From Candidatus Latescibacterota bacterium (GTDB lineage: Bacteria; Latescibacterota; UBA2968; GCA-2709665): 64,000 nucleotides of DNA. Shown here one piece after another: positions 1-64,000 of this stretch. Both the position numbers and the translations under genes were made by a program. The stretch lies in NCBI GenBank assembly GCA_965248435.1, contig OZ252100.1, forward strand, positions 2,336,001 through 2,400,000, given 5' to 3'. Numbering within the stretch: position 1 is the first letter of the stretch; each line of letters begins with the position of its first letter. Under the pieces are notes generated by a model, which was given only the letters and a program-made list of their open reading frames with translations, did not search any database and had not been told where the DNA came from.

Positions 1-264
1 ACGCTCGAACTCTGCTGCTGAAAAGATCAGGGTCACGAAGGGGTAGAGAAAAACCAGAAACTGACTTCCGATGAAGTTGAAGGGCCGGCCCGTCTCCAGG
101 ACCAGCAGGGCAGGTGCCGTCATACGGCGTCTGACGACGAATCGGGCCAGCCGTTCTGCCAGTGCCTCGTCCTCGGCGTCAAACCCATCTTCGGACGTCT
201 CGACGGCAAAGGCGTGTGACCACCAGGCGCTAAACCGCGTCTGGCGAGATGCGATCCCTGACAA
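1..264 (-). CDS. Hypothetical protein, partial (3' end runs off the window)
   Basis: Hand-translated open frame from a TTG at 264: ...WWSHAFAVETSEDGFDAEDEALAERLARFVVRRRMTAPALLVLETGRPFNFIGSQFLVFLYPFVTLIFSAAEFER. Co-directional with the upstream operon. Not in the ORF track; start uncertain. Confidence 0.65.
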   Translation of the reverse strand, partial: MSGIASRQTRFSAWWSHAFAVETSEDGFDAEDEALAERLARFVVRRRMTAPALLVLETGRPFNFIGSQFLVFLYPFVTLIFSAAEFER

Positions 265-673
265 AACGTATCACCTCGTCTCGGTTTTTCTCACACTTGA
301 GGAAGAGCCCCCGGAAGGAATCGAGTCGACTTGGCTGGGCGAACGTGCTCAAGAAAAGCCCATCGCTCGAAGCAGAGACCCTTCGCACCCGGTCCCAGGC
401 CATCTTTCGGCTCGTCCCTGCGTGGGAAACGCGTGCACCGTCACCGTTCAAGGCGTAGCGGGTAGGCAGGATATATCGAGAAACAGACGCGCCCAGAAGT
501 CCAAACGTAAGCAATCCGAACGTCAACTCCCCGAAACTGATCCAGACCCCGACCGACAACCCGGTCAGGATCACCAGGAGCAGGCCCGACCTCAAACGGG
601 ACTCGTCGAGGAGTGGATGCACGCGCCATCGCAATTCTTCAGAGTGACCGCCAGGAGGGTCTGATGTCTGCAT
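230..673 (-). CDS. Hypothetical membrane protein (2 TM helices plus a small PH-like domain)
   Basis: Two hydrophobic segments followed by 'LPTRYAL...W..VRR'. Lies in the operon downstream of the lipoate ligase. Confidence 0.7.
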   Translation of the reverse strand: MQTSDPPGGHSEELRWRVHPLLDESRLRSGLLLVILTGLSVGVWISFGELTFGLLTFGLLGASVSRYILPTRYALNGDGARVSHAGTSRKMAWDRVRRVSASSDGLFLSTFAQPSRLDSFRGLFLKCEKNRDEVIRFVRDRISPDAV

Positions 674-692
674 CTTCTCCAGATCTCTGGGA

Positions 693-1553
693 TCATCCTT
701 GAGCGGATGCCCGCTCTTTCAAGTTCCATTCCTCGGTGCCGTATTTTTCTGTAGCCAGACGCTCCGCTTCCTCAGCCTCCTCGGGAGAAAGGTGAGCCTC
801 CTCCAATACCACGCCCCGGGCCTCATCAAACCCCGCCCGAAGCGCTTCGGCAACCTCTTCAAACGAAACCGCTCGGCCGAGGACGTCTTCCAAGGAGGTA
901 GTGTGAGCATCCAGCTCTTCTCTGAACTGCGCCTTGATCTCCTCCTCGCCATCCGGCATCAGGTCCACGATCTGTTTGTGCTCAGGTCCAATCAGCAGAG
1001 ACCCGTGCTGGAGTAATACAGATCCCATCCGGCGCTGCGCGCTCCCGACCAGCTTCTTGCCCTCGACGACCACTTCGAACTGGGAGGTACTGGAAAAGCA
1101 AGGATTCGTCAGGCGCTCCGCCCGGGGCACGGGAAGACTTTGGCGGTGGGGCTCGAATCGAGCCTCTACGCCGAGACGCCGGACGCCGGCCACGAGGCAA
1201 ACGCTTATTTTTTCGTAGGCCTCCAGGATTTTTCCCCCAAGATGGGGATCATCGGCTGAACAGAGCACGCTGTAGGTCAACTCGTTCCAGTGCAGAACGG
1301 CCCGGCCCCCAGTCGGCCGCCGAACCCAACCGACCCCCATGTCCCGACACCTGTCGAAACTCACCTCCCGCTCAACGCGCTGGGCATAGCCGAAAGAGAC
1401 CGCAGGGGGAGTCCAGCCGAACACACGGATCGTGGGTGGAGACGCACCCCGCTCCACAGACCTCACCACCGCTTCATCAACCGCCATATTAAAAAAGGCG
1501 TTTCCAAATCGGGTGTTTAGGAAACGCCACCGGCTAGACTTCTCGTCGAACAT
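693..1553 (-). CDS. Lipoate-protein ligase family protein (LipM-like octanoyltransferase)
   Basis: Motifs NMAVDEA, RRPTGGRAVLH, ELTYS, GKKLVGSAQRR and LQHGSLL. Confidence 0.9.
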   Translation of the reverse strand: MFDEKSSRWRFLNTRFGNAFFNMAVDEAVVRSVERGASPPTIRVFGWTPPAVSFGYAQRVEREVSFDRCRDMGVGWVRRPTGGRAVLHWNELTYSVLCSADDPHLGGKILEAYEKISVCLVAGVRRLGVEARFEPHRQSLPVPRAERLTNPCFSSTSQFEVVVEGKKLVGSAQRRMGSVLLQHGSLLIGPEHKQIVDLMPDGEEEIKAQFREELDAHTTSLEDVLGRAVSFEEVAEALRAGFDEARGVVLEEAHLSPEEAEEAERLATEKYGTEEWNLKERASAQG

Positions 1554-1556
1554 CGT

Positions 1557-2282
1557 CTAACAGACCTGAAGCCTTGTCAACGCATCTCTGGCTGCCATCT
1601 GCTGGGCTTCCTTCTTGCTCCGTCCGCGCCCCAGACCCTTCCGCTCTCCCTTGATCACCACCTCGACCGTGAACAACTTGCGGTGATCGGGCCCATCCTC
1701 CGAGTTCACGAGATACCTGGGGTGCCCCCGACCCTCTCCCTGGGTATGTTCAAGAAGCACACTTTTGAAGTTGAAATACTCACCGTTGGAGATCACCGTT
1801 TCCACGTTGGAGAGAAGCGTTCGCCTCAGGAAAATCTCAGCGGCATTCAGCCCTCCATCCAGATAGATCGCACCAAGCAGGGCCTCGAACGCGTCTCCGA
1901 TGATCGATGTCCGGTCACGCCCGCCGGCAAGGTCTTCCTCTTTGCTCAACAGGACGTAGGACCCCAGGCCCAATTCCCTCCCCTTCTGTGCCAGAACGAC
2001 CTTGCTCACCAGGAGCGACTTGATCTGTGTAAGATCCCCCTCACGCTTCTGACCGAATCTCCGAAAGAGACTCTCTGTGACCACGAGATCCAGAATGGCG
2101 TCGCCAAGAAACTCCAGGCGTTCGTTCGATTCGATGCCCTCCTCATCAACGGCATAAACGTAGGACCGATGCTTGAGCGCCTGCGTCAGGTACTCAAGGT
2201 TTGCAAAGGTGTAGCCCAGTCTCTTTTGAAGCTTCTCAAGCGGTCCATTCGCTACACCGCCGTGAGCGAGCCAGGCTCCCAT
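1557..2282 (-). CDS. rnc: Ribonuclease III
   Basis: Signature NERLEFLGDAIL, DAFEALLGAIYLDGG and a C-terminal dsRBD (GPDH, G.GRSKKEAQQ). Confidence 0.97.
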   Translation of the reverse strand: MGAWLAHGGVANGPLEKLQKRLGYTFANLEYLTQALKHRSYVYAVDEEGIESNERLEFLGDAILDLVVTESLFRRFGQKREGDLTQIKSLLVSKVVLAQKGRELGLGSYVLLSKEEDLAGGRDRTSIIGDAFEALLGAIYLDGGLNAAEIFLRRTLLSNVETVISNGEYFNFKSVLLEHTQGEGRGHPRYLVNSEDGPDHRKLFTVEVVIKGERKGLGRGRSKKEAQQMAARDALTRLQVC

Positions 2283-2409
2283 GTTGTCGATGATTCGCCG
2301 AAGTCCGATAACGGAATTCTCCCTTAAAGCGCTAAATCCCTCACGCTTCCATTTCCATCGTCTGGGGTGAGGTTTCGTTTTTTACAACTCCTCGCGACTT
2401 ATGCCTCTC

Positions 2410-2447
2410 AATCCGCAATCCCAAATCCCAAATCCGCAATCCGCAAT
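2410..2447 (+). repeat. Heptamer tandem array (AATCCGC/AATCCCA, about 5 units)
   Basis: aatccgc aatccca aatccca aatccgc aatccgc aat. A related array occurs in reverse orientation at about 44396-44424. Confidence 0.8.
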
Positions 2448-2474
2448 AGACCTACGATCCACGAACGACGATCC

Positions 2475-2501
2475 GGTCGTGTCCGTTAGGACACGACCCA
2501 C
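2475..2501 (-). repeat. REP-like palindrome
   Basis: Minus strand reads GTG-GGTCGTGTCC-TAAC-GGACACGACC, a perfect 10-bp stem immediately after the fabF stop. Confidence 0.6.
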
Positions 2502-2514
2502 GATCCGCAGGGTT

Positions 2515-3765
2515 TCAATGTCGAAGCTTCCTCATCACCAGCACCGCGTTGTGACCGCCAAATCCAAAGGAGTTGTTCATCGCGATCTCGACAGGCATCT
2601 CTCGGGCCTGATTCGGCACATAGTCCAGGTCGCACTCTGGATCGGGATGTTCGTAGTTCACAGTCGGAGGAACGCAACTGTCCCTTATGGCCAGAAGGCA
2701 GGCGATCGTCTCTATCGCACCTGATGCACCGAGCAGATGGCCCGTCATCGATTTTGTAGAACTCACGGCCACCTGCTTCGCCCGATCGCCAAAGACCGAT
2801 TTTATCGCCGCGGTTTCATTCTTGTCGCCAATATCCGTAGAGGTCCCGTGCGCGTTGATATAGTCCACATCCTCCGGACTCAGGCCGGCATTCCGGAGCG
2901 CCAGCGTCATGGCCCGCGCCCCACCCCTCCCGTCCGGTGCCATGGCCGTCTGGTGGTAGGCATCTGCGGTGTAGGCCGTGCCGACAATCTCTCCGTAGAT
3001 CGACGCATTCCTCTCGAGCGCGTGCCCGAGTTCCTCCAGCACGATCCCTCCGGCCCCTTCGCCCAACACGAATCCGTCTCTCTCTGCATCGAACGGGCGG
3101 CTGGCGAGCTCGGGTTCGTCGTTTCGTGTAGAGAGCGCCTTCATGGACGCGAAACCGCCCAGGGCAAGGCGACTGACCGCGGCTTCCGCTCCCCCCGTTA
3201 TCATGATATCGGCTTCTCCGTAGCGAATTTCACGAAAAGCGTTCCCGATTGCGTGACCAGCCGAGGAGCACGCGGATACCGTAGCGTAGTTCGGACCCCG
3301 GGCGCCCAGCGAGATCGAGATCTGTCCAGAGGTCATATCAGCGATCATCATCGTGATGAAATATGGGCTGATTCGCCTTGGGCCCTTTTCCATCAAGGCC
3401 GTGTGCTGATCCTCCAGGCTCAGAATCCCTCCGATGCCCGATCCAAAAATGACGCCGACCCGATCTGGATCCTCCGTCTCGATGTCCAGCCCGGAGTCTT
3501 CCACGGCCATATTTGCAGCAGATACCGCATACTGGGTGCAGGGATCGTTCCGGCGGGCCTCCTTTTTCGTCATCCCGAAGTCTTCCGGATCGAACCCCTC
3601 TAGTTCGGCCCCTATCTTGACGCGAAATTCTGATGTATCGAACCGTTGGATCGGGGCGACACCGCTCACACCGGCCCGCAGGGCATCCCAGAACGCAGTT
3701 GTGGACATCCCGTTCGGGGCCAACGTACCCAGGCCTGTAGCGACCACTCTTCGAGTCTTGTCCAC
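2515..3765 (-). CDS. fabF: 3-oxoacyl-ACP synthase II
   Basis: Catalytic motifs SACSS, YINAHGTST, KSMTGHLLGASG and NSFGFGGHNA. Confidence 0.97.
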   Translation of the reverse strand: MDKTRRVVATGLGTLAPNGMSTTAFWDALRAGVSGVAPIQRFDTSEFRVKIGAELEGFDPEDFGMTKKEARRNDPCTQYAVSAANMAVEDSGLDIETEDPDRVGVIFGSGIGGILSLEDQHTALMEKGPRRISPYFITMMIADMTSGQISISLGARGPNYATVSACSSAGHAIGNAFREIRYGEADIMITGGAEAAVSRLALGGFASMKALSTRNDEPELASRPFDAERDGFVLGEGAGGIVLEELGHALERNASIYGEIVGTAYTADAYHQTAMAPDGRGGARAMTLALRNAGLSPEDVDYINAHGTSTDIGDKNETAAIKSVFGDRAKQVAVSSTKSMTGHLLGASGAIETIACLLAIRDSCVPPTVNYEHPDPECDLDYVPNQAREMPVEIAMNNSFGFGGHNAVLVMRKLRH

Positions 3766-3828
3766 AGATCTATCCGCTAGAAGATGTAAGCCAATCTTCC
3801 GCCCGTTTGGTCAACCCGCTTCGGTGAT

Positions 3829-4068
3829 CTACTCACCCAAGCGTTTTTTCAGATAGTCCGTCGCGTCGTTGACCGTTTCAAGCTTCTCCGCATCCTCGTC
3901 GGGAATCTCTAAATCGAATTCCTCTTCGAACGCCATCACCAGCTCGACGGTATCCAGCGAATCTGCACCCAGATCGTCGATAAAATGGGCGTCAGCCGTC
4001 ACACTATCCGCATCGACACCGAGCTGATCGACAATCAGGTCAACCACTTTCTGTTGAACGTCGGCCAT
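3829..4068 (-). CDS. acpP: Acyl carrier protein
   Basis: Phosphopantetheine motif [20 protein letters not shown]. Confidence 0.98.
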
Positions 4069-4080
4069 TGCATCCCTCCG

Positions 4081-4827
4081 TTACATCACCATGCCGCCAT
4101 CCACCACCAGCACTTGCCCGGTGATGTAGACGGCATCATCTGAAACCAGAAAGGCGACAGCAGCTGCGACATCTTCCGGCCTTCCGAAGACGCCCAGCGG
4201 GATCTGTGCGAGGAGTTTGTCCTTTACATCTGTACTTAAATCTGACGTCATTTCAGTTGGGATGAAGCCGGGAGCGACCACGTTTGCCGTGATGCCGCGC
4301 CCCGCCAGTTCCCTAGCTACGGTCTTCGTGAGCCCGATCAGACCCGATTTGGAGGCCGTGTAGTTGATCTGGCCCGGATTTCCAACCAGCCCCGTGACGG
4401 ATGAAACCGTCACGATCCGGCCACTGCGGGCGCGCATCATCGCTCGCGCCGCGGCCTTGATGCAGAGAAAGGCCCCTTTCAGGTTAACGTCCAAAACGAC
4501 ATCCCAGTCCGCCTCCTTCATCCGCATCAACAGCGCATCACGCGTGACACCCGCGTTGCTGACGAGGATGTCAACTCTGCCCCAGCTGTCCAGCACAGTC
4601 TTGAAAAGCGTCTCCACTCCGGCGGGATCTGAAACGTCCGCCTGTAACCCGAGTGCGCGCCGCCCCAGACTTTCGATCTGCTCCGCGACCCCCTTTGCGG
4701 CCTCCACGCTCTTACTGGCGCAGACCGCCACATCAGCCCCTTCACCCGCCAGACGCAGCGCAACGGCCTCTCCGATCCCCCGCGACCCTCCCGTCACGAC
4801 AGCCGTCTTGCCTTCGAGGCGACTCAC
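4081..4827 (-). CDS. fabG: 3-oxoacyl-ACP reductase
   Basis: TGGSRGIG, NAGVTRD, NPGQINYTASKSG and GQVLVVDGGM. Start placed at the GTG at 4827, which overlaps the fabD stop (GTGA). Confidence 0.96.
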   Translation of the reverse strand: MSRLEGKTAVVTGGSRGIGEAVALRLAGEGADVAVCASKSVEAAKGVAEQIESLGRRALGLQADVSDPAGVETLFKTVLDSWGRVDILVSNAGVTRDALLMRMKEADWDVVLDVNLKGAFLCIKAAARAMMRARSGRIVTVSSVTGLVGNPGQINYTASKSGLIGLTKTVARELAGRGITANVVAPGFIPTEMTSDLSTDVKDKLLAQIPLGVFGRPEDVAAAVAFLVSDDAVYITGQVLVVDGGMVM

Positions 4828-5744
4828 CCCGCAACCTCCTCGATCTCCTCGAGGGTTCCTGCGCCTGAAACCGGCAGCTTGCGATCGATCCTCCGCATCA
4901 GCCCTTGCAAAACGCTGCCTGGGCCGACCTCGATCGCGCGGTCGATCCCCTCTGAAATCAAGCGTTTGATACTGTCCGTCCACTTGACGGGTGAAACTAC
5001 CTGTTCGAGAAGAAGGCGCTTTAGCTGATCTGGATCCTGCGTCGGTTCGGCCGTCACATTGGGGATCACGGGCACACGCGCCGGAGAAAATGCGATCGTT
5101 TCCAGGACACCGGAAAGCGGCTCAACCGCCGGCTCCATCAGGGCCGAATGAAAAGCCCCGCCGACAGGGAGTTCGATGCACCGTTTTGCACCCCTCGCGG
5201 GGGCCTCTTCCAAGATCCGATCAATCCCCGCCCGATCACCCGAGAGGACCACCTGACCGGGACAGTTGTAGTTCGCCGGTGAGACCACGCCTGCATCGCA
5301 AACCGATTCGCATAGTTCGCCGATCTCCTTTTCAGAAAGTCCGAAAACTGCGGCCATCTTTCCGGGTCGGCCCTCTCCCGCCGCCTGCATCGCCTTTCCC
5401 CTGATGCCCACAACCCGGAGCCCGTCTTCGAGGGAGATCACACCGGCGGCCACCAGTGCCCCAATCTCTCCAACGCTGTGTCCCGACACGATGTCCGGAC
5501 GAATCCCCTTTCCTTCGAGCATGCCCAGGACGGCCAGGCTGTGTGTGAAAACTGCCGGCTGCGTGACCGACGTCCGTTTCAAAGCGGCTTCAGGACCGCT
5601 GAAGCATAACGACTTCAGTCCGATTCCCAGAATCTCATCGGCCAGATCGAACACGTCCCGGGCCGCTTCCGAAGCGGCGTAGAGGTCCTGCCCCATCCCC
5701 ACGTACTGCGAAGCCTGCCCGGGGAACAAAAAAGCCAAAGGCAT
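4824..5744 (-). CDS. fabD: Malonyl-CoA:ACP transacylase
   Basis: FLFPGQASQ, TQPA, GHSVGE, GAFHS and EVGPG motifs. Confidence 0.97.
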   Translation of the reverse strand: MPLAFLFPGQASQYVGMGQDLYAASEAARDVFDLADEILGIGLKSLCFSGPEAALKRTSVTQPAVFTHSLAVLGMLEGKGIRPDIVSGHSVGEIGALVAAGVISLEDGLRVVGIRGKAMQAAGEGRPGKMAAVFGLSEKEIGELCESVCDAGVVSPANYNCPGQVVLSGDRAGIDRILEEAPARGAKRCIELPVGGAFHSALMEPAVEPLSGVLETIAFSPARVPVIPNVTAEPTQDPDQLKRLLLEQVVSPVKWTDSIKRLISEGIDRAIEVGPGSVLQGLMRRIDRKLPVSGAGTLEEIEEVAG

Positions 5745-5787
5745 AGGCTGGGACTAATATCCAAAGGCCAAAGGTTCGGTCCCCACG

Positions 5788-6783
5788 CTAATAGGCCCAC
5801 CTCAGAAGGGCGCTTCCCCAGGTGAATCCCGCCCCCGCACTCGCCACAAGAACCTGATCCCCCCTGCTTACGCGCCCCCCCTCCACAGCATCGGAAAGCG
5901 CGATCGGAATCGTCCCGCACGTCGTATTCGCGAACCGATCGATGTCGATCAACACCTTGTCCTCCGGCAGGTTCAATTTCCGAATACTCGCATCTATGAT
6001 GCGTTTGTTGGCCTGATGCGGGAGGAACAACGCAATGTCTTCACCCGTAAGCCCGTTTCGTTCAAGGAGGTCTGCGGATACCGAGGCCATGCTATTCGTA
6101 GCAAACTTGAACACTTCGCGCCCATCCTGACGCACGTAATGCATCCTTTTGTCTACCGTTTCGTGGCTGGCCGGATGAAGGCTGCCTCCTCCTGGCTGAG
6201 AGAGGTACTTCCCACCCGAGCCGTCGACCTTGAAGATGAAGTCTTGTATACCCTCGCCGTCCTCTCCGGGTTCCAGGAGTACGGCACCTGCGCCATCCCC
6301 GAAAAGCACGCACGTGGACCTGTCTGTGTAGTCGACAATGCTGCTCATCTTATCGGCGCCAATCACGACCACTCGCTTGTGTGCACCCGATTCGACAAAC
6401 TGACAGCCCACGATGAGCGCGTAGAGAAACCCGCTGCAGGCGGCGGACAGGTCGAACCCCCATGCATTCTTCGCCCCGACGTTTTCCTGAACAAGGCACG
6501 CCGTTGCGGGGAACATCATGTCGGGCGTTACGGTAGCGACGATGATCAGGTCAACATCTTTTGCATCCAAACCCTTCTGCTCGAGCAGGTTTTCCAGGGC
6601 CCGCGTCGCAAGGAAGGAGGTTCCCAAACCGTCATCAAGGATCCGTCGCTCCCGAATACCGGTTCGAGACTGGATCCATTCGTCCGTCGTATCTACCATC
6701 TTTTCCAGATCGGCATTCGTCAATTTGCGGTCTGGGAGGTAGCGGGAAACGCCGGTTATTGAAGCGCGGAAACGCACACCCAT
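5788..6783 (-). CDS. fabH: 3-oxoacyl-ACP synthase III
   Basis: DLSAACSGF, LFGDGAGA, PHQANKRII and GAGFTWG motifs. Confidence 0.97.
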   Translation of the reverse strand: MGVRFRASITGVSRYLPDRKLTNADLEKMVDTTDEWIQSRTGIRERRILDDGLGTSFLATRALENLLEQKGLDAKDVDLIIVATVTPDMMFPATACLVQENVGAKNAWGFDLSAACSGFLYALIVGCQFVESGAHKRVVVIGADKMSSIVDYTDRSTCVLFGDGAGAVLLEPGEDGEGIQDFIFKVDGSGGKYLSQPGGGSLHPASHETVDKRMHYVRQDGREVFKFATNSMASVSADLLERNGLTGEDIALFLPHQANKRIIDASIRKLNLPEDKVLIDIDRFANTTCGTIPIALSDAVEGGRVSRGDQVLVASAGAGFTWGSALLRWAY

Positions 6784-6802
6784 CTCGTCAGGACCTCATC
6801 GC

Positions 6803-6985
6803 TTAAACACCTTCGCCCTCGATGACTTCCTGACCTTTGTAATGACCGCAGCTGGGACAAACCCGGTGGGGCTGCCGCTGCTGACCACAGTTCGGACAAT
6901 CTGAGAACGTCGGCACCTGAAGCTTCCAGTGCGACCGTCGCTTGCCTGTCCTCGAATTGGAGCTTCTGCGCTTTGGATGTGCCAT
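6803..6985 (-). CDS. rpmF: 50S ribosomal protein L32
   Basis: MAHPKRR...CPNCG...PHRVCPSCGHYKG. Confidence 0.97.
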   Translation of the reverse strand: MAHPKRRSSNSRTGKRRSHWKLQVPTFSDCPNCGQQRQPHRVCPSCGHYKGQEVIEGEGV

Positions 6986-6999
6986 TCAAAACCCCTTTT

Positions 7000-7509
7000 C
7001 TATTCGCTCGCCAAGCCCTGCAGCGCTTCCCAGCGCGGATCGGTCTTCTCCTCTTTGCAGTCGCAGCGACCCAGGTTAAAATTCTGACCGCACGACGGAC
7101 ATAGTCCCGCGCACGACTCCCGGCAGACGGGATTCATAGGAATTTCGAGAAGGATGTAATCCTTCACTTGCTCCCCAATATCGATCTTTCCCATCGCGTC
7201 ATCCAGCCAAATGATCGCCTCGTCTTCATCCCCTTCCATGGTTCTCGGGCGACCCTTCTGGAGGATGAACTTGAATCCACCTGTCATCCGCTTGGTAAAA
7301 GGCTCAAGGCACCTTGCGCACGACATCCCGAGCTCGAATTCCGTCTCCCCGGAGACCGTGAGGGACTCCCCCATCTTGAAAACGGTCATGTGAGTTTGAA
7401 TCGGCTTTGAGAAGTCGAACTCCTCATTCTCGATATGGAGCTCTTCCGGCGTCTCTGACCATTCGGACTCGTTGAGACCTTCCTCGAGTGCGTTCAAATC
7501 GACTTCCAT
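7000..7509 (-). CDS. DUF177/YceD family protein
   Basis: CARCL, C.ESCAGLCPSCGQN and DPRWEAL motifs, in the canonical position upstream of rpmF. Start placed at the ATG at 7509. Confidence 0.92.
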   Translation of the reverse strand: MEVDLNALEEGLNESEWSETPEELHIENEEFDFSKPIQTHMTVFKMGESLTVSGETEFELGMSCARCLEPFTKRMTGGFKFILQKGRPRTMEGDEDEAIIWLDDAMGKIDIGEQVKDYILLEIPMNPVCRESCAGLCPSCGQNFNLGRCDCKEEKTDPRWEALQGLASE

Positions 7510-7519
7510 ACCACACTCC

Positions 7520-7957
7520 CTAAGAAGAAACAGCGCCTTCTCCGAAAAAGAACGTAATCTCTTGTGCCCCGTTTTCGGGTGAATCGGACGCGTGCACCGC
7601 ATTCTCCTGAACGTTGCTGCCAAATGCCTTTCGGATCGTTCCCTCCGCTGCCCGAGTCGGATCCGTTGCCCCGACGACCTCCCTGAGGGTGGATACGGCA
7701 TCCTCACGCTCGAGCACTGTTGGGACAGAAGGACCTGAAGTCATGAAATCGATCAAGTCGGGATAGAACGGGCGCTCCCGGTGCACGGCATAAAATTCCG
7801 CCGCCTGTGCACGCGTCAGGGTCATCATTTCCGTCCGAACGATCCTGAATCCCTTTTCTTCAACGAACTTGAGGATCTCCCCGACAATGTTTCGAGCCAC
7901 TGCATCCGGTTTGACGATCAACAGTGTTCTGGCTGCCACAATGATTCCAGTGGACAC
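7520..7957 (-). CDS. ndk: Nucleoside diphosphate kinase
   Basis: RTLLIVKPDAV, FYAVHRERPF, GTIR and NAVHASDS. Confidence 0.97.
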   Translation of the reverse strand: MSTGIIVAARTLLIVKPDAVARNIVGEILKFVEEKGFRIVRTEMMTLTRAQAAEFYAVHRERPFYPDLIDFMTSGPSVPTVLEREDAVSTLREVVGATDPTRAAEGTIRKAFGSNVQENAVHASDSPENGAQEITFFFGEGAVSS

Positions 7958-8034
7958 GAGTTGCAGGTAGGGAAAGCGCCCTGTAAGAGGCGTCTCGAGA
8001 TTCGAAAATATGACCTATCACCCTGAAGATGAAG

Positions 8035-8063
8035 AAGATAGGATTTCACTATGAGTTTGTCAA
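8035..8063 (-). promoter_or_regulatory. sigma70-type promoter for the ndk-fab operon
   Basis: Minus strand TTGACA-N17-TATCTT. Confidence 0.7.
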
Positions 8064-8090
8064 CACCAATTTTCGGTTCAAAGAATTAGT

Positions 8091-8119
8091 TTGACATGGA
8101 GATAAACCCCCCGTTTAAT
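8091..8119 (+). promoter_or_regulatory. sigma70-type promoter for the putative ether-lipid operon
   Basis: TTGACA-N17-TTTAAT, back to back with the fab promoter. Confidence 0.7.
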
Positions 8120-8151
8120 TATATTTCGCCCGATGATCATTCAGGAGCCAA

Positions 8152-8337
8152 ATGCCACGGGCAGGTAAGAGGATCCAGCTTCCGTCACCCTGCTCCACGA
8201 TGACGGACGACCCTAAGCCGCTGGCCGCCAGTGCGGGATGCCCTCAACATCTCCGCATCCGTCCCACCGACTTCGCCAAACCGCTCGAAGTCTCCAAAGA
8301 GAACCCTCTCGGCCAACCTGAACCCCTGAGGCAATAA
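8152..8337 (+). CDS. Possible small leader ORF (61 aa)
   Basis: AGGAG just upstream of the ATG. Fills the gap between the promoter and the FAR gene. No recognisable motif. Confidence 0.3.
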   Translation: MPRAGKRIQLPSPCSTMTDDPKPLAASAGCPQHLRIRPTDFAKPLEVSKENPLGQPEPLRQ

Positions 8338-8352
8338 AGATCTGATCCCACT

Positions 8353-9966
8353 ATGAGCTCGATCTCGCCTGCAATTAACGGAAAAGTCTTCTTCGTGACC
8401 GGGGCCACCGGTTTTGTGGCAAAGGGGCTGGTCGAAAAGCTCCTTCGCGACGTCCCCGGCGTGAGGCGACTCTACCTCCTGATTCGATCGGGAAAGCACG
8501 GTTCTGCGGAGCAGCGACTGGACCGTGAGGTGATCAACTCCAACGTATTTTCCGAGCTGAGGAAACGGCTGGGCCCGAAATTTGAAGAGACGGTTCGACC
8601 GAAACTGGTCGCCGTCGCGGGCGATCTATCCAAGGACCGGATGGGGCTGACCCCAGACGACTACTCCAAACTGCTGCAAGAAGTAGACATCGTCATCAAT
8701 TGCGCAGCGACGGTTGTCTTCGATGAGCGCCTGGACCACGCACTCGAGCTGAATACCCTTGGGCCCCGCCGCATCCTGGAATTCACGAAATCCTGCCGGG
8801 ATGCGATTCTCGTTCACGTATCCACGGCCTATGTCAATAGTCAGCAGACAGGTCACATCCCGGAGAGACTGCTCCCTCCCGGTCAGAAGATCCAAAGAAT
8901 CTTGGGGGACGGGCATTCTCCGGACTTCGATTTGGAGACAGAGATCGAATCGATCCGGCAATTCCGCGATGAGGTCATGTCAGACTCAGAACAACCCGAT
9001 CTCGAAGGCCAATTTCTTCGAACCCTCCAGCAACAGGACAGAGGCAAACGGGTGACCAAGTATCGACGAACGCATCAACTCGATGCCTTGCGCAAACGCT
9101 GGATAACACAAAGACTCGTGAAAGAAGGAATGTCGCGCGCTCGTAGGCTGGGATGGAATGATACCTATACCTTTACGAAGTCCATGGGCGAACAGATCAT
9201 CGCGAAATACCGCGGCAGTCTCCCGACCGCCATCGTGAGGCCTTCGATCATCGAGAGCAGCCTCTGCGACCCGGAGCCTGGGTGGTTGGATGGGTTGAAG
9301 GTTGCCGATCCCCTCTTCGTGCATTACGGTAAGGGCCGACTGGACCACTTTCCCGCGAATCCGGACATCGTGCTCGACGTCGTACCCGTCGACATCGTGA
9401 CAAACGCAATCATCGCTATCCTGCCTCAGGTTAGAAAGCAAAAGGACATGCAGGTCTATCAGGTCGCGACGAGTTCCGTCAATCCGTTGAAGCTTCGAGA
9501 CCTCGCAGACTGGGTCTACGAATACTTTAGGAAGAGCCCGCTGCAGGACAGGGACGGGAACCCAATTCAGGTGCACAAGTGGCGGTTTCCGAGCCACAAG
9601 GAATTTCGGCGGCAGGTTCGCCTGAAATACCAGGTCCCCCTCACCACGATGCTGTGGCTGACGAACCACGTGCCGATCTTCCCGTCCAGCATGAAACGAA
9701 AGGTTTCAATTTTTGAGGCCACGTTCCAACGTCTCCTTTCACTCATCGAAATCTATGGTCCCTACACCACGCTCGATTGCCGATTCGAAACGGAAAACAT
9801 CCGGCGCCTCTACCAAAAGCTGGACCCGGAAGATCGAAAGGTCTTCAACTTCGACGTCTCGAGCATCCGATGGCGAGAGTATGTGCAGGATATACACCTC
9901 CCGGGACTGAAGCGCCACATACTGAAGGACGGTTCGGAGCAGGAACATGTGGAGCATAGTGCATAA
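8353..9966 (+). CDS. Alcohol-forming fatty acyl-CoA reductase (FAR / male-sterility family)
   Basis: TGATGFVAKGLVEKLLR, HVSTAYVN, catalytic YxxxK in WNDTYTFTKSMGE, IVRPSIIES, EPGW, DVVPVDIV and C-terminal FNFDVSSIRW..Y...HLPGL. Confidence 0.9.
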   Translation: MSSISPAINGKVFFVTGATGFVAKGLVEKLLRDVPGVRRLYLLIRSGKHGSAEQRLDREVINSNVFSELRKRLGPKFEETVRPKLVAVAGDLSKDRMGLTPDDYSKLLQEVDIVINCAATVVFDERLDHALELNTLGPRRILEFTKSCRDAILVHVSTAYVNSQQTGHIPERLLPPGQKIQRILGDGHSPDFDLETEIESIRQFRDEVMSDSEQPDLEGQFLRTLQQQDRGKRVTKYRRTHQLDALRKRWITQRLVKEGMSRARRLGWNDTYTFTKSMGEQIIAKYRGSLPTAIVRPSIIESSLCDPEPGWLDGLKVADPLFVHYGKGRLDHFPANPDIVLDVVPVDIVTNAIIAILPQVRKQKDMQVYQVATSSVNPLKLRDLADWVYEYFRKSPLQDRDGNPIQVHKWRFPSHKEFRRQVRLKYQVPLTTMLWLTNHVPIFPSSMKRKVSIFEATFQRLLSLIEIYGPYTTLDCRFETENIRRLYQKLDPEDRKVFNFDVSSIRWREYVQDIHLPGLKRHILKDGSEQEHVEHSA

Positions 9967-11936
9967 TGGACGCACGCTATACCGGTTCAACGCCCATTCT
10001 CGAGCTTCACGTCAACCAGCTGCTCGAGAATCCAGAGCGCATGCTGGATCTCTATGACCGGTCCGCCCGGGAACTGATCGAGGTCGGACGTCTGGAAGGG
10101 TATTTCGAAGGTTGGGATCTTGGCCGCCTGAAATGGCCGTCCAGTCGGCGGGATACCGGGCCTGCAGACATCTCCGAACTTCAGAAGCGTGCAGAGCTTG
10201 TAAATAAAATCTTTCTCGGCGTACCGAAGCTCAGAGGTGAGCGGCTTTCGGATGCCTACTCGCCCTTCAATCGTCTAACCCCTGCTTATCACGAGGGGAA
10301 CCGTCTCTACCTCCAGCTCAAACACGACTTCCTTGCTCGAGGCGCCGGCAACGAGCAGAATTATCTCCAGCTCTACCAGGCGGTCTATGTGGAGGCCCTG
10401 GCTAAGGGAGGCGACCTGTTTTCTCCAGACGCGGGTGAGGCGGCGCTGTCCGAGGCCAGGATCTTTCGCGCACCCCTTTCCCACGCGCAGCCTGTAGCAG
10501 AGGACCTGCCAACCGCAGTGTTGGACGAAGATCCGAGGTGGGAAGAGACCTATTCCTGTAAACTGGATGGCCATCCGATCGAGGCCTCGTTGAGGGATCT
10601 GCTGAAGAAGGTGGCGGAAAGGGCCCTCGACTACGTCAACGCCGGCGGGTTGCTCGCCACCCACTTCAACACCTACAACAACCTCGGCTGGTTTGGCAGT
10701 TCAATCTGGAAAGTGATCGTGGATGTGGACCTTTCTCGTCATCAGATTCAGATCCAACGACCCGGTTCGAATCCCCACGACCTCGCCCATATCCGGAACG
10801 ACATTCATCTCGGTATCGCGATGCTCGTGGAGTTCCTGCAGGCTCATCGCGAAGACCCGGCCAGGCTGAAACCTGAAAAATACTGGTATGGCCAGGACTA
10901 CAGCTATCTCACTCGAGATATGCTGGATCTAGCCCAGCGGCTGATTCATGGGATGAACGAGCAAATCGATGGCAAGGAAAAACTCCAACTTCCACCTCTC
11001 CTGGCGGGCAGTCCCAGCGGGCGGTTTCTCGAATATCCTCACGTAGGCAGGCAGGCTCAGCCTTCACCCTGGAATCGAACCCTCAAGCTCTTGCGATGGG
11101 CGGGGGTCTCCTGGAAAGTGGGCAGACGTCGTGCGAGGCTGGCCAAATCGCAATTGAGCGAGGACCTGCGTTGGCCGCGTGCCTGGCAGGAATGGGTCGC
11201 CTGGTCCGATGCCACGCTTCGCATTTTCGGCATCCAGGTCAAAGTGAGTCTGGATCCGAGCTTTCATTCTGTCGCCAAAGACCTCGACCTGACCCGCGGA
11301 AAGCAGAAGGTGCTCTTTCTACCCACGCACCAATCTCTCCTCGACCACCCCATTATGTATCGGGTCCTGACCTCCCCGGAGCTGATGTCGGCGATGGGTT
11401 GGCGAGAGCCGGTGTCCTGCGCCTTCCTCGCGCGAACGGGGCTCTCCAAGGCTGGAGTGCGGATCGGCAGGTTCGATATGACCATGTTCGGCGTCTCGTC
11501 GGAGAAGTTTGACCGCATGTTCGAGGAACTGGACGGATACGTGACGCGCGAGCGTCTGGAGGGAACCGGTCCCACGGCCCTCAGGCTGGTGGAGGCCTTG
11601 AAGAAACGCCCTGGCGTCATCTATCCCATGGCGACCGTCGGCGCTTTCGATGTCCAGCTCTTTCCGCTACAGCACGCGATGTTCGCCCAACTGCCGCAGG
11701 ATGTAATCATCATTCCCATCGCCTTTCGGGGTGCACACGCGCTCTGGCCCAAGTGTCCTAAGGGAAACCTCCAGATCAATCCGGGCCTCGTCGAAGCCGT
11801 GGTTGCACCCCCGATGCTCGGAGAAACCACGCTGCTGCCCAAGCGCAGATCGCTGCGCATTCAGCTTGAGGCGGCGACACTCTTTCAGGCAGTGCACATT
11901 ACTTCCTTGTTGAATCCTGAACCATCTGCAGACTAG
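9966..11936 (+). CDS. Glycerolipid acyltransferase-domain protein (putative DHAP acyltransferase) with a roughly 400-aa unknown N-terminal domain
   Basis: C-terminal LPLAT-like motifs LFLPTHQSLLDHP (HxxxxD), VIYPMATV and IIPIAFRG. The ATG overlaps the FAR stop (TAATG). Substrate specificity is inferred from gene context. Confidence 0.7.
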   Translation: MDARYTGSTPILELHVNQLLENPERMLDLYDRSARELIEVGRLEGYFEGWDLGRLKWPSSRRDTGPADISELQKRAELVNKIFLGVPKLRGERLSDAYSPFNRLTPAYHEGNRLYLQLKHDFLARGAGNEQNYLQLYQAVYVEALAKGGDLFSPDAGEAALSEARIFRAPLSHAQPVAEDLPTAVLDEDPRWEETYSCKLDGHPIEASLRDLLKKVAERALDYVNAGGLLATHFNTYNNLGWFGSSIWKVIVDVDLSRHQIQIQRPGSNPHDLAHIRNDIHLGIAMLVEFLQAHREDPARLKPEKYWYGQDYSYLTRDMLDLAQRLIHGMNEQIDGKEKLQLPPLLAGSPSGRFLEYPHVGRQAQPSPWNRTLKLLRWAGVSWKVGRRRARLAKSQLSEDLRWPRAWQEWVAWSDATLRIFGIQVKVSLDPSFHSVAKDLDLTRGKQKVLFLPTHQSLLDHPIMYRVLTSPELMSAMGWREPVSCAFLARTGLSKAGVRIGRFDMTMFGVSSEKFDRMFEELDGYVTRERLEGTGPTALRLVEALKKRPGVIYPMATVGAFDVQLFPLQHAMFAQLPQDVIIIPIAFRGAHALWPKCPKGNLQINPGLVEAVVAPPMLGETTLLPKRRSLRIQLEAATLFQAVHITSLLNPEPSAD

Positions 11937-11948
11937 ATAGGATCTCCT

Positions 11949-13799
11949 GTGTCTACGGCTGATGTCATAACGCTTGCAGGCATCCTGGTCCTGGCCGCTG
12001 CCTTTTTCATCCTCGTAAAGAGGCGGGGTCGCGCTCAGCCTCTGGATGTGTCCTACGACCCGTCCGAAGCGCAGAGGTATCATCACAGATGGGGTTACGT
12101 GGACACCCGATTCGAGTTTGACGGACCCAGGAGCGTAAGGGTCACCGGAAGCAGGTATCCCCTCTCGGGTTTTAGCATGCCTTCCTTTGTCCCCTTCATA
12201 GAGGAAGTCCTGGACGTTCAGATTCGACCAGAAGATCTGAACGTGGAAAATAGACCTCACGAGATTCGGGCCCCGGCTCTGAACGAGGCCTTTATGGCCT
12301 CGATCGAGACCGAATTCAAGGAGGATCAGTACTCCATCGATCCCGGAGACAGGTTAGTCCACAGTCACGGACAACTGAGCGTAGACGAGGTCTATCAGAT
12401 CCTGTATGGAACATCCGTGAAGAGGGTGGTCGACCTGGTCCTCTATCCCGAAAAGGAAGAGGATATAGGCACCATCATCCAGTTGGCAGACGAACAGAGT
12501 GTATGTCTGATGCCTTACGGTGGCGGTACGAACGTAAGCGGCGCGCTGGCTTGCCCTTCTGCAGAAGATCGAATGATCGTATCGGTGGATATGAGAAGGA
12601 TGAGCCGAATCTTGTGGGTCGATGAAGAAAACTTTCAGGCCTGCGTCGAGGCGGGAATCACCGGCAAACAGCTTGAAAAGGAGTTGGACGCGAAGGGATA
12701 TACCTCGGGGCACGATCCGGACAGCATCGAGTTTTCAACGCTGGGTGGATGGATCTCAACGAACGCCAGTGGGATGAAGAAGAACAGATACGGCAACATC
12801 GAAGACATCGTGCTCGAAGCCACGCTGATCACACCCACCGGAAACGTTGAAACCCTGGCCGTGACGCCAAGAAGTTCTATCGGCTCACAGCCCAGGTCTC
12901 TTTTGTTCGGAAGCGAGGGGAATTTCGGAATCATCACCAAGGCCGTCATCAAGATCCACGCGAGACCCAGGGTGCGAAAATACGGCTCACTGGTGTTCCC
13001 GACATTCGAGAGAGGCGTCAGCTTCTTGAAGGAATTGCGCACACAGGGGATATTGCCCGCGAGCATTCGACTCGTCAGCAATAACGAATTCAGATTCGGA
13101 CAGGCGCTCAAACCCGAACCCACCTTTATGAAGGGGATCGTAAACGGACTTCAGCGGTTCTTTCTTCTTCGAATCCTGGGGTTTGATTCGAAAAAGATGG
13201 TTGCATGTACCATCTTGATGGAAGGATCAAGAGCAGAAGTGTCTCAACAGGAACGATCGATTTTCAGCATCGCCAAGAAGCATAAGGGTAAAAGCGGTGG
13301 TGCAGCCAACGGAAAGAGGGGCTACACGCTCACCTTTGGTATCGCCTACATCAGAGACTTCTGTAATGAGTGCCACGTCCTGGGTGAAACGTTTGAGACC
13401 TCCGTCCCGTGGAACAGAATCCACCACGTCTGCCAGGGCGTGGAAAGGGGATTGGTCGAAGAAGCCAAGAAAAGGAACGTTCCGGGGAAACCCTATCTGT
13501 CCTACCGTGTGACTCAGACCTATCACACCGGCGTATGCATCTACTTCACGATGGGTTTCTATGGAAAAGGGATGGAGAAGCCGACGGACGTTTTTCACGA
13601 GATAGAAGGTCGTTTGCGGCAGATCATTCTGGATAACGGGGGTTCTTTGTCTCACCACCACGGCGTCGGCAAGGTTCGACAGCCGTTTTTGTCTCAGGTC
13701 CACTCCGAAAACAGCATCAATGTCCTGCGCCAATCCAAAAAGGCGATGGATCCGAACAACACGTTCGGTATCAGAAACGGCGTGTTTGGTGACACCTGA
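11949..13799 (+). CDS. Alkyl-dihydroxyacetonephosphate synthase (FAD-linked, VAO family) with an N-terminal TM anchor
   Basis: AGPS-type motifs WGYVDTRF, TGSRYPLSG, PYGGGTNV, GHDPDSIEFSTLGGWISTNASGMKKNRYGNIEDIV, GSEGNFGIIT, PASIRL, GETFETSVPW, RVTQTY..GVCIYF, GGSLSHHHGVGK and DPNN.FG. Confidence 0.9.
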   Translation: MSTADVITLAGILVLAAAFFILVKRRGRAQPLDVSYDPSEAQRYHHRWGYVDTRFEFDGPRSVRVTGSRYPLSGFSMPSFVPFIEEVLDVQIRPEDLNVENRPHEIRAPALNEAFMASIETEFKEDQYSIDPGDRLVHSHGQLSVDEVYQILYGTSVKRVVDLVLYPEKEEDIGTIIQLADEQSVCLMPYGGGTNVSGALACPSAEDRMIVSVDMRRMSRILWVDEENFQACVEAGITGKQLEKELDAKGYTSGHDPDSIEFSTLGGWISTNASGMKKNRYGNIEDIVLEATLITPTGNVETLAVTPRSSIGSQPRSLLFGSEGNFGIITKAVIKIHARPRVRKYGSLVFPTFERGVSFLKELRTQGILPASIRLVSNNEFRFGQALKPEPTFMKGIVNGLQRFFLLRILGFDSKKMVACTILMEGSRAEVSQQERSIFSIAKKHKGKSGGAANGKRGYTLTFGIAYIRDFCNECHVLGETFETSVPWNRIHHVCQGVERGLVEEAKKRNVPGKPYLSYRVTQTYHTGVCIYFTMGFYGKGMEKPTDVFHEIEGRLRQIILDNGGSLSHHHGVGKVRQPFLSQVHSENSINVLRQSKKAMDPNNTFGIRNGVFGDT

Positions 13800-13901
13800 T
13801 CACAGACGACGGACCGCTGACCCCGAAATGAATAGCCTTTTGATTCTAGCGGTCAGCGGTCTGATTTCCGAGATACGAGATGCGATCTGGACGCTTGACT
13901 C

Positions 13902-14717
13902 TTGACTGATTCCTTCCGCGAAAAGACCGTCATCATTACGGGCGCGTCTTCCGGCCTCGGCGCAACGCTGGCCGAGGAGTTTTCTAAACGTGGCGCTCGC
14001 CTCGTCCTGTTCGCGCGAACCGAACAGAAGCTCAAAGAAACCGCGGATCTTTGCCAGAATTCCGGATCCTCACCCCTGATTGTCACAGGAGATGTGACCG
14101 ACCCCCGGGACTGTGAGAAGCTGATAGAAAAGGCTGTCGCAAACTATGGCGATGTGGATTATTTTGTTGCGAATGCAGGCGTGAGTATGTGGGCCAAGTT
14201 CGAGGACGTGAAGGACATCTCGATATTCGGGAGGATTATGGAAACGAACTACCTGGGTACGGTCCACAGCGTTTACTACGCGCTTCCGTATCTGAAAAAA
14301 AGCAAAGGAATGATTGTCGCCATCTCCTCGATCCAGGGAAAGATCGGGGTCCCGCTTCACACCGGTTATGTCGCATCGAAGCACGCCTTGCAGGGTTTTC
14401 TGGCGTCACTTCGCGCGGAAATAAGCGGGAGCGGCGTCCACGTCCTCACTGTGCTGCCCCATTGGATGAGAGGTACTCATCTCAGAAAAAATGCGCTCGG
14501 CAAAGACGGATTCCCGATCGGTGAATCGAAGAGACACAGCAAAGAGTCGATCTCTCTTCAAGAATGCGCGGCCGCCATCATCAAGGCGATGAATAAGAGA
14601 AAGACGGAGCTGGTCATCCCACCCAAACTCAAACTCCTCCCCTGGTTGAATCTGATCAACCCAAAGATCGTGAACTTTCTCGTAAAGGGAGAGATGGAGC
14701 GCCAGGAGGAGTCCTGA
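13902..14717 (+). CDS. SDR oxidoreductase, DHRS7B-like (putative acyl/alkyl-DHAP reductase)
   Basis: ITGASSGLG, NAG, METNY.G and IVAISSIQGK.G.P...GYVASKHALQGF..SLRAE (YxxxK). The TTG start is uncertain. Confidence 0.8.
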   Translation: MTDSFREKTVIITGASSGLGATLAEEFSKRGARLVLFARTEQKLKETADLCQNSGSSPLIVTGDVTDPRDCEKLIEKAVANYGDVDYFVANAGVSMWAKFEDVKDISIFGRIMETNYLGTVHSVYYALPYLKKSKGMIVAISSIQGKIGVPLHTGYVASKHALQGFLASLRAEISGSGVHVLTVLPHWMRGTHLRKNALGKDGFPIGESKRHSKESISLQECAAAIIKAMNKRKTELVIPPKLKLLPWLNLINPKIVNFLVKGEMERQEES

Positions 14718-14718
14718 A

Positions 14719-14822
14719 ACCGTGTACCGGGATAGGTAGATAGGTTACAGAGACCTGACGGTTTGGGGGCGACGCCTGCGTCGCCCCGAGAAATCAAAAC
14801 ACGGGTACCGGGTACCGCAAAA
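14719..14822 (+). repeat. About 100-bp dispersed composite repeat, copy 1 (MITE/REP-like)
   Basis: Aligns closely with the reverse complement of 33367-33464. Contains the hairpin GGGGCGACGC-CT-GCGTCGCCCC. Confidence 0.85.
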
Positions 14823-14907
14823 TCGTAGATTGTCGTTCCTCTATTCTGGTTTTCTCTGCACCCTCCGCGTCTCTGCGCTGAAGTTTCCTTCCTTATGCTC
14901 CCACCAT

Positions 14908-15606
14908 TCAATCAGTCATTAAGCGTTCCAGATCGATGTGCCGCTCCACTGACGCGTGCATCTCCCCGAGAAAACCCTTTTCCACATCGACCTCGGAGTC
15001 GAACGGGATCGTACCCAGAGAGGGAATGCCCGAAAGTCGAGTGACGACTTCCGGGCTGGTCTGCGCCGCAGTATCGAGGGGACCCGGCTGTGGGACGCAG
15101 TAGACGACGCCGCACACCTGCAGGTCTCGGGAGGCGGCTGCTTCGAGCGTGAGCAGCGTGTGATTGATCGTTCCGAGGGAGGCTCGGGCGATCACAATCA
15201 GCGGAAGGCCTATCCAGTCCGCCAGATCGGCAACGACGAAATCCTCCCGGATGGGGACGAGCAGCCCGCCTACCCCTTCCACGATCATCCACGAATGTTT
15301 CGAACAGAGTCTCGAAAAGGCCTCCAGCACGCCCTCGAGGTCCACATCTTTCTTTTCGAGACGGGCCGCCACGTTCGGAGAAAGCGGAGCCGCGAACGAC
15401 ACCGGATTGATGTCCTGCATCGCGTCTTGAACACCTGCAGCATGGCGGAGTACGCGGGCATCGTTCGATCCGCCCGTGGACACCGGCTTCATGACCCCGA
15501 CGTCCAGGCCTCGCTCACGGAAGACGCGAACGAGGCCTGCCGCCACGGCCGTCTTTCCCACGCCCGTATCCGTTCCTGCGATGAAGAATCCGCGTGCCAC
15601 ACTCAC
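14908..15606 (-). CDS. bioD: Dethiobiotin synthase
   Basis: FIAGTDTGVGKT, MKPVSTG, VEGVGGLLVP and LGTINHTLLT. Confidence 0.96.
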   Translation of the reverse strand: MSVARGFFIAGTDTGVGKTAVAAGLVRVFRERGLDVGVMKPVSTGGSNDARVLRHAAGVQDAMQDINPVSFAAPLSPNVAARLEKKDVDLEGVLEAFSRLCSKHSWMIVEGVGGLLVPIREDFVVADLADWIGLPLIVIARASLGTINHTLLTLEAAASRDLQVCGVVYCVPQPGPLDTAAQTSPEVVTRLSGIPSLGTIPFDSEVDVEKGFLGEMHASVERHIDLERLMTD

Positions 15607-16979
15607 TCCGCCGATGAAGGTTCAGTAACAGCGCGAATCGACCCGCCTGTGATTTCCAGCATTCGATCCAGCTCCGCCATCTGGATGGCGAGGGGAGGCA
15701 TCAGCACGATCGTATTCCCGAGAGGACGGATCAGCAGCCCGCGATCCCGCGCCTCCTGGCACACTTTTGTGCCGATCCGCGCCTCCCACGGATAGGGCCG
15801 TCTGGATTCGCGGTTCTCGACCAGCTCTATTGCCGCGATCAGCCCACACTGCCGAACATCCCCTACTTGTCCCAAATCCTCGAAACGCAAGACGCCCTCA
15901 CGAAGCCGCTCGATCTTGGGCCGCAGGGCGTCCAGCGTGCCTTCCTGTTCAAAGAGTTCCAATGTCGCGAGTGCCGCCGCGCAGCCCAGTGGATTGCCCG
16001 TATAGGTGTGTCCGTGAAAAAACGTTTTTCGATCTTCGAACTCACCCAGAAAGGCCTCGTAGATTCGATCCGAGGCCATCGTCGCCGCGACTGGGAGGTA
16101 GCCCCCGGTGAGCCCCTTCCCGAGACAGAGCAAATCCGGTGAGATACCCTCCCGCTCACACGCGAACATCGTCCCCGTACGGCCGAACCCCGTCGCCACT
16201 TCGTCGGCGATCAAGAGCACGTCATATTCCCGGCAGAGGTCGGCGGCCCGTTTCAGATACCCTTCGGGGTGAACAAGCAGGCCGCCCGCACCCTGGACAA
16301 GTGGCTCCACAACGAACGCGGCGATTCGATCTGCATTCCGCTTCAGAAGGTCCTCCAGCGCAACCTGGCACCCTTCATTGCATTTCCGCGCTTCGGCGCA
16401 GAACGAACATCGGTAGGGGTGAGGCGCGGGCGTGGCGAGGCTCGAAAACAGGAGCGGACGATACACCTCGTGGAACAGCTGGATCCCACCCACGCTCACC
16501 GCCCCGAGCGTGTCGCCGTGGTAGCTCTCCGTAAAATGAAGAAACGTCTCCTTCTCCGGCCGTGGATCTGAACGCTGTCGCCAGTACTGAAGCGCCATCT
16601 TCAGCGCGGCCTCGACCGCAGTCGCGCCGTCATCGGAATAGAAAACGTGCGTCAGACCGGGAGGCGCAAGGTCAACGAGCTTCTCGGCGAGCCGGATTGC
16701 GGGCACGTTGGAGAGCCCCAGAAGCGTGCTGTGAGCCACCTTGTCAAGCTGATCCCGGATCGCGTCATCGATCGCGCGAACCCGGTGACCGTGCACGTTG
16801 CACCACATAGAAGAAAACCCATCCAGATAGCGCTTACCGTCGATATCCTCCAGATAAACGCCGTCCGCACGGGCGATGACCACCGGCACCTCCTGGGCGT
16901 AGTCCTGCATCTGCGTGAACGGATGCCAGACGAGCTGCCGGTCCAGATCCTTCAGGCGGGTCTTTTCTTCGGGGGTCAT
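15603..16979 (-). CDS. bioA: Adenosylmethionine-8-amino-7-oxononanoate aminotransferase
   Basis: VWHPFTQM, DGFSSMWCNVHGH, YHGDTLGA, DEVATGFGRTG, GKGLTGGYLP and FFHGHTYTGNP. Adjacent to bioD. Confidence 0.95.
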   Translation of the reverse strand: MTPEEKTRLKDLDRQLVWHPFTQMQDYAQEVPVVIARADGVYLEDIDGKRYLDGFSSMWCNVHGHRVRAIDDAIRDQLDKVAHSTLLGLSNVPAIRLAEKLVDLAPPGLTHVFYSDDGATAVEAALKMALQYWRQRSDPRPEKETFLHFTESYHGDTLGAVSVGGIQLFHEVYRPLLFSSLATPAPHPYRCSFCAEARKCNEGCQVALEDLLKRNADRIAAFVVEPLVQGAGGLLVHPEGYLKRAADLCREYDVLLIADEVATGFGRTGTMFACEREGISPDLLCLGKGLTGGYLPVAATMASDRIYEAFLGEFEDRKTFFHGHTYTGNPLGCAAALATLELFEQEGTLDALRPKIERLREGVLRFEDLGQVGDVRQCGLIAAIELVENRESRRPYPWEARIGTKVCQEARDRGLLIRPLGNTIVLMPPLAIQMAELDRMLEITGGSIRAVTEPSSAE

Positions 16980-17175
16980 GGAAGCGTTGTCTGACTGGCT
17001 GTCAAAAGACCGCGGGATAGATTGCTTTTAGACTCTGACGGTCCGTCGTCCGCCCCCTCGGCGATGCTCGGGGCAGGCCTCTGTCGTCGCGCAAGGCGGT
17101 TTTTGTGCATAACCTAAAGGGGGTCGTGACCTTCTGGACCCCCTGCCTCCGTAAACGTACTTGGTGACTTTCTTC

Positions 17176-18105
17176 TTACTGTCGCTTCGCGCCCATTCCC
17201 TCCAGCGTCGCCTTGGACATCTTGCAGACCATAGTATAGGCCGGATCGAACACGTTCCCTATATCGTACTCCACGGCCTGCCCCATCAGCGCGTGAACGG
17301 TGAGGGTATCCAGGCCGAAATCCTCCTGCAGCCAGCGCACCATCTCCGTCGTCGCGTGTTGTACGCACTGGTCGAGGGGTCGCGCGTTCCCAACCGTCAT
17401 GACGTGTGTATCATTCTCCGCTCGCGGCCAGGCGATCGTCTTACCCTTGAGGAGCCTCACGGAAAACGTCACGTCGAACGACGTCTCGATCCCGGTCCCC
17501 ACGATCTCTCCATCCCCCTGCAGCGCGTGACCATCCCCCAGGTGGAAGAGGGCACCCGCGACGGCTACCGGTAGATAGATGGTGACCCCCTCCACGAACC
17601 CACGATAATCCATATTCCCGCCGTGCGTCGATGAGGTCGCTGTCGAGATCGCCTGTCCGCCAGGCGGGGCCACGCCAAAGCAGCCGAGCATCGGGCGAAG
17701 CGGAAGCCTCAGGTCACTGAGCGGAGGGGAGACATTCATCGGGCTGGCGACCCCCTGCTCCAGATCGATCTCCCACTCGATCTTTACGACCTTCTCCTCG
17801 AAGCGCGGGACATATCCAAAGTCGAGCACATTGGGTGCGATCGGACCACCCGTGAATCCCACCTTTCGGTTTGGCGTCAAACGGTCGAACGTCACTGCGA
17901 GGGCGTCACCCGTCTCCGCACCCTCGACGAAAAACGGACCGGTTTGCGGATTTCCCCGCGCGGTGACGGCCTCACCGCTCGAATCACCTCCTCGTGCGTC
18001 CACCGTCGTCGTCGAGACGGCATCACCGTCCGAAATCTCCAGCACCGGCTCGTGGGAACCAATCGCTGTATGATAGACCTCAGGTGCAAATTCATGATGC
18101 GCCAT
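17176..18105 (-). CDS. Acetamidase/formamidase family protein
   Basis: NPQTGPFFVEGAE.GD, HGGNMD and GDGHALQGDGE..GTGIE. Confidence 0.9.
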   Translation of the reverse strand: MAHHEFAPEVYHTAIGSHEPVLEISDGDAVSTTTVDARGGDSSGEAVTARGNPQTGPFFVEGAETGDALAVTFDRLTPNRKVGFTGGPIAPNVLDFGYVPRFEEKVVKIEWEIDLEQGVASPMNVSPPLSDLRLPLRPMLGCFGVAPPGGQAISTATSSTHGGNMDYRGFVEGVTIYLPVAVAGALFHLGDGHALQGDGEIVGTGIETSFDVTFSVRLLKGKTIAWPRAENDTHVMTVGNARPLDQCVQHATTEMVRWLQEDFGLDTLTVHALMGQAVEYDIGNVFDPAYTMVCKMSKATLEGMGAKRQ

Positions 18106-18141
18106 TGAATCCCCGATTGTTTAGCCGCAATTTACCTTCAT

Positions 18142-19098
18142 CTATTCCTGGCAGGCAATCATCCCGATCGCTTCAGGCGCCTCCCAGAACGTCTCCCAGC
18201 TTCCTCCCGCATCATCACTCCGAAAAAGCAGTTGACCCACCGCCGCCCACGCCTTCCCATCCTTCGAAAACACCACCTGAAAGGTGTCGATGTTGCCGTT
18301 CGTGGAAGACGGAAACCCCTCGGTCACGTGGGTCCAGCTTCTCCCCGCATCCTCCGATCGAAACATCCGCCCTTCCGCACCCCTTCCAGGCCCACGGCTC
18401 ACCGTGGCCAGCAGGCAATCCGGCTCGTCGGGATGCACCGCGATCGCGCGACCGTAGTGGAACGGCAGACCCTCGGCCCGATGATCCCACGAATCACCCC
18501 GGTCTTCGCTCACGTAAATCGCGTCGGCCGTATTCGCATAGACCCGATCCAACAGTCGAGGCGATGTCGCCACCTGGTGGACATCTTCGTGAAGATCGGG
18601 TGTGACCGGCTCCCAGGATACCCCGAGGTCGGACGATCTCATGATGCTGCCAACGTGAACATCCGCATAGACCCAGCCATCCCGTGTGGCGGCGAAACTC
18701 CGGAGTTCGGGGGGGCTTCCGTAGGGCGTGTACCATTCATCCCGGCATTCCAACAGGTCGAAGGCCGCATTTCGCTCCATCAGGCCGGCACGATACCTGT
18801 AAATGTGGGGGCCTTCGGTTCCGATCAGCAGATGAAGCGGATCGTCCTCCAGAATGATCACAGATTCGATCGACTCGTCGATCTCGGTTTCGATTCGCTG
18901 TTCCCGGTCATCTGAAAGGAGAACGATCTCTCCAGAGGTCAGCGCGATCACGCAGGCCCCTTTCTCTTCCGCCACACGCCCGACGTCGCCCTCGAAACGG
19001 ACTTGAGGTGCGCCCGGACCCCCACGCTCATCCAAAAAGAAAACAGCCGATGGTGTAGAAACCAGCACTGGCGATCCTCCTTCAATAGTCTCCCGCAA
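18142..19098 (-). CDS. BNR/Asp-box repeat beta-propeller protein
   Basis: Repeated S.D.G.SW boxes (RSSDLGVSW, VSEDRGDSW, RSEDAGRSW, RSDDAGGSW). Confidence 0.8.
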   Translation of the reverse strand: MRETIEGGSPVLVSTPSAVFFLDERGGPGAPQVRFEGDVGRVAEEKGACVIALTSGEIVLLSDDREQRIETEIDESIESVIILEDDPLHLLIGTEGPHIYRYRAGLMERNAAFDLLECRDEWYTPYGSPPELRSFAATRDGWVYADVHVGSIMRSSDLGVSWEPVTPDLHEDVHQVATSPRLLDRVYANTADAIYVSEDRGDSWDHRAEGLPFHYGRAIAVHPDEPDCLLATVSRGPGRGAEGRMFRSEDAGRSWTHVTEGFPSSTNGNIDTFQVVFSKDGKAWAAVGQLLFRSDDAGGSWETFWEAPEAIGMIACQE

Positions 19099-19171
19099 CG
19101 CTTCATCAATTTAGTCCTGGTCGCGGCTTTGACAAAAGCCAAAATGTCAGGGCCTGGGGTGCACCGGTTTC

Positions 19172-19201
19172 TTGACACCCCAGGATAGGTGACTATATAC
19201 T
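19172..19201 (+). promoter_or_regulatory. sigma70-type promoter for the beta-CASP gene
   Basis: TTGACA-N18-TATACT. The -35 sits inside the inverted repeat CCTGGGGTG...CACCCCAGG (19153-19184). Confidence 0.55.
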
Positions 19202-19255
19202 ATCCCGGTTGTTTAGAATCCATTTACCCGATATCTGAAACACATTCAGCCCATT

Positions 19256-21790
19256 ATGAGACTTCACTTCCTCGGGGGCGCCGACGAAATCGGTGCTTCG
19301 TGCACACTCGTCGAGATGGATGGCCATCGGGTCCTCGTAGATGCAGGGATCCGGATGGGCGCATCCCCCGGCGCGCACCTCCCCAACTTCTCCGCCCTGG
19401 ATGAGTTCGGGCCGCCGGATGAAGTCCTCGTCACCCACGCCCATACAGATCACACGGGCGCGCTTCCCGTCCTCGTCGCGGGACTCCCTCCTGACGTTCC
19501 CATCCGAATGACCGCACCGACTGCCGTGATCACCCGGGTCCTGCTGGGTGACGCCTTGAAGATCATGGAAAAGCGAGGCGAGCGCGACGGCGAACTCCCC
19601 CTCTATCCCCCTGAGGCAGTCGACGTCTGCCTGAGCAGAATCACGAGTGTACCCACGCTCGCGACGCTTCCGATCTGCGAAGGAAAGCTGAGTGCCACGT
19701 GGATCCCTGCGGGACACATCCTCGGCGCGGCCTCGATCTACATCGAAGGTCAAACGGAGGGGCTCTTGATGACCGGGGACGTCTCGGTGTCCGAGCAACA
19801 GACCATTCCGGGCATGATCGTACCTCAGTGCAGGCCGGACGTCGTCGTGATGGAGTCCACCTACGGAGACCGACAGCACGCAGACCGCAGCCAGCAGGAG
19901 ACATCTCTCGCCTTGCGCGTGGCCGAAGCGGTGGAATCCGGGGGTAAAGTCCTGATCCCGGCGTTCGCCGTGGGCCGCGCCCAGGAAGTGATTCTCATCC
20001 TATCGGGCGCGATGCGCGACGGCTTGGTCCAACCCTTTCCCCTTTACGTAGATGGGATGGTCCGCTCGGTGAACGCCGTTTACGCCGGATTTTCGGACGA
20101 ACTGGCCCCGAGACTGCGCCGGCGAATTCAAAAAGGAGACGATTCCTTCACTTCAGGGTTCGTCACCACGGTGGCTGACCACACGGATCGGGATCGCATC
20201 CTCAAGGGACCCCCCTGCTGCATCGTGGCGAGCTCCGGGATGCTCATCGGGGGCGCGTCCAGCTTCTATGCGGAGCGCCTCTCGGATCAACCCGAGAACC
20301 TGATCGCGATAACCGGCTACCAGGACGAGGAGTCTCCTGGCCGCGCGCTTTTGGCGCTCGCGAAGACGAAGGACAAGAATCGGACCCTCACCCTGAACGG
20401 CCGAAGAATTTCTGTCGAATGCAGCGTCGAAACCTATTCCCTCTCCGCACACGCCGACGGCGGACAGCTCGCCGCTCTGGCCAGACGCCTTTCTCCAAGG
20501 TCGGTCCATCTCGTCCACGGCAGCCCCGAAGCGCGAGCTGCCCTTGCCTCGATGATGGACCTCCACCTCCCCGAAGGCGTCCACCTTCCCGGAAACGGAA
20601 CCACAAGCGAAAGTGCGGGACAGACTGCGATAGGCACGCTACGCTACGGCCATCTCGTCTCCGTGAGAGGTCTCCTGGACGGAGGTGCAGCCGACAACAC
20701 GACGCTCGACAGTGCGCGCGGTTACCTGATGGAGGCGGGCGCAAAGGGCCCCTTTCGCGTCCAGGACCTTGCCGAAGTCTGTTACGGAACGGACCAGCTT
20801 CACCAAGTCGACCTCGAAGCCTTCAGAGAACTTCTGGAAAGTTCTCAGAGATCGTTCTCGCCGGACCGCCGGCGTCCCTACCCCTTCCACATTGCGCCCG
20901 ATCCAGGCGAAGGGCGGACCTCGGGTCCGATGGAGATGAATCAGGCCAGGGACAAAATCCAGGACGCCTTCCCCCCTGAGGCGGGTCTGTTCAAATGCAG
21001 CGCCTTCGTCGAGGACCATACCTACGAACTCGCCTTTCACTTTCCGGACGTCGTTTCTTCTCGCTACGGAGACCGCATCCAGGAACTCGAATCAGAAACC
21101 GGATGGAAGATCACGCTGCGCAAGACGCCTCACCAGGAAAGAGTCTTCCAGGAGGCCCGATCGGCGGTACCGGAAGGAGTCTCACCCACAAAGCCACCCG
21201 CGCTGCGCCTCGATGAGCGAAGCGTATCCGTCGAAGTGGTCGTACCCCGGGAACTCGAAGCGGACTGGGAGGGTCTCGCAGAGGATGCGAGTCGCTCCTT
21301 TGAGCAGACGACGGGCTATCGGCTGATGCTCCGCCGTCCAGGGGAGCCTGCATCAGGAACCGAAGTGGGCGCGCCTGAAGGAGCCCTCGAAATCAATCAC
21401 GCCTACGCCGAAATCCGAAGCGCCTTCCGTCATGAAAGCCACGCCCCTAACAGGATCGGCCTCAAGTCCGGGAGTGACGAATCTTACCTCGAAGTCTCGT
21501 TTATCTCACCCGCCGTTGGCGCCCGCTACCGCGAACGGCTTGACGCACTCTCATCGAGCATCGGCTGGCCGATCGCCGTCCGCGAATCGGCCCACCAGGA
21601 ACAGATCGCCGGCGAGGCCTTGAAGATCACGCCGGACGCGTGTCAGGCGCAGGGCGCACCCAGGCTCTTCGTGAGCGAGCAGAAGGTGGTCGTTCACGTG
21701 CTCCAGACCCCCGAGCCGGACGAACAGTCGGCCCTTCAACAGGCCTTCCTGGAGGCTACGGGCTTCCAAATCTCGTGGGAGACCCGATAA
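19256..21790 (+). CDS. MBL-fold beta-CASP ribonuclease (CPSF-73/Ysh1-like) with a long repeated C-terminal extension
   Basis: LGGADEIGASC, THAHTDHTG, AGHILGA, MESTYG, PAFAVGRAQE, ASSGMLIGG, GYQDEESPGR, SAHAD and LVHG. Confidence 0.9.
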   Translation: MRLHFLGGADEIGASCTLVEMDGHRVLVDAGIRMGASPGAHLPNFSALDEFGPPDEVLVTHAHTDHTGALPVLVAGLPPDVPIRMTAPTAVITRVLLGDALKIMEKRGERDGELPLYPPEAVDVCLSRITSVPTLATLPICEGKLSATWIPAGHILGAASIYIEGQTEGLLMTGDVSVSEQQTIPGMIVPQCRPDVVVMESTYGDRQHADRSQQETSLALRVAEAVESGGKVLIPAFAVGRAQEVILILSGAMRDGLVQPFPLYVDGMVRSVNAVYAGFSDELAPRLRRRIQKGDDSFTSGFVTTVADHTDRDRILKGPPCCIVASSGMLIGGASSFYAERLSDQPENLIAITGYQDEESPGRALLALAKTKDKNRTLTLNGRRISVECSVETYSLSAHADGGQLAALARRLSPRSVHLVHGSPEARAALASMMDLHLPEGVHLPGNGTTSESAGQTAIGTLRYGHLVSVRGLLDGGAADNTTLDSARGYLMEAGAKGPFRVQDLAEVCYGTDQLHQVDLEAFRELLESSQRSFSPDRRRPYPFHIAPDPGEGRTSGPMEMNQARDKIQDAFPPEAGLFKCSAFVEDHTYELAFHFPDVVSSRYGDRIQELESETGWKITLRKTPHQERVFQEARSAVPEGVSPTKPPALRLDERSVSVEVVVPRELEADWEGLAEDASRSFEQTTGYRLMLRRPGEPASGTEVGAPEGALEINHAYAEIRSAFRHESHAPNRIGLKSGSDESYLEVSFISPAVGARYRERLDALSSSIGWPIAVRESAHQEQIAGEALKITPDACQAQGAPRLFVSEQKVVVHVLQTPEPDEQSALQQAFLEATGFQISWETR

Positions 21791-21870
21791 TTCCAGTTTG
21801 GTAGTTCTGAGTCATTCACCTTTCGCAGAACGAGTTACGTACTCTTACCGAATTCATACGCCCCAGAAAC

Positions 21871-21910
21871 GAATTTTTATTCTTGCCTTTTGAATAAAAA
21901 TTCTTATATT
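21871..21910 (+). promoter_or_regulatory. Paired ARG-box-like sites overlapping the arg operon promoter
   Basis: GAATTTTTATTC (21871-21882) and its exact reverse complement GAATAAAAATTC (21892-21903) flank TTGCCT (-35) and abut TATATT (-10), directly upstream of argR. Confidence 0.75.
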
Positions 21911-21952
21911 CATACAGGTCCACGTTCCCTGTTCGCCCTTCCCCTACTCGTT

Positions 21953-22417
21953 ATGAACGGAAAGAAGAAACGACATCAACAGATCCTTGACCTGATCGCC
22001 TCAAGGCCGATCGGGAGCCAGGAGTCGCTGGAAAAGGCGTTGAGCGAAGTCGGGATCGCCACGACCCAGTCCACGCTGTCCAAGGACATGAGGGAGTTGG
22101 GTGTCGTCAAAGTTCCCGAAGGCGCGGGCTTCAGATATCAAGGGCCGGCTGCGGGAACGGCCCCTCCATTCCGTGAGGACATGCTCCAGAGGGAGCTCAC
22201 CGACTTTGTGGTCGAGCTGGGCCGGGCGCAAAACATCCTCGCCGTTAAGACCACTACGGGACACGCCCAGGGTGTCTGCGAAGCGATCGATCGGGCGGCG
22301 TGGCACGAAGTGGTTGGCACCCTGGCCGGGGAGAATACAATATTCATTCTCTGCCGGTCCGAAGCAGAATGCAAGGCGCTGCAGAGAAGGATCCTCGAAA
22401 CCACGGGAGAAGCGTGA
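21953..22417 (+). CDS. argR: Arginine repressor
   Basis: TQSTLSKDMRELG and VGTLAGENTIF. Start placed at the ATG at 21953. Confidence 0.94.
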   Translation: MNGKKKRHQQILDLIASRPIGSQESLEKALSEVGIATTQSTLSKDMRELGVVKVPEGAGFRYQGPAAGTAPPFREDMLQRELTDFVVELGRAQNILAVKTTTGHAQGVCEAIDRAAWHEVVGTLAGENTIFILCRSEAECKALQRRILETTGEA

Positions 22418-23376
22418 AACCTCTGATGAACGTCGCCCTGATCGGCGATACCGGCATCGTCGGTCAGGAAATCCAGAACGTCCTAAGTCATCATGACGGG
22501 GTGGAAGTCGCCTTTCGGCAGAATTCGAAGCGTAGCGAAGGTCGGCTGGACGACTGCGAATTCGTCTTCCTCGCGACTCGAGACGCGGAATCCATGGCCC
22601 TGGCTCCCGAGATGGTCGCCGCGGGAAAGCGGGTCGTCGATACGAGCGGAGCCTTTCGACTCCCCAAAATGAAATTCGAACAGTGGTATCAGTTGGAGCA
22701 CCAGGCCCCGGAACTCCTCAATGAGGCCGTCTACGGAATGCCGGCACTCTTCGGCGATCGCATCTCAGAGGCCAGACTCGTTGGAAATCCCGGATGTTAT
22801 CCGACAAGCGTGATCCTGCCCCTGCATCCGCTGAAGACCCTCGTCAAGGGAGAAGCAACGGTCGTGGCCACCTCCGGCATCTCCGGGGCGCGGAGGGAGG
22901 TAGAGGATGAGCCGAACGAATTGACCTATAACTATGGACGGAGACACAAGCACGTCCCCGAGATGGTTTGCTACTCCGGCTTCGAGGTGAACTTTACCCC
23001 GATCGTCCTCCATTCCGTGTTTCGTGGAATCAACGCCAACATTCGGATCGAGCTGGAAGACCGGATCAAGTCCCTTTCAGATGAGGAAGCGGCGCGGGGG
23101 CTCGAGGAGGCGATATCCAACACTTATGTCCCTGAAGACCTCGTGGAAGTCGTTCAGGATTCTGATGAAAGACAGTGGGGAACGAAGGAGGTCGTAGACA
23201 CACACCGACTCCTTGTCAAGGTCCGGGTGGATGACGGATTCGCTTACATCTGTTCGATGGAAGACAACCTGGGCAAAGGCGCGGCCAGCCAGGCCGTAGA
23301 GAACATGAACCTGATGCTGGGTCTCCCGCGGCTCTCTGGAATCGAAGCCGCATACGGAGAAACGCTTCAACACTGA
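22414..23376 (+). CDS. argC: N-acetyl-gamma-glutamyl-phosphate reductase
   Basis: VVDTSGAFRL, AVYGMP, GNPGCYPT, H.HVPE and DNLGKGAASQAVENMN. The GTG start overlaps the argR stop. Confidence 0.94.
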   Translation: MKPLMNVALIGDTGIVGQEIQNVLSHHDGVEVAFRQNSKRSEGRLDDCEFVFLATRDAESMALAPEMVAAGKRVVDTSGAFRLPKMKFEQWYQLEHQAPELLNEAVYGMPALFGDRISEARLVGNPGCYPTSVILPLHPLKTLVKGEATVVATSGISGARREVEDEPNELTYNYGRRHKHVPEMVCYSGFEVNFTPIVLHSVFRGINANIRIELEDRIKSLSDEEAARGLEEAISNTYVPEDLVEVVQDSDERQWGTKEVVDTHRLLVKVRVDDGFAYICSMEDNLGKGAASQAVENMNLMLGLPRLSGIEAAYGETLQH

Positions 23377-23393
23377 ACTTCCGGCTGAAAACA

Positions 23394-24278
23394 ATGGACA
23401 AATCGATCGAAAAGGCCGCCACCCTCGTAGAGGCCTTTCCCTACATCAGGGCCTTCCGCGGGAAAATCGTCGTCGTCAAGTACGGGGGCAGCGCGCAGCC
23501 TGCAGAGGGTGGCTCGTCCACGATCCTGGAGGATCTTGTCTTCATGGAGACGGTCGGCATGCGGCCCGTGGTGGTACACGGCGGCGGAAAAGAGATCAGC
23601 CGTCGCCTTTCGGAAGCCGGCATCGCTTCCACCTGGGTGAATGGTCTGCGCGTCACGGATGCCGACACGATGAGGGTCGTGGAAGAAACCCTGTTTGGCG
23701 TCGTGAATCGCCGGATCGTAGAAGGAATCGAGGCCCTCGGCGGAAGCGCGCAGGGGTTGTCTTCAAAAGAGGCAGAAATCATTCACGTCGGCAAGCATCT
23801 CGCGAAGACAGAGGTAAACGGCAAGACAGAGACCGTGGATATCGGGTTTGTGGGAGATGTCCGGCGCGTAGACGCCGAGCCCATTCGGACCGTTTGTGAG
23901 AAAGAGACCATACCGGTCGTGGCCCCCATCGGACTCGGTCCGGATAAACAACATTATAATGTAAATGCAGACACGGCGGCGGGAGAGGTCGCCCGGGCAC
24001 TCGGCGCGGAGAAGCTCGTCTTTCTGAGCGACGTAAACGGGATTTTCCGAGACGGCTCGGACCCGAACTCCAGGATCTCTACACTTCACCTGAATGAAAT
24101 CGACGCCCTCGTGGATGATGGAACGGTCAGCGGGGGCATGATTCCAAAGATTCGCGCGTGCGTAAGGTCAGTAGAAGGCGGCGTCCACAAGACGCATATC
24201 ATCGACGGGCGGCTGCCCCACGCCCTCCTGATGGAGATCTTCACACGCGAAGGGGTCGGCACAGAAATCGTCACGTGA
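23394..24278 (+). CDS. argB: Acetylglutamate kinase
   Basis: VVKYGG, VVHGGG, GLRVTD, NVNADTAA and GGMIPK. Confidence 0.96.
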   Translation: MDKSIEKAATLVEAFPYIRAFRGKIVVVKYGGSAQPAEGGSSTILEDLVFMETVGMRPVVVHGGGKEISRRLSEAGIASTWVNGLRVTDADTMRVVEETLFGVVNRRIVEGIEALGGSAQGLSSKEAEIIHVGKHLAKTEVNGKTETVDIGFVGDVRRVDAEPIRTVCEKETIPVVAPIGLGPDKQHYNVNADTAAGEVARALGAEKLVFLSDVNGIFRDGSDPNSRISTLHLNEIDALVDDGTVSGGMIPKIRACVRSVEGGVHKTHIIDGRLPHALLMEIFTREGVGTEIVT

Positions 24279-24286
24279 GGGTGGAC

Positions 24287-25486
24287 ATGGATACCAAACA
24301 GATCATCGAACTCGAGAAGAAATACATCCTGCAGACCTACGGGCGTCCCGATTTCGTCCTGGAGCGGGGCGATGGCTTTCATCTCTTCGACACTGAGGGG
24401 AAGCGCTATCTGGATTTTGTGAGTGGCCTGTCCGTGAACGCTCTTGGCTACAATGACGCGGCGATCCTGGAGACGATGCAGAAGCAGGCCCACCAACTCA
24501 TCCACGTCTCCAACCTCTACCATACGATTCCTGCCCCCAGGCTTGCTCAAATGCTTTGCGAAAGTTCCTTCGCGGATCGCGCGTTCTTCTGCAACAGCGG
24601 CACTGAGTCCTGGGAGGCGGCGTTGAAGTTCGCCCGCAAGTGGGGGTTCAAGACCTTTCCGGATGCGCCCAAAAACAAATTCATCGCAATGAACAACTCC
24701 TTTCACGGGCGCACGCTTGGGTCGATCTCGACCACCGGTCAACCCAAGTTCCACAAAGGGTTCGAGCCCCTCCTGCCGGGCATCGCCTTCGCTGATCTGA
24801 ACGACCTGGAGTCCGTCGAAAAGCTGATGGATGGGCAGACCGCGGCCGTGCTCGTAGAGCCGCTCCAGGCCGAAGGCGGCATTCATTCATCAGAGCCGGA
24901 CTTCCTCCGAGGACTCAGAACACTCTGCGATGAGATGAAGGCCCTGCTGATCTTCGATGAGATCCAGTGCGGGCTCGGCCGAACCGGTTCACTCTTCTGT
25001 TATGAGCAGTATGGTGTCGAGCCCGACATCATGACCCTCGCAAAGCCTCTGGCGGGCGGACTCCCCATCGGCGTGACGCTCTTGAGACAGTCCGTCGCGG
25101 ATGCCATCGATGCCGGGGATCACGCAGCGACGTTCGGGGCGCATCCCGTCTCCTGTGCGGTCGCGATCGAGGTCTTCAGTCGGCTCTCCCAACCCGACTT
25201 TCTGGCCGAAATCAAGTCCAAGGGTGAACACCTCCGCTCCGAATTGGAGGGTTTGATGCAACGCTTTCCCGAAAAGATCACGGAGATACGGGGGAAGGGC
25301 CTGATCGCGGGCGCCGTGATGAAAGAGACCGCCGCAGGAGATCTGGTCGGGGCGTTCCGGGAGCGGGACATCCTCGTTTGTATCGCCGGTCCCGAGGTCG
25401 TCCGTTTTCTCCCACCCCTGGTCGTCGGCGTCGAACAGATAGATGAAGCGATCCAGGCCTTCGAAAACATTCTGAAAGAGATCTAG
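24287..25486 (+). CDS. argD: Acetylornithine aminotransferase
   Basis: FFCNSGTE, SFHGRT, EPLQAEGG, FDEIQCGLGRTG and LAKPLAGGLPIG, within the arg operon. Confidence 0.93.
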   Translation: MDTKQIIELEKKYILQTYGRPDFVLERGDGFHLFDTEGKRYLDFVSGLSVNALGYNDAAILETMQKQAHQLIHVSNLYHTIPAPRLAQMLCESSFADRAFFCNSGTESWEAALKFARKWGFKTFPDAPKNKFIAMNNSFHGRTLGSISTTGQPKFHKGFEPLLPGIAFADLNDLESVEKLMDGQTAAVLVEPLQAEGGIHSSEPDFLRGLRTLCDEMKALLIFDEIQCGLGRTGSLFCYEQYGVEPDIMTLAKPLAGGLPIGVTLLRQSVADAIDAGDHAATFGAHPVSCAVAIEVFSRLSQPDFLAEIKSKGEHLRSELEGLMQRFPEKITEIRGKGLIAGAVMKETAAGDLVGAFRERDILVCIAGPEVVRFLPPLVVGVEQIDEAIQAFENILKEI

Positions 25487-25501
25487 GAGAGGGTGCTCTG
25501 C

Positions 25502-26770
25502 ATGACCGTTCACGAATTGAAAGGGAAGACCATCGCGCTTGCGGCCTCAGGCGGTCTGGACAGCTGTACCATCTGTAGATGGCTGGCGGATCAGGGTGTG
25601 ACCGTGGTCGCCGTAACGGCGGACGTCGGACAACCTGACGAGGTGGACATCGGTGAGGTCGGCGAACGGATGCTGGCCTGCGGCGCTGATGAGGCGGTGG
25701 TGATTGACCTGAGGCAGGAACTGGCCCAGGAGGCCGTTACCCTGCTCGTCGCCGGCGCCCGGTACGAGGGCGGATACTGGAATACGACTGGAATTGCACG
25801 CCACGTAACGACACGCGGGATCCTGAAGGAAATGACCGCGCGTGGAATCTCCGTGCTGGCTCACGGGGCCACAGGACGTGGCAACGATCAGGTCCGATTT
25901 CAGCTCGTGGCGAACATGACCGATCCTTCGGTTCAGGTCTACGCCCCCTGGAGAGACGACAATTTCCTCGAGCATTTCGGGGGTCGCCGTGAGATGATCG
26001 CCTATTGTCAGGCACGTTCGCTTCCCGTCAAGGCCACCCAGGAAAAACCCTACTCGACAGACGCGAACATACTCGGCCTGACGCACGAAGCGGGACGCCT
26101 GGAATACCTGGATGTTGGCGCCGACTTTATCGAGCCTGGCATGGGTGTCTTCCCTCAGAACGCACCCGATGAGCCGGAACGCTTTTCTGTTGCGCTGGAG
26201 GAGGGTCGCCCCACGAGCGTCAACGGGGAGGATGTGGATCCGCTCAGCGCCCTCCTGAAGGCGAACGAAATCGGGGGTCGCCACGGCGTTGGCATCGGCA
26301 TCCACACCGTGGAAAACCGATTTGTCGGAATCAAGTCCCGAGGCGTGTATGAAAGTCCCGGCCTTTCGCTCCTTGCCTCATGCTACGAGTTTCTTCTGCA
26401 GCAGGTCCTGGACCGCAGGGCCCGGCGACTGTATGAGACGCTCTCCTCGACTCTGGCGGAACAGATCTATCAAGGCTACTACTATGACCTGGCCTCTCAG
26501 ATGATGAAGGGGGCCCTCCAGGTACTCAGCGCACATCTCACGGGCTCGGTCACCGTTCTGGTCTACAAGGGGACGGTCCTCTACCAGGCGTCTGAACGGG
26601 TCTCCTCCTCCCTCTACGCCCCGGAATTGTCATCCATGGAAGCGGTCGGAGACTACGACCACAGGGACTCAGAGGGCTTCTTGAACGTACTGGGCGTGAG
26701 TGCCAAGGCGCAACACACCTCCGGTCAGACGAAGACTGAAAACAGCGGATTCGAAAATGGCGAAACCTGA
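25502..26770 (+). CDS. argG: Argininosuccinate synthase
   Basis: ASGGLDS, HGATGRGNDQVRF, YSTDAN and VENRFVGIKSRGVYE. Confidence 0.96.
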   Translation: MTVHELKGKTIALAASGGLDSCTICRWLADQGVTVVAVTADVGQPDEVDIGEVGERMLACGADEAVVIDLRQELAQEAVTLLVAGARYEGGYWNTTGIARHVTTRGILKEMTARGISVLAHGATGRGNDQVRFQLVANMTDPSVQVYAPWRDDNFLEHFGGRREMIAYCQARSLPVKATQEKPYSTDANILGLTHEAGRLEYLDVGADFIEPGMGVFPQNAPDEPERFSVALEEGRPTSVNGEDVDPLSALLKANEIGGRHGVGIGIHTVENRFVGIKSRGVYESPGLSLLASCYEFLLQQVLDRRARRLYETLSSTLAEQIYQGYYYDLASQMMKGALQVLSAHLTGSVTVLVYKGTVLYQASERVSSSLYAPELSSMEAVGDYDHRDSEGFLNVLGVSAKAQHTSGQTKTENSGFENGET

Positions 26771-28154
26771 CAAACTCTGGAGTGGCAGATTTTCCAAACC
26801 CACCGGCCTCGACATGGAGCGGTTTAACGCCTCCATCGGGTTCGACCAAAGGCTCTACCGGGTCGATATCCGGGGCAGCCGCGCCTATGCCGAGGCCCTT
26901 GAACGAATCGGCGTCTTCACACCCGAAGAGCGGGACAAGGTTGTGGAAGGGTTGCGTCAGGTAGAACAGGAGATCGAGGTCGGCCAACTCTCGATGACGC
27001 CCGATCTCGAAGACATTCATACTGCGGTAGAGACAAGACTGTTCGAAATCGTCGGTCCTCTCGCAGGGAAACTCCATACCGGCCGGAGTCGAAACGATCA
27101 AGTCGCCCTGGATGAGCGCCTCTACCTCAGGGAAGCCATTGCGCAGACCATCGATCTGATCGACCGGCTTCAGGCTGTTGTTCTCGATTCGGCTGAAGAA
27201 CACCTCGATATCCTGATGGCGGGCTATACGCACCTGCAGCAGGCCCAGCCGATACGGTTCTCGCACTACGAAATGGCGCTTTTCTGGATGCTCGACCGGG
27301 ATCGAGGAAGGTTCGTGGACTGTGGAAACCGGGCGGACGCCATGCCGCTCGGGTCTGGAGCCCTCGCCGGCAGCGCCTATCCTCTGGACCGGGAGGCCCT
27401 GGCATCGGAGCTGGGATTCTCTCGCATCACTGAGAACAGCATCGATGCAGTCAGCGACAGAGACTATATCCTGGAATACCTTTCTGCATCAGCGATCCTG
27501 CTCGGGCATCTGAGCCGGTTTTCTGAAGATCTGATCATCTGGTCTTCCTCGGAGTTCGGATTCGTAGCGCTCGATGAAGCCTACTGCACAGGCTCCAGCA
27601 TGATGCCCCAGAAGAGGAATCCGGACGCCCTCGAGCTGGTTCGGGGAAAGACAGGTCGCGTTTACGGCAACCTGATCTCTCTCCTGACGGTTATGAAGGG
27701 GATTCCCCTGACCTACGCGAAAGACATGCAGGAAGATAAGGAACCCTTGTTCGACACGGTGGATACGGTCTGTTCGGTCCTGGAAGTCGTCGCCGGCGCC
27801 TGGAAAACCCTGAGGGTCAGACAGGAGCGCATCAACTCCCAGATGGACGGGATGATACTGGCCACCGACCTGGCAGACTACCTGGCGCGAAAAGGCCTGC
27901 CGTTTCGGGAGTGCCACGGCATCGTGGGGCGTCTCGTGAGGTCTGCTTCCGAGATGGGAAAACGACTGGAAGAGCTGGACCTCGGAACCCTGAGGACCGC
28001 CTCAGATGCCTTCGGCCCCGACGTCAGCGATCTCCTATCTCCTGAGAAAAGCACCTCCAGGAGAGAGCTCCGCGGCGGAACCGGAAAGCGCGCGGTCACG
28101 CAGCAGATCTCAGAGGCGCGCCGTGTCCTCGAATCTCGGATACAGTCTGAATGA
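26757..28154 (+). CDS. argH: Argininosuccinate lyase
   Basis: LWSGRF, LHTGRSRNDQ, GYTHLQQAQP and TGSSMMPQKRNPD. Confidence 0.97.
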   Translation: MAKPDKLWSGRFSKPTGLDMERFNASIGFDQRLYRVDIRGSRAYAEALERIGVFTPEERDKVVEGLRQVEQEIEVGQLSMTPDLEDIHTAVETRLFEIVGPLAGKLHTGRSRNDQVALDERLYLREAIAQTIDLIDRLQAVVLDSAEEHLDILMAGYTHLQQAQPIRFSHYEMALFWMLDRDRGRFVDCGNRADAMPLGSGALAGSAYPLDREALASELGFSRITENSIDAVSDRDYILEYLSASAILLGHLSRFSEDLIIWSSSEFGFVALDEAYCTGSSMMPQKRNPDALELVRGKTGRVYGNLISLLTVMKGIPLTYAKDMQEDKEPLFDTVDTVCSVLEVVAGAWKTLRVRQERINSQMDGMILATDLADYLARKGLPFRECHGIVGRLVRSASEMGKRLEELDLGTLRTASDAFGPDVSDLLSPEKSTSRRELRGGTGKRAVTQQISEARRVLESRIQSE

Positions 28155-28780
28155 TTCAATCCTTCAGCGAAAGAGACGTCCGGAGGCATTACGATCTCCT
28201 CCAGCATAGAGACGAACTGAGTTTGACGGAACTAAAGGTTCTGGACGGAACGCAAATCATCGGGATCGGACTGTTCGACAACGAAGATGACTTCGTCGAG
28301 GAGTGCAGACGCTACAACGGGCTGGGCAGCCTTCATGTTGGAATCAACCCGAGGTCTCTCCGTCTGATGAAAGACCTGGGAGGACTGAAGAACCGTGTGC
28401 GCACCCTTTTCCAGGACGTTGCCGGTGAGAATGCCATCGATCACATAACCGGAATCGCGGTTCCCGGAGGGAGTGACCTGACGGAGAAGGCCAACCGACA
28501 TCGTCGCGATACGACCATCATGTTTGAGCGAGAGATCTTCTTCCCGATGGACAAACCGATCCCGGTTCAACGTGGAGGCCACCAGGAAGTAGAAGAGCGC
28601 ATCGCTCTCTGGCTGTATGGAGACAGGGAAGCACCTGCCCCTCCGCTCACCCATTTCGCGCGGGTGACGGGCACGATGTTGCCGGAAGGGGGCTGGCTGA
28701 GAAGACGAACGCGGTTCTGGAGATATCGGCCCTACATCCTGGGCGGCATCTCAGCGGAGATCCTTGAAAACAACGCCTGA
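28151..28780 (+). CDS. Hypothetical protein (possibly a degenerate primase-like fold)
   Basis: 209-aa ORF overlapping the argH stop (ATGA) and followed by a terminator. Confidence 0.7.
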   Translation: MIQSFSERDVRRHYDLLQHRDELSLTELKVLDGTQIIGIGLFDNEDDFVEECRRYNGLGSLHVGINPRSLRLMKDLGGLKNRVRTLFQDVAGENAIDHITGIAVPGGSDLTEKANRHRRDTTIMFEREIFFPMDKPIPVQRGGHQEVEERIALWLYGDREAPAPPLTHFARVTGTMLPEGGWLRRRTRFWRYRPYILGGISAEILENNA

Positions 28781-28806
28781 GCCCTCTATGGCCTCATCGA
28801 TCCCTA

Positions 28807-28840
28807 CAAAAGCGGGTTAGGCGACCCGCTTTTTTGTTTT
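28807..28840 (+). terminator. Intrinsic terminator of the arg operon
   Basis: AAAAGCGGGT-TAGGCG-ACCCGCTTTTTTGTTTT. Confidence 0.85.
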
Positions 28841-28864
28841 TACAGATGAATTTCGTCGCCAAGA

Positions 28865-28933
28865 GCCTGTCCTGCCTGCACCGAGTAGGCCGAAAGGCCG
28901 TACCGAGGTGAGCGAGCGAAGCGAGTCGAAGGG
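28865..28933 (+). repeat. About 70-bp structured REP-like repeat, copy 1
   Basis: Matches the reverse complement of 33270-33337. Confidence 0.85.
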
Positions 28934-29066
28934 GCGGCTCTACCAGATTACCCACCTTCGCGACGCAGTTTCTCTCTTCGGAGACGGAACATCCAGCGCG
29001 GATCATCGTTTAAGTGATTGACGAAAAGCTTTCTGTTCACGAGATACCCGATACGTGATACGATCC

Positions 29067-29095
29067 TTGACCTCATATTCCATCTGCAGTACATT
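29067..29095 (+). promoter_or_regulatory. sigma70-type promoter
   Basis: TTGACC-N17-TACATT upstream of an AGGAGGAG RBS and the ATG at 29133. Confidence 0.55.
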
Positions 29096-29132
29096 CAGTT
29101 TCTAGTTCGACTGCCCCTGTCAGGAGGAGCTT

Positions 29133-30146
29133 ATGTTCAGAAAAACCGTCGCTTTGATAACCGTCTTTTCTCTGATCTGCAGCACCCTCGCCCCTGTGGG
29201 AAGTGCTCACGCCGCAGTGGAGAAGGAAGCCGCTGAGGAAACAGAGGAGAGCAAGACCATTCGCACGATCGTCTCCCGCGACTCGGGCTGGGCGATCGTG
29301 GATGTTCGAACGATGTCTGGAAATATCGTCGTCGTCAGTCCGGTTGTGGGTCGAGAAATCGACTTCGAAGAGAGCAACCGGTTTGCGATGTTTCACGGAA
29401 GGAATGAGTATAACAAAAAGATCAGGCTTTCACTGTTGAACATGGGCGTCCCGGGCTTTCAGTCTGCGGTCTTTCTCAAGAGAGACGGTGAGAAGGCCGA
29501 CGTAAGGGTCCGCTTTCGCTCCGGCCCCACGATCGAAAGTCGCATGTTCCCGCTAGAAGGCCTGGAAGACCTTCGCATGACTCGCGAATACATCGAGAAT
29601 TTCTCGGAGATCCAAAAGGGGGAATACACGATCGGGAAGGAATCAAAAATAAAATCCGATGCGGAGTATCCCAAAGTTACAGACGAGCTGATTTCGTTCG
29701 AACAGCGCGTTCCCAAGTTCGCGCTTTATACTCGGACCCCGGGCCAGGTTTCCTTGAAGAACGGAGACCGCTTGAGTGGTGAATTCGTCCCTTTCTACGA
29801 AGATGATCGTATCCTCCTGCAGACCGAGTTTGACACGCGTCGAATCGCGGTCGGTGACATAGAACGCCTTATTTTTCACGGAAATCGCGGGGCGTGGGCA
29901 GCCCGTGAGGCTGTTATGGGCGCAGTCGGCGGAGCGGCCACGGGCGCGCTCATCGGTGCACTCTCGGCGTGGCAGTCCGGCGGGTCCGCGCGTGAATGGG
30001 CCGTGTTCGGCGCAACTTTCTTTGCAGTCGCCGGTTTCATCACCGGGTTGCTGACTGGGGCACGCACCGCGCGAGGGGAGCAGGAGTACGTACTCGGACC
30101 GCTGCCGGATAAAGAGAAGAGTAAACGTAAAAAAAGTGAAAAGTGA
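29133..30146 (+). CDS. Exported hypothetical protein with C-terminal glycine-zipper TM helices
   Basis: Signal peptide (..SAHA-A), a GAVGGAATGALIG hydrophobic C-terminus and a strong RBS. Confidence 0.8.
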   Translation: MFRKTVALITVFSLICSTLAPVGSAHAAVEKEAAEETEESKTIRTIVSRDSGWAIVDVRTMSGNIVVVSPVVGREIDFEESNRFAMFHGRNEYNKKIRLSLLNMGVPGFQSAVFLKRDGEKADVRVRFRSGPTIESRMFPLEGLEDLRMTREYIENFSEIQKGEYTIGKESKIKSDAEYPKVTDELISFEQRVPKFALYTRTPGQVSLKNGDRLSGEFVPFYEDDRILLQTEFDTRRIAVGDIERLIFHGNRGAWAAREAVMGAVGGAATGALIGALSAWQSGGSAREWAVFGATFFAVAGFITGLLTGARTARGEQEYVLGPLPDKEKSKRKKSEK

Positions 30147-30161
30147 AGGTCTGGGGGGATC

Positions 30162-30674
30162 ATGCTCATCATACCGTTCAACGGGAAAACGCCTTTGATC
30201 CACGAAACGGCCTATCTGGCCGAAGGGGCGGTGGTTATCGGGGACGTGGAGATCGGGGCTGAGGCAGGCATCTGGTTTAACGCCGTCTTGAGAGGCGACG
30301 TAGAACCGATTCGGATCGGCGCGCGATCAAACGTCCAGGATGGGGCCGTGCTCCACACAGACCCCGGTTGCCCGTGCACGGTAGGTGAATCGGTGACCGT
30401 CGGCCACAATGTCATCCTGCACGGTTGTCTCGTCGAAGACGGCGCGACGGTCGGCATGGGGGCCACCGTGCTCAACAGGGCTCGAGTGGGAGAGGAGGCA
30501 TTCGTGGCAGCCAACGCACTGGTGCTCGAAGACACGGAAATCCCGCCTCGAACGCTGGTCGCCGGTATACCGGCCAAGCCGAAGCGAGAACTGACGAAGG
30601 AGCAGGCCGCGAGCTTCAGGAAAAATGCCGATGGATACGTCCGGCGCGCCGGGGTCTATCTAGACGCTCGATAG
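30162..30674 (+). CDS. Gamma carbonic anhydrase family protein
   Basis: Hexapeptide repeats, VLRGD, NVQD..VLH and GH...LHGC. Confidence 0.93.
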   Translation: MLIIPFNGKTPLIHETAYLAEGAVVIGDVEIGAEAGIWFNAVLRGDVEPIRIGARSNVQDGAVLHTDPGCPCTVGESVTVGHNVILHGCLVEDGATVGMGATVLNRARVGEEAFVAANALVLEDTEIPPRTLVAGIPAKPKRELTKEQAASFRKNADGYVRRAGVYLDAR

Positions 30675-30723
30675 AATCATCCAGCCTCTCCTGCCCAGGA
30701 AGGACCAGCACAAGGTCAGCACT

Positions 30724-31143
30724 TTGAAAGAAGGTCGACCGGATGAAAGCGTGGAGAAGGGCCTGGAAACAGGACTCCGGCAGTTCAACGACGAGGATTT
30801 CTTCGAATGCCACGACACCTGGGAGGACGTGTGGATGGGCCTTCGTGGGAACGAAAGGCCGTTCTTTCAAGGTCTCATCCAGATCGCGGTGGGCTACTAT
30901 CACCTGACGTGTGAGAACTATCCTGGAGCAGAACATCTGTTGGCGAGAGGGATAGCGAAGCTGGAGAAATTTTCGCCGAGCCACCGCGGGATCGATGTAG
31001 CCGATCTCCTGGAAAAGGCTTCAGGGGCGCTTTCTCAGACGATCGATCTACGGTCCGGCGAGCGCGAGCCATCTGAGTTCGACCCCTTCCCGAAAATTCG
31101 AAAAACGAACACGGGAGTCTTTGAAAATCAGAAAGGAACATGA
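30724..31143 (+). CDS. DUF309 domain protein
   Basis: FN...FFECHD.WE.VW and QGLIQIAVG.YH. Confidence 0.88.
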   Translation: MKEGRPDESVEKGLETGLRQFNDEDFFECHDTWEDVWMGLRGNERPFFQGLIQIAVGYYHLTCENYPGAEHLLARGIAKLEKFSPSHRGIDVADLLEKASGALSQTIDLRSGEREPSEFDPFPKIRKTNTGVFENQKGT

Positions 31144-31679
31144 GCGTGGGCGCGCGATACTTGGCACTCTCGGTCCTGCCCGTTGCCCTCTGTCTCAGCT
31201 GCGGGTCTTCTGACCCTACAGGCAGTTCAGAAGGGCCGCCGGCGGGCTCCCAGGCGCAGGTCGTATTCATCACACTGAATGATTACGACAGCTACCTTGC
31301 ACGGGTCTTCGAAGTGGCGAGGCCCATGCCGGTGATGGTCCAGGAGTTTGCCGCGATTACGGAGGACTGGCTCAGTCAGCGCACCTCCGATTACTGGACG
31401 CTCCAATTCACGCTGAACCTCGTCGAGCGCGTGGAGAAAATCGAGAAAGCGGTGAAGGGGATTCGTCCTCAGGATCCACAACTCGCAGAGCTGCACACGG
31501 GATTCGAGGCTGCGCTGGAGACCTATGGGGATGCATTCAAGCACTTCGGGAATCAAATAGAGTTCAGAAGCCGGGAACTCCTGGATGAAGTCAACGAGAA
31601 GGTCCGCCAGGGGAACGTCCACCTCATCCGATTTCAGGTCCTCCTGGGCAATCTGGCCGGTAGAGAGATCACTTTCTAG
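31140..31679 (+). CDS. Hypothetical lipoprotein
   Basis: Lipobox-like LCLSC after a hydrophobic stretch, followed by a helical body. Confidence 0.7.
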   Translation: MSVGARYLALSVLPVALCLSCGSSDPTGSSEGPPAGSQAQVVFITLNDYDSYLARVFEVARPMPVMVQEFAAITEDWLSQRTSDYWTLQFTLNLVERVEKIEKAVKGIRPQDPQLAELHTGFEAALETYGDAFKHFGNQIEFRSRELLDEVNEKVRQGNVHLIRFQVLLGNLAGREITF

Positions 31680-31688
31680 ATCACGCAC

Positions 31689-32186
31689 ATGTCAGAATTC
31701 TACAAGATCCTCGTCGTAGATGACGACCCGAATGTCCTGCTCGCCATTCGAAAGGCGCTCGAAATGGGAGGATACGCCGTTCAAGTGGCCCCAGACGGCC
31801 CGGAGGCGCTGGAGCTGGCGCGTGATTGGCCCCCCGACCTGATCCTCTGCGATTACCAGATGCCGAAGATGAATGGCGTGGAAGTCTTTCAGGAGATGCG
31901 GAAAACCTGCCCCGATGCCGTGCGGATCCTCGTCACCGGCCAGGCCGAGCTCGGGGTCGCGATGGACGCGATCAACAACGGAGGCATCTACAAGTTTATC
32001 CTCAAACCCTGGAACGGAAAGGACCTTATGGTCATGGTCAGGCGGGCGTTGGAGCACTACCAGTTGATTCAGGAGGGAAAGGTGCTGGTAGAAATGCTGG
32101 ATATGGCCCTGCGTCAGCAGGAGGTCAAAGTCCGGGGACTCCAGGACCAGGTGCATCGCTACAAGAGAATATTGGGCATGGAATAG
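31689..32186 (+). CDS. Response regulator (receiver plus coiled coil)
   Basis: ILVVDDD, DLILCDYQMP.MNG, LVTG and FILKPW. Confidence 0.93.
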   Translation: MSEFYKILVVDDDPNVLLAIRKALEMGGYAVQVAPDGPEALELARDWPPDLILCDYQMPKMNGVEVFQEMRKTCPDAVRILVTGQAELGVAMDAINNGGIYKFILKPWNGKDLMVMVRRALEHYQLIQEGKVLVEMLDMALRQQEVKVRGLQDQVHRYKRILGME

Positions 32187-32211
32187 CCGGAAACAGCACC
32201 GATTCAAAGAA

Positions 32212-32242
32212 GGCCGGAGTGAACATTCCGGCCCATTTTTTT
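32212..32242 (+). terminator. Intrinsic terminator
   Basis: GGCCGGA-GTGAACAT-TCCGGCC followed by a T-tract. Confidence 0.75.
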
Positions 32243-32359
32243 GTACATAAGACTCGTCTTTTCAAACACTTACTGGTAATTATCTCGAAGGGCATTGACT
32301 TTTGCAGATTTCTGCCGATTGTACGTAAGAGATGTTAAGTCTTTCTGAATTGAACTATC

Positions 32360-33115
32360 ATGAGAAATAATATGCGAGGCTACCCCTACCATATCCTTGG
32401 CACCAGCGAGCGGGACGACTCCCTTTCCTACATGATCGATTGCCTTCTGAGGTCCCGAATCGAGACCGGCGAAGAGACCTCGGACGACGAAGACGTGAAT
32501 GTCTATCTGTCCGCCCTTCTTCATTCCTTTCTGGACCGAACGTTTTATGTAAAGTATGGGGAGTTTCTCTCCTTCTACAACATCGACGTCTTTCAGTGGG
32601 CGGAGGGAAGCGCCGATCTCAGGACCAAGTACCAGGTTTACAAGGGCAACGCAGACTTCGCGCTCGTCACGACCGGGATCTTCGAAGAGCCCATCAGTCG
32701 GGCGTCGACCTGGGATGAAGCGGAGTGCGAAGTTGGATCAGCAGTCGAGCGCGGCAAACTCTACTACCGTTTCGCAAACGCCCACATAACGCGTCTTTCG
32801 AGGAAAAGAACGGCGGTCGCGGAAGTGCTGGAAAAACTTTCGGACCGCTTTGAAACCTACCTGAAAATCCTCTCTCACATGCGCGGGACCTACCTGCACT
32901 TGATGAGACGCCTCTCGAAGGGAGAACTGTTCCACCTCGAGCGAGAGGCCCAGCAGGGCGCGCGTTCAGGTCTGATTCAGGAGGGGCGGGATAGCTTCCT
33001 GGATGCGTATGCGGACTGGCTCAATTCCGGTTCTGACTTGGATCGCCAGAAAGTGAATTCCCGGGCCGATGAGCTTTCCGAGATCGATCCCACGTTCCAA
33101 TTCGACGGCATCTGA
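32360..33115 (+). CDS. Hypothetical helical protein
   Basis: 251-aa stand-alone ORF between two terminators. The start may be the ATG at 32372. Confidence 0.75.
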   Translation: MRNNMRGYPYHILGTSERDDSLSYMIDCLLRSRIETGEETSDDEDVNVYLSALLHSFLDRTFYVKYGEFLSFYNIDVFQWAEGSADLRTKYQVYKGNADFALVTTGIFEEPISRASTWDEAECEVGSAVERGKLYYRFANAHITRLSRKRTAVAEVLEKLSDRFETYLKILSHMRGTYLHLMRRLSKGELFHLEREAQQGARSGLIQEGRDSFLDAYADWLNSGSDLDRQKVNSRADELSEIDPTFQFDGI

Positions 33116-33136
33116 CCCGTCTGGCGTAAACGAATC

Positions 33137-33170
33137 AAGGCCGAAGCGGAATCCCGCTTCGGCCTTTTTG
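33137..33170 (+). terminator. Intrinsic terminator
   Basis: AAGGCCGAAGCGG-AATC-CCGCTTCGGCCTTTTT. Confidence 0.88.
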
Positions 33171-33269
33171 TTCGTCAAATATTGTCCACTGTGCCTCGGT
33201 GCACATTTCGCGTTACCCGAAGCTCTGAATAAACTACGGTGATCTACTTTGAAACCCCCCTCAAACCCT

Positions 33270-33337
33270 CCCTCGACTCGCAAGCTCGCTCACCTCGATA
33301 CGGCCCTACGGGCCTACTCGATGCAGGCGGGACAGGC
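33270..33337 (-). repeat. About 70-bp structured REP-like repeat, copy 2
   Basis: Reverse-complement copy of 28865-28933, sitting inside a CCCCCC...TTTTTCAAAGGGGG element. Confidence 0.85.
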
Positions 33338-33366
33338 CTTTTTCAAAGGGGGAAGATTCTTCTTTT

Positions 33367-33464
33367 TTTTGCGGTACCCGTGTTTTGATTCCCCCGGGGC
33401 GACGCTTGCGTCGCACCTAAACCGTCAGGTCTCTGTAGCCGATCTACCGTATCCGGTACCCGGT
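33367..33464 (-). repeat. About 100-bp dispersed composite repeat, copy 2
   Basis: Reverse-complement copy of 14719-14822. Confidence 0.85.
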
Positions 33465-33484
33465 CTTTCCGATCCACGATCTAA

Positions 33485-33551
33485 GGAGTTTTGAAAGCCG
33501 TCTTGAGACGGTAACGTAGATCTTCAACTGGGATTCGGCTTTCAAAACTCC
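33485..33551. mobile_element. Miniature inverted-repeat element (possible IS remnant or MITE)
   Basis: Perfect 16-bp terminal inverted repeats GGAGTTTTGAAAGCCG / CGGCTTTCAAAACTCC with a 35-bp interior. No transposase. Confidence 0.5.
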
Positions 33552-33613
33552 ACTACTCAGAGTTCGGACCGCTTTCCTTCTTGCGCTTAATCAGAATCCA
33601 CGATTCCACGGCT

Positions 33614-34510
33614 TTACGGCCTTCGTTTGCGCTTGCCCAGATAGTTGTAAAGCGCCGTGTCAAACGGTTCTTCGACATCCAGGGCAACGTAATCGATCAG
33701 GCTTTTTCTGCATTCCTTCCTGAATCGGTGCATCGTCTCCTGCACGGAAGCGCGGTACTCTGCCGCGACTTGCCAGGGTTCCGTTGACACGCTGGCACCC
33801 GATTCGAGATCTACGAACTGGGTCTCACGATCGAAGGCGAAATCTCGCTCCATCGGATCAAGAATGTGGAATACGATCACTTCGTGTTTCCTGTGCCTGA
33901 AGTGTTTGAGGCCTGAAAGTGCGCGATCAGGGTCATCCAGCAGGTCCGACAGGACAATAATCAGTCCCCGACGGACAACGCGCTCTGCAAGGTTGTGGAA
34001 CGATCCGGCCAGGTTGGTATCCGAGCCTTCGGGACGTGCTCTACTCAGGGCTTGAAGCAGCGTGTTCAGGTGGCTTCCTCGAGACCGGGGGGGGACATAC
34101 TCACGCATCTGTTCGTCAAAAACCATCAGACCCACGGCATCACGCTGCCGGAGCATCAAATGAGCAAGAGACGCTGCGAGGTAGGTCGCGTATTGGAACT
34201 TCGTGAGATCGCCCGAGCCATAGGCCATAGACCCACTCGTGTCCAGAAGGAGATAGGCCTTGAGGTTCGTTTCCTCTTCGTACTGTTTCACATACAGTCG
34301 ATCCGATTTGCCGAAAACCTTCCAATCGATGTCTCGCGTAGCGTCTCCCGGCATGTAGGGTCGGTATTCGGAAAACTCGACAGAAAAGCCGTGATAGGGG
34401 CTTTGATGAAGCCCTGTGATGAAGCCTTCCACGACAAGTCGCGCGACCAGATCCAGCCTCGACAGCCGGGCCACGACCTCGGGCTTGAGATATTCTCGAA
34501 CGTCAGGCAC
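33614..34510 (-). CDS. DUF58 (vWA-like) MoxR-associated protein
   Basis: G.H.SP..GFSVEFSEYRPY.PGD..R.IDWK, LLDTSGSM and VLSD. Confidence 0.93.
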   Translation of the reverse strand: MPDVREYLKPEVVARLSRLDLVARLVVEGFITGLHQSPYHGFSVEFSEYRPYMPGDATRDIDWKVFGKSDRLYVKQYEEETNLKAYLLLDTSGSMAYGSGDLTKFQYATYLAASLAHLMLRQRDAVGLMVFDEQMREYVPPRSRGSHLNTLLQALSRARPEGSDTNLAGSFHNLAERVVRRGLIIVLSDLLDDPDRALSGLKHFRHRKHEVIVFHILDPMERDFAFDRETQFVDLESGASVSTEPWQVAAEYRASVQETMHRFRKECRKSLIDYVALDVEEPFDTALYNYLGKRKRRP

Positions 34511-34516
34511 GGCGGA

Positions 34517-35491
34517 TCAGGTCTCCTCCATCAGCCTGTTGATCACGTCGACTGCCGAGATCCCCTCCGCTTCGGCGTTAAAGCTGGTAATCACCCGGTG
34601 ACGCAGAACTGGAACGGCGGCTGAACGGACATCCCCGATGGAGGCCGCGTAGCGCCCGTCCAGGACGGCCCGCGCCTTGGCCGCCAGGATAAGATACCGC
34701 GAGGCCCTCGGACCCGCACCCCAGCTGACCTGTTCCTTGATGTAGGAAGGGGCGTCCGGAGCCGTCGGGCGCGTCTTGCGAACGAGACCCACCGCGAAAT
34801 CGATCACGTGGTCTGCGACCGGCACCTTCCGGATGAGCCCTTGAAGCTCTACCACCTCCTGCGAATTCAGCACCCGCTGGATCTCGGCCGTATAGTCGCC
34901 GGTGGTGGTCTGGACGATCCGTTTCTCTTCCTCCTCGGACGGATAATCGATCCAGAGGTTGAAGATGAACCGATCCAGCTGCGCTTCTGGAAGAGGGTAG
35001 GTGCCCTCCTGTTCGATCGGGTTCTGAGTAGCCAGGACGAAGAACGGTTCCTGAAGTCGAAACGTTTCCCCTCCGGCAGTCACCTCGTGCTCCTGCATGG
35101 CTTGTAGCAGTGCGGCCTGAGTCTTCGGGGGCGTGCGGTTGATCTCATCAGCGAGGATGATGTTTGCGAAAATCGGGCCCTTCACGAAACGGAAGGATTT
35201 GTGCCCGTCATCCCCCTCCAGAATCTCTGTCCCGGTGATATCAGAAGGCATCAGATCCGGCGTGAACTGGATCCTGCTGAACGTCAGATCGAGCGCTCGA
35301 GCAAGAGTACTGATCAGAAGCGTCTTTGCAAGTCCGGGCACACCCACCAGCAAACCGTGGCCTCCACAGAGAAGGGCGATCAGCAGCTGATCGACGATCT
35401 CTCTCTGCCCCACAATGATCTTCCCGATCTCTTCGACGATGCGTGTGCGCGCATCCCTCAGTCTCTCTACAGCCTTGATGTCATCTGGCAA
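34517..35491 (-). CDS. MoxR family AAA+ ATPase
   Basis: GVPGLAKT, RIQFTPDLMPSDITG, LADEINRTPPKTQAALL and ATQNPIEQEGTYPLPEAQLDRF. Confidence 0.96.
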   Translation of the reverse strand: MPDDIKAVERLRDARTRIVEEIGKIIVGQREIVDQLLIALLCGGHGLLVGVPGLAKTLLISTLARALDLTFSRIQFTPDLMPSDITGTEILEGDDGHKSFRFVKGPIFANIILADEINRTPPKTQAALLQAMQEHEVTAGGETFRLQEPFFVLATQNPIEQEGTYPLPEAQLDRFIFNLWIDYPSEEEEKRIVQTTTGDYTAEIQRVLNSQEVVELQGLIRKVPVADHVIDFAVGLVRKTRPTAPDAPSYIKEQVSWGAGPRASRYLILAAKARAVLDGRYAASIGDVRSAAVPVLRHRVITSFNAEAEGISAVDVINRLMEET

Positions 35492-35575
35492 GGCGACGAC
35501 TCCGATCCTGTTTCCTGTGGAATTTCGTGCTATTTCGTGGTTTGTCTCTCAATCCGAGATCCGCGATTGATTTTT

Positions 35576-35610
35576 GGTACCCGTGTCTTGAATTCCCGGT
35601 ACCCGGTCTT
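35576..35610 (-). repeat. Internally deleted copy (ends only) of the 100-bp repeat
   Basis: GGTACCCGTGTCTTGAATTC joined to CCGGTACCCGGTCTT, matching the two ends of 33367-33467. Confidence 0.65.
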
Positions 35611-36879
35611 CTACGTTTTGCGTTTCTCCTTTCGGGCAGCTGGAAACAGAACATTGTTCAGAATCAGCCGATAACCCGGGGAACTTCTGTGTAGCGCGAG
35701 TTGTGTTGGTGGATCGCCCACATAATGCTGATAGTCCTCAGGATCGTGTCCGGCGTAGAATGTAAACGTACCCCGCCCGACATTCCCGTGGATGTACTTC
35801 ACCCAATCCGTTCCGGTCAGTTCTCCTAGAATCGTAACGTGCTTTTTGATCCGATGTCTGCGGAAGGCGGTCGTCTGTCCCATGAAACCTGGAACGACGG
35901 GAAGGTGATTCTGAGTGAGCATGGTGGGCACAGGGTCATACTTTGCCGAAAATTCGAAAAGCGTGAAGGCTTCGGCGTCTGGACCGCCAAGCCTGCCCCG
36001 CTCATCGGGGGAAAGGTCGATGTCAGAGAACTCGTACTCATCCGGATCCATAACAAGCTGAAATTTTTCGAACGCCACCGTTCTCGAGAAGTCCAGCTTC
36101 AGCTGTGCCTTTCCCTCCGGAGGATCCCCATCGTAGATGCTGTCTACGATGTCAACCCCGGTAGCAGCCAAGGCAATATCAAACGTATCCGTGGCGGAGC
36201 ACATCGCGAAAATGAACCCGCCTCCCTTTATATACTCGAGAATTGCCTGAGCGACCGCACCCTTCTCGACAGAAACCTTGGCATATCCAAGGCTGGCCGC
36301 AAGGGCTTCAAACTGAACCTGTTGTTGACGGTACCAGAGCTGGTGTCCGTGGCTCCGGTAAAACTTCCCGAACTGTCCCGTAAAGTCTTCGTGATGGAGG
36401 TGTAGCCAGTCATAGTCCGACAGCTTGCCCGAGAGGACTTCGACATCCCACAGCGTATCATACGGAATCTCGGAATATGTGAGCGCGAGCGTGACGGCGT
36501 CGTCCCACGGCTGTTTGTTTGATGGGGTATAGACCGCAATCTTCGGGGCCTTCTCCAGCTGCACCCGATCCATGTTCGCTTCTTCCATCTCCGCAAATAT
36601 CTGTGCTGCTTGTGCGTCGCTGATCGTCAGCGCGGTCACGTCGCGCAGTCGCGACTCGTCTACGACGGCCTCTACCGCGTCTGTCAGGAAGGCACCTCCA
36701 CGGTAGTTGAGAAGCCACTCCACGGTGAGGCCGCGCTGTAGGGCCCAGTAGGCGACACCGTATGCCTTCAAGTGATCCGTCTGAGCCAGGTCCATCGGGA
36801 TGAGCAGCTTCCCCGCCAAAGCGGGAATGGTCTCAAGTAGGATGCCGGCTGATAAGAGCAGAATTCTGAGGACGGCCAT
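35611..36879 (-). CDS. Conserved exported protein, glutamine-amidotransferase-like (family often mislabelled asparagine synthetase B)
   Basis: Signal peptide, LIPMD..Q.DHLKAYG, WLLNYRGG, QPWDDAVT, WLHLHHEDFTGQ.GKF, FAMCSATD and GHDPEDYQH. Confidence 0.75.
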   Translation of the reverse strand: MAVLRILLLSAGILLETIPALAGKLLIPMDLAQTDHLKAYGVAYWALQRGLTVEWLLNYRGGAFLTDAVEAVVDESRLRDVTALTISDAQAAQIFAEMEEANMDRVQLEKAPKIAVYTPSNKQPWDDAVTLALTYSEIPYDTLWDVEVLSGKLSDYDWLHLHHEDFTGQFGKFYRSHGHQLWYRQQQVQFEALAASLGYAKVSVEKGAVAQAILEYIKGGGFIFAMCSATDTFDIALAATGVDIVDSIYDGDPPEGKAQLKLDFSRTVAFEKFQLVMDPDEYEFSDIDLSPDERGRLGGPDAEAFTLFEFSAKYDPVPTMLTQNHLPVVPGFMGQTTAFRRHRIKKHVTILGELTGTDWVKYIHGNVGRGTFTFYAGHDPEDYQHYVGDPPTQLALHRSSPGYRLILNNVLFPAARKEKRKT

Positions 36880-38766
36880 CTAGCCTGCTTCCCGTGAAGG
36901 GGGTTCGACTTCTCTTAGCCTCTTCTTGAGGGTTCTGAGCCGGACCCTGGCTTCGTCCGCTTCCAGGCTGAGGGGGTATTCGGACATCAACGCCTCGTAA
37001 ACCCGGAGCGCCTCGTGGAACTGCCCCAACCGGTCTTCGTAGACGCGTGCCTGTGCGATCAGGGCAAGAGGACAGAGGGGACTCCGCGGTGTTTCCCTTA
37101 TGAGTCGCCTCCAGGTCTGGAGCACTTCGGTGTAACGACCCGACGCTTCCAGAATTCCGGCCATCGTAGCCATAACACGGTCTCGGAGCTCCCACGGAGG
37201 CGTCCTCGCCAGCAAACCCTCCAGCGCCTCCACGGTACTTACGCGCTGACCCGTTCGATCCAGTCCCACAGCGACGGCGTAGGCCTTCAACGCCACACTA
37301 TCTCCACGTCCACTCTCGATCAGAGCGGCCAGCTCCAGTGCATCGTTCAGCGCGTAATTCGTCGCTCGGCCCGACAGAAGATGTTTCAACGCATCCAGGG
37401 CATCCTCGAAGTCACCCGTGAGGAATCGAACGTCCGCAATCCGGAAGCGGGCCTCGTCGCGATCCTCCGGGTTGCCTTCTTCGGCGATCACAGCGTAGGC
37501 CTTCTCTGCCTTCCCGAACTGTCCGAGGCTGGTTTTTTTCTCTGCAACCTTGAAAAGCACCTTGAAGCGCCACGGGCTTCGGCCCCCCGAATCCGCGAGG
37601 GATTGAAACAGTTCCGTTGCTGCCGCCGAGTCCCCGTAGGATTGGAGCATCAGGTCTCCAAGTCGATAGCTGGCCTCATCCGCCTCTGAACGGCCCGCGT
37701 ATCTTTCCATCACGCGGGTGTAGAGTTGACGGGCCTCGTCGGTAAGACCACGGCCAGCCTGTGCGCGAGCGAGCCCGAGCAGTACCCTCGACATCACGAT
37801 CGGATCCCCGAACCGGTCCAGCAGGGTTTGATAGGCCGTCGACGCGGTCTCGTACGCTTCACGTTCCAGAGAGAGCGCGGCAATCCGGGTAACGAGGGAC
37901 CGGTGGCGGGGCGTCCCCCTCAAGTGCGGTATCAAGACCTCCAGCGCGCGACTCGTGTGCCCTGACTGGAGTTCGTACTCCACCAGGAGCCTCAGACGCA
38001 AATCGTCATCGGGATGCGCCAGGACCTCTTCCCGCAGGAGCAGGAAGATTTCTTCCTGCTCATCAGCCTCTTTGGCGAACTTTTTCAGGCGCGAGTCGAC
38101 GAGTCGGAAATGGCTCGGACTTTCCTCGAGCAGGCGGAGGTACTCGGCGACGGCCTGCGGAAAACGGGCCTGGCGCTCGGCAAGCTCGGCAAGCTCCCTC
38201 GCAAATAATGCCGGACGACCGAACTCGCTGCGGCCCTTCCGGTAGATTCGGTCTGCCTCCGCAAAGAGATTGTGCTTGCGAAACCGCTCAGCTACAAGGG
38301 CGTAGGCCCCGGGTCGTTTTCTGCCGAGCAGAATGCCTTCCCACCGCTGGACCGCCTCCTCCCTGCGGCCCAGGGCATACAGGGCGTCGCCAAGTCTGGA
38401 GAGCGCCGTTACATCTTTGGGAGCCTTTTCTATCCTGGCTTCAAGAAGATCCACGACCTCTTCAAATCGGCCGCCTGTTGAAAGCGCGCCCGCCAGGCGA
38501 TACAGGATGTCTTTCCGTCTCGGGTGTTCGGAATGAAGACTGCGGTAGATCGCGATGGCCGCTTCCACCTTCCCCGAGGCCTCCAGCGCAGCCGCCTCGG
38601 TAAGCGCGCGACGGAACTCCAGGGCACCTGCCCACACCGTGTTCGTCAGGAGCAGAACCATGACTGCCGTTGCGGCCCACCGCAAACTTTGTCTAACTTG
38701 CACCGATCCGGTCCTTGTGGTTTGAATCCCGTATCTCGTGAAGCGTATCGCGTCGAATCTATTCAT
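36880..38766 (-). CDS. Tetratricopeptide repeat protein, exported
   Basis: Many TPR-like helices. The real start is probably the GTG at about 38703, because the annotated N-terminus runs through heptamer repeat DNA. Confidence 0.85.
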   Translation of the reverse strand: MNRFDAIRFTRYGIQTTRTGSVQVRQSLRWAATAVMVLLLTNTVWAGALEFRRALTEAAALEASGKVEAAIAIYRSLHSEHPRRKDILYRLAGALSTGGRFEEVVDLLEARIEKAPKDVTALSRLGDALYALGRREEAVQRWEGILLGRKRPGAYALVAERFRKHNLFAEADRIYRKGRSEFGRPALFARELAELAERQARFPQAVAEYLRLLEESPSHFRLVDSRLKKFAKEADEQEEIFLLLREEVLAHPDDDLRLRLLVEYELQSGHTSRALEVLIPHLRGTPRHRSLVTRIAALSLEREAYETASTAYQTLLDRFGDPIVMSRVLLGLARAQAGRGLTDEARQLYTRVMERYAGRSEADEASYRLGDLMLQSYGDSAAATELFQSLADSGGRSPWRFKVLFKVAEKKTSLGQFGKAEKAYAVIAEEGNPEDRDEARFRIADVRFLTGDFEDALDALKHLLSGRATNYALNDALELAALIESGRGDSVALKAYAVAVGLDRTGQRVSTVEALEGLLARTPPWELRDRVMATMAGILEASGRYTEVLQTWRRLIRETPRSPLCPLALIAQARVYEDRLGQFHEALRVYEALMSEYPLSLEADEARVRLRTLKKRLREVEPPSREAG

Positions 38767-38852
38767 GGATACAGAATGCGTATTCCGACGGGCCGTGATG
38801 AAACCGAGGTGATGTGCCTCGAGATACGAGATACTTGATACGAGATACGATC

Positions 38853-41800
38853 CTAAGGATTCCCGTCTCGCCTCGAGGCTTCTTCGATAAGGTTCTCGAA
38901 GTAACGCCGGATAAGCTGATGATACTCTGGGGGAAACCCCTCGTTGAGGGCCTGCTGCAGCCGTTCACGGAGTGGGTTGTCCGACGCGCCCAGATCCGCG
39001 GGTAGAGTTCCGGGCCCGCGATAGGCAAGGTCCAGGCCCTGCCTGGCCTCTCGCTTCTTACTCCAGCCCTGCTTCCGGAGAGAGCGCTGCGCGTCCAGCA
39101 TCCTGGACAGGATGCGTTCCTGTCGCTTCAATACCGGGGCCGAGGGTCGCCCCTGCTCGAGCGCCCTGGCCACCGATCCCATCTCAGAAGCGACCTGTCC
39201 CATGTCGCCCACGACCTTTTGCCGTTCTGCCCCCAGTTTTCGCCAGAGGGCATCCAGGGCCTCCTGGATGGCCAGCTGCTCGGCGGCCAATTGTTGAAAG
39301 TCCAGCCCGGGTCCGAGGGCTCCGGCGCCGGGAGCACGCGACGCAAGCCCCTCCGTTCGGGCGTTCACGCCCCCCTGCTGTTCGGCGAGCTCACCCAGCT
39401 TTTCCATCATCTCCTCGAACCCGAGGGCAGAAGCTGCCGAAGCCAGCTCGGCGATCGCCTGGCGAAGCACGAGCCCTGTTGTGTTCAGGGCGCCCATGGC
39501 TTCGCGGGCTCGTCTCTCGGCGTTCGTGGACTGCCGGTTTTCGATGGAATGGGCCGCTTCCCCCATCTTCAGAAGGGCGTTTCCCAGTGCCGCACCGGCC
39601 TCGGCGGGTACGAAGAAGGTCTTCCCTGAAGTTTGAAGAAGCCGTTCTGCGGTCCGGCTCGCGCCAGAGAGGATGCGTGCCTGTTTCAGTCCGAGCGGGG
39701 CTGTGTCTTCTCCCCGCGATATGTCTTCGGCCTGCCTGGAGACGTCCTCCTGTGAATGGGAGAGAGAAATCAGCTCGCGAAGTGCGCGTTTGAGTTCCCC
39801 TGCCACTTCCGACTTCCGTCTGTTCTGAAACGTCTGCCGCACCTCTCGAAGTCTTTGACCCAGATCTCGGACATCCTTTGAAATCTCCTGGCCGAGTTTG
39901 CCTGCTGACGCCCTCGATCCCTGCCTGAGTTGCCTGCTCACCTCCGCCATGCGTCCAGGAACCGCTTTCTCTTCAAACTGGGAAGCGATTCTATTCAGCT
40001 CTTCTCCGGTGGGCTGCGTTTCCGCCATCTCGCTGGCGGCGCGTGCCAATTCATCCCTGACGCGCTCTGCATCCTGCCGCAGAAAGTCTTCCCGATCGGC
40101 CTGCCGCACGACGTCTGCACCGCCGTCCAGACGGCGGACCAGGTCCTCCTGGCCCTCTGCCAGTTTCTCCGTGGCGTGAACCAGCCCATCCAGGATCTGT
40201 TCCTGGCGCAGGCGCTTGAGCAGTGCGATCGTCCGATCCAGGTTGCGCCGAAAGGCCTCCCCCTCCGCCTGAAACGACTCGATCGCTTCACGGACAGAGG
40301 CACGATCCACATCTTCGAGGGCCTTCTGGAGGGCCTGCGCCGCCTTTTTGAGCGCAGGACTTTCGACCTGACTCAGAAGTTCGCGAACCTCCTGAAGTTT
40401 CTCGAGCGTCTCGACAGCGGCAAACCCACTCTTCTCGAGCCGTTCGAGAGTTTCCTCCAGTTTTTGAACGACCCGCTCGATCCGCTTACCCAGCTCCCTC
40501 TGCGCTTCAACGCCGGTCTCCAGTTCCTTACGCTCCTGCCACTCCAGACGCGCTTCCCTCGCGAGCTCTCGCTCGGCCTGTTCAAGGTGCTCCTGAAGGT
40601 CCCTGCTCGCCTCTTGGATCCGTTCGAGCTCCTCTATCCCCTCATCCTGACTTCGCGCCGCTTCCTGCATAAAGTCCACGAGTGAAGGAAACCTCAGGTT
40701 CAGCCGCCTGGATTCACCCATCCCCGGTCCTGAAACATCATTGTTGTCCCAGACGCGAACGAGAAAACTCACCACGTCTCCCGGGAGCAGGTCCATCTCA
40801 CTCAGATCCCAGGCGATTTGCTCGGTCATCTCTCTGGCGCCAGGCGCTCCTAACGCGATCGGGAGCGTCCGGTCCTTTTCCCTATCCGAGATCCGATATC
40901 GAATCTCCATCCTGGATACCCCGTAGTCGTCGTAAGCCTCAACGAGCAGGGGAACCCGCATCTTCTCGTCCAGCTCAGAATCCTTACGGGGCTGGAGGAT
41001 CTTTACCTCCGGCCTGCGGTCCTGGATTGCAGCAATCCGGTATTCAGACGACCCCCGGTTCGGGGTCCCCAGGGAGTCCCGCAACACGATCTTATATCTT
41101 CGGTCTCTGTCCACCTCGAGTTGCCACTCCGAAAACGCCGCTTCGATCCTGCCCGGCAATCGTTCTCCATCGGCGAAGTCCAACCTCGCAGACATCAGCG
41201 GGCGGCTTGCCTCCACAGTCAAGTTCACCACCGTTCCGGACGGGGCCGCGACGTCCCTCTCCTCTGTCTCCACACGTTCGGACAACCCGGTGTAGGGCGG
41301 ATATCGGAGGACGAGCCGTGTGGCGATAACCCTCGGACGTGTGATGACCGCGACTCGATAGACCGGCGTCTCTGCGTCATTGGCCTGAAGCCGGTAGGAA
41401 AACGCTCGCGTGACGGATCCGAACCGATGCGCTGCCCGACTCCGGCGCACCGCCAGCTCGATCGGAGTCCAGCCGTCCATCTCTGTCTGCCGCACCAGCA
41501 GCTGACACTCGGTCGGAACCACCCCGGCCAGATCTGCCTCAATCTCGAAAGGTTCTCCGGCGATGACTCGGGCGCTTCCAGGCCTGAGATCTATTTGTGT
41601 ATCGGCAGGTCGATCGTATGCAGTTCGCGGATTTCCAAGACGCATTGCGGCCCGGGTCACGGTCGAAGGCCAAAACCCGAAGGCGCCCAGGGCCAGCAGG
41701 AGCATCGCGGCGAAGAAGATCGCTGCCCGGAAGGGCCGAGACCGGTCTACGAGTTCGCTCAGGTCCATCCCTTCAGACACCTTCTCAGTCTGAATCGCAG

Positions 41801-42188
41801 CCGCCTCAATCAGCTCGGTCGAGTGAAACGCGCTTGCCTTTCCTTTCCAGAGCTGGAGGACACTGATCAATCGCTGCTCAAGACCCCCGAAGTGGCTCTC
41901 CACTCGGAGGGCGAGCGCCTCGAGCGTCGGGGGTGAGAAAAGCGGGTAAAGAACGAGGCGTCCGGTCAGACCAAGGAGGGCCACGCCGCCTCCTACCTCC
42001 AGCAGAAGTTTCGTGGCGGGCCCGAGGTAGAACACGGCCTCCAGGAGAATCAGGAGCAGCGTCAACGCCACGCCAAAGGCGACGAGAACGCACAGGCCGG
42101 TCAGGACCTGAAAAACCGTCTCCCTTCGTCGCAGCAAACGAAGCCGCTCGATGAGCCCCTTGTAGGCCGCCTCAGCAGAATCAGTCAT
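38853..42188 (-). CDS. DUF4175-like large membrane-anchored protein (Ig-like domains plus a long coiled coil)
   Basis: N-terminal TM helices, D..PEV.I..P, A.DDYGV, V.DNNDVSGP, a long E/Q-rich coiled coil and a C-terminal Y..LIRRYF. Confidence 0.8.
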   Translation of the reverse strand: MTDSAEAAYKGLIERLRLLRRRETVFQVLTGLCVLVAFGVALTLLLILLEAVFYLGPATKLLLEVGGGVALLGLTGRLVLYPLFSPPTLEALALRVESHFGGLEQRLISVLQLWKGKASAFHSTELIEAAAIQTEKVSEGMDLSELVDRSRPFRAAIFFAAMLLLALGAFGFWPSTVTRAAMRLGNPRTAYDRPADTQIDLRPGSARVIAGEPFEIEADLAGVVPTECQLLVRQTEMDGWTPIELAVRRSRAAHRFGSVTRAFSYRLQANDAETPVYRVAVITRPRVIATRLVLRYPPYTGLSERVETEERDVAAPSGTVVNLTVEASRPLMSARLDFADGERLPGRIEAAFSEWQLEVDRDRRYKIVLRDSLGTPNRGSSEYRIAAIQDRRPEVKILQPRKDSELDEKMRVPLLVEAYDDYGVSRMEIRYRISDREKDRTLPIALGAPGAREMTEQIAWDLSEMDLLPGDVVSFLVRVWDNNDVSGPGMGESRRLNLRFPSLVDFMQEAARSQDEGIEELERIQEASRDLQEHLEQAERELAREARLEWQERKELETGVEAQRELGKRIERVVQKLEETLERLEKSGFAAVETLEKLQEVRELLSQVESPALKKAAQALQKALEDVDRASVREAIESFQAEGEAFRRNLDRTIALLKRLRQEQILDGLVHATEKLAEGQEDLVRRLDGGADVVRQADREDFLRQDAERVRDELARAASEMAETQPTGEELNRIASQFEEKAVPGRMAEVSRQLRQGSRASAGKLGQEISKDVRDLGQRLREVRQTFQNRRKSEVAGELKRALRELISLSHSQEDVSRQAEDISRGEDTAPLGLKQARILSGASRTAERLLQTSGKTFFVPAEAGAALGNALLKMGEAAHSIENRQSTNAERRAREAMGALNTTGLVLRQAIAELASAASALGFEEMMEKLGELAEQQGGVNARTEGLASRAPGAGALGPGLDFQQLAAEQLAIQEALDALWRKLGAERQKVVGDMGQVASEMGSVARALEQGRPSAPVLKRQERILSRMLDAQRSLRKQGWSKKREARQGLDLAYRGPGTLPADLGASDNPLRERLQQALNEGFPPEYHQLIRRYFENLIEEASRRDGNP

Positions 42189-42193
42189 ATCGC

Positions 42194-42925
42194 TCAGTGA
42201 GAAAGCGCCCAGACGACCACGTTCGTGCCCATCCTGAGCGCCGCGCTCCGCTTCTCAGGGGGATCGCCGTGGACCTCCGGGTCATCCCACCCGTCTCCGA
42301 TGTCGCTGTTGAAGTTGTAGAAGACGACGAGTCGGCCCTCGTGAAAAAGACCCAAGGCCTCCGGCCGGCCTCCGTCGTGCTCGTGGATCTTCGGGAGTCC
42401 GTTCGGAAAGTCGAACGGCTCGTGAAAAATTTCGAAGGAAGGGGGCAGTTCCACGAGCTCCTTGTCCGGGAAGAGCCGGGCCAGCTCTCTACGGAACGCT
42501 CGATCCAACCCGTAGTCGTCGTTCGCAAGCAGAAATCCCCCGTGTTCCAGGTAGATCCGGAGCCGCCGAACCTCCGCTTCCGTGAACCGGATGTTGCCGT
42601 GTCCTGTCAGGTAAAGGATCGGGTAGGCGAAGAGGTCTTCATCCATAATCTCCACGTGGGCTTCCCCATCCCCCGTCTGGATCGGTGTCTGCTCACGAAT
42701 GAAGGCCAGGAGGTTCGGAATCTCAGTAGGGCCGTTGTACCAATCGCCGCCGCCCCCGTAATCGAGTCTCGCGATCGTAGGGGCTTCCCCGGGCGCGCTC
42801 GACTGAGCAGACGCTTCAAAGAAGCTGATGCCGACCAACGTTAGGGCGAAAAGCGTCGATTTCACAGCACAGAATCTCCTAAGGCTCGCGCCCGGCCCCG
42901 GTTTCCCGATCCACACGCAGTCCAA
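42194..42925 (-). CDS. DUF4159 domain protein
   Basis: ARL.YGGGGDWY, YP.LYLTGHG, GGFL..ND.YG, GLPKIHEHDG and D.GDGW.D..VH. The real start is probably about 42865. Confidence 0.88.
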   Translation of the reverse strand: MDCVWIGKPGPGASLRRFCAVKSTLFALTLVGISFFEASAQSSAPGEAPTIARLDYGGGGDWYNGPTEIPNLLAFIREQTPIQTGDGEAHVEIMDEDLFAYPILYLTGHGNIRFTEAEVRRLRIYLEHGGFLLANDDYGLDRAFRRELARLFPDKELVELPPSFEIFHEPFDFPNGLPKIHEHDGGRPEALGLFHEGRLVVFYNFNSDIGDGWDDPEVHGDPPEKRSAALRMGTNVVVWALSH

Positions 42926-44366
42926 CGATCGCGCGCATCCGTTCCCACTCGCGGGGCTCGAAAAAGTTCCATCCCCAGAGGATCAGCGGATAGCCGAGGA
43001 GCAGGAGACCGCGGGCCACCACCCCTTCAGCGGTCGACTCTCGAACAAAGGTGGTGATCGCGATGAACAGAACCAAGCCCACGAACCCGATCTTCAGCAG
43101 GCGGCCTCGTTCGTAGGCCACGCTGTAGAACCTTCGCGTGCTCAGGTAGAGCGCCGCAGCCATGAGCGCATAGGCCGCGACCGTACCCCAGGCCGCACCG
43201 ATGATCCCGATTCGAGGAATCAGGATGACGTTCAGGACAACGTTCGTCGCCGCTCCGGCGCTTACGATGCCCGGAAGCATTCGGGTCCGCGATTCGACGT
43301 ACACGCCCCCCGTAAAGATCACGTAGATACCGTAAAACAAGAAGCCAAGCGTCACGAGCGGGATCACCCGCTGCCCTTCAAGATAGATCGCCGCGTTCTC
43401 GCCCGAAACCAGCTGGATCAACTCGCTTGAGAAGGCCGTCATCCCCAGAAAGAGGAGCACGCCCCCGAGACAGAAGTAGGTTGCGATCTGGGCGCTCAGT
43501 CTGCGGCCCTCATCAGAATCAGTGAGCGACAGAAGCGCCGGCGCCCAGGCCGAGCGAAATGCTCGAACGACGAGCAGCATCGGCAGCCCGAGCTTGCAAA
43601 CGATTCCGTACACACCCGCCATTTCAAGCCCGAGGAAAAACTTCACGAGAAAACGGTCCGACAGGTTGATCACCATCGCGGCCAGGGCCGAGGGAACAAA
43701 CGGGATCCCGAAGGCCAGGAGTTCCCGCGTTCGACCTGGAGAGTAAGCAAGGCGAAGGTGAGAGATTCCGAAAGGAAAGAGGGCAACAAACGCAAAACCC
43801 GAGCTGACCAGATTGCTCCAAAAGACCGCGCGTACGCCCACGCCGACTCCGGCGATCAGATAGATCGTGAGCCCCATCTGAACGCTGTGCTGAACGAACT
43901 TGATCGCTGCGTAGGTCGCTGACCGCTGCTGCGCGCGGCAGAGGGTGAAGAGCGGCTCGGCGAGGCTGTCGAGCAGGACGATGGCCGCCAGAAGCCGGAA
44001 GATTTCAGAGTAATCGGCTGAACCCAGGATCCGGCGCGACAGAACATCCGCCCCCACCCACATAGCGGCCGAAAACAACGCAGCCACAGCGAACAGGGTC
44101 CAGAACGCAGAGCTGAACCGGGCGCGCCGGAGACCTTCATCCGCCTCTGCCGACAGATACCGAATCAGCGCCTGGTTTAGCCCCAGCGAATAGACGACTG
44201 TCGTGAAACCGATAAAGGCGTAGGCAAGGGCCATGACGCCGTTGTCCCCGGCACTCAGCATCCGGGCGTAGAGAGGCACCAGGAGGAAGGTGACGGCCCG
44301 TCCCAGCAGGTCGCCCACGCCATAGACGGCCGTGTGTCTCGCCAGGGATTTGATGGAGTCAGGCAT
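42879..44366 (-). CDS. Oligosaccharide flippase (Wzx/MATE-like polysaccharide biosynthesis protein)
   Basis: About 12-14 TM segments, DRFL..FFLG..AG.Y and N.ILIPRIGIIGAA. Confidence 0.88.
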   Translation of the reverse strand: MPDSIKSLARHTAVYGVGDLLGRAVTFLLVPLYARMLSAGDNGVMALAYAFIGFTTVVYSLGLNQALIRYLSAEADEGLRRARFSSAFWTLFAVAALFSAAMWVGADVLSRRILGSADYSEIFRLLAAIVLLDSLAEPLFTLCRAQQRSATYAAIKFVQHSVQMGLTIYLIAGVGVGVRAVFWSNLVSSGFAFVALFPFGISHLRLAYSPGRTRELLAFGIPFVPSALAAMVINLSDRFLVKFFLGLEMAGVYGIVCKLGLPMLLVVRAFRSAWAPALLSLTDSDEGRRLSAQIATYFCLGGVLLFLGMTAFSSELIQLVSGENAAIYLEGQRVIPLVTLGFLFYGIYVIFTGGVYVESRTRMLPGIVSAGAATNVVLNVILIPRIGIIGAAWGTVAAYALMAAALYLSTRRFYSVAYERGRLLKIGFVGLVLFIAITTFVRESTAEGVVARGLLLLGYPLILWGWNFFEPREWERMRAIVGLRVDRETGAGREP

Positions 44367-44511
44367 GGGTCAAATAGAGGGCGGTCGCTTCAACTGCGAT
44401 TTGGGATTGTGGATTTCGGATTGGTTATTCACCACCGATCAAGTCTCGGTAAAACAGGTAGGAGCCAACTCCCGTTGGCGACGACGAGCATCGCGACCTG
44501 ATGACTCGCCA

Positions 44512-46953
44512 CTACAATAGCGATGTAGGATCCATATCGATATCCAGCGTCACCGCGGAACGCCGATGACCCTTCCGGTCTCCGAACCGGGCCCGCGCAT
44601 CCCGCGCGGTGGCGTTCAGTTTCGCGGGAGATGCAGACTGGAGCATCATCTGCCATCGGAAATACCCTCTGATGCGACCGATGGGGGCCTGCACTGGGCC
44701 CAGAATGCGGACGGAAGGAGGGAGATGCGGTCGCAGTCTCATCTCGCATCGCTCTGCCGACTGAACGACCTCGTCCTCATCTCTTCCTCGGAAGAGGAGC
44801 AGCGCAAGCCGGCCGAACGGGGGATACCCCAGTCCTTTCCTCACCTCGAGCTCACGACTCGCAAAGCTCAGAAAATCGTGCCTCCGCGCGAAGCCTAGGG
44901 CTTCGCCATCCGGCAGATAGGTTTGAACGACGACCTCTCCAGGAACTTCCCCTCTGCCTGCACGCCCGCTCACCTGAACGAGCAGCTGAAACGTGCGCTC
45001 ACCTGCTCGAAAATCGGGCAGATGGATCGCGGTATCCCCGGAAATCACACCCACCAGCGTGACTCCCGGGAAGTCCAATCCCTTCGCCACCATTTGTGTA
45101 CCCAGCAGGATATCGGCTTCGCCCCTGCGGAACGACTCCAGGATCTGATCGTGCGCCCCTTTGCCCCGAGTGGTATCCACATCCATCCGAAGCACGCTCG
45201 CATCTGGAAACTGTTGCTTAAGAGTTTCTTCCACGCGCTGGGTGCCAACCCCGTACCGCTCGAGTTTCGCTCCCCCGCACGATGGGCAGACGTCCGGCGC
45301 CCCCGACGTGCTGCCGCAATAGTGGCAAACCAGTCTCCTGCCCTCTGCGTGATAGGTCATCGTGACCTGACACGCCCTGCACTCGATTGCCTTACCGCAG
45401 CCTGCGCATTGCACGTAAGGTGAATAACCTCTCCGATTCTGGAGGAGGATAATCCGCTCTCCCTTACCCAGCCGGTCCAGCATCTTTTCCCTCAGGATGC
45501 GCGAGATGACCTGACCTTGCTCCTCCTTGAGATCGACGAGCGTAACTTCGGGAAGCGGCCGCGCGTCCACGCGCTCCGGAAGGACCAGGAGGTTGAACTT
45601 GTCCGTTCCAGCATTGTGGAACGACTCCAGCGATGGGGTTGCCGACCCGAGGACAACGCACGCCTCTTCCATCCGGCCTCTCATCACCGCCACGTCTCTT
45701 GCGTGGTAGCGCGGGCTTGGATCTGTCTGCTTATAGGAAGCATCGTGCTCTTCGTCCACCACGATCAACCCCAGGTTCCGCACAGGTGCGAATACGGCGG
45801 AGCGTGCGCCCACGACGATGGGGCGATTCCCGCGGAGCACCTCTCTCCACGCATCGTAGCGTTCTCCCTCGGAAAGACCGCTGTGCACGACCGCAACGAG
45901 GTCGCCGAAACGCACCTTGAAATGGCGCACCGTCTGGGGTGTCAGGGAAATCTCCGGCACGAGCACCAGCACTCCGCGATCCTGCTCCAGCGCGCGGGCG
46001 ACCGCTTCCAGATAGACCCGTGTCTTGCCGCTCCCTGTAACTCCATAGAGGAGATGGCATCCATACACGCTGGCATCCAGGTTCTGACGGATGCCGTCGA
46101 GGGCCTCTGATTGAGACAGGGTCAGTGCACCTTCCTCTTGCGGTGTCGGGTCCAGGTTCGCGTATGGATCCCTCACGACCTCCTGATAGTCAAGACGCAC
46201 GAGTTTTCTCTCAGCGAGGGCCCTCACGATCCCTGAATCGATTCCGCTATCCCGAAGCTCCGAAGACCGGAGCCGCCCCCCGGAGGACCAGAGGCGACGG
46301 AGGCATTCTCCCTGCCTCGGTGCGCGCTTTTCGATGCCCGGGAGTTCCAGCTCCATCCACTTCGAGTCCTGGGGAACCAGTTCAACAACGCGCTCCCGTT
46401 TGGGTCTGACCCTCGGATCACGCATCTCCTGATACGTCGTGAGCACGCCTCGCCTGACCAGGCCCGCGACGGCACCCCGGATATCTCGATTCCCGAGGCG
46501 GCGTTCGATTTGTCGAAGGGTGGCCGAGCCTTTGGCCTGCATCTGCTCCAGAACAGCACGTTGTGGAGGCGTTAACAAATCCTCCTCCACCTCCACCGTG
46601 TCGTCGAGCGCGACGCGCTGCCCGCTCACCGTATGAATCCCTGCCGGAAGGGCCGCCTTGATTACGGACGAAAGAGAACAGACATAATACCCCGCGATCC
46701 ATCGGCAAAGCTCCAACAAACGCTCCGAAAGAACCGGATAGGGGTCCAGAAGGAGGCCCACCGATTTGATACCCTCTAACTCGCATCGATCTGTTTGGCG
46801 CACGACGATCCCTGTCGTCCACCGCAGCCCGAGAGGAATGAGCACCCGGCTGCCGACTTGGACGCAATCCGCCAGATCCTCGGGTAGCTCGTATGTCATT
46901 TCGCGATCGATGCGGGCACCGAGCGGTAGAACATCTACAAAGGGTAAGGGCAT
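44512..46953 (-). CDS. priA: Primosomal protein N'
   Basis: GVTGSGKT, LVPEISLTPQ, DEEHD.SYKQ, NRRGY, four CxxC pairs and GTQMVAKGLDFP. Confidence 0.97.
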   Translation of the reverse strand: MPLPFVDVLPLGARIDREMTYELPEDLADCVQVGSRVLIPLGLRWTTGIVVRQTDRCELEGIKSVGLLLDPYPVLSERLLELCRWIAGYYVCSLSSVIKAALPAGIHTVSGQRVALDDTVEVEEDLLTPPQRAVLEQMQAKGSATLRQIERRLGNRDIRGAVAGLVRRGVLTTYQEMRDPRVRPKRERVVELVPQDSKWMELELPGIEKRAPRQGECLRRLWSSGGRLRSSELRDSGIDSGIVRALAERKLVRLDYQEVVRDPYANLDPTPQEEGALTLSQSEALDGIRQNLDASVYGCHLLYGVTGSGKTRVYLEAVARALEQDRGVLVLVPEISLTPQTVRHFKVRFGDLVAVVHSGLSEGERYDAWREVLRGNRPIVVGARSAVFAPVRNLGLIVVDEEHDASYKQTDPSPRYHARDVAVMRGRMEEACVVLGSATPSLESFHNAGTDKFNLLVLPERVDARPLPEVTLVDLKEEQGQVISRILREKMLDRLGKGERIILLQNRRGYSPYVQCAGCGKAIECRACQVTMTYHAEGRRLVCHYCGSTSGAPDVCPSCGGAKLERYGVGTQRVEETLKQQFPDASVLRMDVDTTRGKGAHDQILESFRRGEADILLGTQMVAKGLDFPGVTLVGVISGDTAIHLPDFRAGERTFQLLVQVSGRAGRGEVPGEVVVQTYLPDGEALGFARRHDFLSFASRELEVRKGLGYPPFGRLALLLFRGRDEDEVVQSAERCEMRLRPHLPPSVRILGPVQAPIGRIRGYFRWQMMLQSASPAKLNATARDARARFGDRKGHRRSAVTLDIDMDPTSLL

Positions 46954-46957
46954 CCGG

Positions 46958-47824
46958 TCAGAGATTTTCGGATGGGTTGGGGGGTGTGGAGGTGGAAGGC
47001 AGAACTTCTTCCACCCAGACGCTCTTTCTTGAAATCTGGAGGCGGAGCTTGTGGCCAGGTCTTCCGATCTGTTTCAAACGATGGCCCTGAAGTGAAAACC
47101 TCAGGGCATCGGCCTCCCCGACTTCGATGCGGAACCGATTAAGAGCCGACCACGAGCGCGTGTCCCCTGCAGGCAGCATTCCCTCAAAGACGACCCTGTC
47201 GTCGGCGAGCACCAATGCGCTCGTCCGACTCAGGGCCTCCACGCCCAGGTTCAACGCGGTGTCCTCGAGATTGGTGGGAATATCTGTTGAAAAAGAATAG
47301 GCAGAAACGACCCGGTCTCGAGGAACGGTGTGGGGCTCCGATCTGGATCGAGGGCTGGAGAGAGACGGCGAGCTTTTACCCGATACATCTGCCGCATCCC
47401 GAGTAGCGATTTCTTCATCCAAAAGGGCATGTCGACGCGGCCAGAGCTCCCCGCCCTTGAGGGCGATTCCACCGATGCCGGCCGCAACGACGATTCCGGC
47501 GATCACTGCAAGGACCCGCGAGATTCGGCGGCCCTTTTCTTTCGTTGAAGCCGGGACAGGGTCAGGACTCGGAGGAGGTGGGGACAGGTAGGCTTCGTAG
47601 CGGGAAAGGATCTCTCCGGTAGAGAGGCCGATTTCTTGAGCGTACTTCTTCAGAAACAGTCGGACATACGCCTCGGGCAGAACCTTGAAGTTCCCGGACT
47701 CGAGGGCCTCCAGAAAGCTGCGATTGATGCGTGTCCGTTTAAACAGATCTTCGAGAGATAGGCCGGACTTCTCTCGGAGCGCCTTGAGCTCTACCGAAAA
47801 ATCACCCGGCTTGGATTTCGACAA
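46958..47824 (-). CDS. RodZ-like protein (HTH, TM helix, DUF4115)
   Basis: N-terminal HTH (LRE..GLSLE....TRI....LEALE.G.F..LP..YVR.FL..YA), a single TM helix and a C-terminal beta domain. Confidence 0.85.
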   Translation of the reverse strand: MSKSKPGDFSVELKALREKSGLSLEDLFKRTRINRSFLEALESGNFKVLPEAYVRLFLKKYAQEIGLSTGEILSRYEAYLSPPPPSPDPVPASTKEKGRRISRVLAVIAGIVVAAGIGGIALKGGELWPRRHALLDEEIATRDAADVSGKSSPSLSSPRSRSEPHTVPRDRVVSAYSFSTDIPTNLEDTALNLGVEALSRTSALVLADDRVVFEGMLPAGDTRSWSALNRFRIEVGEADALRFSLQGHRLKQIGRPGHKLRLQISRKSVWVEEVLPSTSTPPNPSENL

Positions 47825-47924
47825 CGGAACGCCCCTTCATCGTTCAGCCTCCCGGAAAACACAAAGCCCGTCCTCTTGAGATCTTTGGCCAGATCTCTGT
47901 TTCCAGAGGACACGCAGACAGCTC

Positions 47925-48548
47925 CTAAAACCTCGCTGATCCGGGACCGGGAGCATCTCCAGGAATCAATGACCAGGGGGACTGCCCGAGACGTTCCTCC
48001 AGGAGGCCCCAAAGACACGCCAGCGGGAGTCCCACTACATTATAAAAACATCCTGAGACCGATTCGACAAACATCCCCGCGACTCCCTGCGCCGCGTAGG
48101 CACCCGCCTTGTCCATCGACTCCCCGACGGCAAGGTAGCGGTCTATGTCTTCGTCTGAAAGTCGCCGGAGGGAAACGTCGGTGACGGCAACGTCCTCGCT
48201 GGAACGGTCCCGACCCGATTCGATCAACGTCATCCCGGTGTAAACACGGTGTCCGCGTCCGGAAAGCTTCCTCAGCATACGAGCCGCGTCTTCCTGGTTG
48301 GCTGGTTTTTCAAGGACTTCACCGTCTACCACGACGATCGTATCGGCCCCGAGTACGAGTTCACCCTCAAAACCGGTGGCCACGGCCTCGGATTTTCTCC
48401 GCGAAACCTCCAGGACCCGTTCCTCCGGCGTTAGAGCCGAATCCACGGATTCTGAAGCGTGACTGGGAACGGCGCGGAATGGCATTCCCACCATCCTCAA
48501 AAGGGCAGCCCTCCTGGGAGACGCGGAGGCGAGGATCAATCGATTCAT
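47925..48548 (-). CDS. maf: Maf family nucleoside triphosphate pyrophosphatase
   Basis: LILASASPRR, GADTIV, KP, DKAGAY and NVVGLP. Confidence 0.95.
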   Translation of the reverse strand: MNRLILASASPRRAALLRMVGMPFRAVPSHASESVDSALTPEERVLEVSRRKSEAVATGFEGELVLGADTIVVVDGEVLEKPANQEDAARMLRKLSGRGHRVYTGMTLIESGRDRSSEDVAVTDVSLRRLSDEDIDRYLAVGESMDKAGAYAAQGVAGMFVESVSGCFYNVVGLPLACLWGLLEERLGQSPWSLIPGDAPGPGSARF

Positions 48549-48988
48549 CCGGGGCTTTCCAACATAAGAGTGACGGGTCCATCATTACAGAGCTCGACTT
48601 CCATGTGGGCCCCGAACTCCCCTGTCTTTACCGGGACGCCCAGCCCTCGCAGAACTTCAACGAACTTCTCATAATACGTCCGCGCAATCTCGGGATCGGC
48701 GGCATCCACGAAGCTCGGCCTGCGACCCTTCCTCGTGTCCCCGTAGAGCGTGAACTGAGAGACGACCATGGCCTCTCCGCCGACCTCCATAAGGGACCGA
48801 TTCATCTTCCCGTGCTCGTCTTCGAAAATCCTGAGATGGGCGCATTTGTCCGCGAGGAACCGAACATCGTCTGCCGTGTCCTCGCTCCCGACCCCGAGCA
48901 GGATCAAGAGGCCCTTCCCGATCTGGACCCGTTCAAACCCCTCGGCTTCCACGGCGGAACGGCTGACCCTCTGAACAAGCGCCCGCAA
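48545..48988 (-). CDS. dtd: D-aminoacyl-tRNA deacylase
   Basis: RALVQRV, SQFTL, KGRRPSF, FGAHM and NDGPVT. Start placed at the TTG at 48988. Confidence 0.96.
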   Translation of the reverse strand: MRALVQRVSRSAVEAEGFERVQIGKGLLILLGVGSEDTADDVRFLADKCAHLRIFEDEHGKMNRSLMEVGGEAMVVSQFTLYGDTRKGRRPSFVDAADPEIARTYYEKFVEVLRGLGVPVKTGEFGAHMEVELCNDGPVTLMLESPG

Positions 48989-49042
48989 GTTGCCCCTTTC
49001 TTGATGCGATTTTGGCCCATCCAAATTTGGATAATGTGCTTT

Positions 49043-49071
49043 AATTTATCCTATTTAGGACACTTACGCAA
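49043..49071 (-). promoter_or_regulatory. sigma70-type promoter for dtd-maf
   Basis: Minus strand TTGCGT-N17-TAAATT. Confidence 0.5.
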
Positions 49072-49106
49072 GGTTTATCAAGGCGAGAGGACACGCCCCG
49101 CTTCGG

Positions 49107-51437
49107 CTAGACCCCGTAGCCACCCTCCCGGTACTCCCATTTGATCTGAGGGATCCCCTTGATGTTGATTCGGAAGTAAAATCCACGGTTGAACCCCGTG
49201 GGGTACCACGAAAATCGGGCCTCCCAGCAGTGCAGGTCCCGATACACCGACATGTTCTGGGCTGTCAGATCGCGCCTCTCGATATCGTAGTTGATTCCGT
49301 AATTGATCCGCCACGCCCGCGTGGGATTGAACCCGAGGTCGGCCTTCACCCAGGACCGCGTCACACTCGACGCCCCCTTACTGACGCTGTAATAGTGGGT
49401 GAGGTTGGCCTGCCACGGATTCGTGACATCTCCAACGCCCTCGTAAAGGTCTCGCTCAAAACCGAAGTCCGGCGACGCGGTCGAAATCGGCGGGGGCCCG
49501 TCCACCTCTGTATCGCGTGTGTCGCGAACGCCTCGAAATCGGAAGTTTGAAGTAACGGATAGGTTCTGCAGACGAGGGCTGAGTATCGACAGACGATCCT
49601 GATCATCGTAAAAGTTGTGTGTCATCGACAGCCGAACATCCACCCGACGGTCCGGTTTGATCGAGGCCGTCGTGCGCAGCAGCTCCCACTTTCGTACGGA
49701 AACGTCGAACTGATAGCCCGTGGAAAAGTTCATGGTCGCAAATGTGGACCGCCGCTCTTTGCCTTCTTCGTCCGTCTTGATTTCGAGCGAATTGCCCAGA
49801 CCCATTCCAAGACTCCGTCTCGGATCACCGGCGGACCGATTTCCCCCGAACCCGAAGGTGCCCCCATCCACGGCTGCGGACTGACTGTATCGAAAATCGA
49901 CTCGCGGCTGCAGACGGTGCCGGACCCCGCGAAGCCGGCCGACGTGAGGCCCAAAGATGCCGTAGAGCGTCGTTCTCGTGGAAAGGTTCGCGGTATAGGT
50001 CTCTCTTCGAGTCGGTCGGTCCTGATCGTTTCTGGACAGCTGCTGCGAAGTGGAAAACGAAGGGGAAACATCCACGATGTCGAAGGCCCGGTGCTGGCTG
50101 TTCAGCGAGAACCGCCCTCTCAGACCAAGGTCCTCGGTATCCTGGGCATCATCCGGTCCTCGGGTGAAATCGTTGTCCAACTCTCCGGAAAAGTTGTAAA
50201 AGATCGAATGGTACCACGAGCGAGGCAGGGTGGACGAACGGTCCCGATCTCCCCATAGGGGCCGCCTTCCCTGGCGAAACGAGAGTCGCGGGAACCCCTG
50301 AAAACTGTTCCGCTTCTCGACAAGGTCTCGGTAGAAGGTTGTGCTCGCGTCCAGGCTTCGTCCCGACTCTGTCCATTTTTTGTCCAGGGAGAGACTCGAC
50401 CTGAGCTGCCGGTTAAGCGCCCGATAAAGGTCATTGCTGTTGCGCTGCTCGAAGCTGGCGCTGCTGAATGACCCATTGCCTCGCAAGTTGAGCGTGGGAC
50501 TCAGGCGCTGTTGGTGCCTCACGTTCAGCCGCCAGTTTCGAGACCCCGTTCGGTTCTCGAAAGAGAGGGCCGCCGCCCCGTTGATGCGCTGTCTCACATT
50601 GTAGGCAAAATCGGTGTCGATCAGGAAGCCGCCCGTTTCTCTGAAGGTCGTTTGGACCGTGGCATCCCAATAGTCGCTCGGCGCGAAATAGTAGCCGAGG
50701 TTGCTGACAAAGAACCCGTCCCTGCTGTTGCTGCCCACGTTCGGCGTCAGCACGCCGGACTGTCGTCCCGCCGTCTTCGTCGGAAACACAAAGAACGGCA
50801 GCCAGGCAACCGGCACCGGCCCGATGCGGAACGTCACGGACCGCCCGATGGCCTTTTCGTCTTGCAGCACCTTCACATTTCTACACAGAAAGTCGTAATG
50901 CACGTGGTCCCTGTTGCACGTGGAAATGGACAGATTCCTGGCGTGCAGCTCCCTATCTGGGTCGAGCAGGATATTCTCCCCCTGATAATACTTACCCAGA
51001 TAGGCAGCTCGGCCCCCGCTCACCTTTCCGCGTCCCCTCTCGAGGTCGTAGACCAGGCGGGTCCCGGAAAATCGTTCCCCACCCTGGATCAAGACGGGCG
51101 GGTCGATGCGTTTCTTTCCGGTCGAGTCCGGGAGCGCTTCAGCCGTCAATGTCTGCGCCTCTTTGTCCAGCTCGATCCATCCCGCTCTCAACTCCGTTCC
51201 CCGGTACCGAAGCACCGCGCGGCCCTCCAGGATCACGCGTCCACCGGCAAGGTCGTCGATGACCCGATCCGCCTCATACTCGTAAAGGGCAGAATCGGAC
51301 CGCGCTGGAACGGCCGGTTTGACCTGTGCACGGGGATGCGGCACGGCGCAGAAACAGATGATTATGATGATCATAATGTAAAGGAACGAGACGACCCTTC
51401 GGCCGAGGCTTCCTTGTGTTTTATTTGAATAATTCAT
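49107..51437 (-). CDS. LPS-assembly protein LptD-like
   Basis: Signal peptide, OstA-like N-terminus (STC....HY), RQSG.L.P and a beta-barrel C-terminus with RDLHCW. Confidence 0.85.
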   Translation of the reverse strand: MNYSNKTQGSLGRRVVSFLYIMIIIIICFCAVPHPRAQVKPAVPARSDSALYEYEADRVIDDLAGGRVILEGRAVLRYRGTELRAGWIELDKEAQTLTAEALPDSTGKKRIDPPVLIQGGERFSGTRLVYDLERGRGKVSGGRAAYLGKYYQGENILLDPDRELHARNLSISTCNRDHVHYDFLCRNVKVLQDEKAIGRSVTFRIGPVPVAWLPFFVFPTKTAGRQSGVLTPNVGSNSRDGFFVSNLGYYFAPSDYWDATVQTTFRETGGFLIDTDFAYNVRQRINGAAALSFENRTGSRNWRLNVRHQQRLSPTLNLRGNGSFSSASFEQRNSNDLYRALNRQLRSSLSLDKKWTESGRSLDASTTFYRDLVEKRNSFQGFPRLSFRQGRRPLWGDRDRSSTLPRSWYHSIFYNFSGELDNDFTRGPDDAQDTEDLGLRGRFSLNSQHRAFDIVDVSPSFSTSQQLSRNDQDRPTRRETYTANLSTRTTLYGIFGPHVGRLRGVRHRLQPRVDFRYSQSAAVDGGTFGFGGNRSAGDPRRSLGMGLGNSLEIKTDEEGKERRSTFATMNFSTGYQFDVSVRKWELLRTTASIKPDRRVDVRLSMTHNFYDDQDRLSILSPRLQNLSVTSNFRFRGVRDTRDTEVDGPPPISTASPDFGFERDLYEGVGDVTNPWQANLTHYYSVSKGASSVTRSWVKADLGFNPTRAWRINYGINYDIERRDLTAQNMSVYRDLHCWEARFSWYPTGFNRGFYFRINIKGIPQIKWEYREGGYGV

Positions 51438-51483
51438 ACCTTAGTCGGAATTACCTCACTCAAATCGCTGAAAGGACAGACAT

Positions 51484-52554
51484 TTGGCCGCCATTGAAAT
51501 CATCGACAGAGGCTGGATCGACAGACGCGACTCCTCGTTTCCACAGGCCGTGCTGCTTCCGAATGACGATATCCTTTGCTCGTTCAACGTTGGAGGTACT
51601 GGTTTTGCCACAGGCGGCTCAGACTGGGCCCGTTCCACCGACGGCGGATCAACCTGGACCGTCGAGGGGACCATCCTTCCTATGGGGACCGATCCATTCA
51701 GTTCGAGTCTCCTGAAGCTTTCGGGCGCTCCCGATGGAAGCGTGATCTACGCCTACGGATCACGGTCCTACCGACGACCGGACCAGCGCTTCGAGGACGG
51801 GGCTCACACCGAACCGGTGCTCTGTCGCTCGATGGACGGAGGGCGCACGTGGTCCGACCCGCAGGTCATTCCCGTACCCGTGGACTGCCCGCTCGAGATC
51901 TCTCACGGCCTCCTTCCCCTTTCCTCCGGCAGGCTCCTTTGCCCGGCAGCGACGCTGCCTGGAAAGGATCGCCTGGGCGAGCAGGTGATCGTCACCATAT
52001 CGGACGACGGCGGTCACTCCTGGCCCCAGCACGCCGTCGTTTTTCAGGACCCTCAGGAACGCTTCGGGTATTTCGAGCAGAAGTTCGCCGAAATCGCCCC
52101 CGGTCGCTTGATGGCCGTATGCTGGACCGTCACACTGAAAGAACTGGAAGACCAGCCGGACAGCTTCGCCATCTCCGACGACGGCGGATCCACCTGGGGA
52201 CCAGCTTTCTCCACCGGAATCTACGGCCAGACCATGACCCCGATCCCTCTTGGAGGCGACCGCCTCCTTGTACTCTACAACCGGCGATACGGAGAGCAGG
52301 CCATTGTCGCTGCCCTTGTCACCTTTTCGGATCAGGACTGGACGGTCCATCTCGAAGACATCCTCTACGATGCAGGGGGCGACCACAAACGACCTGAGGC
52401 CGGGCTCGACACGTCCTTGGACGAACTGCACGATTTCGCCTTCGGTTTTCCGACGGCGATCCGACTGAAAGACGACACTTTTCTGGCCACACATTGGTGC
52501 AAGGAAGAGGGGCGCTTCGGAATTCGATGGACAAAGCTTCGTCTCGACTGGTAA
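51484..52554 (+). CDS. Sialidase/BNR-repeat family protein
   Basis: Asp boxes RSTDGGSTW, RSMDGGRTW, ISDDGGHSW and ISDDGGSTW, plus FGFP near the C-terminus. Confidence 0.85.
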   Translation: MAAIEIIDRGWIDRRDSSFPQAVLLPNDDILCSFNVGGTGFATGGSDWARSTDGGSTWTVEGTILPMGTDPFSSSLLKLSGAPDGSVIYAYGSRSYRRPDQRFEDGAHTEPVLCRSMDGGRTWSDPQVIPVPVDCPLEISHGLLPLSSGRLLCPAATLPGKDRLGEQVIVTISDDGGHSWPQHAVVFQDPQERFGYFEQKFAEIAPGRLMAVCWTVTLKELEDQPDSFAISDDGGSTWGPAFSTGIYGQTMTPIPLGGDRLLVLYNRRYGEQAIVAALVTFSDQDWTVHLEDILYDAGGDHKRPEAGLDTSLDELHDFAFGFPTAIRLKDDTFLATHWCKEEGRFGIRWTKLRLDW

Positions 52555-52590
52555 GTCCTCCCCGTCCCCATCTTAGAAAAGAAAATAGGC

Positions 52591-54039
52591 ATGAGAAATC
52601 CACCTGAAGCGCTGAAGATCGAATTCTTCGAGGGTCTGCCGGAAAATGACGTGAGCCGTGTCCTCGATCTCGCGACACAGAGATCATACTCAGACGGCCA
52701 GGTCATCATCGCCGAGGGAGAAGAGGGCGACACCCTCTTCATCGTCGCATCCGGGCGGGTCAGCGTCGAAAAGGCGACCATCGACCGAAAGCTGGAGACA
52801 CTCACAACGCTGGGACCGGGAGAGTGCTTCGGTGAGCTCGCGCTCGTCGATCGCCAGCCCAGGAGTGCGACCATAAGGGCGATCGGTCAGGCCGAGGTTT
52901 ACCGAATCACCCTGGCCGACCTGAACGCCCTGTTCGCTCAGAACCCGGAAATCCAGTGCCGGCTCCTGCAGCGGTTGGTCTCCATCACCGCACAGCGGCT
53001 CCGCCTGGTCGATGAAACGCTCGTTCAGTCCATCTACGACACGATCATCACTATCGATCGGTCATTTGTTATCCTGCAGCGAAACCAGGTCACGAAGGAG
53101 CGCGGCCTTCTCGGAAGGATCGTTGCCGCCGACGAGGCGGTCGGCAAGGACCTCTTCCAGCTGGTACCGCACCTGGGAGAGGGCGTCCGGCGAAAACTCC
53201 TGCAGGTGATGAGTTCGAGGGAGATCGCCACGCTTCATCTGGACCATAAGGAAGACAAGGGGAACACAGTCTATCTGGAAATCACCGTCGCGCCGCGATT
53301 GGAAGACGGCCGGGTAGTGGGGGCCGTCCTGGGAATCCGCAACGTGACGGAGACAAAGAGCCTCGAGGTTCAGCTGATTCAGGCGGAAAAATTGGCGATG
53401 GCCGGCCGGATGGCCGCTGAAGTCGGGCACGAGTTGAACAACTATCTCGCCGTCATTTCAGGCCACACCGATATCCTCCTATCCTACGAGGACGTCCAGA
53501 AGATGGAGCCCGTTTCGAAGAGCCTGAAAGCCATCTCCGGTCAGATTCGCCGGATCGAAAGATTCACTGCCGGATTGATGGACATGGGCATGCTGCAGTC
53601 CAAAACGGAGGAGGCGAACCTCAACCCACTCATAGAGAAACTGATCGATTTTATCCAGGGCCAGAGCAGATTTCGCAGCACCGAGTTCGTGTTGAACCTG
53701 GATCGCGAAATCCCCACGCTCGAGATCGATCCCGGTCAGATTCAACAGGTCCTTTTGAACCTCTACGCCAACGCGGCAGACGCGATGGGTCACGGCCAGG
53801 TGACCACCGAAACTCGCCTGAACGGAAATGAGGTCATCGCGGAGGTCCGGGACGATGGTCCCGGGATGCCTGAAGAGGTCCGCAGCCGGATATTCGAGTC
53901 CGGATTCACCACCAAATCGACCGGACACGGCTTCGGACTTGCTCTCTGCCAGAGGGTCGTCCAGAACCACAACGGCTCTCTCGCCGTAGAGAGTAAGCCC
54001 GGGAAGGGTACCTGTTTTACCCTCACCTTCCAGGTGTAA
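52591..54039 (+). CDS. Cytoplasmic histidine kinase with an N-terminal cNMP-binding domain and a PAS-like linker
   Basis: cNMP motif GECFGELAL...PRSAT, H-box GHELNNYL, N-box NLYANAADAM, G1 DDGPGM and G2 GHGFGL. Confidence 0.92.
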   Translation: MRNPPEALKIEFFEGLPENDVSRVLDLATQRSYSDGQVIIAEGEEGDTLFIVASGRVSVEKATIDRKLETLTTLGPGECFGELALVDRQPRSATIRAIGQAEVYRITLADLNALFAQNPEIQCRLLQRLVSITAQRLRLVDETLVQSIYDTIITIDRSFVILQRNQVTKERGLLGRIVAADEAVGKDLFQLVPHLGEGVRRKLLQVMSSREIATLHLDHKEDKGNTVYLEITVAPRLEDGRVVGAVLGIRNVTETKSLEVQLIQAEKLAMAGRMAAEVGHELNNYLAVISGHTDILLSYEDVQKMEPVSKSLKAISGQIRRIERFTAGLMDMGMLQSKTEEANLNPLIEKLIDFIQGQSRFRSTEFVLNLDREIPTLEIDPGQIQQVLLNLYANAADAMGHGQVTTETRLNGNEVIAEVRDDGPGMPEEVRSRIFESGFTTKSTGHGFGLALCQRVVQNHNGSLAVESKPGKGTCFTLTFQV

Positions 54040-54228
54040 CCCCCCTTTACTCCTTCTATCGGCCGCATAAAGGCGGACGGCAGACGACGGACGGCAGACC
54101 GCCAGGTAGAGCACCGGTTGCTCGAGGCTTAAGCGGTCCGCGGTCCGTTGTCGTGCATAGCGGCTTTTCCAAACGTCCGCCTGGAAAAAATTTCCCGCCT
54201 CCCGGACTCAAAGCGCGTCTTTTTTCAA

Positions 54229-54263
54229 GGGACACAGGGTCACATTTGACCCTATTGTGTCCC
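54229..54263. promoter_or_regulatory. Dyad upstream of the sigma54 promoter (candidate activator binding site)
   Basis: GGGACACA-GGGTCA-CATT-TGACCC-TAT-TGTGTCCC imperfect palindrome, followed by an AT-rich tract. Confidence 0.5.
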
Positions 54264-54307
54264 TTATTTATTTAATAACAGTGTCTTATACCAAAATCTG
54301 CTCGGTC

Positions 54308-54323
54308 TGGCACGGCCGTTGCA
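54308..54323 (+). promoter_or_regulatory. sigma54 (-24/-12) promoter
   Basis: TGGCACGGCCGTTGCA, an exact TGGCACG-N4-TTGC match with GG-N10-GC spacing. Confidence 0.85.
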
Positions 54324-54365
54324 GAGGTGAATCGCATCGACTCGGAAAGGATCTTCTAAGTGAGT

Positions 54366-54506
54366 ATGAATACGACGTTTATGATTATCTCTCTGTTGGG
54401 CGGCCTGGGGTTTCTGGTCTTCATCAGCGTGGCCATTCTGAACAGGCTGGAGGAGCTCGGAATCAAGGCTAAAGGAAATTTGGGGCCTGCCGATATCTCC
54501 AAATAG
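54366..54506 (+). CDS. Small single-TM protein (46 aa)
   Basis: Hand translation MNTTFMIISLLGGLGFLVFISVAILNRLEELGIKAKGNLGPADISK*, directly downstream of the sigma54 promoter. Confidence 0.55.
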   Translation: MNTTFMIISLLGGLGFLVFISVAILNRLEELGIKAKGNLGPADISK

Positions 54507-54540
54507 GACCTGACCCGAAAAGCGAAAAGGCAATACCCCC

Positions 54541-54720
54541 ATGAGCAATCAAGATCGACAACTCGCAGTCCTCTACTGGCAGCTCCAGCGGAAGGTGCAC
54601 ACCAATCCGAGGGTGAGAAAGCACCTCTCTGCGCTCACACGACTCCTGAAGAAGCGCCAAATCCAACCCGCCGACTTGAATGAGGTGGGACTGGACCTCG
54701 TCGCTCAGGATCAGTTCTAA
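54541..54720 (+). CDS. Small basic helical protein (59 aa)
   Basis: Hand translation MSNQDRQLAVLYWQLQRKVHTNPRVRKHLSALTRLLKKRQIQPADLNEVGLDLVAQDQF*, followed by a terminator-like hairpin. Confidence 0.65.
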   Translation: MSNQDRQLAVLYWQLQRKVHTNPRVRKHLSALTRLLKKRQIQPADLNEVGLDLVAQDQF

Positions 54721-54751
54721 ACCTACCTCCTACATCTAAAATTCATCTCAA

Positions 54752-54786
54752 AGCGTCAGTGCAAGGCGGCTGACGCTGTTTTCTTG
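54752..54786 (+). terminator. Probable intrinsic terminator
   Basis: AGCGTCAG-N10-CTGACGCT followed by GTTTTCTT. Confidence 0.6.
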
Positions 54787-54869
54787 TACGCCCCCTCAGA
54801 TACTTTTTCACTTGCCTACTCCACTGTAATGAATTAAGTTACGTCCCTGAGGGGGAAGGGCCCGAGAGA

Positions 54870-54958
54870 GCGAAAGTGGCGGAACTTGGTAGACGCGCCA
54901 GATTTAGGATCTGGTGGGCTTGCTGCCCGTGGGGGTTCGAGTCCCCCCTTTCGCACCA
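54870..54958 (+). tRNA. tRNA-Leu (anticodon TAG)
   Basis: Acceptor GCGAAAG/CTTTCGC plus ACCA, anticodon arm CCAGA-TTTAGGA-TCTGG, a long variable arm and a GGTTCGAGTCC T-loop. Upstream TTGCCT-N17-TAAGTT promoter and a downstream hairpin with T-tract. Confidence 0.97.
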
Positions 54959-55042
54959 AAACGGGCGGTTTCGACGGCTTCCAGACGGGAGCCCTTTTTT
55001 TGTTGCGGAGGGGATGTAGGGAAAGGGCCTGCGCTCCGGGAC

Positions 55043-55534
55043 CTATTCTTCCGCTTCGGCCCCGGCATCCTGATCCTTAATCATGCGGGTCAGGTAGCGG
55101 ATTTCCTGGTTTGAAGATCGTAGGCGCTCGGAGAGGATACCGATGAGATTGCGGGAGATGACGAGTTCGACGTCTGGATTCTGCCGCAGGAACATATTAA
55201 GCCTGGATTTCCCCAGAACAAGGAGGGTTGAAGGCTCGCCGGCGAGCACCGTGGCCGATCGCGGTTCTCCTGTAAAGATCCCCATTTCGCCCATCGGGGC
55301 GATCGGTTCGATCAAGGCAATCTGAGTCCCGTCTTCATTGCGCACGGAAAGCTTCCCTGACAGCAGGATGAACATCTCCTCGCTTCCCTCCCCGATCTTG
55401 CACAACTGCTCCCTGGCGGCGATGGACCGTCGTTCGCACGACTTCAAAAGGGCCATCCCCTGTTTGGGTTTAAGACCTTCGAAGAGGGGAATGCGCCGTA
55501 TCGCGGCGACGAAATGAGAAGGATCAAGCTCCAA
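55043..55534 (-). CDS. Stand-alone cyclic nucleotide-binding domain protein
   Basis: IPLFEGL, MFILLSG.L and GEMGIFTGEPRSATV. No HTH; the C-terminus is coiled-coil-like. Confidence 0.88.
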   Translation of the reverse strand: MELDPSHFVAAIRRIPLFEGLKPKQGMALLKSCERRSIAAREQLCKIGEGSEEMFILLSGKLSVRNEDGTQIALIEPIAPMGEMGIFTGEPRSATVLAGEPSTLLVLGKSRLNMFLRQNPDVELVISRNLIGILSERLRSSNQEIRYLTRMIKDQDAGAEAEE

Positions 55535-55696
55535 TCTTCCCTCCGGGCGATTCAGGTGTAACTTTCTGGCTTTGTAAGGTACTACCGAGCCGGTTTCTCA
55601 GCCCGATATGACCAAATATTGGCCATCCTGCAGGCGATGTCAAGTCAGCGACCGGCCTGGGGGTCGGAGCTGCACAGCCAGGATCTGGAGTATCCA

Positions 55697-56965
55697 GTGG
55701 AAAAAATCGGATTTTTGACTGAGACTCAGGTCCGAGAGATCCAGGAGGCCTACGGGACACCCGTCTTCGTTTACGACCAGGAGACCCTGGAAGACCAGGC
55801 CAGGCAGGCCCTCGACTTTCCAAGCCCTTTCGGGCTGACGGCTCGATACGCGATGAAGGCCTTGCCCACGGGTGCCATCCTCCGTGTCCTGAACCGTGCG
55901 GGCATGCACATCGACGCCAGTTCGGGATTCGAGGCCCACCGTGCCCTGCGGGCAGGCGTGCCCCCTTCCCACATCCTCCTGACCGCTCAACAACAACCTG
56001 AAGACCTGAGAGCACTCCTGGCTCAAGGCGTCGGTTTCAACGCCGGATCGCTCCGACAGCTCGACCTCTTCGGAGAACGTTACCCTGGGCGAGAGGTGAC
56101 CATAAGGATAAACCCGGGCCTCGGTTCGGGCCACAACAACCGGACCAACGTCGGCGGTCCGGCCTCCAGCTTCGGCATCTGGCACAGCGACCTGGACCGC
56201 GTCGCAGAAATCCAGACGAAGCACGACCTCAAGATCACGCGCCTCCATACGCATATCGGGTCGGGCGCAGACCCGCAGATCTGGGAGCGCTGCGCCCAAC
56301 TCTCCCTCAACATCGCATCCCGTCTTCCGGACGTGCAGACGGTGAACCTGGGTGGTGGCTTCAAGGTCGGGCGGATGCCCGATGAACCCTCGGCCGACCT
56401 CCAGAAGATCGGACATCGGGTGGCCGAAGCCGTCACAGACTTCCACCGGCAGCACGGCCGAAAGCTGAAGCTCGAAATCGAGCCGGGAACCTTCATCGTC
56501 GCGAGGGCCGGAGCCTTGATCTTCACTGTGATCGACACTGCGGACACCGGCCCAGACGGCTATGCCTTCTTGAAAACCGACGGGGGCATGACCGAGATCT
56601 TGAGGCCCAGTCTGTATGGCGCGCAGCATCCCATCTGGGTCGTGCCGGCGCAACCCGAGACGCGGAGTACAAAACCCGTTCTGGTTGTCGGCCACTGCTG
56701 TGAGAGCGGGGACCTCCTCACGCCGGAACCCGGCAACCCAGAGGCGCTCGACCCGCGAGAACTCCCCGAAGCCAGAGTCGGAGATGCCCTGGTCGTGGGT
56801 GGCGTCGGGGCATACTGCTCTGGGATGTCCGCGAAGAATTACAACTCCTTCACTGAGGCCGCCGAAGTCTTGGTTGGCAGGGACGGGGGGCTTCATCTCA
56901 TCCGAAAGCGGCAGACCCTCGACCAGCTCATCACCAACGAACGGTTCCCAGAACAATCGGACTAG
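55697..56965 (+). CDS. lysA: Diaminopimelate decarboxylase
   Basis: YGTP.FVYD, RYAMKA (PLP lysine), HTHIGSG, NLGGGF, IEPG, RPSLYG, GHCCESGD and GAYC. GTG start at 55697 with a GGAG RBS. Confidence 0.92.
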   Translation: MEKIGFLTETQVREIQEAYGTPVFVYDQETLEDQARQALDFPSPFGLTARYAMKALPTGAILRVLNRAGMHIDASSGFEAHRALRAGVPPSHILLTAQQQPEDLRALLAQGVGFNAGSLRQLDLFGERYPGREVTIRINPGLGSGHNNRTNVGGPASSFGIWHSDLDRVAEIQTKHDLKITRLHTHIGSGADPQIWERCAQLSLNIASRLPDVQTVNLGGGFKVGRMPDEPSADLQKIGHRVAEAVTDFHRQHGRKLKLEIEPGTFIVARAGALIFTVIDTADTGPDGYAFLKTDGGMTEILRPSLYGAQHPIWVVPAQPETRSTKPVLVVGHCCESGDLLTPEPGNPEALDPRELPEARVGDALVVGGVGAYCSGMSAKNYNSFTEAAEVLVGRDGGLHLIRKRQTLDQLITNERFPEQSD

Positions 56966-57011
56966 GGTTTTTGTCTCGCGATTTTTTTGTCGGCGAGATT
57001 TTCTCCGATTC

Positions 57012-57114
57012 TGGAGTATTGCAGTAATGGAGTGTTGGGGTGTTGGAAGCACCAGGATATTCACATGGTTTCCCATTACTCCAACACTCCACTACTCCAT
57101 TCCCCCAGCACTCG
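57012..57114. repeat. Inverted octamer arrays (GGAGTATT-like x4 ... AATACTCC-like x4-5)
   Basis: ggagtatt gcagtaat ggagtgtt ggggtgtt ... attactcc aacactcc actactcc attcccca gcactc. Confidence 0.8.
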
Positions 57115-57193
57115 CGCGTTTCTAATATGAGATACGTTCTCGTTCTTTCTGCAATCCGCAATTGAATAACCTGACCTAGGAGAAACGACGCTC

Positions 57194-58621
57194 ATGGCCG
57201 GTATCTACCGACCACTCGACGATTTCAAGGTGAAGGACGTTCCAGAAAGGAGGCTCCCATTCTGGAAGATGGCCGGTCCCGGTGCCATTCTCGTCGGTCT
57301 GTCGATCGGCGCCGGAGAAATCATCATCTGGCCCAGAATCGTTGCGGAGTTCGGGGGGAGCATGATCTGGGCAGCGGTCCTCGGCATCTTCCTCCAGCTC
57401 TGGATCAACTTTGAAGTCGGTCGCTGGACGATTGCCACCGGAGAGACGGTCTACACAGGCTACAGCAGGGTCTGGCGTGGTTTTGCCCCGTTCTTTCTAG
57501 GGCTCACGCTCTTCAGCTGGATCGCCCCCGGCTGGGGGCGGGCTTCCGGGCTTGCGTTAAAGGCCCTGCTCGTCGGGCCTGCCGGCTCGGGTTCGGACAC
57601 CTTCTGGACCGCGATCGCCTTTGTCGGGGTCGCCCTGGTCCTGTTCGGCCCAAAATTGATCTATCAGTCCCTCGAGCGCACGGTCGAGCTTCTGGTCGTC
57701 GTCGTCACCGTCGGCCTGATCATCGTCGCCTTCGCGGTCGGCTCGGCCGATACGTGGATAGAGCTCGGGTCGGGAATCGTCAACGTCGGTTATATAGACC
57801 CTGGAATGAACATCAAAGCGATGTTCATCTCTATCGTGTTCGCCGGGGCCGGCGGCACGGCGAACCTCTTCTATACCTTCTATCTGCGCGACAAGCATAT
57901 CGGAATGGGCGCACACTTGCCCTCCATGCAAAACCCGCTGAGGGGGCGGACCGAAACGATTCCCTCCACGGGCTTCCGGTTCGAGGAAACAGAAGAGAAC
58001 ATAAAGCGCCTGTCCGCCTGGTGGGATTACATCAAGAAGGACCAGCTCCTCTTCTTCTGGGGCCTGAACACCGTAACTATCTTGCTCTTCATCTTCGGGG
58101 CCCTGGCCGTCCTGCACCCTCAGGGAATCGTCCCGGCCAAGGGGACTTTGATCTGGGACGAGGCCCAGGTACTGGGCGAGGTCTGGGGAGACACCGGACG
58201 CTACATCTTCCTCGTCGTCGGCCTGGCCACGCTCTTCAGTACCCAACTCGGAATCGTGGACGGCGTGGCAAGATCCATTTCCGACATCGTCTATACCAAT
58301 TTCAGAGGGGCACAGAAGAGAGATCAGAGCTGGTGGTATCTGCTCGTGGCCGGGATCTGGATGGTGGCCGGCTGCCTGATTACCTACGTGATGGAGCAGA
58401 AGGGCGTGAGCGAACTCGGGTTTCTCTTCAACGCCGCCTATATCGGCGGGTTTGCCATGGCGGTCTATGTACCGCTGACCCTATACATCAATCATCGTTT
58501 TCTACCAAAGTCCGCTCGTCCGGGCAAGCTTTGCAGCCTGATGGTGGGAATCGGCTCGATCGTCTACATCACCTTTGCGATTTCCTGCATCATTTGGGAG
58601 ATCGGGCAAATCGGCACCTAG
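57194..58621 (+). CDS. Nramp-like (APC superfamily) transporter
   Basis: GPG.ILVGLSIGAGE.IIWP, E.GRWTIATGET and about 11 TM segments. Confidence 0.82.
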   Translation: MAGIYRPLDDFKVKDVPERRLPFWKMAGPGAILVGLSIGAGEIIIWPRIVAEFGGSMIWAAVLGIFLQLWINFEVGRWTIATGETVYTGYSRVWRGFAPFFLGLTLFSWIAPGWGRASGLALKALLVGPAGSGSDTFWTAIAFVGVALVLFGPKLIYQSLERTVELLVVVVTVGLIIVAFAVGSADTWIELGSGIVNVGYIDPGMNIKAMFISIVFAGAGGTANLFYTFYLRDKHIGMGAHLPSMQNPLRGRTETIPSTGFRFEETEENIKRLSAWWDYIKKDQLLFFWGLNTVTILLFIFGALAVLHPQGIVPAKGTLIWDEAQVLGEVWGDTGRYIFLVVGLATLFSTQLGIVDGVARSISDIVYTNFRGAQKRDQSWWYLLVAGIWMVAGCLITYVMEQKGVSELGFLFNAAYIGGFAMAVYVPLTLYINHRFLPKSARPGKLCSLMVGIGSIVYITFAISCIIWEIGQIGT

Positions 58622-58779
58622 CCTGCGATTCTGGTGAAACCGCTTGACTTTCAGAGCTCCTCCGCGCATCATGCTTCATCCCCAATCGCCCGGCCCGTCG
58701 GGAGGCCAGAAGACCAATCGCAAAGGACATACCGCACCTCCCAGGAGGTGCGGCTTTTGGTTTCTAAACCGAGAAACGC

Positions 58780-59256
58780 ATGGCAGCGAGCGACAATGCA
58801 AAAATCGTGGAGAAGATCCCTTTCTTCCGCGGGCTCTCCCCCAATCAGGTCAAACAGATCCTCAACGCCGGGCAGATGTCCGCCTACGAGCAGGGACACA
58901 TCCTTGCCAACGATGGGGACAAGAGCACCGCGATGTATATCCTCCTCACAGGTTCGCTGGCCATCAAGTCGAGCGAGGTCGAACTCGCGAGGGTCCGGGC
59001 CGTGGACATCGTGGGAGAGATGGGTGTCGTGACCAACGAACCGCGCTGTGCCACGATCGAAGTCGCCGAGGGGGCCTCGGTGATGCTCATCAGCAAGATA
59101 CAATTCGACGCGATCCTCAGGAAAGACGTGGATATGGCCGCAAAGATCTACAGGAACATGGTAAATTCACTCTGCCAGAAGCTCAGGGAGAACAACGCCC
59201 AGCTGGCGCAGAGCCGCTCCGAGGCGGAGCGCGAAATGGCGGCATCCGCAGTATAG
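58780..59256 (+). CDS. Stand-alone cyclic nucleotide-binding domain protein (paralogue of 55043-55534)
   Basis: IPFFRGL, MYILLTG.L and VGEMGVVTNEPRCATI. Confidence 0.88.
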   Translation: MAASDNAKIVEKIPFFRGLSPNQVKQILNAGQMSAYEQGHILANDGDKSTAMYILLTGSLAIKSSEVELARVRAVDIVGEMGVVTNEPRCATIEVAEGASVMLISKIQFDAILRKDVDMAAKIYRNMVNSLCQKLRENNAQLAQSRSEAEREMAASAV

Positions 59257-59394
59257 AAACTAATGCACTTGTGAACGACCGCGGACGACAGACGGCGGAC
59301 AGCTAAAGACCCAAGGATTGCGCTACTCATCCCGCCGCCTGCGGTCTGCCGTCCGTGGTCTGTGGTCTGCCAAGCCCTTAACTGAGGCACCACA

Positions 59395-60258
59395 ATGGAT
59401 CGAGAAGAGATCAAACTCGCCATTCGGAACATCAAGAACCTTCCGACGCTGCCCATCATCGTCACGCGCATCCTCCGGGTCGCGACCGACAGCGGGTCCA
59501 GCGCCAACGAACTGGCCGAGCTCATTTCGCGCGACATGTCCGTTTCGGCGAAGGTACTCAACCTGGCGAATTCCGCCTTCTACGGATTCTCGAGTCGAAT
59601 CGCGACCATCCCGCAGGCTGTCGTCGTGCTCGGCTTCGGAACGGTTCGAAGCCTTGCGCTCGGCGTCTCCGTCTTCGACACGATGCATCAGGCGGCCGGT
59701 GGGAAGAGCTTCGACCGTGAAGCCTTCTGGATCCATTCGATCGGTTGTGGAACGGCCTGCAAACTCATCGCCCGGACCCTAGGCCAGAAAGACATCGGCA
59801 CGCCCTTTGTGGCCGGACTCCTGCACGACCTGGGTAAGCTCATCCTGGACACCCACTTCCACGAACAGTACGGGCAGGTGGTTCAGAAGCTGACAGATGA
59901 GGGGTGTTCAACGAATCATGCCGAAACCGAGGTGTTTGGCATCGATCACGCAGAGGTCGGCGGCTGGCTTGCCACGCGGTGGCGGTTCCCCGACATCCTG
60001 GTCGCCCCGATCGAATCGCATCATAATCTCGTGCCGATGGATGAGGACACGCTGAACGACGTCTTACTGGTCTACCTGGGCAACATCATGACAAAGCGGG
60101 CCGACATCGGGCTCTCTTATGAAAAGGACGTCGCTCAAATAGATGAAAGGATCGAATCCAACCTGAAACTCTCCACAGAGAAGATCGCACAACTGGAGAA
60201 GGAGCTGGATGGGGAGAAGGAGCAGATCCAGGAATTCTTCAACATGCTGACAGAATAG
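59395..60258 (+). CDS. HDOD domain protein
   Basis: LPTLP, KVLNLANSAFYG, A..VLG, FWIHS, AGLLHDLGK and DHAEVG..LA..W.FP. Confidence 0.93.
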   Translation: MDREEIKLAIRNIKNLPTLPIIVTRILRVATDSGSSANELAELISRDMSVSAKVLNLANSAFYGFSSRIATIPQAVVVLGFGTVRSLALGVSVFDTMHQAAGGKSFDREAFWIHSIGCGTACKLIARTLGQKDIGTPFVAGLLHDLGKLILDTHFHEQYGQVVQKLTDEGCSTNHAETEVFGIDHAEVGGWLATRWRFPDILVAPIESHHNLVPMDEDTLNDVLLVYLGNIMTKRADIGLSYEKDVAQIDERIESNLKLSTEKIAQLEKELDGEKEQIQEFFNMLTE

Positions 60259-60300
60259 ATCCGCCGTCACCTGAGCGGACAGCGGACTGCCGATCAAAAC

Positions 60301-60344
60301 AAAAGGGGCTTGCGTTCCCGTAGGACGCGAGCCCCTATCCTTTT
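60301..60344. terminator. Bidirectional terminator between convergent genes
   Basis: AAAAGGGGCTTGCGT-N9-ACGCGAGCCCCT..TTTT. Confidence 0.7.
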
Positions 60345-60365
60345 CTGCCAAACTGTGCGCTTTGT

Positions 60366-60686
60366 TTAGAAAGATTCTCCTTCTTGCACACCCAGAATCT
60401 GATCGATGTCGCTCCAGATGTTTCTGTGAATCTTGACTCGATCTCCCCGGATGAACTGATGCTTCCAATACTCTACGAGTGACGTCGTAAAATTAATCGG
60501 AATCGCAGTCTTGCTCGGCGGCAGCCTGTGAACCGGTTTTTCGAGGACGCCCTCAGCGATCGATCGCTGGATGCTCCTGTAGATCCACTCCACCGTCAGC
60601 CCGTGTTCAAACCCCCGGTGGGCAACGTGGATCGGCGCGAGTTCCGTTAAGCTCCCTACATCTAAAGTCGCAAGTTCCATTGCCAT
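60366..60686 (-). CDS. Hypothetical protein
   Basis: 106-aa ORF translationally coupled (TAATG) to the upstream gene. Confidence 0.7.
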   Translation of the reverse strand: MAMELATLDVGSLTELAPIHVAHRGFEHGLTVEWIYRSIQRSIAEGVLEKPVHRLPPSKTAIPINFTTSLVEYWKHQFIRGDRVKIHRNIWSDIDQILGVQEGESF

Positions 60687-61018
60687 TATCTTACCCTGCT
60701 CTCCTTGAGCCGGTCCTTGTTCACTCTCAACTCGATCCGTTTCCTGATCTTCTCGACATCCTCCACCTGGTCCTTCAGCGCGGCCACCTTATCGGGCAGT
60801 TTGGAGACAACGTCCCGCAGGTCGGGTATGCGCGCGCGAACCTCGTCTCGGGATTCTTTCTCCGCATCCACTTCTCGCTGTAAATCGCCTGCCGATGTTT
60901 GCAGCTCCCCGATTCTCAGGAGTGTATTTCGCTCGAAATCAAGATAGTCGGCAATCACCCTGGCCGCGTAGACCATCGCCCCGCAGATCACCGCAAAAAG
61001 GACCCATGCCATGCGCAA
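60686..61018 (-). CDS. Membrane-anchored coiled-coil hypothetical protein
   Basis: N-terminal TM helix followed by a heptad-rich region, with a GGGGAG RBS. Confidence 0.72.
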   Translation of the reverse strand: MRMAWVLFAVICGAMVYAARVIADYLDFERNTLLRIGELQTSAGDLQREVDAEKESRDEVRARIPDLRDVVSKLPDKVAALKDQVEDVEKIRKRIELRVNKDRLKESRVR

Positions 61019-61141
61019 ACTCCCCGACGCGCAAGTGAGGGGAATCTTTCCAGGGGGAGGACAACTGGAGAAACTGACGTGGAGAAATGCTACTCAGGGG
61101 AACGGTTCTGCTGATGGGGGGATGAATAGGAAGATGAATAT

Positions 61142-61170
61142 ACTATATGCAAAGAAAGGGATTTCGTCAA
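61142..61170 (-). promoter_or_regulatory. Near-consensus sigma70 promoter
   Basis: Minus strand TTGACG-N17-TATAGT. Confidence 0.7.
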
Positions 61171-61274
61171 GGAGGCCGTATCGCGTGAAGCGTATCTCGT
61201 CAGACGTGTTTGGCGGATTCATCCACCTGAACTCCGGCCATTTGGTAGACCAGATATACGAGATAAGGATATGT

Positions 61275-62085
61275 TCATGTCTCTGGCAAATCAGGTGGCC
61301 CATCCACATACGGCTTCAACGCCGCATAGACGACTTCGTTGAGCGGCGTAGGCACGCCGAGCTCTCTGCCGAGCCGCACGGCCGTCCCGGCGAGAGACTC
61401 CAGCTCCAGCCGACGCCCCGCCTCCAGGTCCATGAGCGTGGAGCGCGCTGCTCTCCGGGCAGGCGAAGGTCGGGCCCATCGGCAGCCGCAGCAGGGACAG
61501 CGCACCTCCTGTGCCACAGATGGCCACGAACTTCTCCCACATCACCGTCGGCATGTCTGCGTGCAGCTCTGACGGAAGCCCGGCCTTCTCGAACAGCTCG
61601 AAAATCTGTTTCGTGCGCTCACTCTCGCCCCCTTCCGGTTCCCCGAACATCAGAGGCGCGCGCACGCCCCCGTAGGCGACCACACCGGGCCCGACCTTGA
61701 GCCCACTCGTGTAGGTCGCGCCGGCGATCACGCGGTCTTCCCCAACGATGCGACCGATTCGCTCGACGCTGTCCACCCCGTTCAGGACCGAAAGGACCAT
61801 CGTATCGCCGCCAACCATGGGCCGTGTCAGCTGGGCAGCGGATTCCAGATCGTAGGTCTTCACGCAGAACAGAACAAGACCCACCGGGCCGACTTCGCTC
61901 GGATCATCGGTCGCCTGAAGCTGGACGGTCGTATCTACGTCCCCGTCTCTCAGCGTCAACCCGTTTTCGCGGATCGCCTGGAGGTGCGCGCCTCTCGCGA
62001 TCAGAGCAACGTCTTCACCCGCCTGGGCGAGGATGACGGCGTAGCGTCCTCCGAGACCTCCGGGGCCCACCACCGCGATGCGCAT
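61275..62085 (-). pseudogene. panE: 2-dehydropantoate 2-reductase, disrupted by an internal deletion with frameshift (or assembly collapse)
   Basis: The N-terminal part (MRIAVVGPGGLGG, FCVKTYD, LNGV, MWEKF) runs in one frame to ...PESSAL. The C-terminal part (STLMDLEAGRRLELE..G...R.G...GVPTP) is in another frame, with the junction at about 61441. Confidence 0.85.
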
Positions 62086-62311
62086 GCGTAATCTCCTTGG
62101 TGTCACACAAAGTCGTTGTTCTTGGACCACGGACGACAGACCGCAGACCGCAGAGCTGTAGTCGCAGGCTTCAGCCTGCGGGACCTCGAGGTTTCACATC
62201 AGGTGAGAAACCGACTGTTCGTAGACGATTGTTAGAATCGCAGGCAGTAGTCTTCGCGAAGTGCAAATGCTCATTCATCCCGCGGTCCGCCGTCTGTGGT
62301 CCGCCGTCCGT

Positions 62312-63604
62312 CTAATATCCGATTTCAGAAATCAGGTCCGCCGCTCTAGGCGTCAGATTCTTCACGCAATCCCCGATCAGTGATTTGTCGCTTGCGTAGT
62401 CCTTTTTCTTGAACCAGCTCCTATCCACTTTGCGTGCGCGAAGGTTATCCCGCGGATCGGACCTGTAAAGCCGGCTCAGGTCGCCGGAATACTGCGAGTA
62501 GGTGGCTTGAGAACTCTTGTTGGCTTCGAAAATCTCGGAGATGACGATCGATTTCGTCGCAGCCTCCGTGACCTGCACGTTCACCCTCAGCGTTGCCCGC
62601 TTACGCCCTTTGATCTGTAGGTAATTTTTCTCGGTGACCTCGATGGCCCGTTCCTTCTCCTTTCCATCCTCGTCCGTGTACTCCTCCCGGCTCCCGTCCC
62701 ACCGCCAGGCTTTCTTCTGCTCCGTCTCCTCGATGTGAGGCGGAGGGATCTCCAGGGCGATCACCTTGATCTTCACCCGATAGTCTGCACCTGAACGCCC
62801 TTCGACGTCGGCTCGATCGATATAGCTCTTGAATGGGTCCTTCCTGGAAACAAGGTTCCTCATCACAGATGTATACAGCCTCTCTGACGGGTTGGTCTGT
62901 GAGTAATATCGTTCTTCCCCTGAAAGCAAAGCGATCGTCACGTGCACCCGATCCAGGATCTTCTTCATGTAGGACTTCGTGTCCTTGTAAGCTCTGATCC
63001 GATCGAAGGTTTCGTATGCCTGCCGCCATTCCTGATCCTCGTAGAGGCCTACACCCTGTTTGTAGACTGCCGTCCGCCACAGGTCATCGGCTTCGCGATA
63101 GTCCGGGTCGATCTGGATCAGCTCATCGAACGCGACCTCTGCCTCGCCGTATGCCTCTGATTTGAGCAGCTTCTGCCCCCTAGCGTAGAGCGACTCAAGC
63201 GTCGCCTGCCTGGCCTGTCGGTAGAACTCAAGATGCGCATCCTCCAGCTCCAGATGAATGCCAAAGACCTCCACTCGTCTCTTGAAGACCAGGACCTTCT
63301 CGTATTCCCTGAACGCACGCGCAAACGTCCCGGCCCGGTGTGCCTCCTCCGCGCGAATCGCCTTTCTCGTGAGCGCTGCCGGGGCGTTCCTCGCCAGCCC
63401 CACCCTCGCATCGGCGTTGGTCGCATCCTTCTCGAGGGCCTGCAGATACTGTTCTGATGCCCCCTCTACATCCCCAACCGCCTCCAGCTTGGCGCCGGTC
63501 TTCAGGTACTTGTTTCCACAGCCCGCCGACATCACGCAAAACGCTAAGGCGACGCACATATTCAGCCACTTCTGGCCAATCAAATTGCGCCGATCGCTTT
63601 CCAT
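62312..63604 (-). CDS. TPR-containing lipoprotein
   Basis: Lipobox MSAGC, TPR helices and DPDYREA/YKDT motifs. Start placed at the ATG at 63604. Confidence 0.8.
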   Translation of the reverse strand: MESDRRNLIGQKWLNMCVALAFCVMSAGCGNKYLKTGAKLEAVGDVEGASEQYLQALEKDATNADARVGLARNAPAALTRKAIRAEEAHRAGTFARAFREYEKVLVFKRRVEVFGIHLELEDAHLEFYRQARQATLESLYARGQKLLKSEAYGEAEVAFDELIQIDPDYREADDLWRTAVYKQGVGLYEDQEWRQAYETFDRIRAYKDTKSYMKKILDRVHVTIALLSGEERYYSQTNPSERLYTSVMRNLVSRKDPFKSYIDRADVEGRSGADYRVKIKVIALEIPPPHIEETEQKKAWRWDGSREEYTDEDGKEKERAIEVTEKNYLQIKGRKRATLRVNVQVTEAATKSIVISEIFEANKSSQATYSQYSGDLSRLYRSDPRDNLRARKVDRSWFKKKDYASDKSLIGDCVKNLTPRAADLISEIGY

Positions 63605-63650
63605 TGCGTATCCTTTTCGTGAGGTTTGCGAGCTGATGATTCGACAGGCA

Positions 63651-64000
63651 CTATTCCTCGCGAAGGCGCCAAAGCACAACGACAGGCCGGTCTGTGCCTT
63701 TTTCGTCGACTTCGTCGTAATAGCCCGCTACCAAATACCTGCCGTCTGGGCTGAACGCAACGCTTAACACCTTGGCTGACGAACTAGACTCATCCGGTTT
63801 GACTTTGGCGATCTCGGAGGAGGTTCCGTTTGGTATCCTGAAAATTTTCACTTCCTTGCCACTTGCGACCGCAGCGTATTCTCCGTCGGCGCTCATAGCT
63901 AAACGGTTTCTCGATTCGGCCGACGCCTTCAGTTTCTGACTTTGCGAATAAACATCCGAGACTTTCTGCCAGACTAGGGTTTGATCCTTATCGTACGTCA
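63651..64000 (-). CDS. WD40-repeat protein, partial (5' end beyond the window)
   Basis: The frame stays open to the window edge. Repeats LAMSADGEYAAV and VLSVAFSPDGRYLVAG...VVLW. Confidence 0.8.
   Translation of the reverse strand, partial: TYDKDQTLVWQKVSDVYSQSQKLKASAESRNRLAMSADGEYAAVASGKEVKIFRIPNGTSSEIAKVKPDESSSSAKVLSVAFSPDGRYLVAGYYDEVDEKGTDRPVVVLWRLREE

Follow-up and report, generated by a model that had tools for sequence, protein, structure and literature searches.

A conserved four-gene cluster of Latescibacterota predicted to encode an AGPS-type route to alkyl ether lipids

Results

Organization of the locus

The window, the whole stretch of 64,000 nucleotides of Latescibacterota DNA analysed here, was found to contain four co-directional ORFs on the + strand at positions 8353-14717 (ORF listing). 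They encode a FAR (ORF1, 8353-9966, 537 aa, ATG start), an acyltransferase (AT; ORF2, 9966-11936, 656 aa, ATG start), a homologue of alkyl-DHAP synthase (AGPS; ORF3, 11949-13799, 616 aa, GTG start) and a classical SDR (ORF4, 13902-14717, 271 aa, TTG start). Direct reading of the letters revealed that the TAA of the FAR gene and the ATG of the AT gene overlap by 1 nt (TAATG; GCATAATGG), and that the TAG of the AT gene is followed by 12 nt, including AGGA, and then by the GTG of the AGPS gene. The gap between the AGPS and SDR genes is 102 nt. The layout given in the initial annotation, namely four co-directional genes with a TAATG overlap and a 12-bp gap, is thus borne out, and all the AGPS and SDR peptide motifs that it quoted are present in the translations, those of AGPS being aligned to the corresponding motifs of the guinea-pig enzyme.

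The sigma-70-like sequence TTGACA-N17-TTTAAT, also noted in the initial annotation, is indeed found upstream of the cluster at 8091-8119 on the + strand. Its hexamers (8091-8096 and 8114-8119) are separated by 17 nt and end 234 nt upstream of the FAR start. This pair is absent from the list of a consensus promoter scanner, which requires the second base of the -10 hexamer to be A. Since the scanner's count of promoter-like sites in 7900-15000 showed no enrichment (5, against 3.1 +/- 2.0 expected from shuffles), the candidate promoter is to be regarded as a plausible match rather than as evidence. At the other end, a GC-rich stem-loop with a 9-bp stem and no T-run, read in the letters at 14766-14787 where the SDR and bioD genes converge (no strand assigned), is a candidate terminator that is not in the scanner's list. 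We infer that the four ORFs form one transcription unit. A strong hairpin inside the AGPS-SDR spacer (13810-13863, + strand) nevertheless argues against this: it is predicted to be stable, and the 109 nt at 13797-13905 that contain it fold with -35 kcal/mol (z -3.1 against shuffles). DNA of the locus is contained in seawater and marine metagenome runs of several studies; no RNA run was found among the sequencing runs matching it.

The FAR, the AGPS homologue and the SDR

As far as homology can tell, the first gene is a FAR1-type fatty acyl-CoA/ACP reductase, in agreement with its annotation as an alcohol-forming FAR, and reduction to the alcohol is predicted. It matches PF07993 (NAD_binding_4; 2.2e-71, residues 15-353) and PF03015 ("Sterile"; 7.7e-17, residues 453-526), and its best solved relative is the fatty acyl-CoA reductase 7eoz (E 1e-94). 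It also shares 43-53% identity with the FAR module found in proteins of the ElbD-like FAR-ligase-ACP-AT type, and was the only FAR module found when the genome was searched with an ElbD-like query. Among the 120 matches listed of 903 longer FAR relatives, which were ElbD-like and FAR-ligase-HAD proteins, no two-domain FAR+AT (FARAT) protein was present.

The third gene is a clear homologue of AGPS, and its product can be considered a genuine AGPS with predicted acyl/alkyl exchange activity. It aligns with guinea-pig AGPS (4bby) over residues 46-610 with an E value of 4.8e-157 and 527 bits, and with Dictyostelium AGPS (2uuu) with an E value of 3e-95; the best FAD oxidase other than AGPS reached 2.1e-22 and 82.5 bits over about 180 residues. 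Its architecture comprises FAD_binding_4 (PF01565, 1e-38) and FAD-oxidase_C (PF02913, 5.9e-34). In the alignment to the guinea-pig enzyme, in which roughly half of the positions are identical (57/103 in one block counted by eye), the identical residues include SLSHHHGVGK (the HHH loop), the arginine of PASIRL and the tyrosine that is a phenylalanine in 4bca, all of which we take to be active-site residues, following AGPS structure papers. Both HHHG and SIRL are found in 120/120 AGPS homologues. Two AGPS clades exist in Latescibacterota, which score 527 and 542 bits to guinea-pig AGPS and are 47% identical to each other; by this measure, Latescibacterota AGPS appears about as close to animal AGPS as the two clades are to one another. 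An N-terminal hydrophobic anchor is predicted at residues 5-23 (11961-12017, + strand; KD 2.6) and is shared by 97 of 118 homologues. Complex prediction with AGPS residues 40-616 and AT residues 1-365 (score 0.02, mark 0.32) gave no evidence either way. One article retrieved as AGPS literature (PMC4454575) was discarded, as "AGPs" refers there to arabinogalactan proteins.

The fourth gene proved to be an SDR, as annotated, and is proposed to act as a 1-alkyl/acyl-DHAP reductase. It matches PF00106 (1.2e-47) and NF004825 (297.9 bits, cut-off 215), and its translation contains TGASSGLG, the cofactor-binding glycine motif, and YVASK (YxxxK). Among solved structures, it comes closest to a (3R)-hydroxyacyl-CoA dehydrogenase (1.3e-28) and 11beta-HSD1 (2e-27), which we regard as DHRS7-like, with FabG-type enzymes slightly behind (1e-21 to 1e-23). 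Of the 168 genomes surveyed in the phylum, 119 carry an orthologue, and every one of these is AGPS-positive; the SDR gene adjoins that of AGPS even in genomes where AT and FAR are located elsewhere.

The acyltransferase

With regard to the second gene, modelling points to a PlsC/GPAT fold with a conserved catalytic dyad, on a protein of two domains. The catalytic domain (residues ~367-656; 11064-11936, + strand) carries the HX4D motif H455-QSLL-D460, in line with the initial annotation of an HxxxxD acyltransferase. The predicted model of this domain matched Thermotoga maritima PlsC (5kym) with a VIA Z of 17.3 (rmsd 3.1, 222 residues aligned) and a Foldseek E value of 1.1e-4, human GPAT1 with a VIA Z of 13.2 and squash GPAT with a Z of 11.2. 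The best structural match, PlsC, is an sn-2 enzyme; the alignment pairs residues 367-651 with residues 2-241 of 5kym and takes in the predicted two-helix N-terminal element of PlsC. H455 is conserved in 31/31 family members, and position 460 is an aspartate in 26 and a glutamate in 5 of them. Motif III has the family consensus YP[MA]GTT, which lacks the glutamate and arginine of the canonical (F/Y)PEGTR and aligns to the YPEGTRS of an ElbD-like AT domain (hhalign probability 82%).

The N-terminal helical domain (residues 1-365; 9966-11060, + strand; model pLDDT 81) has 52 invariant columns in 27 sequences. Its fold search returned a designed helical filament as the best match (VIA Z 9.6) and no Foldseek match at E<=0.001, the search with the whole model returned nothing for residues 1-360, and the ESM Atlas returned nothing for this domain. 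The whole protein was placed among lysophospholipid-acyltransferase clusters of the ESM Atlas at 0.86, which is a lead only.

The initial annotation had cast this enzyme as a DHAP acyltransferase of the GNPAT type; it is not recognizably a GNPAT. It has no Pfam match at all, and PF01553 (model cut-off 23 bits) does not match it even at E<=10, although the same model matches 14/31 family members at E<=1 (best 8.9e-8). PDB sequence searches with the protein and with the family profile gave no match, and an exhaustive phmmer search of 1.84 billion representatives gave 50 matches, all within its own family; in neither was a sequence link to GNPAT, PlsB or FARAT seen. Motif III, moreover, is degenerate.

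Conservation of the cluster and its relation to PlsX and PlsY

The source genome belongs to Latescibacterota and related records carry the same phylum label, which bears out the proposed non-myxobacterial lineage. The full FAR-AT-AGPS-SDR order on one strand is kept in 38 of 80 related loci, which indicates that the arrangement is more than chance. Five further loci have FAR-AT-AGPS without the standard SDR; four of them end at a contig edge and the fifth has a different SDR there. The order of the first three genes is thus fixed in 43/80 loci. Among 168 genomes of the phylum, AGPS was found in 124 and AT in 132, with 123 possessing both, one AGPS alone and nine AT alone. The survey of synteny and co-occurrence proposed in the initial annotation hence revealed conservation, with AT present in 123 of the 124 AGPS-positive genomes.

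Other arrangements were also observed. Family f4 has a solitary AT gene, distant from the AGPS-SDR pair. Five untruncated loci contain FAR-AT without AGPS. Two of the genomes concerned gave no AGPS match at E<=1e-50, and three of the five loci have a gene for a HAD phosphatase downstream. At locus L049, the HAD gene is followed by genes for a 689-aa unknown protein, a Zn-ADH and a LarA-like protein. The nine AT-positive genomes without AGPS lack an SDR orthologue as well. These loci and genomes suggest that FAR-AT also works without AGPS; a different reductase would then be required for a DHAP route in them.

The cluster is divergent from the adjoining ndk-yceD-rpmF-fabH-fabD-fabG-acpP-fabF genes, and 24 of the 38 loci with the full order have FabH no further than 8 kb away. 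The usual place of plsX is between rpmF and fabH. In the source genome, which is 97.5% complete, searches whose positive controls were matched revealed no PlsY, no PlsB and no PlsX above cut-off. Its only PF01553 proteins are a 202-aa PlsC, a 445-aa AT, which is patchy (19/168 genomes), and an AMP-ligase-ACP-AT protein. Across the phylum, PlsX is present in 34/168 genomes and PlsY in 29/168. PlsY occurs in one and PlsX in two of the 132 genomes with the AT of the cluster, and in 28 and 32, respectively, of the 36 genomes without it; this mirror reflects few independent events (one class, family f8, and one genome with both systems), since related genomes are not independent. A search for CarF (PF10520) gave no match in the source genome (0/1) or in the phylum (0/168), and was equally silent in every control genome.

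Discussion

The evidence assembled here makes it fairly likely that the four genes produce 1-O-alkyl-glycerol-3-phosphate by the AGPS route, as a precursor of plasmanyl (alkyl-acyl) phospholipids, the substrates and the product alike being putative. The FAR would convert an activated fatty acid into a fatty alcohol, and the 656-aa acyltransferase would esterify the sn-1 position of dihydroxyacetone phosphate. The membrane-anchored flavoenzyme AGPS would then replace the acyl group by the alcohol to yield 1-alkyl-DHAP, whose keto group would be reduced by the SDR. The sn-2 position could subsequently be acylated by the separate 202-aa PlsC encoded beside cmk.

The role of the acyltransferase appears to be broader than the initial annotation implied. 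The enzyme is more widely distributed than AGPS, in a pattern that mirrors the lack of PlsX and PlsY and points to a general function in sn-1 acylation, not one restricted to ether lipids. As the lineage lacks PlsB, PlsX and PlsY, the AT probably serves this Latescibacterota class as its general sn-1 acyltransferase and is not a dedicated GNPAT. Its predicted acceptor is DHAP, given the operon context and the lack of another candidate, and probably also glycerol-3-phosphate. We further propose, tentatively and with somewhat more doubt than confidence, that it founds a new, Pfam-invisible family of sn-1 acyltransferases, almost confined to Latescibacterota, that displaced the near-universal PlsX/PlsY system in the whole class. 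If this is true, all membrane-lipid synthesis in the class would start with the AT, possibly via acyl-DHAP as in eukaryotic peroxisomes, and ether lipids would be a built-in branch of it. Were this enzyme indeed to stand in for PlsX/PlsY/PlsB, its significance would extend beyond ether lipids, since bacteria would then have a third (or fourth) way of carrying out the first committed step in making phospholipids.

The same distribution can be read differently, with the AT as a purely housekeeping glycerol-3-phosphate acyltransferase, analogous to PlsB, and an ether module consisting only of FAR, AGPS and SDR, supplied with acyl-DHAP by some side activity or by a different enzyme. The presence of the AT in 132/168 genomes, nine of which have neither AGPS nor SDR, its mirroring of PlsX/PlsY loss and its solitary position in family f4, far from AGPS-SDR, are consistent with this. 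However, no other candidate DHAP acyltransferase is found among the three PF01553 proteins, and the start/stop overlap of FAR and AT, together with the FAR-AT-AGPS order in 43/80 loci, suggests a shared pathway. We consider a purely housekeeping role unlikely. Because yeast and E. coli sn-1 acyltransferases use both glycerol-3-phosphate and DHAP, this explanation overlaps with the AGPS route favoured here.

A still less probable explanation is that FAR and AT constitute an AGPS-independent route (Elb-like ether, wax-ester or alkyl-ester) and that AGPS-SDR is a second, separable module. The five untruncated FAR-AT loci without AGPS, two of them in genomes with no AGPS at E<=1e-50, and the HAD phosphatase downstream in three would fit such a route, as would the 43-53% identity to the ElbD-like FAR module and the alignable motif III-IV region of the AT. 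Nevertheless, it leaves the loss of PlsX/PlsY unexplained, the cluster in the window contains no HAD, ligase or ACP gene and has AGPS 12 bp after the AT, and 123/124 AGPS-positive genomes possess the AT. Finally, that the FAD protein is instead an oxidase of the D-lactate or glycolate type, in a cluster unrelated to ether lipids, is close to refuted and can be given hardly any weight: its two Pfam domains are common to the whole vanillyl-alcohol oxidase superfamily and GlcD models are matched below their cut-offs (GlcD equivalog, 160 bits against 568), but it groups with AGPS (527 bits over 565 residues) and not with lactate/glycolate oxidases (82.5 bits over about 180 residues for the best other oxidase), and the AGPS-specific motifs, the HHH loop included, are aligned.

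Seawater, sediments and sponges widely contain 1-O-alkylglycerols of bacterial origin, and little is known of the organisms that make them. The conserved AGPS-type cluster would point to a concrete source of these compounds, an uncultured marine phylum that is abundant, and it supplies a testable gene set. The novelty of the operon was nonetheless overrated in the initial annotation. AGPS homologues in Latescibacterota MAGs are already in print (PMC11868695; bioRxiv 10.64898/2026.06.23.733905). A preprint (bioRxiv 10.1101/2025.10.10.681575) likewise describes an AGPS/FARAT/NAD-reductase operon of Myxococcus xanthus (MXAN_1674-1676), whose AGPS is about 42% identical to human AGPS and is experimentally tied to ether-lipid formation. 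The cluster is therefore a variant of an already known AGPS-type ether-lipid system. None of the papers found in our literature search described the AT family, an operon of these four genes or a Latescibacterota loss of PlsX/PlsY, although the supplementary tables of three relevant papers may include these genomes. The survey in the preprint filtered matches by InterProScan (bioRxiv 10.1101/2025.10.10.681575). Searches for GNPAT by domain content would probably miss the AT, and surveys of that kind would then undercount complete AGPS pathways outside Myxococcota.

In comparison with PlsC/GPAT enzymes (PF01553), the AT has the same fold and HX4D dyad, but it is missed by the Pfam model, its motif III is YP[MA]GTT instead of (F/Y)PEGTR, and it has an extra domain of 360 aa. 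The ElbD-type proteins (FAR-AMP ligase-ACP-acyltransferase, ~1450 aa) resemble the cluster in their FAR module, with 43-53% identity, and in the alignable motifs III-IV of their AT. The cluster, in contrast, has no ligase or ACP, consists of separate proteins and includes AGPS, for which the Elb route has no candidate according to the Introduction of the preprint.

As in the myxobacterial operon, an AGPS homologue is accompanied by the functions of a FAR, an acyltransferase and an NAD(P)-reductase. However, FAR and AT are two ORFs with a 1-nt overlap in the window rather than a FARAT fusion, and the AT, which the sequence searches did not relate to GNPAT-type domains, carries a 360-aa N-terminal domain that matches nothing. 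The reductase is a classical SDR, the order is FAR-AT-AGPS-SDR, and no CarF was found here with the PF10520 search that was silent in controls as well.

The mammalian peroxisomal pathway comprises FAR1, GNPAT, AGPS and DHRS7B/PexRAP. The same four chemical steps are proposed for the cluster, FAR and AGPS are clearly homologous to their animal counterparts, and the solved structures closest to the SDR include 11beta-HSD1. In contrast to the mammalian pathway, no peroxisome is involved and the AT is not GNPAT-like in sequence. Animal AGPS carries a targeting signal at its N-terminus, whereas Latescibacterota AGPS has a hydrophobic anchor there. [quoted passage not shown]

The probable ether-lipid gene cluster and its conservation

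Judged from sequence, the four genes at 8353-14717 are a real, conserved ether-lipid gene cluster of the alkyl-DHAP synthase (AGPS) type in a non-myxobacterial phylum. The initial annotation had described four co-directional ORFs, and the ORF listing bears this out: the + strand carries a fatty acyl reductase (FAR, 8353-9966, 537 aa), an acyltransferase (AT, 9966-11936, 656 aa), the AGPS homologue (11949-13799, 616 aa) and a short-chain dehydrogenase (SDR, 13902-14717, 271 aa). As described there, FAR ends and AT begins within a shared TAATG, and a 12-nt gap separates AT from AGPS. Inside this gap, AGGA precedes the GTG start of AGPS. The AGPS-SDR spacing is 102 nt (median over 38 full loci, about 105 nt). 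The 109-nt stretch 13797-13905 spanning it folds at -35 kcal/mol (z -3.1) and includes a strong hairpin with a 13-bp stem (13810-13863) followed by UGAUUU. This hairpin might act in attenuation, in transcript processing or in stabilisation. The proposed promoter fared less well: the TTGACA-N17-TTTAAT motif is present at 8091-8119, but the region scan gave 5 promoter-like sites against 3.1 +/- 2.0, no excess.

One genome per GTDB species was scanned for AT relatives; 139 species encode one, and 80 loci were kept. Most are labelled Latescibacterota, the other labels being Gemmatimonadota (or Gemmatimonas), Eisenbacteria, Handelsmanbacteria, Planctomycetota, Trueperaceae and plain 'bacterium'. 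The four genes do co-occur in relatives, FAR-AT-AGPS-SDR being kept in order and strand in 38 of the 80 loci. Five loci hold FAR-AT-AGPS only; four of these end at a contig edge, and the fifth, L005, combines a variant AGPS with an SDR of another kind in the fourth position. FAR-AT only was found in eight (three end at a contig edge, five have room) and AT alone in 29. In three genomes of the last type, AGPS and SDR adjoin each other elsewhere, and two of these genomes have their FAR module inside an ORF of 1426-1452 aa, the length of ElbD-like proteins (FAR-AMP ligase-ACP-AT). Across the phylum, AGPS occurs in 124 of 168 genomes and AT in 132 (both 123; AGPS only 1, a 78%-complete genome; AT only 9; neither 35), and an SDR orthologue in 119, all AGPS-positive; because the genomes are related, such counts stand for a few lineages rather than 168 independent trials.

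AGPS, FAR and SDR

Among solved structures, AGPS matches guinea-pig AGPS with 527 bits (E 4.8e-157, residues 46-610) and Dictyostelium AGPS with 323 bits; the highest score for any other oxidase is 82.5 bits. The HHH loop, the Arg of PASIRL and a Tyr corresponding to the Phe of mutant chain 4bca are aligned. Scores and motifs together settle the assignment in favour of AGPS over a D-lactate/glycolate oxidase. A hydrophobic helix forms the N-terminus (residues 5-23), likewise in 97 of 118 full-length homologues. The AGPS of the variant operon (L005:7935-10480) is 47% identical to that of the window yet scores 542 bits against the guinea-pig enzyme, so that two Latescibacterota clades are about equally close to it; this likeness is one of pairwise similarity, not phylogeny.

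AGPS proteins labelled Poribacteria, Marinimicrobia, Gammaproteobacteria and Gemmatimonadota are 62-70% identical to the window's, as close as other Latescibacterota AGPS; strong conservation would explain this, and so would transfer from one phylum to another. A metagenomic protein of 1060 aa, P0161, has an AGPS (67% identical to the window's) fused to aminotransferase class I/II domains (PF00155).

FAR carries NAD_binding_4 and 'Sterile' domains; its best solved relative is the fatty acyl-CoA reductase 7eoz (E 1e-94). It shares 43-53% identity with the FAR module of ElbD-like proteins, a point in favour of an Elb-like role. SDR is a classical short-chain dehydrogenase that passes NCBIfam model NF004825, with hydroxyacyl-CoA dehydrogenase and 11beta-HSD1 as closest solved relatives; its counterpart in L005 is 30% identical.

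The acyltransferase and its probable role in sn-1 acylation

AT, with the apparent replacement of PlsX/PlsY, is the most interesting element of the cluster. No Pfam or NCBIfam model matched it, even at E<=10, and neither its sequence nor a profile of 31 members matched the PDB. An exhaustive phmmer search of 1.84 billion cluster representatives gave 50 hits, about seven full length, all from its own family; PF01553 touched 14 of the 31 members (best 8.9e-8). In a confident AlphaFold model (pLDDT 87, pTM 0.91), residues 367-651 superpose on Thermotoga maritima PlsC (Z 17.3, 222 residues, rmsd 3.1), with which Foldseek concurs. Human GPAT1 (Z 13.2) and squash GPAT (Z 11.2) also superpose, at lower scores. 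All 31 members have H455; at position 460, 26 of them carry Asp and 5 carry Glu. Motif III, YP[MA]GTT, aligns to YPEGTRS of an ElbD-like acyltransferase domain, and the usual Glu and Arg are therefore missing. The N-terminal part (residues 1-365) is a domain of long helices in which 52 columns are invariant; modelled alone, it gave no meaningful match in fold searches.

The genome holding the window (97.5% complete, 2 contigs) yielded no PlsY, no PlsX above cut-off and no PlsB, control genomes being matched in each search. Only three of its proteins match PF01553. One is a 202-aa PlsC adjoining cmk. The second (G000:C1:4674198-4675532, L091, 445 aa) adjoins an ATG22/MFS-type transporter gene, an arrangement known from lysophospholipid transporter/reacylation gene pairs. 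Its occurrence in the phylum is patchy, at 19 of 168 genomes, and even the same-genus relative lacks it. The third (G000:C1:2777087-2779138, L088), a large ORF with AMP-binding, PP-binding (ACP) and PF01553 domains, resembles either an ElbD-like protein that has lost its FAR module or an enzyme of the Aas type.

Of the 168 genomes, 29 have PlsY and 34 have PlsX. In one class of the phylum, made up of families f1-f4, PlsY is missing from all 132 genomes and PlsX from all but one, an f4 genome; family f8 lacks both, and other families have PlsX/PlsY. AT is carried by just these five families, f1-f4 and f8. Among the 132 AT-positive genomes, PlsY occurs in 1 and PlsX in 2, as against 28 and 32 of the 36 AT-negative genomes. 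The usual place of plsX is between rpmF and fabH. Upstream of the operon, a divergent fatty-acid synthesis cluster (ndk, yceD, rpmF, fabH, fabD, fabG, acpP, fabF, rnc; 2518-7957, - strand) runs directly from rpmF to fabH with no plsX in between. In 24 of the 38 loci with the full operon, FabH is encoded no more than 8 kb upstream. The convergent downstream neighbours are a dethiobiotin-synthetase-like (AAA_26) and a class-III aminotransferase gene.

The simplest reading is that AT is the sn-1 acyltransferase of the class, a non-orthologous displacement of PlsX/PlsY. Since SDR tracks AGPS and not AT, AT probably takes glycerol-3-phosphate besides DHAP. Two points speak against the ether-lipid pathway proposed here: the best structural match of AT is an sn-2 enzyme, and nine AT-positive genomes have neither AGPS nor SDR. 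AGPS-less relatives have a HAD-family phosphatase gene downstream of FAR-AT (L049:9986-15664, L006:9988-10668, L004:13375-14148), so FAR-AT may also serve an AGPS-independent, Elb-like route. At L049, genes follow for a 689-aa protein that matches no Pfam model, for a Zn-dependent alcohol dehydrogenase and for a LarA-like protein; the set may represent another type of lipid cluster, one independent of AGPS.

Proposed pathway and comparison with known systems

In the AGPS-type pathway, FAR would supply fatty alcohol and AT 1-acyl-DHAP, membrane-anchored AGPS would exchange acyl for alkyl, SDR would reduce the ketone and PlsC would add the sn-2 chain, giving plasmanyl lipids as predicted product class. 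The CarF model PF10520 matched neither this genome nor the 168 of the phylum, but no control genome either, so plasmalogen synthesis is also possible.

Of 92 Latescibacterota MAGs from the Black Sea, 67 are reported to encode Agps homologues and 50 to encode ElbD homologues (PMC11868695); agps and stand-alone elbD hits are also reported in sponge Latescibacterota MAGs (bioRxiv 10.64898/2026.06.23.733905). In the literature covered, supplementary tables aside, we found no description of the four-gene operon, the AT family or the PlsX/PlsY pattern. A GTDB survey counted 73 genomes with the full pathway plus PEDS1, 61 from Myxococcota and 12 from five other phyla, and judged the AGPS phylogenetic signal too weak (bioRxiv 10.1101/2025.10.10.681575). 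The same preprint describes a Myxococcus xanthus operon in which an AGPS that shares about 42% identity with the human enzyme is encoded together with a FAR+GNPAT fusion and a reductase-like, NAD-dependent protein; whereas FAR and GNPAT are fused there, FAR and AT are separate, overlapping ORFs in the window.

Follow-up and report, generated by a model that had tools for sequence, protein, structure and literature searches.

Gene X, found in the window analysed here (a 64,000-nucleotide stretch of a Candidatus Latescibacterota genome), on balance probably encodes a peripheral-membrane LPLAT enzyme that carries out the first sn-1 acylation of its class in place of the lost PlsX/PlsY, with DHAP as the most likely acceptor. 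Judged from the genomes compared, all of which are MAGs, X seems to replace the usual bacterial lipid-starting enzymes throughout a class of marine bacteria that are uncultured. What is shown below is its fold, catalytic motif, operon and phyletic patterns; the acceptor, the acyl donor, the acylated position and the substrate of the SDR we infer.

Gene X and its operon

X is the second of four neighbouring genes on the same strand of the window.

8353..9966, + strand: FAR, a fatty acyl-CoA/ACP reductase of the male-sterility type (P0002; PF07993 at 2.2e-71, PF03015 at 7.7e-17)
9966..11936, + strand: gene X, a putative two-domain acyltransferase of 656 aa (P0001; open reading frame and conservation in 132 of 168 phylum genomes)
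11949..13799, + strand: AGPS, an alkyl-DHAP synthase with an N-terminal hydrophobic helix (P0003; 4bby at E 4.8e-157)
13902..14717, + strand: a classical SDR (P0004; profile searches and its place beside AGPS)

The start codon of X shares one base with the stop codon of FAR (TAATG), a 1-nt overlap. A sequence-only reading had placed X between a FAR and an AGPS, as is found here, and had not mentioned the SDR. On its sequence, P0003 is a true, bona fide AGPS: mammalian AGPS (4bby) is matched with 527 bits, and the next family with 82 bits. P0004 is a candidate acyl/alkyl-DHAP reductase, a substrate suggested by its fixed place beside AGPS, and an SDR of this type adjoins AGPS in 119 of the 168 genomes of the phylum.

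Of 80 related loci, 49 have FAR immediately before X and 41 contain AGPS. The FAR-X pair is the most conserved adjacency and survives without AGPS in five loci (L014, L016, L049, L053 and L058). AGPS occurs in 124 of the 168 phylum genomes, 123 of them with X and one without; X occurs without AGPS in nine of the 132 X-bearing genomes, absence being scored at E ≤1e-100 and confirmed for five of them at a loose cut-off. The four-gene operon and this co-occurrence are as expected for an acyltransferase that acts jointly with FAR, AGPS and a reductase of acyl/alkyl-DHAP. With X and the SDR in their candidate roles, the cassette would supply exactly the four activities of the eukaryotic 1-alkyl-G3P route. 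Two genomes that retain PlsX/PlsY, G079 and G176, carry the whole cassette, which seems to have travelled into them as a unit. The lineages without AGPS cluster ACS, FAR, X and HAD; these X-bearing lineages, including one outside the phylum, have no GpsA, and the P0004-type SDR is absent where it was looked for.

The X protein is kept at 42–96% identity in 132 of the 168 phylum genomes and was recovered from 41 of 41 relatives, with both halves conserved (mean column identity 51–54%), which confirms that X is a genuine gene rather than a chance frame. The open reading frame and all four strings quoted in the sequence-only reading are present: PTHQSLLD, YPMATV, HFNTYNNLGWFGSSIWK (residues 233–249) and KYWYGQDYSYLTRDMLDL (residues 305–322). 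The family is also isolated in sequence, which favours the idea of a new family in that reading. A phmmer search against 1.84 billion representatives returned 50 proteins, all members or pieces of the X family itself. Neither phmmer nor the PDB sequence searches, which retrieved no GPAT, revealed sequence homology to the GNPAT/GPAT1/PlsB branch. Nearly all source names seen for family members are "hypothetical protein," so the family has been passed over by annotation pipelines; one source calls a member "1-acyl-sn-glycerol-3-phosphate acyltransferase." Weak searches for other forms yielded no fused homologue of 1149–3280 aa and three short proteins, each spanning at most 40% of the N-terminal domain.

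The C-terminal domain has an LPLAT fold

The predicted model of X (pLDDT 90.6, pTM 0.92) divides into two domains.

9966..11060, + strand: N-terminal domain, residues 1–365 (predicted model, profile and fold searches)
11064..11933, + strand: C-terminal domain of LPLAT (PlsC/GPAT) fold, residues 367–656 (structure comparison)
11322..11345, + strand: block I, PTHQSLLD, residues 453–460 (alignment)
11622..11639, + strand: block III equivalent, YPMATV, residues 553–558 (alignment)

As modelled, residues 367–650 adopt the α/β fold of PlsC and the GPATs, which places them in the LPLAT superfamily. The best match is PlsC from Thermotoga maritima (5kym_B), with a VIA Z of 18.7, an rmsd of 3.0 and 222 of 232 residues aligned at 13% identity; Foldseek retrieves the same entry (5kym) at E 1.2e-4. 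Human GPAT1 (8e50_A) and squash GPAT (1iuq_A) follow with Z of 14.3 and 12.3. The match covers the whole of PlsC: its N terminus aligns with the two-helix segment that opens the domain in X (residues 366–422), which is rich in Trp and Arg (7 Trp, 12 Lys/Arg and 4 Asp/Glu). The acyltransferase part had correctly been located at the C terminus, but at about 290 rather than 230 residues it is longer than was thought, leaving an N-terminal part of about 365 rather than 400 residues.

The HX4D dyad of the superfamily is present as H455-Q-S-L-L-D460. His-455 is invariant in 50 X sequences, as are His-461 directly after the dyad acid, Thr-557 and Arg-588–Gly-589, and all members have either Asp or Glu at position 460. 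The block II arginine Arg-490 (F-L-A-R), which in GPATs binds phosphate, and Pro-584 of block IV (I-I-P-I-A-F-R-G) are kept in at least 90% of the sequences. Block III of canonical LPLATs is of the F-P-E-G-T-R-S type. In the X family its equivalent, whose register comes from visual inspection and the Pfam match rather than from a residue-level structural alignment, has the consensus Y-P/G-x-G/A-T-T. The canonical Arg is never present, Thr or Val standing in its place, and the Glu position varies (Met, Ala, Thr, Val, Leu or Gln). The sequence-only reading was right that this block is altered, but its argument tying the loss of the Glu to DHAP does not hold in this register: because the position varies, and is Glu (Y-G-E-G-T-T) in L086, L089 and L090, all of one AGPS-bearing genus, the loss is not a family trait linked to that acceptor.

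The divergence of the domain is also apparent from profile comparisons. The X protein of the window has no match to Pfam PF01553 at E ≤0.1 and does not reach the gathering cut-off of 23 bits. Among its relatives, 21 of 50 match at E ≤1 (best 8.9e-8), and two, P0123 and P0124, exceed the cut-off with 28.5 and 32.5 bits, residues 421–563 aligning to profile positions 13–131. An hhalign comparison of the X family profile with the genome's own PlsC pairs block IV only, and its probability of 0.2 is too low for the remaining motifs to be located from it.

The N-terminal domain has no recognizable relative

The N-terminal domain is confidently predicted as an elongated helical bundle, with two helices of 56 residues each (residues 69–124 and 209–264) and a single β-hairpin at residues 195–208. 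Its invariant residues include Asn-239, His-294, Trp-307, Tyr-308, Tyr-312, Arg-317 and Asp-321. That this part matches no recognized family was borne out in every search. Pfam and NCBIfam assign no family to it, PDB sequence searches give nothing or noise, the ESM Atlas has no usable match to residues 1–365, Foldseek with the same residues reaches E 0.25 at best, and the best VIA hit is a designed helix bundle (Z 8.2). The fold searches retrieved only helix bundles of a generic kind, GPCR-like bundles and α-pore-forming toxins in their soluble form (TM ≤0.3, Z ≤8.2), none of which we take to be relatives.

The domain had been suggested to act as a scaffold for AGPS, which is unlikely since it is equally conserved in lineages without AGPS, or to be a second enzyme, of which nothing in the analysis gives any sign. 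As a guess, it might serve as a docking module for the membrane or a partner. An alignment-based prediction of a complex between FAR and this domain scored 0.00 against a mark of 0.32, which says nothing either way.

Loss of the canonical first-step enzymes

None of the 132 genomes of the X-bearing class has a detected PlsY or GpsA, and a single one has PlsX; PlsB (TIGR03703) is found in 0 of the 21 genomes searched, and X itself does not match this equivalog model (no NCBIfam family). Across the 168 phylum genomes, X is present in 132, PlsY in 29, GpsA in 29 and PlsX in 34. X coexists with PlsY and GpsA only in G079, and with PlsX only in G079 and G150. In a lineage outside the phylum (G041, G173 and G174), X is again present and PlsX, PlsY, GpsA and AGPS are absent. 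Four near-complete genomes (G020, G026, G053 and G173) each hold X and one PF01553 enzyme, which is PlsC-like.

The loss of plsX can be followed next to the X operon itself, where a fatty-acid synthesis cluster is transcribed divergently.

2515..7707, - strand: fatty-acid synthesis cluster (profile searches)
7000..7707, - strand: yceD
6803..6985, - strand: rpmF
5788..6783, - strand: fabH
4824..5744, - strand: fabD
4081..4983, - strand: fabG (open reading frame)
3829..4068, - strand: acpP
2515..3765, - strand: fabF

There is no plsX between rpmF and fabH, which are separated by a gap of 20 nt, and the same cluster stands beside the X operon with no plsX in this slot in 25 of 80 loci. In the PlsX-bearing relatives G055 and G080, the slot still holds plsX.

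X tracks the loss of GpsA, PlsX and PlsY across the whole class, which suggests a role that goes beyond ether lipids. Few independent events underlie this pattern, namely those in one class, in family f8 and in a lineage outside the phylum. The losses of plsY and gpsA may be a single deletion, because the two genes adjoin in relatives. X is also not the only conceivable replacement, since G076 (96% complete) has none of X, PlsX, PlsY and GpsA and possesses a FAR-ACS-ACP-acyltransferase fusion. One candidate replacement for PlsY, the stand-alone ACS-ACP-acyltransferase protein encoded in the window's genome, was rejected because of its narrow distribution: at E ≤1e-40 only 19 of the 168 genomes have it, and all g3 and g6 genomes lack it.

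Sources of glycerol phosphate were searched for as well. The window's own genome has neither GpsA nor a glycerol kinase above the family cut-off. G020 and G026 do have a glycerol kinase, and G176 combines PlsY with a lack of GpsA, so that absence of GpsA does not prove absence of G3P. The window's genus has a distant GldA/EgsA-like dehydrogenase; the highest score of a g1 protein is 79.8 bits, where the cut-off for G1P dehydrogenase is 413 bits. As a probe for G1P dehydrogenase, PF13685 (Fe-ADH_2) is not specific, since it matched all 21 genomes and also 13 of the 14 controls.

Proposed role of X and alternatives

That X performs the first-step sn-1 acylation in the X-bearing class is likely on the genomic evidence; that DHAP is its main acceptor we favour at slightly better than even odds. 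Since P0003 is, to judge by its similarity, a true AGPS, a maker of acyl-DHAP is needed, and the context supports X as the only plausible source. In the proposed pathway, acyl-CoA or acyl-ACP would donate an acyl chain, which the His-455/Asp-460 dyad would place on DHAP, and AGPS would exchange this chain for a fatty alcohol supplied by the upstream FAR. Reduction of the keto group by the SDR would then yield 1-alkyl-G3P or, when AGPS is bypassed, 1-acyl-G3P, and the sn-2 chain would be added by the single PlsC-like enzyme. X most likely feeds both ether and ester lipids and most likely is a functional analogue of GNPAT/DHAPAT. The assignment of X to the GNPAT role in the sequence-only reading is partly supported, by the context (the true AGPS alongside, the cassette and its apparent transfer), and the role looks broader than ether lipids.

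That X is retained in lineages which lack AGPS or the SDR speaks against DHAP as the sole acceptor. In those lineages, either X would use a glycerol phosphate from a source other than GpsA or an unrecognized reductase would act on acyl-DHAP. The persistence of X and FAR in these lineages is also what would be expected if X were an analogue of PlsB with G3P (or G1P) rather than DHAP as its acceptor, AGPS drawing its acyl-DHAP from a side activity or another enzyme. The proximity of the fold to PlsC and the GPATs, the conserved Arg-490, the glycerol kinases of G020 and G026 and the weak EgsA/GldA-like dehydrogenase in g1 genomes fit this explanation too, but we consider it unlikely, given a class with GpsA in 0 of 132 genomes, a window genome with no glycerol kinase above the cut-off, and an AGPS requiring acyl-DHAP for which G020 and G026 offer no other candidate enzyme. 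Moreover, the cassette would be redundant in the PlsY-bearing G079 and G176 if X merely duplicated PlsY. The occurrence of the cassette in genomes that keep PlsX/PlsY could also mean that X is a GNPAT dedicated to ether lipids, with bulk ester phospholipids begun by another, unrecognized enzyme. The operon shared with FAR, AGPS and SDR, and the logic of the sequence-only reading, agree with such a division of labour. It is improbable, since no other first-step enzyme was found (PlsY and GpsA in none of the 132 genomes of the class, PlsX in one of them, PlsB in none of 21), the four near-complete genomes have one PF01553 protein besides X, and X is retained where AGPS is absent.

Two further explanations remove X from the first step. 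As an sn-2 acyltransferase (AGPAT) for 1-alkyl-G3P, with the small PlsC-like protein or another enzyme taking the first step, X would agree with its best structural match, an LPA acyltransferase (5kym), and with the one source name that describes it so. Canonical plsC often adjoins cmk, however, and it is the small PlsC-like gene that does so here; G079 and G176, which keep PlsX/PlsY and presumably a native sn-2 enzyme, would need a DHAPAT and not a second AGPAT; and both acyl-DHAP formation and the first acylation would be left without an enzyme. We regard this assignment as very unlikely. Even less credible is that X esterifies the fatty alcohol of FAR, as in wax esters, or acylates a non-glycerol acceptor. 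The FAR-X adjacency, the most conserved and persistent without AGPS, would be accounted for, but the clade would be left without any first-step acyltransferase, the conserved Arg of block II points to an acceptor that is phosphorylated, and known bacterial wax synthases belong to a different family.

Comparison with known systems

GNPAT/DHAPAT of animals and the acyltransferase half of FARAT (MXAN_1675 of Myxococcus xanthus, and Tetrahymena), as described in PMC13012113, have the job predicted for X, namely providing acyl-DHAP for AGPS. They share its partners (FAR, AGPS and an acyl/alkyl-DHAP reductase, the candidate SDR here), the LPLAT superfamily and HX4D. FAR is coupled to the acyltransferase by fusion into one polypeptide in FARAT and by the TAATG overlap of two separate genes in the case of X. 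Unlike these enzymes, X has no detectable sequence similarity outside its own family, carries its acyltransferase domain at the C terminus behind a 365-residue helical domain that they are not described as having, has a block III without Arg, and seems to serve all glycerolipids, GpsA, PlsX and PlsY being absent. As a precedent, according to PMC10204775, a frog GNPAT alone sustains growth of yeast without its own GPATs.

X differs from PlsC in being nearly three times as long and in its predicted acceptor, DHAP or G3P rather than lyso-PA, and its genomes hold a separate small PlsC-like gene. Like PlsB from Escherichia coli and human GPAT1 (8e50), X would be a large soluble or monotopic first-step enzyme with extra helical parts; its domain order is different, and its N-terminal domain aligned with no part of GPAT1. 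PlsX/PlsY would occupy the same metabolic position as X, and the distributions are mutually exclusive save for one or two of 168 genomes, but these proteins are unrelated to X and their chemistry is different, the donor being an acyl phosphate and PlsY an integral membrane protein. Relatives of the window's organism also carry FAR-ACS-(ACP)-acyltransferase fusions resembling the multidomain ElbD of M. xanthus, whose domain set, as given in PMC13012113, is that of the ACS, FAR, X and HAD cluster of the AGPS-less lineages. X has no ACS, ACP or reductase domain, and its acyltransferase domain is far more divergent, as the fusions score 64–74 bits with PF01553 and X of the window has no hit.

Implications

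The first acylation of glycerol in bacteria is regarded as settled, being performed by PlsB or PlsX/PlsY on G3P from GpsA. None of these four proteins is detectable in the clade, and where they would be expected to act there is an unannotated family tied to a complete ether-lipid cassette of the animal type. It is a real possibility, although short of an even chance, that the class, together with one or more lineages outside the phylum, dropped G3P entry (GpsA, PlsX and PlsY, with no PlsB) and make all glycerolipids by a peroxisome-style acyl-DHAP route. X would then be the sole enzyme of the committed step and a third bacterial solution to the first acylation beside PlsB and PlsX/PlsY, its N-terminal domain being a functional module of a new kind that has a conserved polar site of its own.

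We found no literature on the X family, on such a bacterial DHAPAT or on the loss of GpsA, PlsX and PlsY in Latescibacterota; the GNPAT homologue datasets (GTDB) that supplement PMC13012113 and a 2026 preprint (10.64898/2026.06.23.733905) may list members. That preprint describes homologues of elbD and agps from MAGs of Latescibacterota, a phylum that it says had no earlier link to ether lipids, and PMC13012113 argues that the eukaryotic FAR/GNPAT/AGPS pathway came from myxobacteria. If the proposal is correct, X would add a data point to the debate on that origin and would be a sequence marker for assigning marine alkylglycerol lipids to their producers. As a DHAP or dual DHAP/G3P acyltransferase, X would be the missing enzyme of bacterial AGPS-dependent ether-lipid synthesis, and its host would be an example of a free-living bacterium that may begin all of its lipids from DHAP.

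Gene neighborhood of the predicted acyltransferase

The genome to which the window belongs is 5.67 Mb in two contigs, with a completeness of 97.5%. The protein studied here (P0001, referred to as X) is encoded by the second of a set of closely spaced genes that run in the same direction.

8353-9966, + strand: fatty acyl-CoA/ACP reductase (FAR), PF07993 (E 2.2e-71) and PF03015 (E 7.7e-17)
9966-11936, + strand: X, open reading frame of 656 residues
11949-13799, + strand: FAD-linked oxidase, alkyl-DHAP synthase (AGPS, P0003)
13902-14717, + strand: classical SDR (P0004), directly after AGPS in the set

The stop codon of FAR and the ATG of X share one base (TAATG), and 12 nt separate the end of X from the start of the oxidase gene. 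The oxidase is a true alkyl-DHAP synthase; its residues 46-610 match mammalian AGPS (Protein Data Bank code 4bby) with an E-value of 4.8e-157, and the next-best family reaches 82 bits. Downstream of the operon (14908-16979, minus strand), a gene resembling dethiobiotin synthetase (AAA_26) is accompanied by one for a class-III aminotransferase, the two forming a BioD/BioA-like pair.

A yceD-rpmF-fabH-fabD-fabG-acpP-fabF cluster is divergent from the operon at a distance of 645 nt. In many bacteria plsX is situated between rpmF and fabH. In the window, rpmF (6803-6985) and fabH (5788-6783), both on the minus strand, are separated by a gap of 20 nt (6783-6803), and plsX is missing. The same gap is occupied by plsX in two PlsX-bearing genomes of the phylum (G055 and G080, loci L106 and L107). 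The fabG reading frame (4081-4983, minus strand) has a listed GTG start that overlaps fabD by 160 nt; as the SDR domain starts only at residue 59, the actual start codon probably lies more internally.

A locus scan with one genome per species revealed 156 loci encoding a relative of X, of which the best 80 were kept. Among these 80, FAR is directly upstream of X in 49 and AGPS is present in 41, usually with the SDR next after it. The layout of a fab cluster without plsX followed by FAR-X-AGPS-SDR occurs in 25, and in 31 X stands alone amid unrelated genes. FAR without AGPS is found at eight loci; three of them (L029, L041, and L051) stop just past X, and the other five (L014, L016, L049, L053, and L058) contain about 7 kb of downstream sequence with no AGPS. 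In a tree of X, a FAR-linked clade (50 rows) is separated from a stand-alone clade (31 rows) with a support of 96%.

Sequence and predicted structure of X

No Pfam or NCBIfam family matches X at E ≤ 0.1, no sequence in the Protein Data Bank matches it at E ≤ 10, and a 50-member profile run against the same structures gave only noise (E 0.5-0.8). Relatives at E ≤ 0.001 form 124 clusters at 90% identity. The 120 clusters listed have lengths of 630-686 residues and are 42-96% identical to X, and their source names are mostly "hypothetical protein." The records encoding close relatives are labeled Latescibacterota, Gemmatimonadota, Eisenbacteria, Handelsmanbacteria, Zixibacteria, and Trueperaceae, and several of these MAG labels look unreliable. 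When X was searched exhaustively with phmmer against 1.84 billion representatives, only 50 proteins were found and no ordinary PlsC or GPAT was reached; seven of the 50 have at least 600 residues, and the others have at most 370, each matching a single stretch of X. When 50 members of the family were scanned singly, 21 touched PF01553 (best E 8.9e-8), and two exceeded its 23-bit cut-off, with residues 421-563 aligned to profile positions 13-131. At the sequence level, the X family is real but isolated.

The AlphaFold2 model of X, calculated from a 50-row alignment, is one compact unit (pLDDT 90.6, pTM 0.92). Residues 367-650 of this predicted model superpose on the whole of Thermotoga maritima PlsC with a Z-score of 18.7 (rmsd 3.0, 222 of 232 residues), on human GPAT1 with 14.3, and on squash GPAT with 12.3. 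Foldseek with the model retrieved 5kym at E 1.2e-4, in agreement with the PlsC superposition. The catalytic His is invariant in the family, its partner acid is Asp or Glu, and Arg-490 of block II and Pro-584 of block IV are retained. In block III, with the register set by eye and from the PF01553 match, the family consensus would be Y-P/G-x-G/A-T-T; by this register all members lack the canonical Arg, and the position of the canonical Glu is variable.

All strings quoted in the sequence-only reading were located in X: PTHQSLLD at 453-460, YPMATV at 553-558, HFNTYNNLGWFGSSIWK at 233-249, and KYWYGQDYSYLTRDMLDL at 305-322. That reading correctly described the loss of the usual block III in the window sequence, but as a mark of DHAP specificity the loss fails across the family, in which Glu is present at L086, L089, and L090.

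X contains no transmembrane segment, the top 19-residue hydropathy being 1.2. Residues 366-422, with seven Trp and 12 Lys/Arg against four acidic residues, align with the N-terminal two-helix segment of PlsC and would fit an interfacial membrane anchor. The modeled fold places X in the LPLAT superfamily, with block III changed and an additional domain that matches no known family.

The extra domain (residues 1-365), modeled alone, gives a pLDDT of 90.6 and a pTM of 0.89. In the model, the domain is an elongated bundle of helices, two of which have 56 residues each, and it includes a single β-hairpin. The sequence-only reading had recognized no family here, and a Foldseek search with residues 1-365 found no fold relative at E ≤ 0.001 (best E 0.25). 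In a VIA comparison with 48,161 chains the best match was a designed five-helix bundle (Z 8.2), below which came unrelated bundles with much the same scores, and no relative was found in the ESM Atlas. Weak searches for stand-alone or fused forms of the domain found none. Conservation of the domain equals that of the catalytic half: Asn-239, His-294, Trp-307, Tyr-308, Tyr-312, Arg-317, and Asp-321 are invariant, and Asp-31, Arg-90, Arg-93, Glu-158, Asn-235, Glu-296, Thr-316, and Asp-318 nearly so.

Distribution of X and the canonical module

The canonical entry module consists of GpsA and PlsX/PlsY, with PlsB as an alternative first-step enzyme.

Table. Occurrence of X and related functions in 168 genomes of the phylum
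X: 132
AGPS (E ≤ 1e-100): 124
P0004-type SDR next to AGPS: 119
FAR: 130
PlsY (PF02660): 29
GpsA (PF07479): 29
PlsX (PF02504): 34

All genomes of families f1-f3 and 74 of the 76 f4 genomes have X, which also occurs in f8 and in a single one of the five f14 genomes. PlsY is absent from all 132 f1-f4 genomes and from f8; GpsA has the same distribution by family, and plsY and gpsA are neighbors wherever they are present. Within f1-f4, PlsX occurs only in G150. X coincides with PlsY in a single genome (G079); 131 genomes have X without PlsY, 28 have PlsY without X, and eight have neither, six of these being 57-80% complete. PlsB (TIGR03703) was detected in none of the 21 genomes searched. All surveyed genomes are MAGs, and the phyletic pattern derives from few independent events.

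Of the 168 genomes, 123 encode both X and AGPS, nine encode X without AGPS, one encodes AGPS without X, and 35 have neither. Two of the nine X-only genomes are fragmented (G032 and G036, 430 and 480 contigs). A recheck of G053, G082, G084, G155, and G158 for AGPS at E ≤ 1e-10 returned only generic FAD-oxidases with 25-31% identity. G041, G173, and G174, of a lineage not among the 168, contain X and no PlsX, PlsY, GpsA, or AGPS. A few genomes encode a further, divergent type of AGPS (G083:C96:7956-9662, G156:C4:36347-38050, and G099:C428:10186-11898) that shares 47-48% identity with P0003 (usual orthologues 60-68%); in G099 it is found alongside the usual type.

Two genomes, G079 (L038) and G176 (L055), retain PlsX/PlsY and also have the complete FAR-X-AGPS-SDR cassette; in G176, PlsY is present in two copies and GpsA is missing. 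No end branches in the tree are longer than those of their X proteins (0.79 and 1.05). The pattern fits horizontal transfer of a self-sufficient module of FAR, DHAPAT, AGPS, and reductase.

Other acyltransferases

The genome of the window encodes three PF01553 proteins: a 202-residue PlsC adjoining cmk, a 445-residue protein adjoining an MFS transporter, and a stand-alone AMP-binding-PP-acyltransferase (ACS-ACP-AT; L098, G000:C1:2777117-2780548, open frame of 928 residues). Close homologues of the last are confined to genera g1, g2, and g4 and family f3. As a general first-step replacement ACS-ACP-AT was rejected, since no more than 19 of the 168 genomes have it and genera g3 and g6 lack it altogether. 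Phosphatidic acid requires two acylations. A single small PlsC-like match was found in each of four genomes: G020 (one contig, 100% complete), G026 (one contig, 99% complete), G053 (two contigs, 99% complete), and G173. The detectable candidates in these genomes are the PlsC-like enzyme and X.

FAR forms the N-terminus of a fusion protein of about 1420-1450 residues in family f4 and in G076 (FAR, AMP-binding, (PP-binding), acyltransferase), and G173 has a FAR, AMP-binding, HAD fusion of 1246 residues (FAR fusions: L103:3671-7945, L104:3507-7856, and L105:1209-4949). In the AGPS-less loci L014 and L016, genes for a HAD hydrolase and an acyl-AMP ligase are found in the vicinity of FAR-X. The fusions have the same domain set as ElbD/ElbE of Myxococcus xanthus, and the latter two loci recall it, going by the elb genes listed in PMC13012113.

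Proposed role of X

The substrate of AGPS is 1-acyl-DHAP, and therefore a DHAP acyltransferase is required in each of the 124 genomes with AGPS. X, operon-linked with AGPS, is the sole candidate. The earlier proposal that X fills the role of GNPAT is partly supported, and a broader role in the first acylation step is suggested. No glycerol kinase above the cut-off was found in the genome of the window. With GpsA, PlsX (except in G150), and PlsY missing from families f1-f4, PlsB from the 21 genomes searched, and glycerol kinase from the genome of the window, DHAP as the acceptor is the simplest scheme. All glycerolipids would then start by acylation of DHAP rather than G3P, and the SDR would reduce acyl- or alkyl-DHAP. 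Such a scheme is workable, as one vertebrate GNPAT by itself keeps GPAT-less yeast alive according to PMC10204775. In function X would resemble GNPAT/DHAPAT and the acyltransferase portion of FAR-AT fusions, but it falls outside both families by sequence.

Several observations sit less easily with DHAP. X and FAR persist in lineages that have neither AGPS nor the P0004-type SDR, and GpsA is likewise missing; in these, acyl-DHAP may be reduced by a different enzyme, or X may accept a glycerol phosphate from some other source. Glycerol kinase is present in G020 and G026. G076 has neither X nor the canonical module and contains the FAR-ACS-ACP-AT fusion. A 341-residue Fe-ADH-family protein (L108:910-1935, minus strand; counterpart in the genome of the window at G000:C1:3751550-3751843) weakly resembles G1P dehydrogenase/glycerol dehydrogenase (79.8 bits against a cut-off of 413) and might provide another route to a glycerol phosphate. 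Because of the AGPS-less lineages, G076, G020/G026, G176, the few events, and the reliance on MAGs, we consider it probable, and not more, that X is the first-step acyltransferase, and we lean only slightly toward DHAP as its main acceptor.

Supplements aside, literature searches found no description of the X family or of loss of the G3P module in Latescibacterota; a 2026 preprint (10.64898/2026.06.23.733905) reports elbD and agps homologues in Latescibacterota MAGs. It is a plausible and testable proposal that X represents a third way in which bacteria carry out the first acylation.
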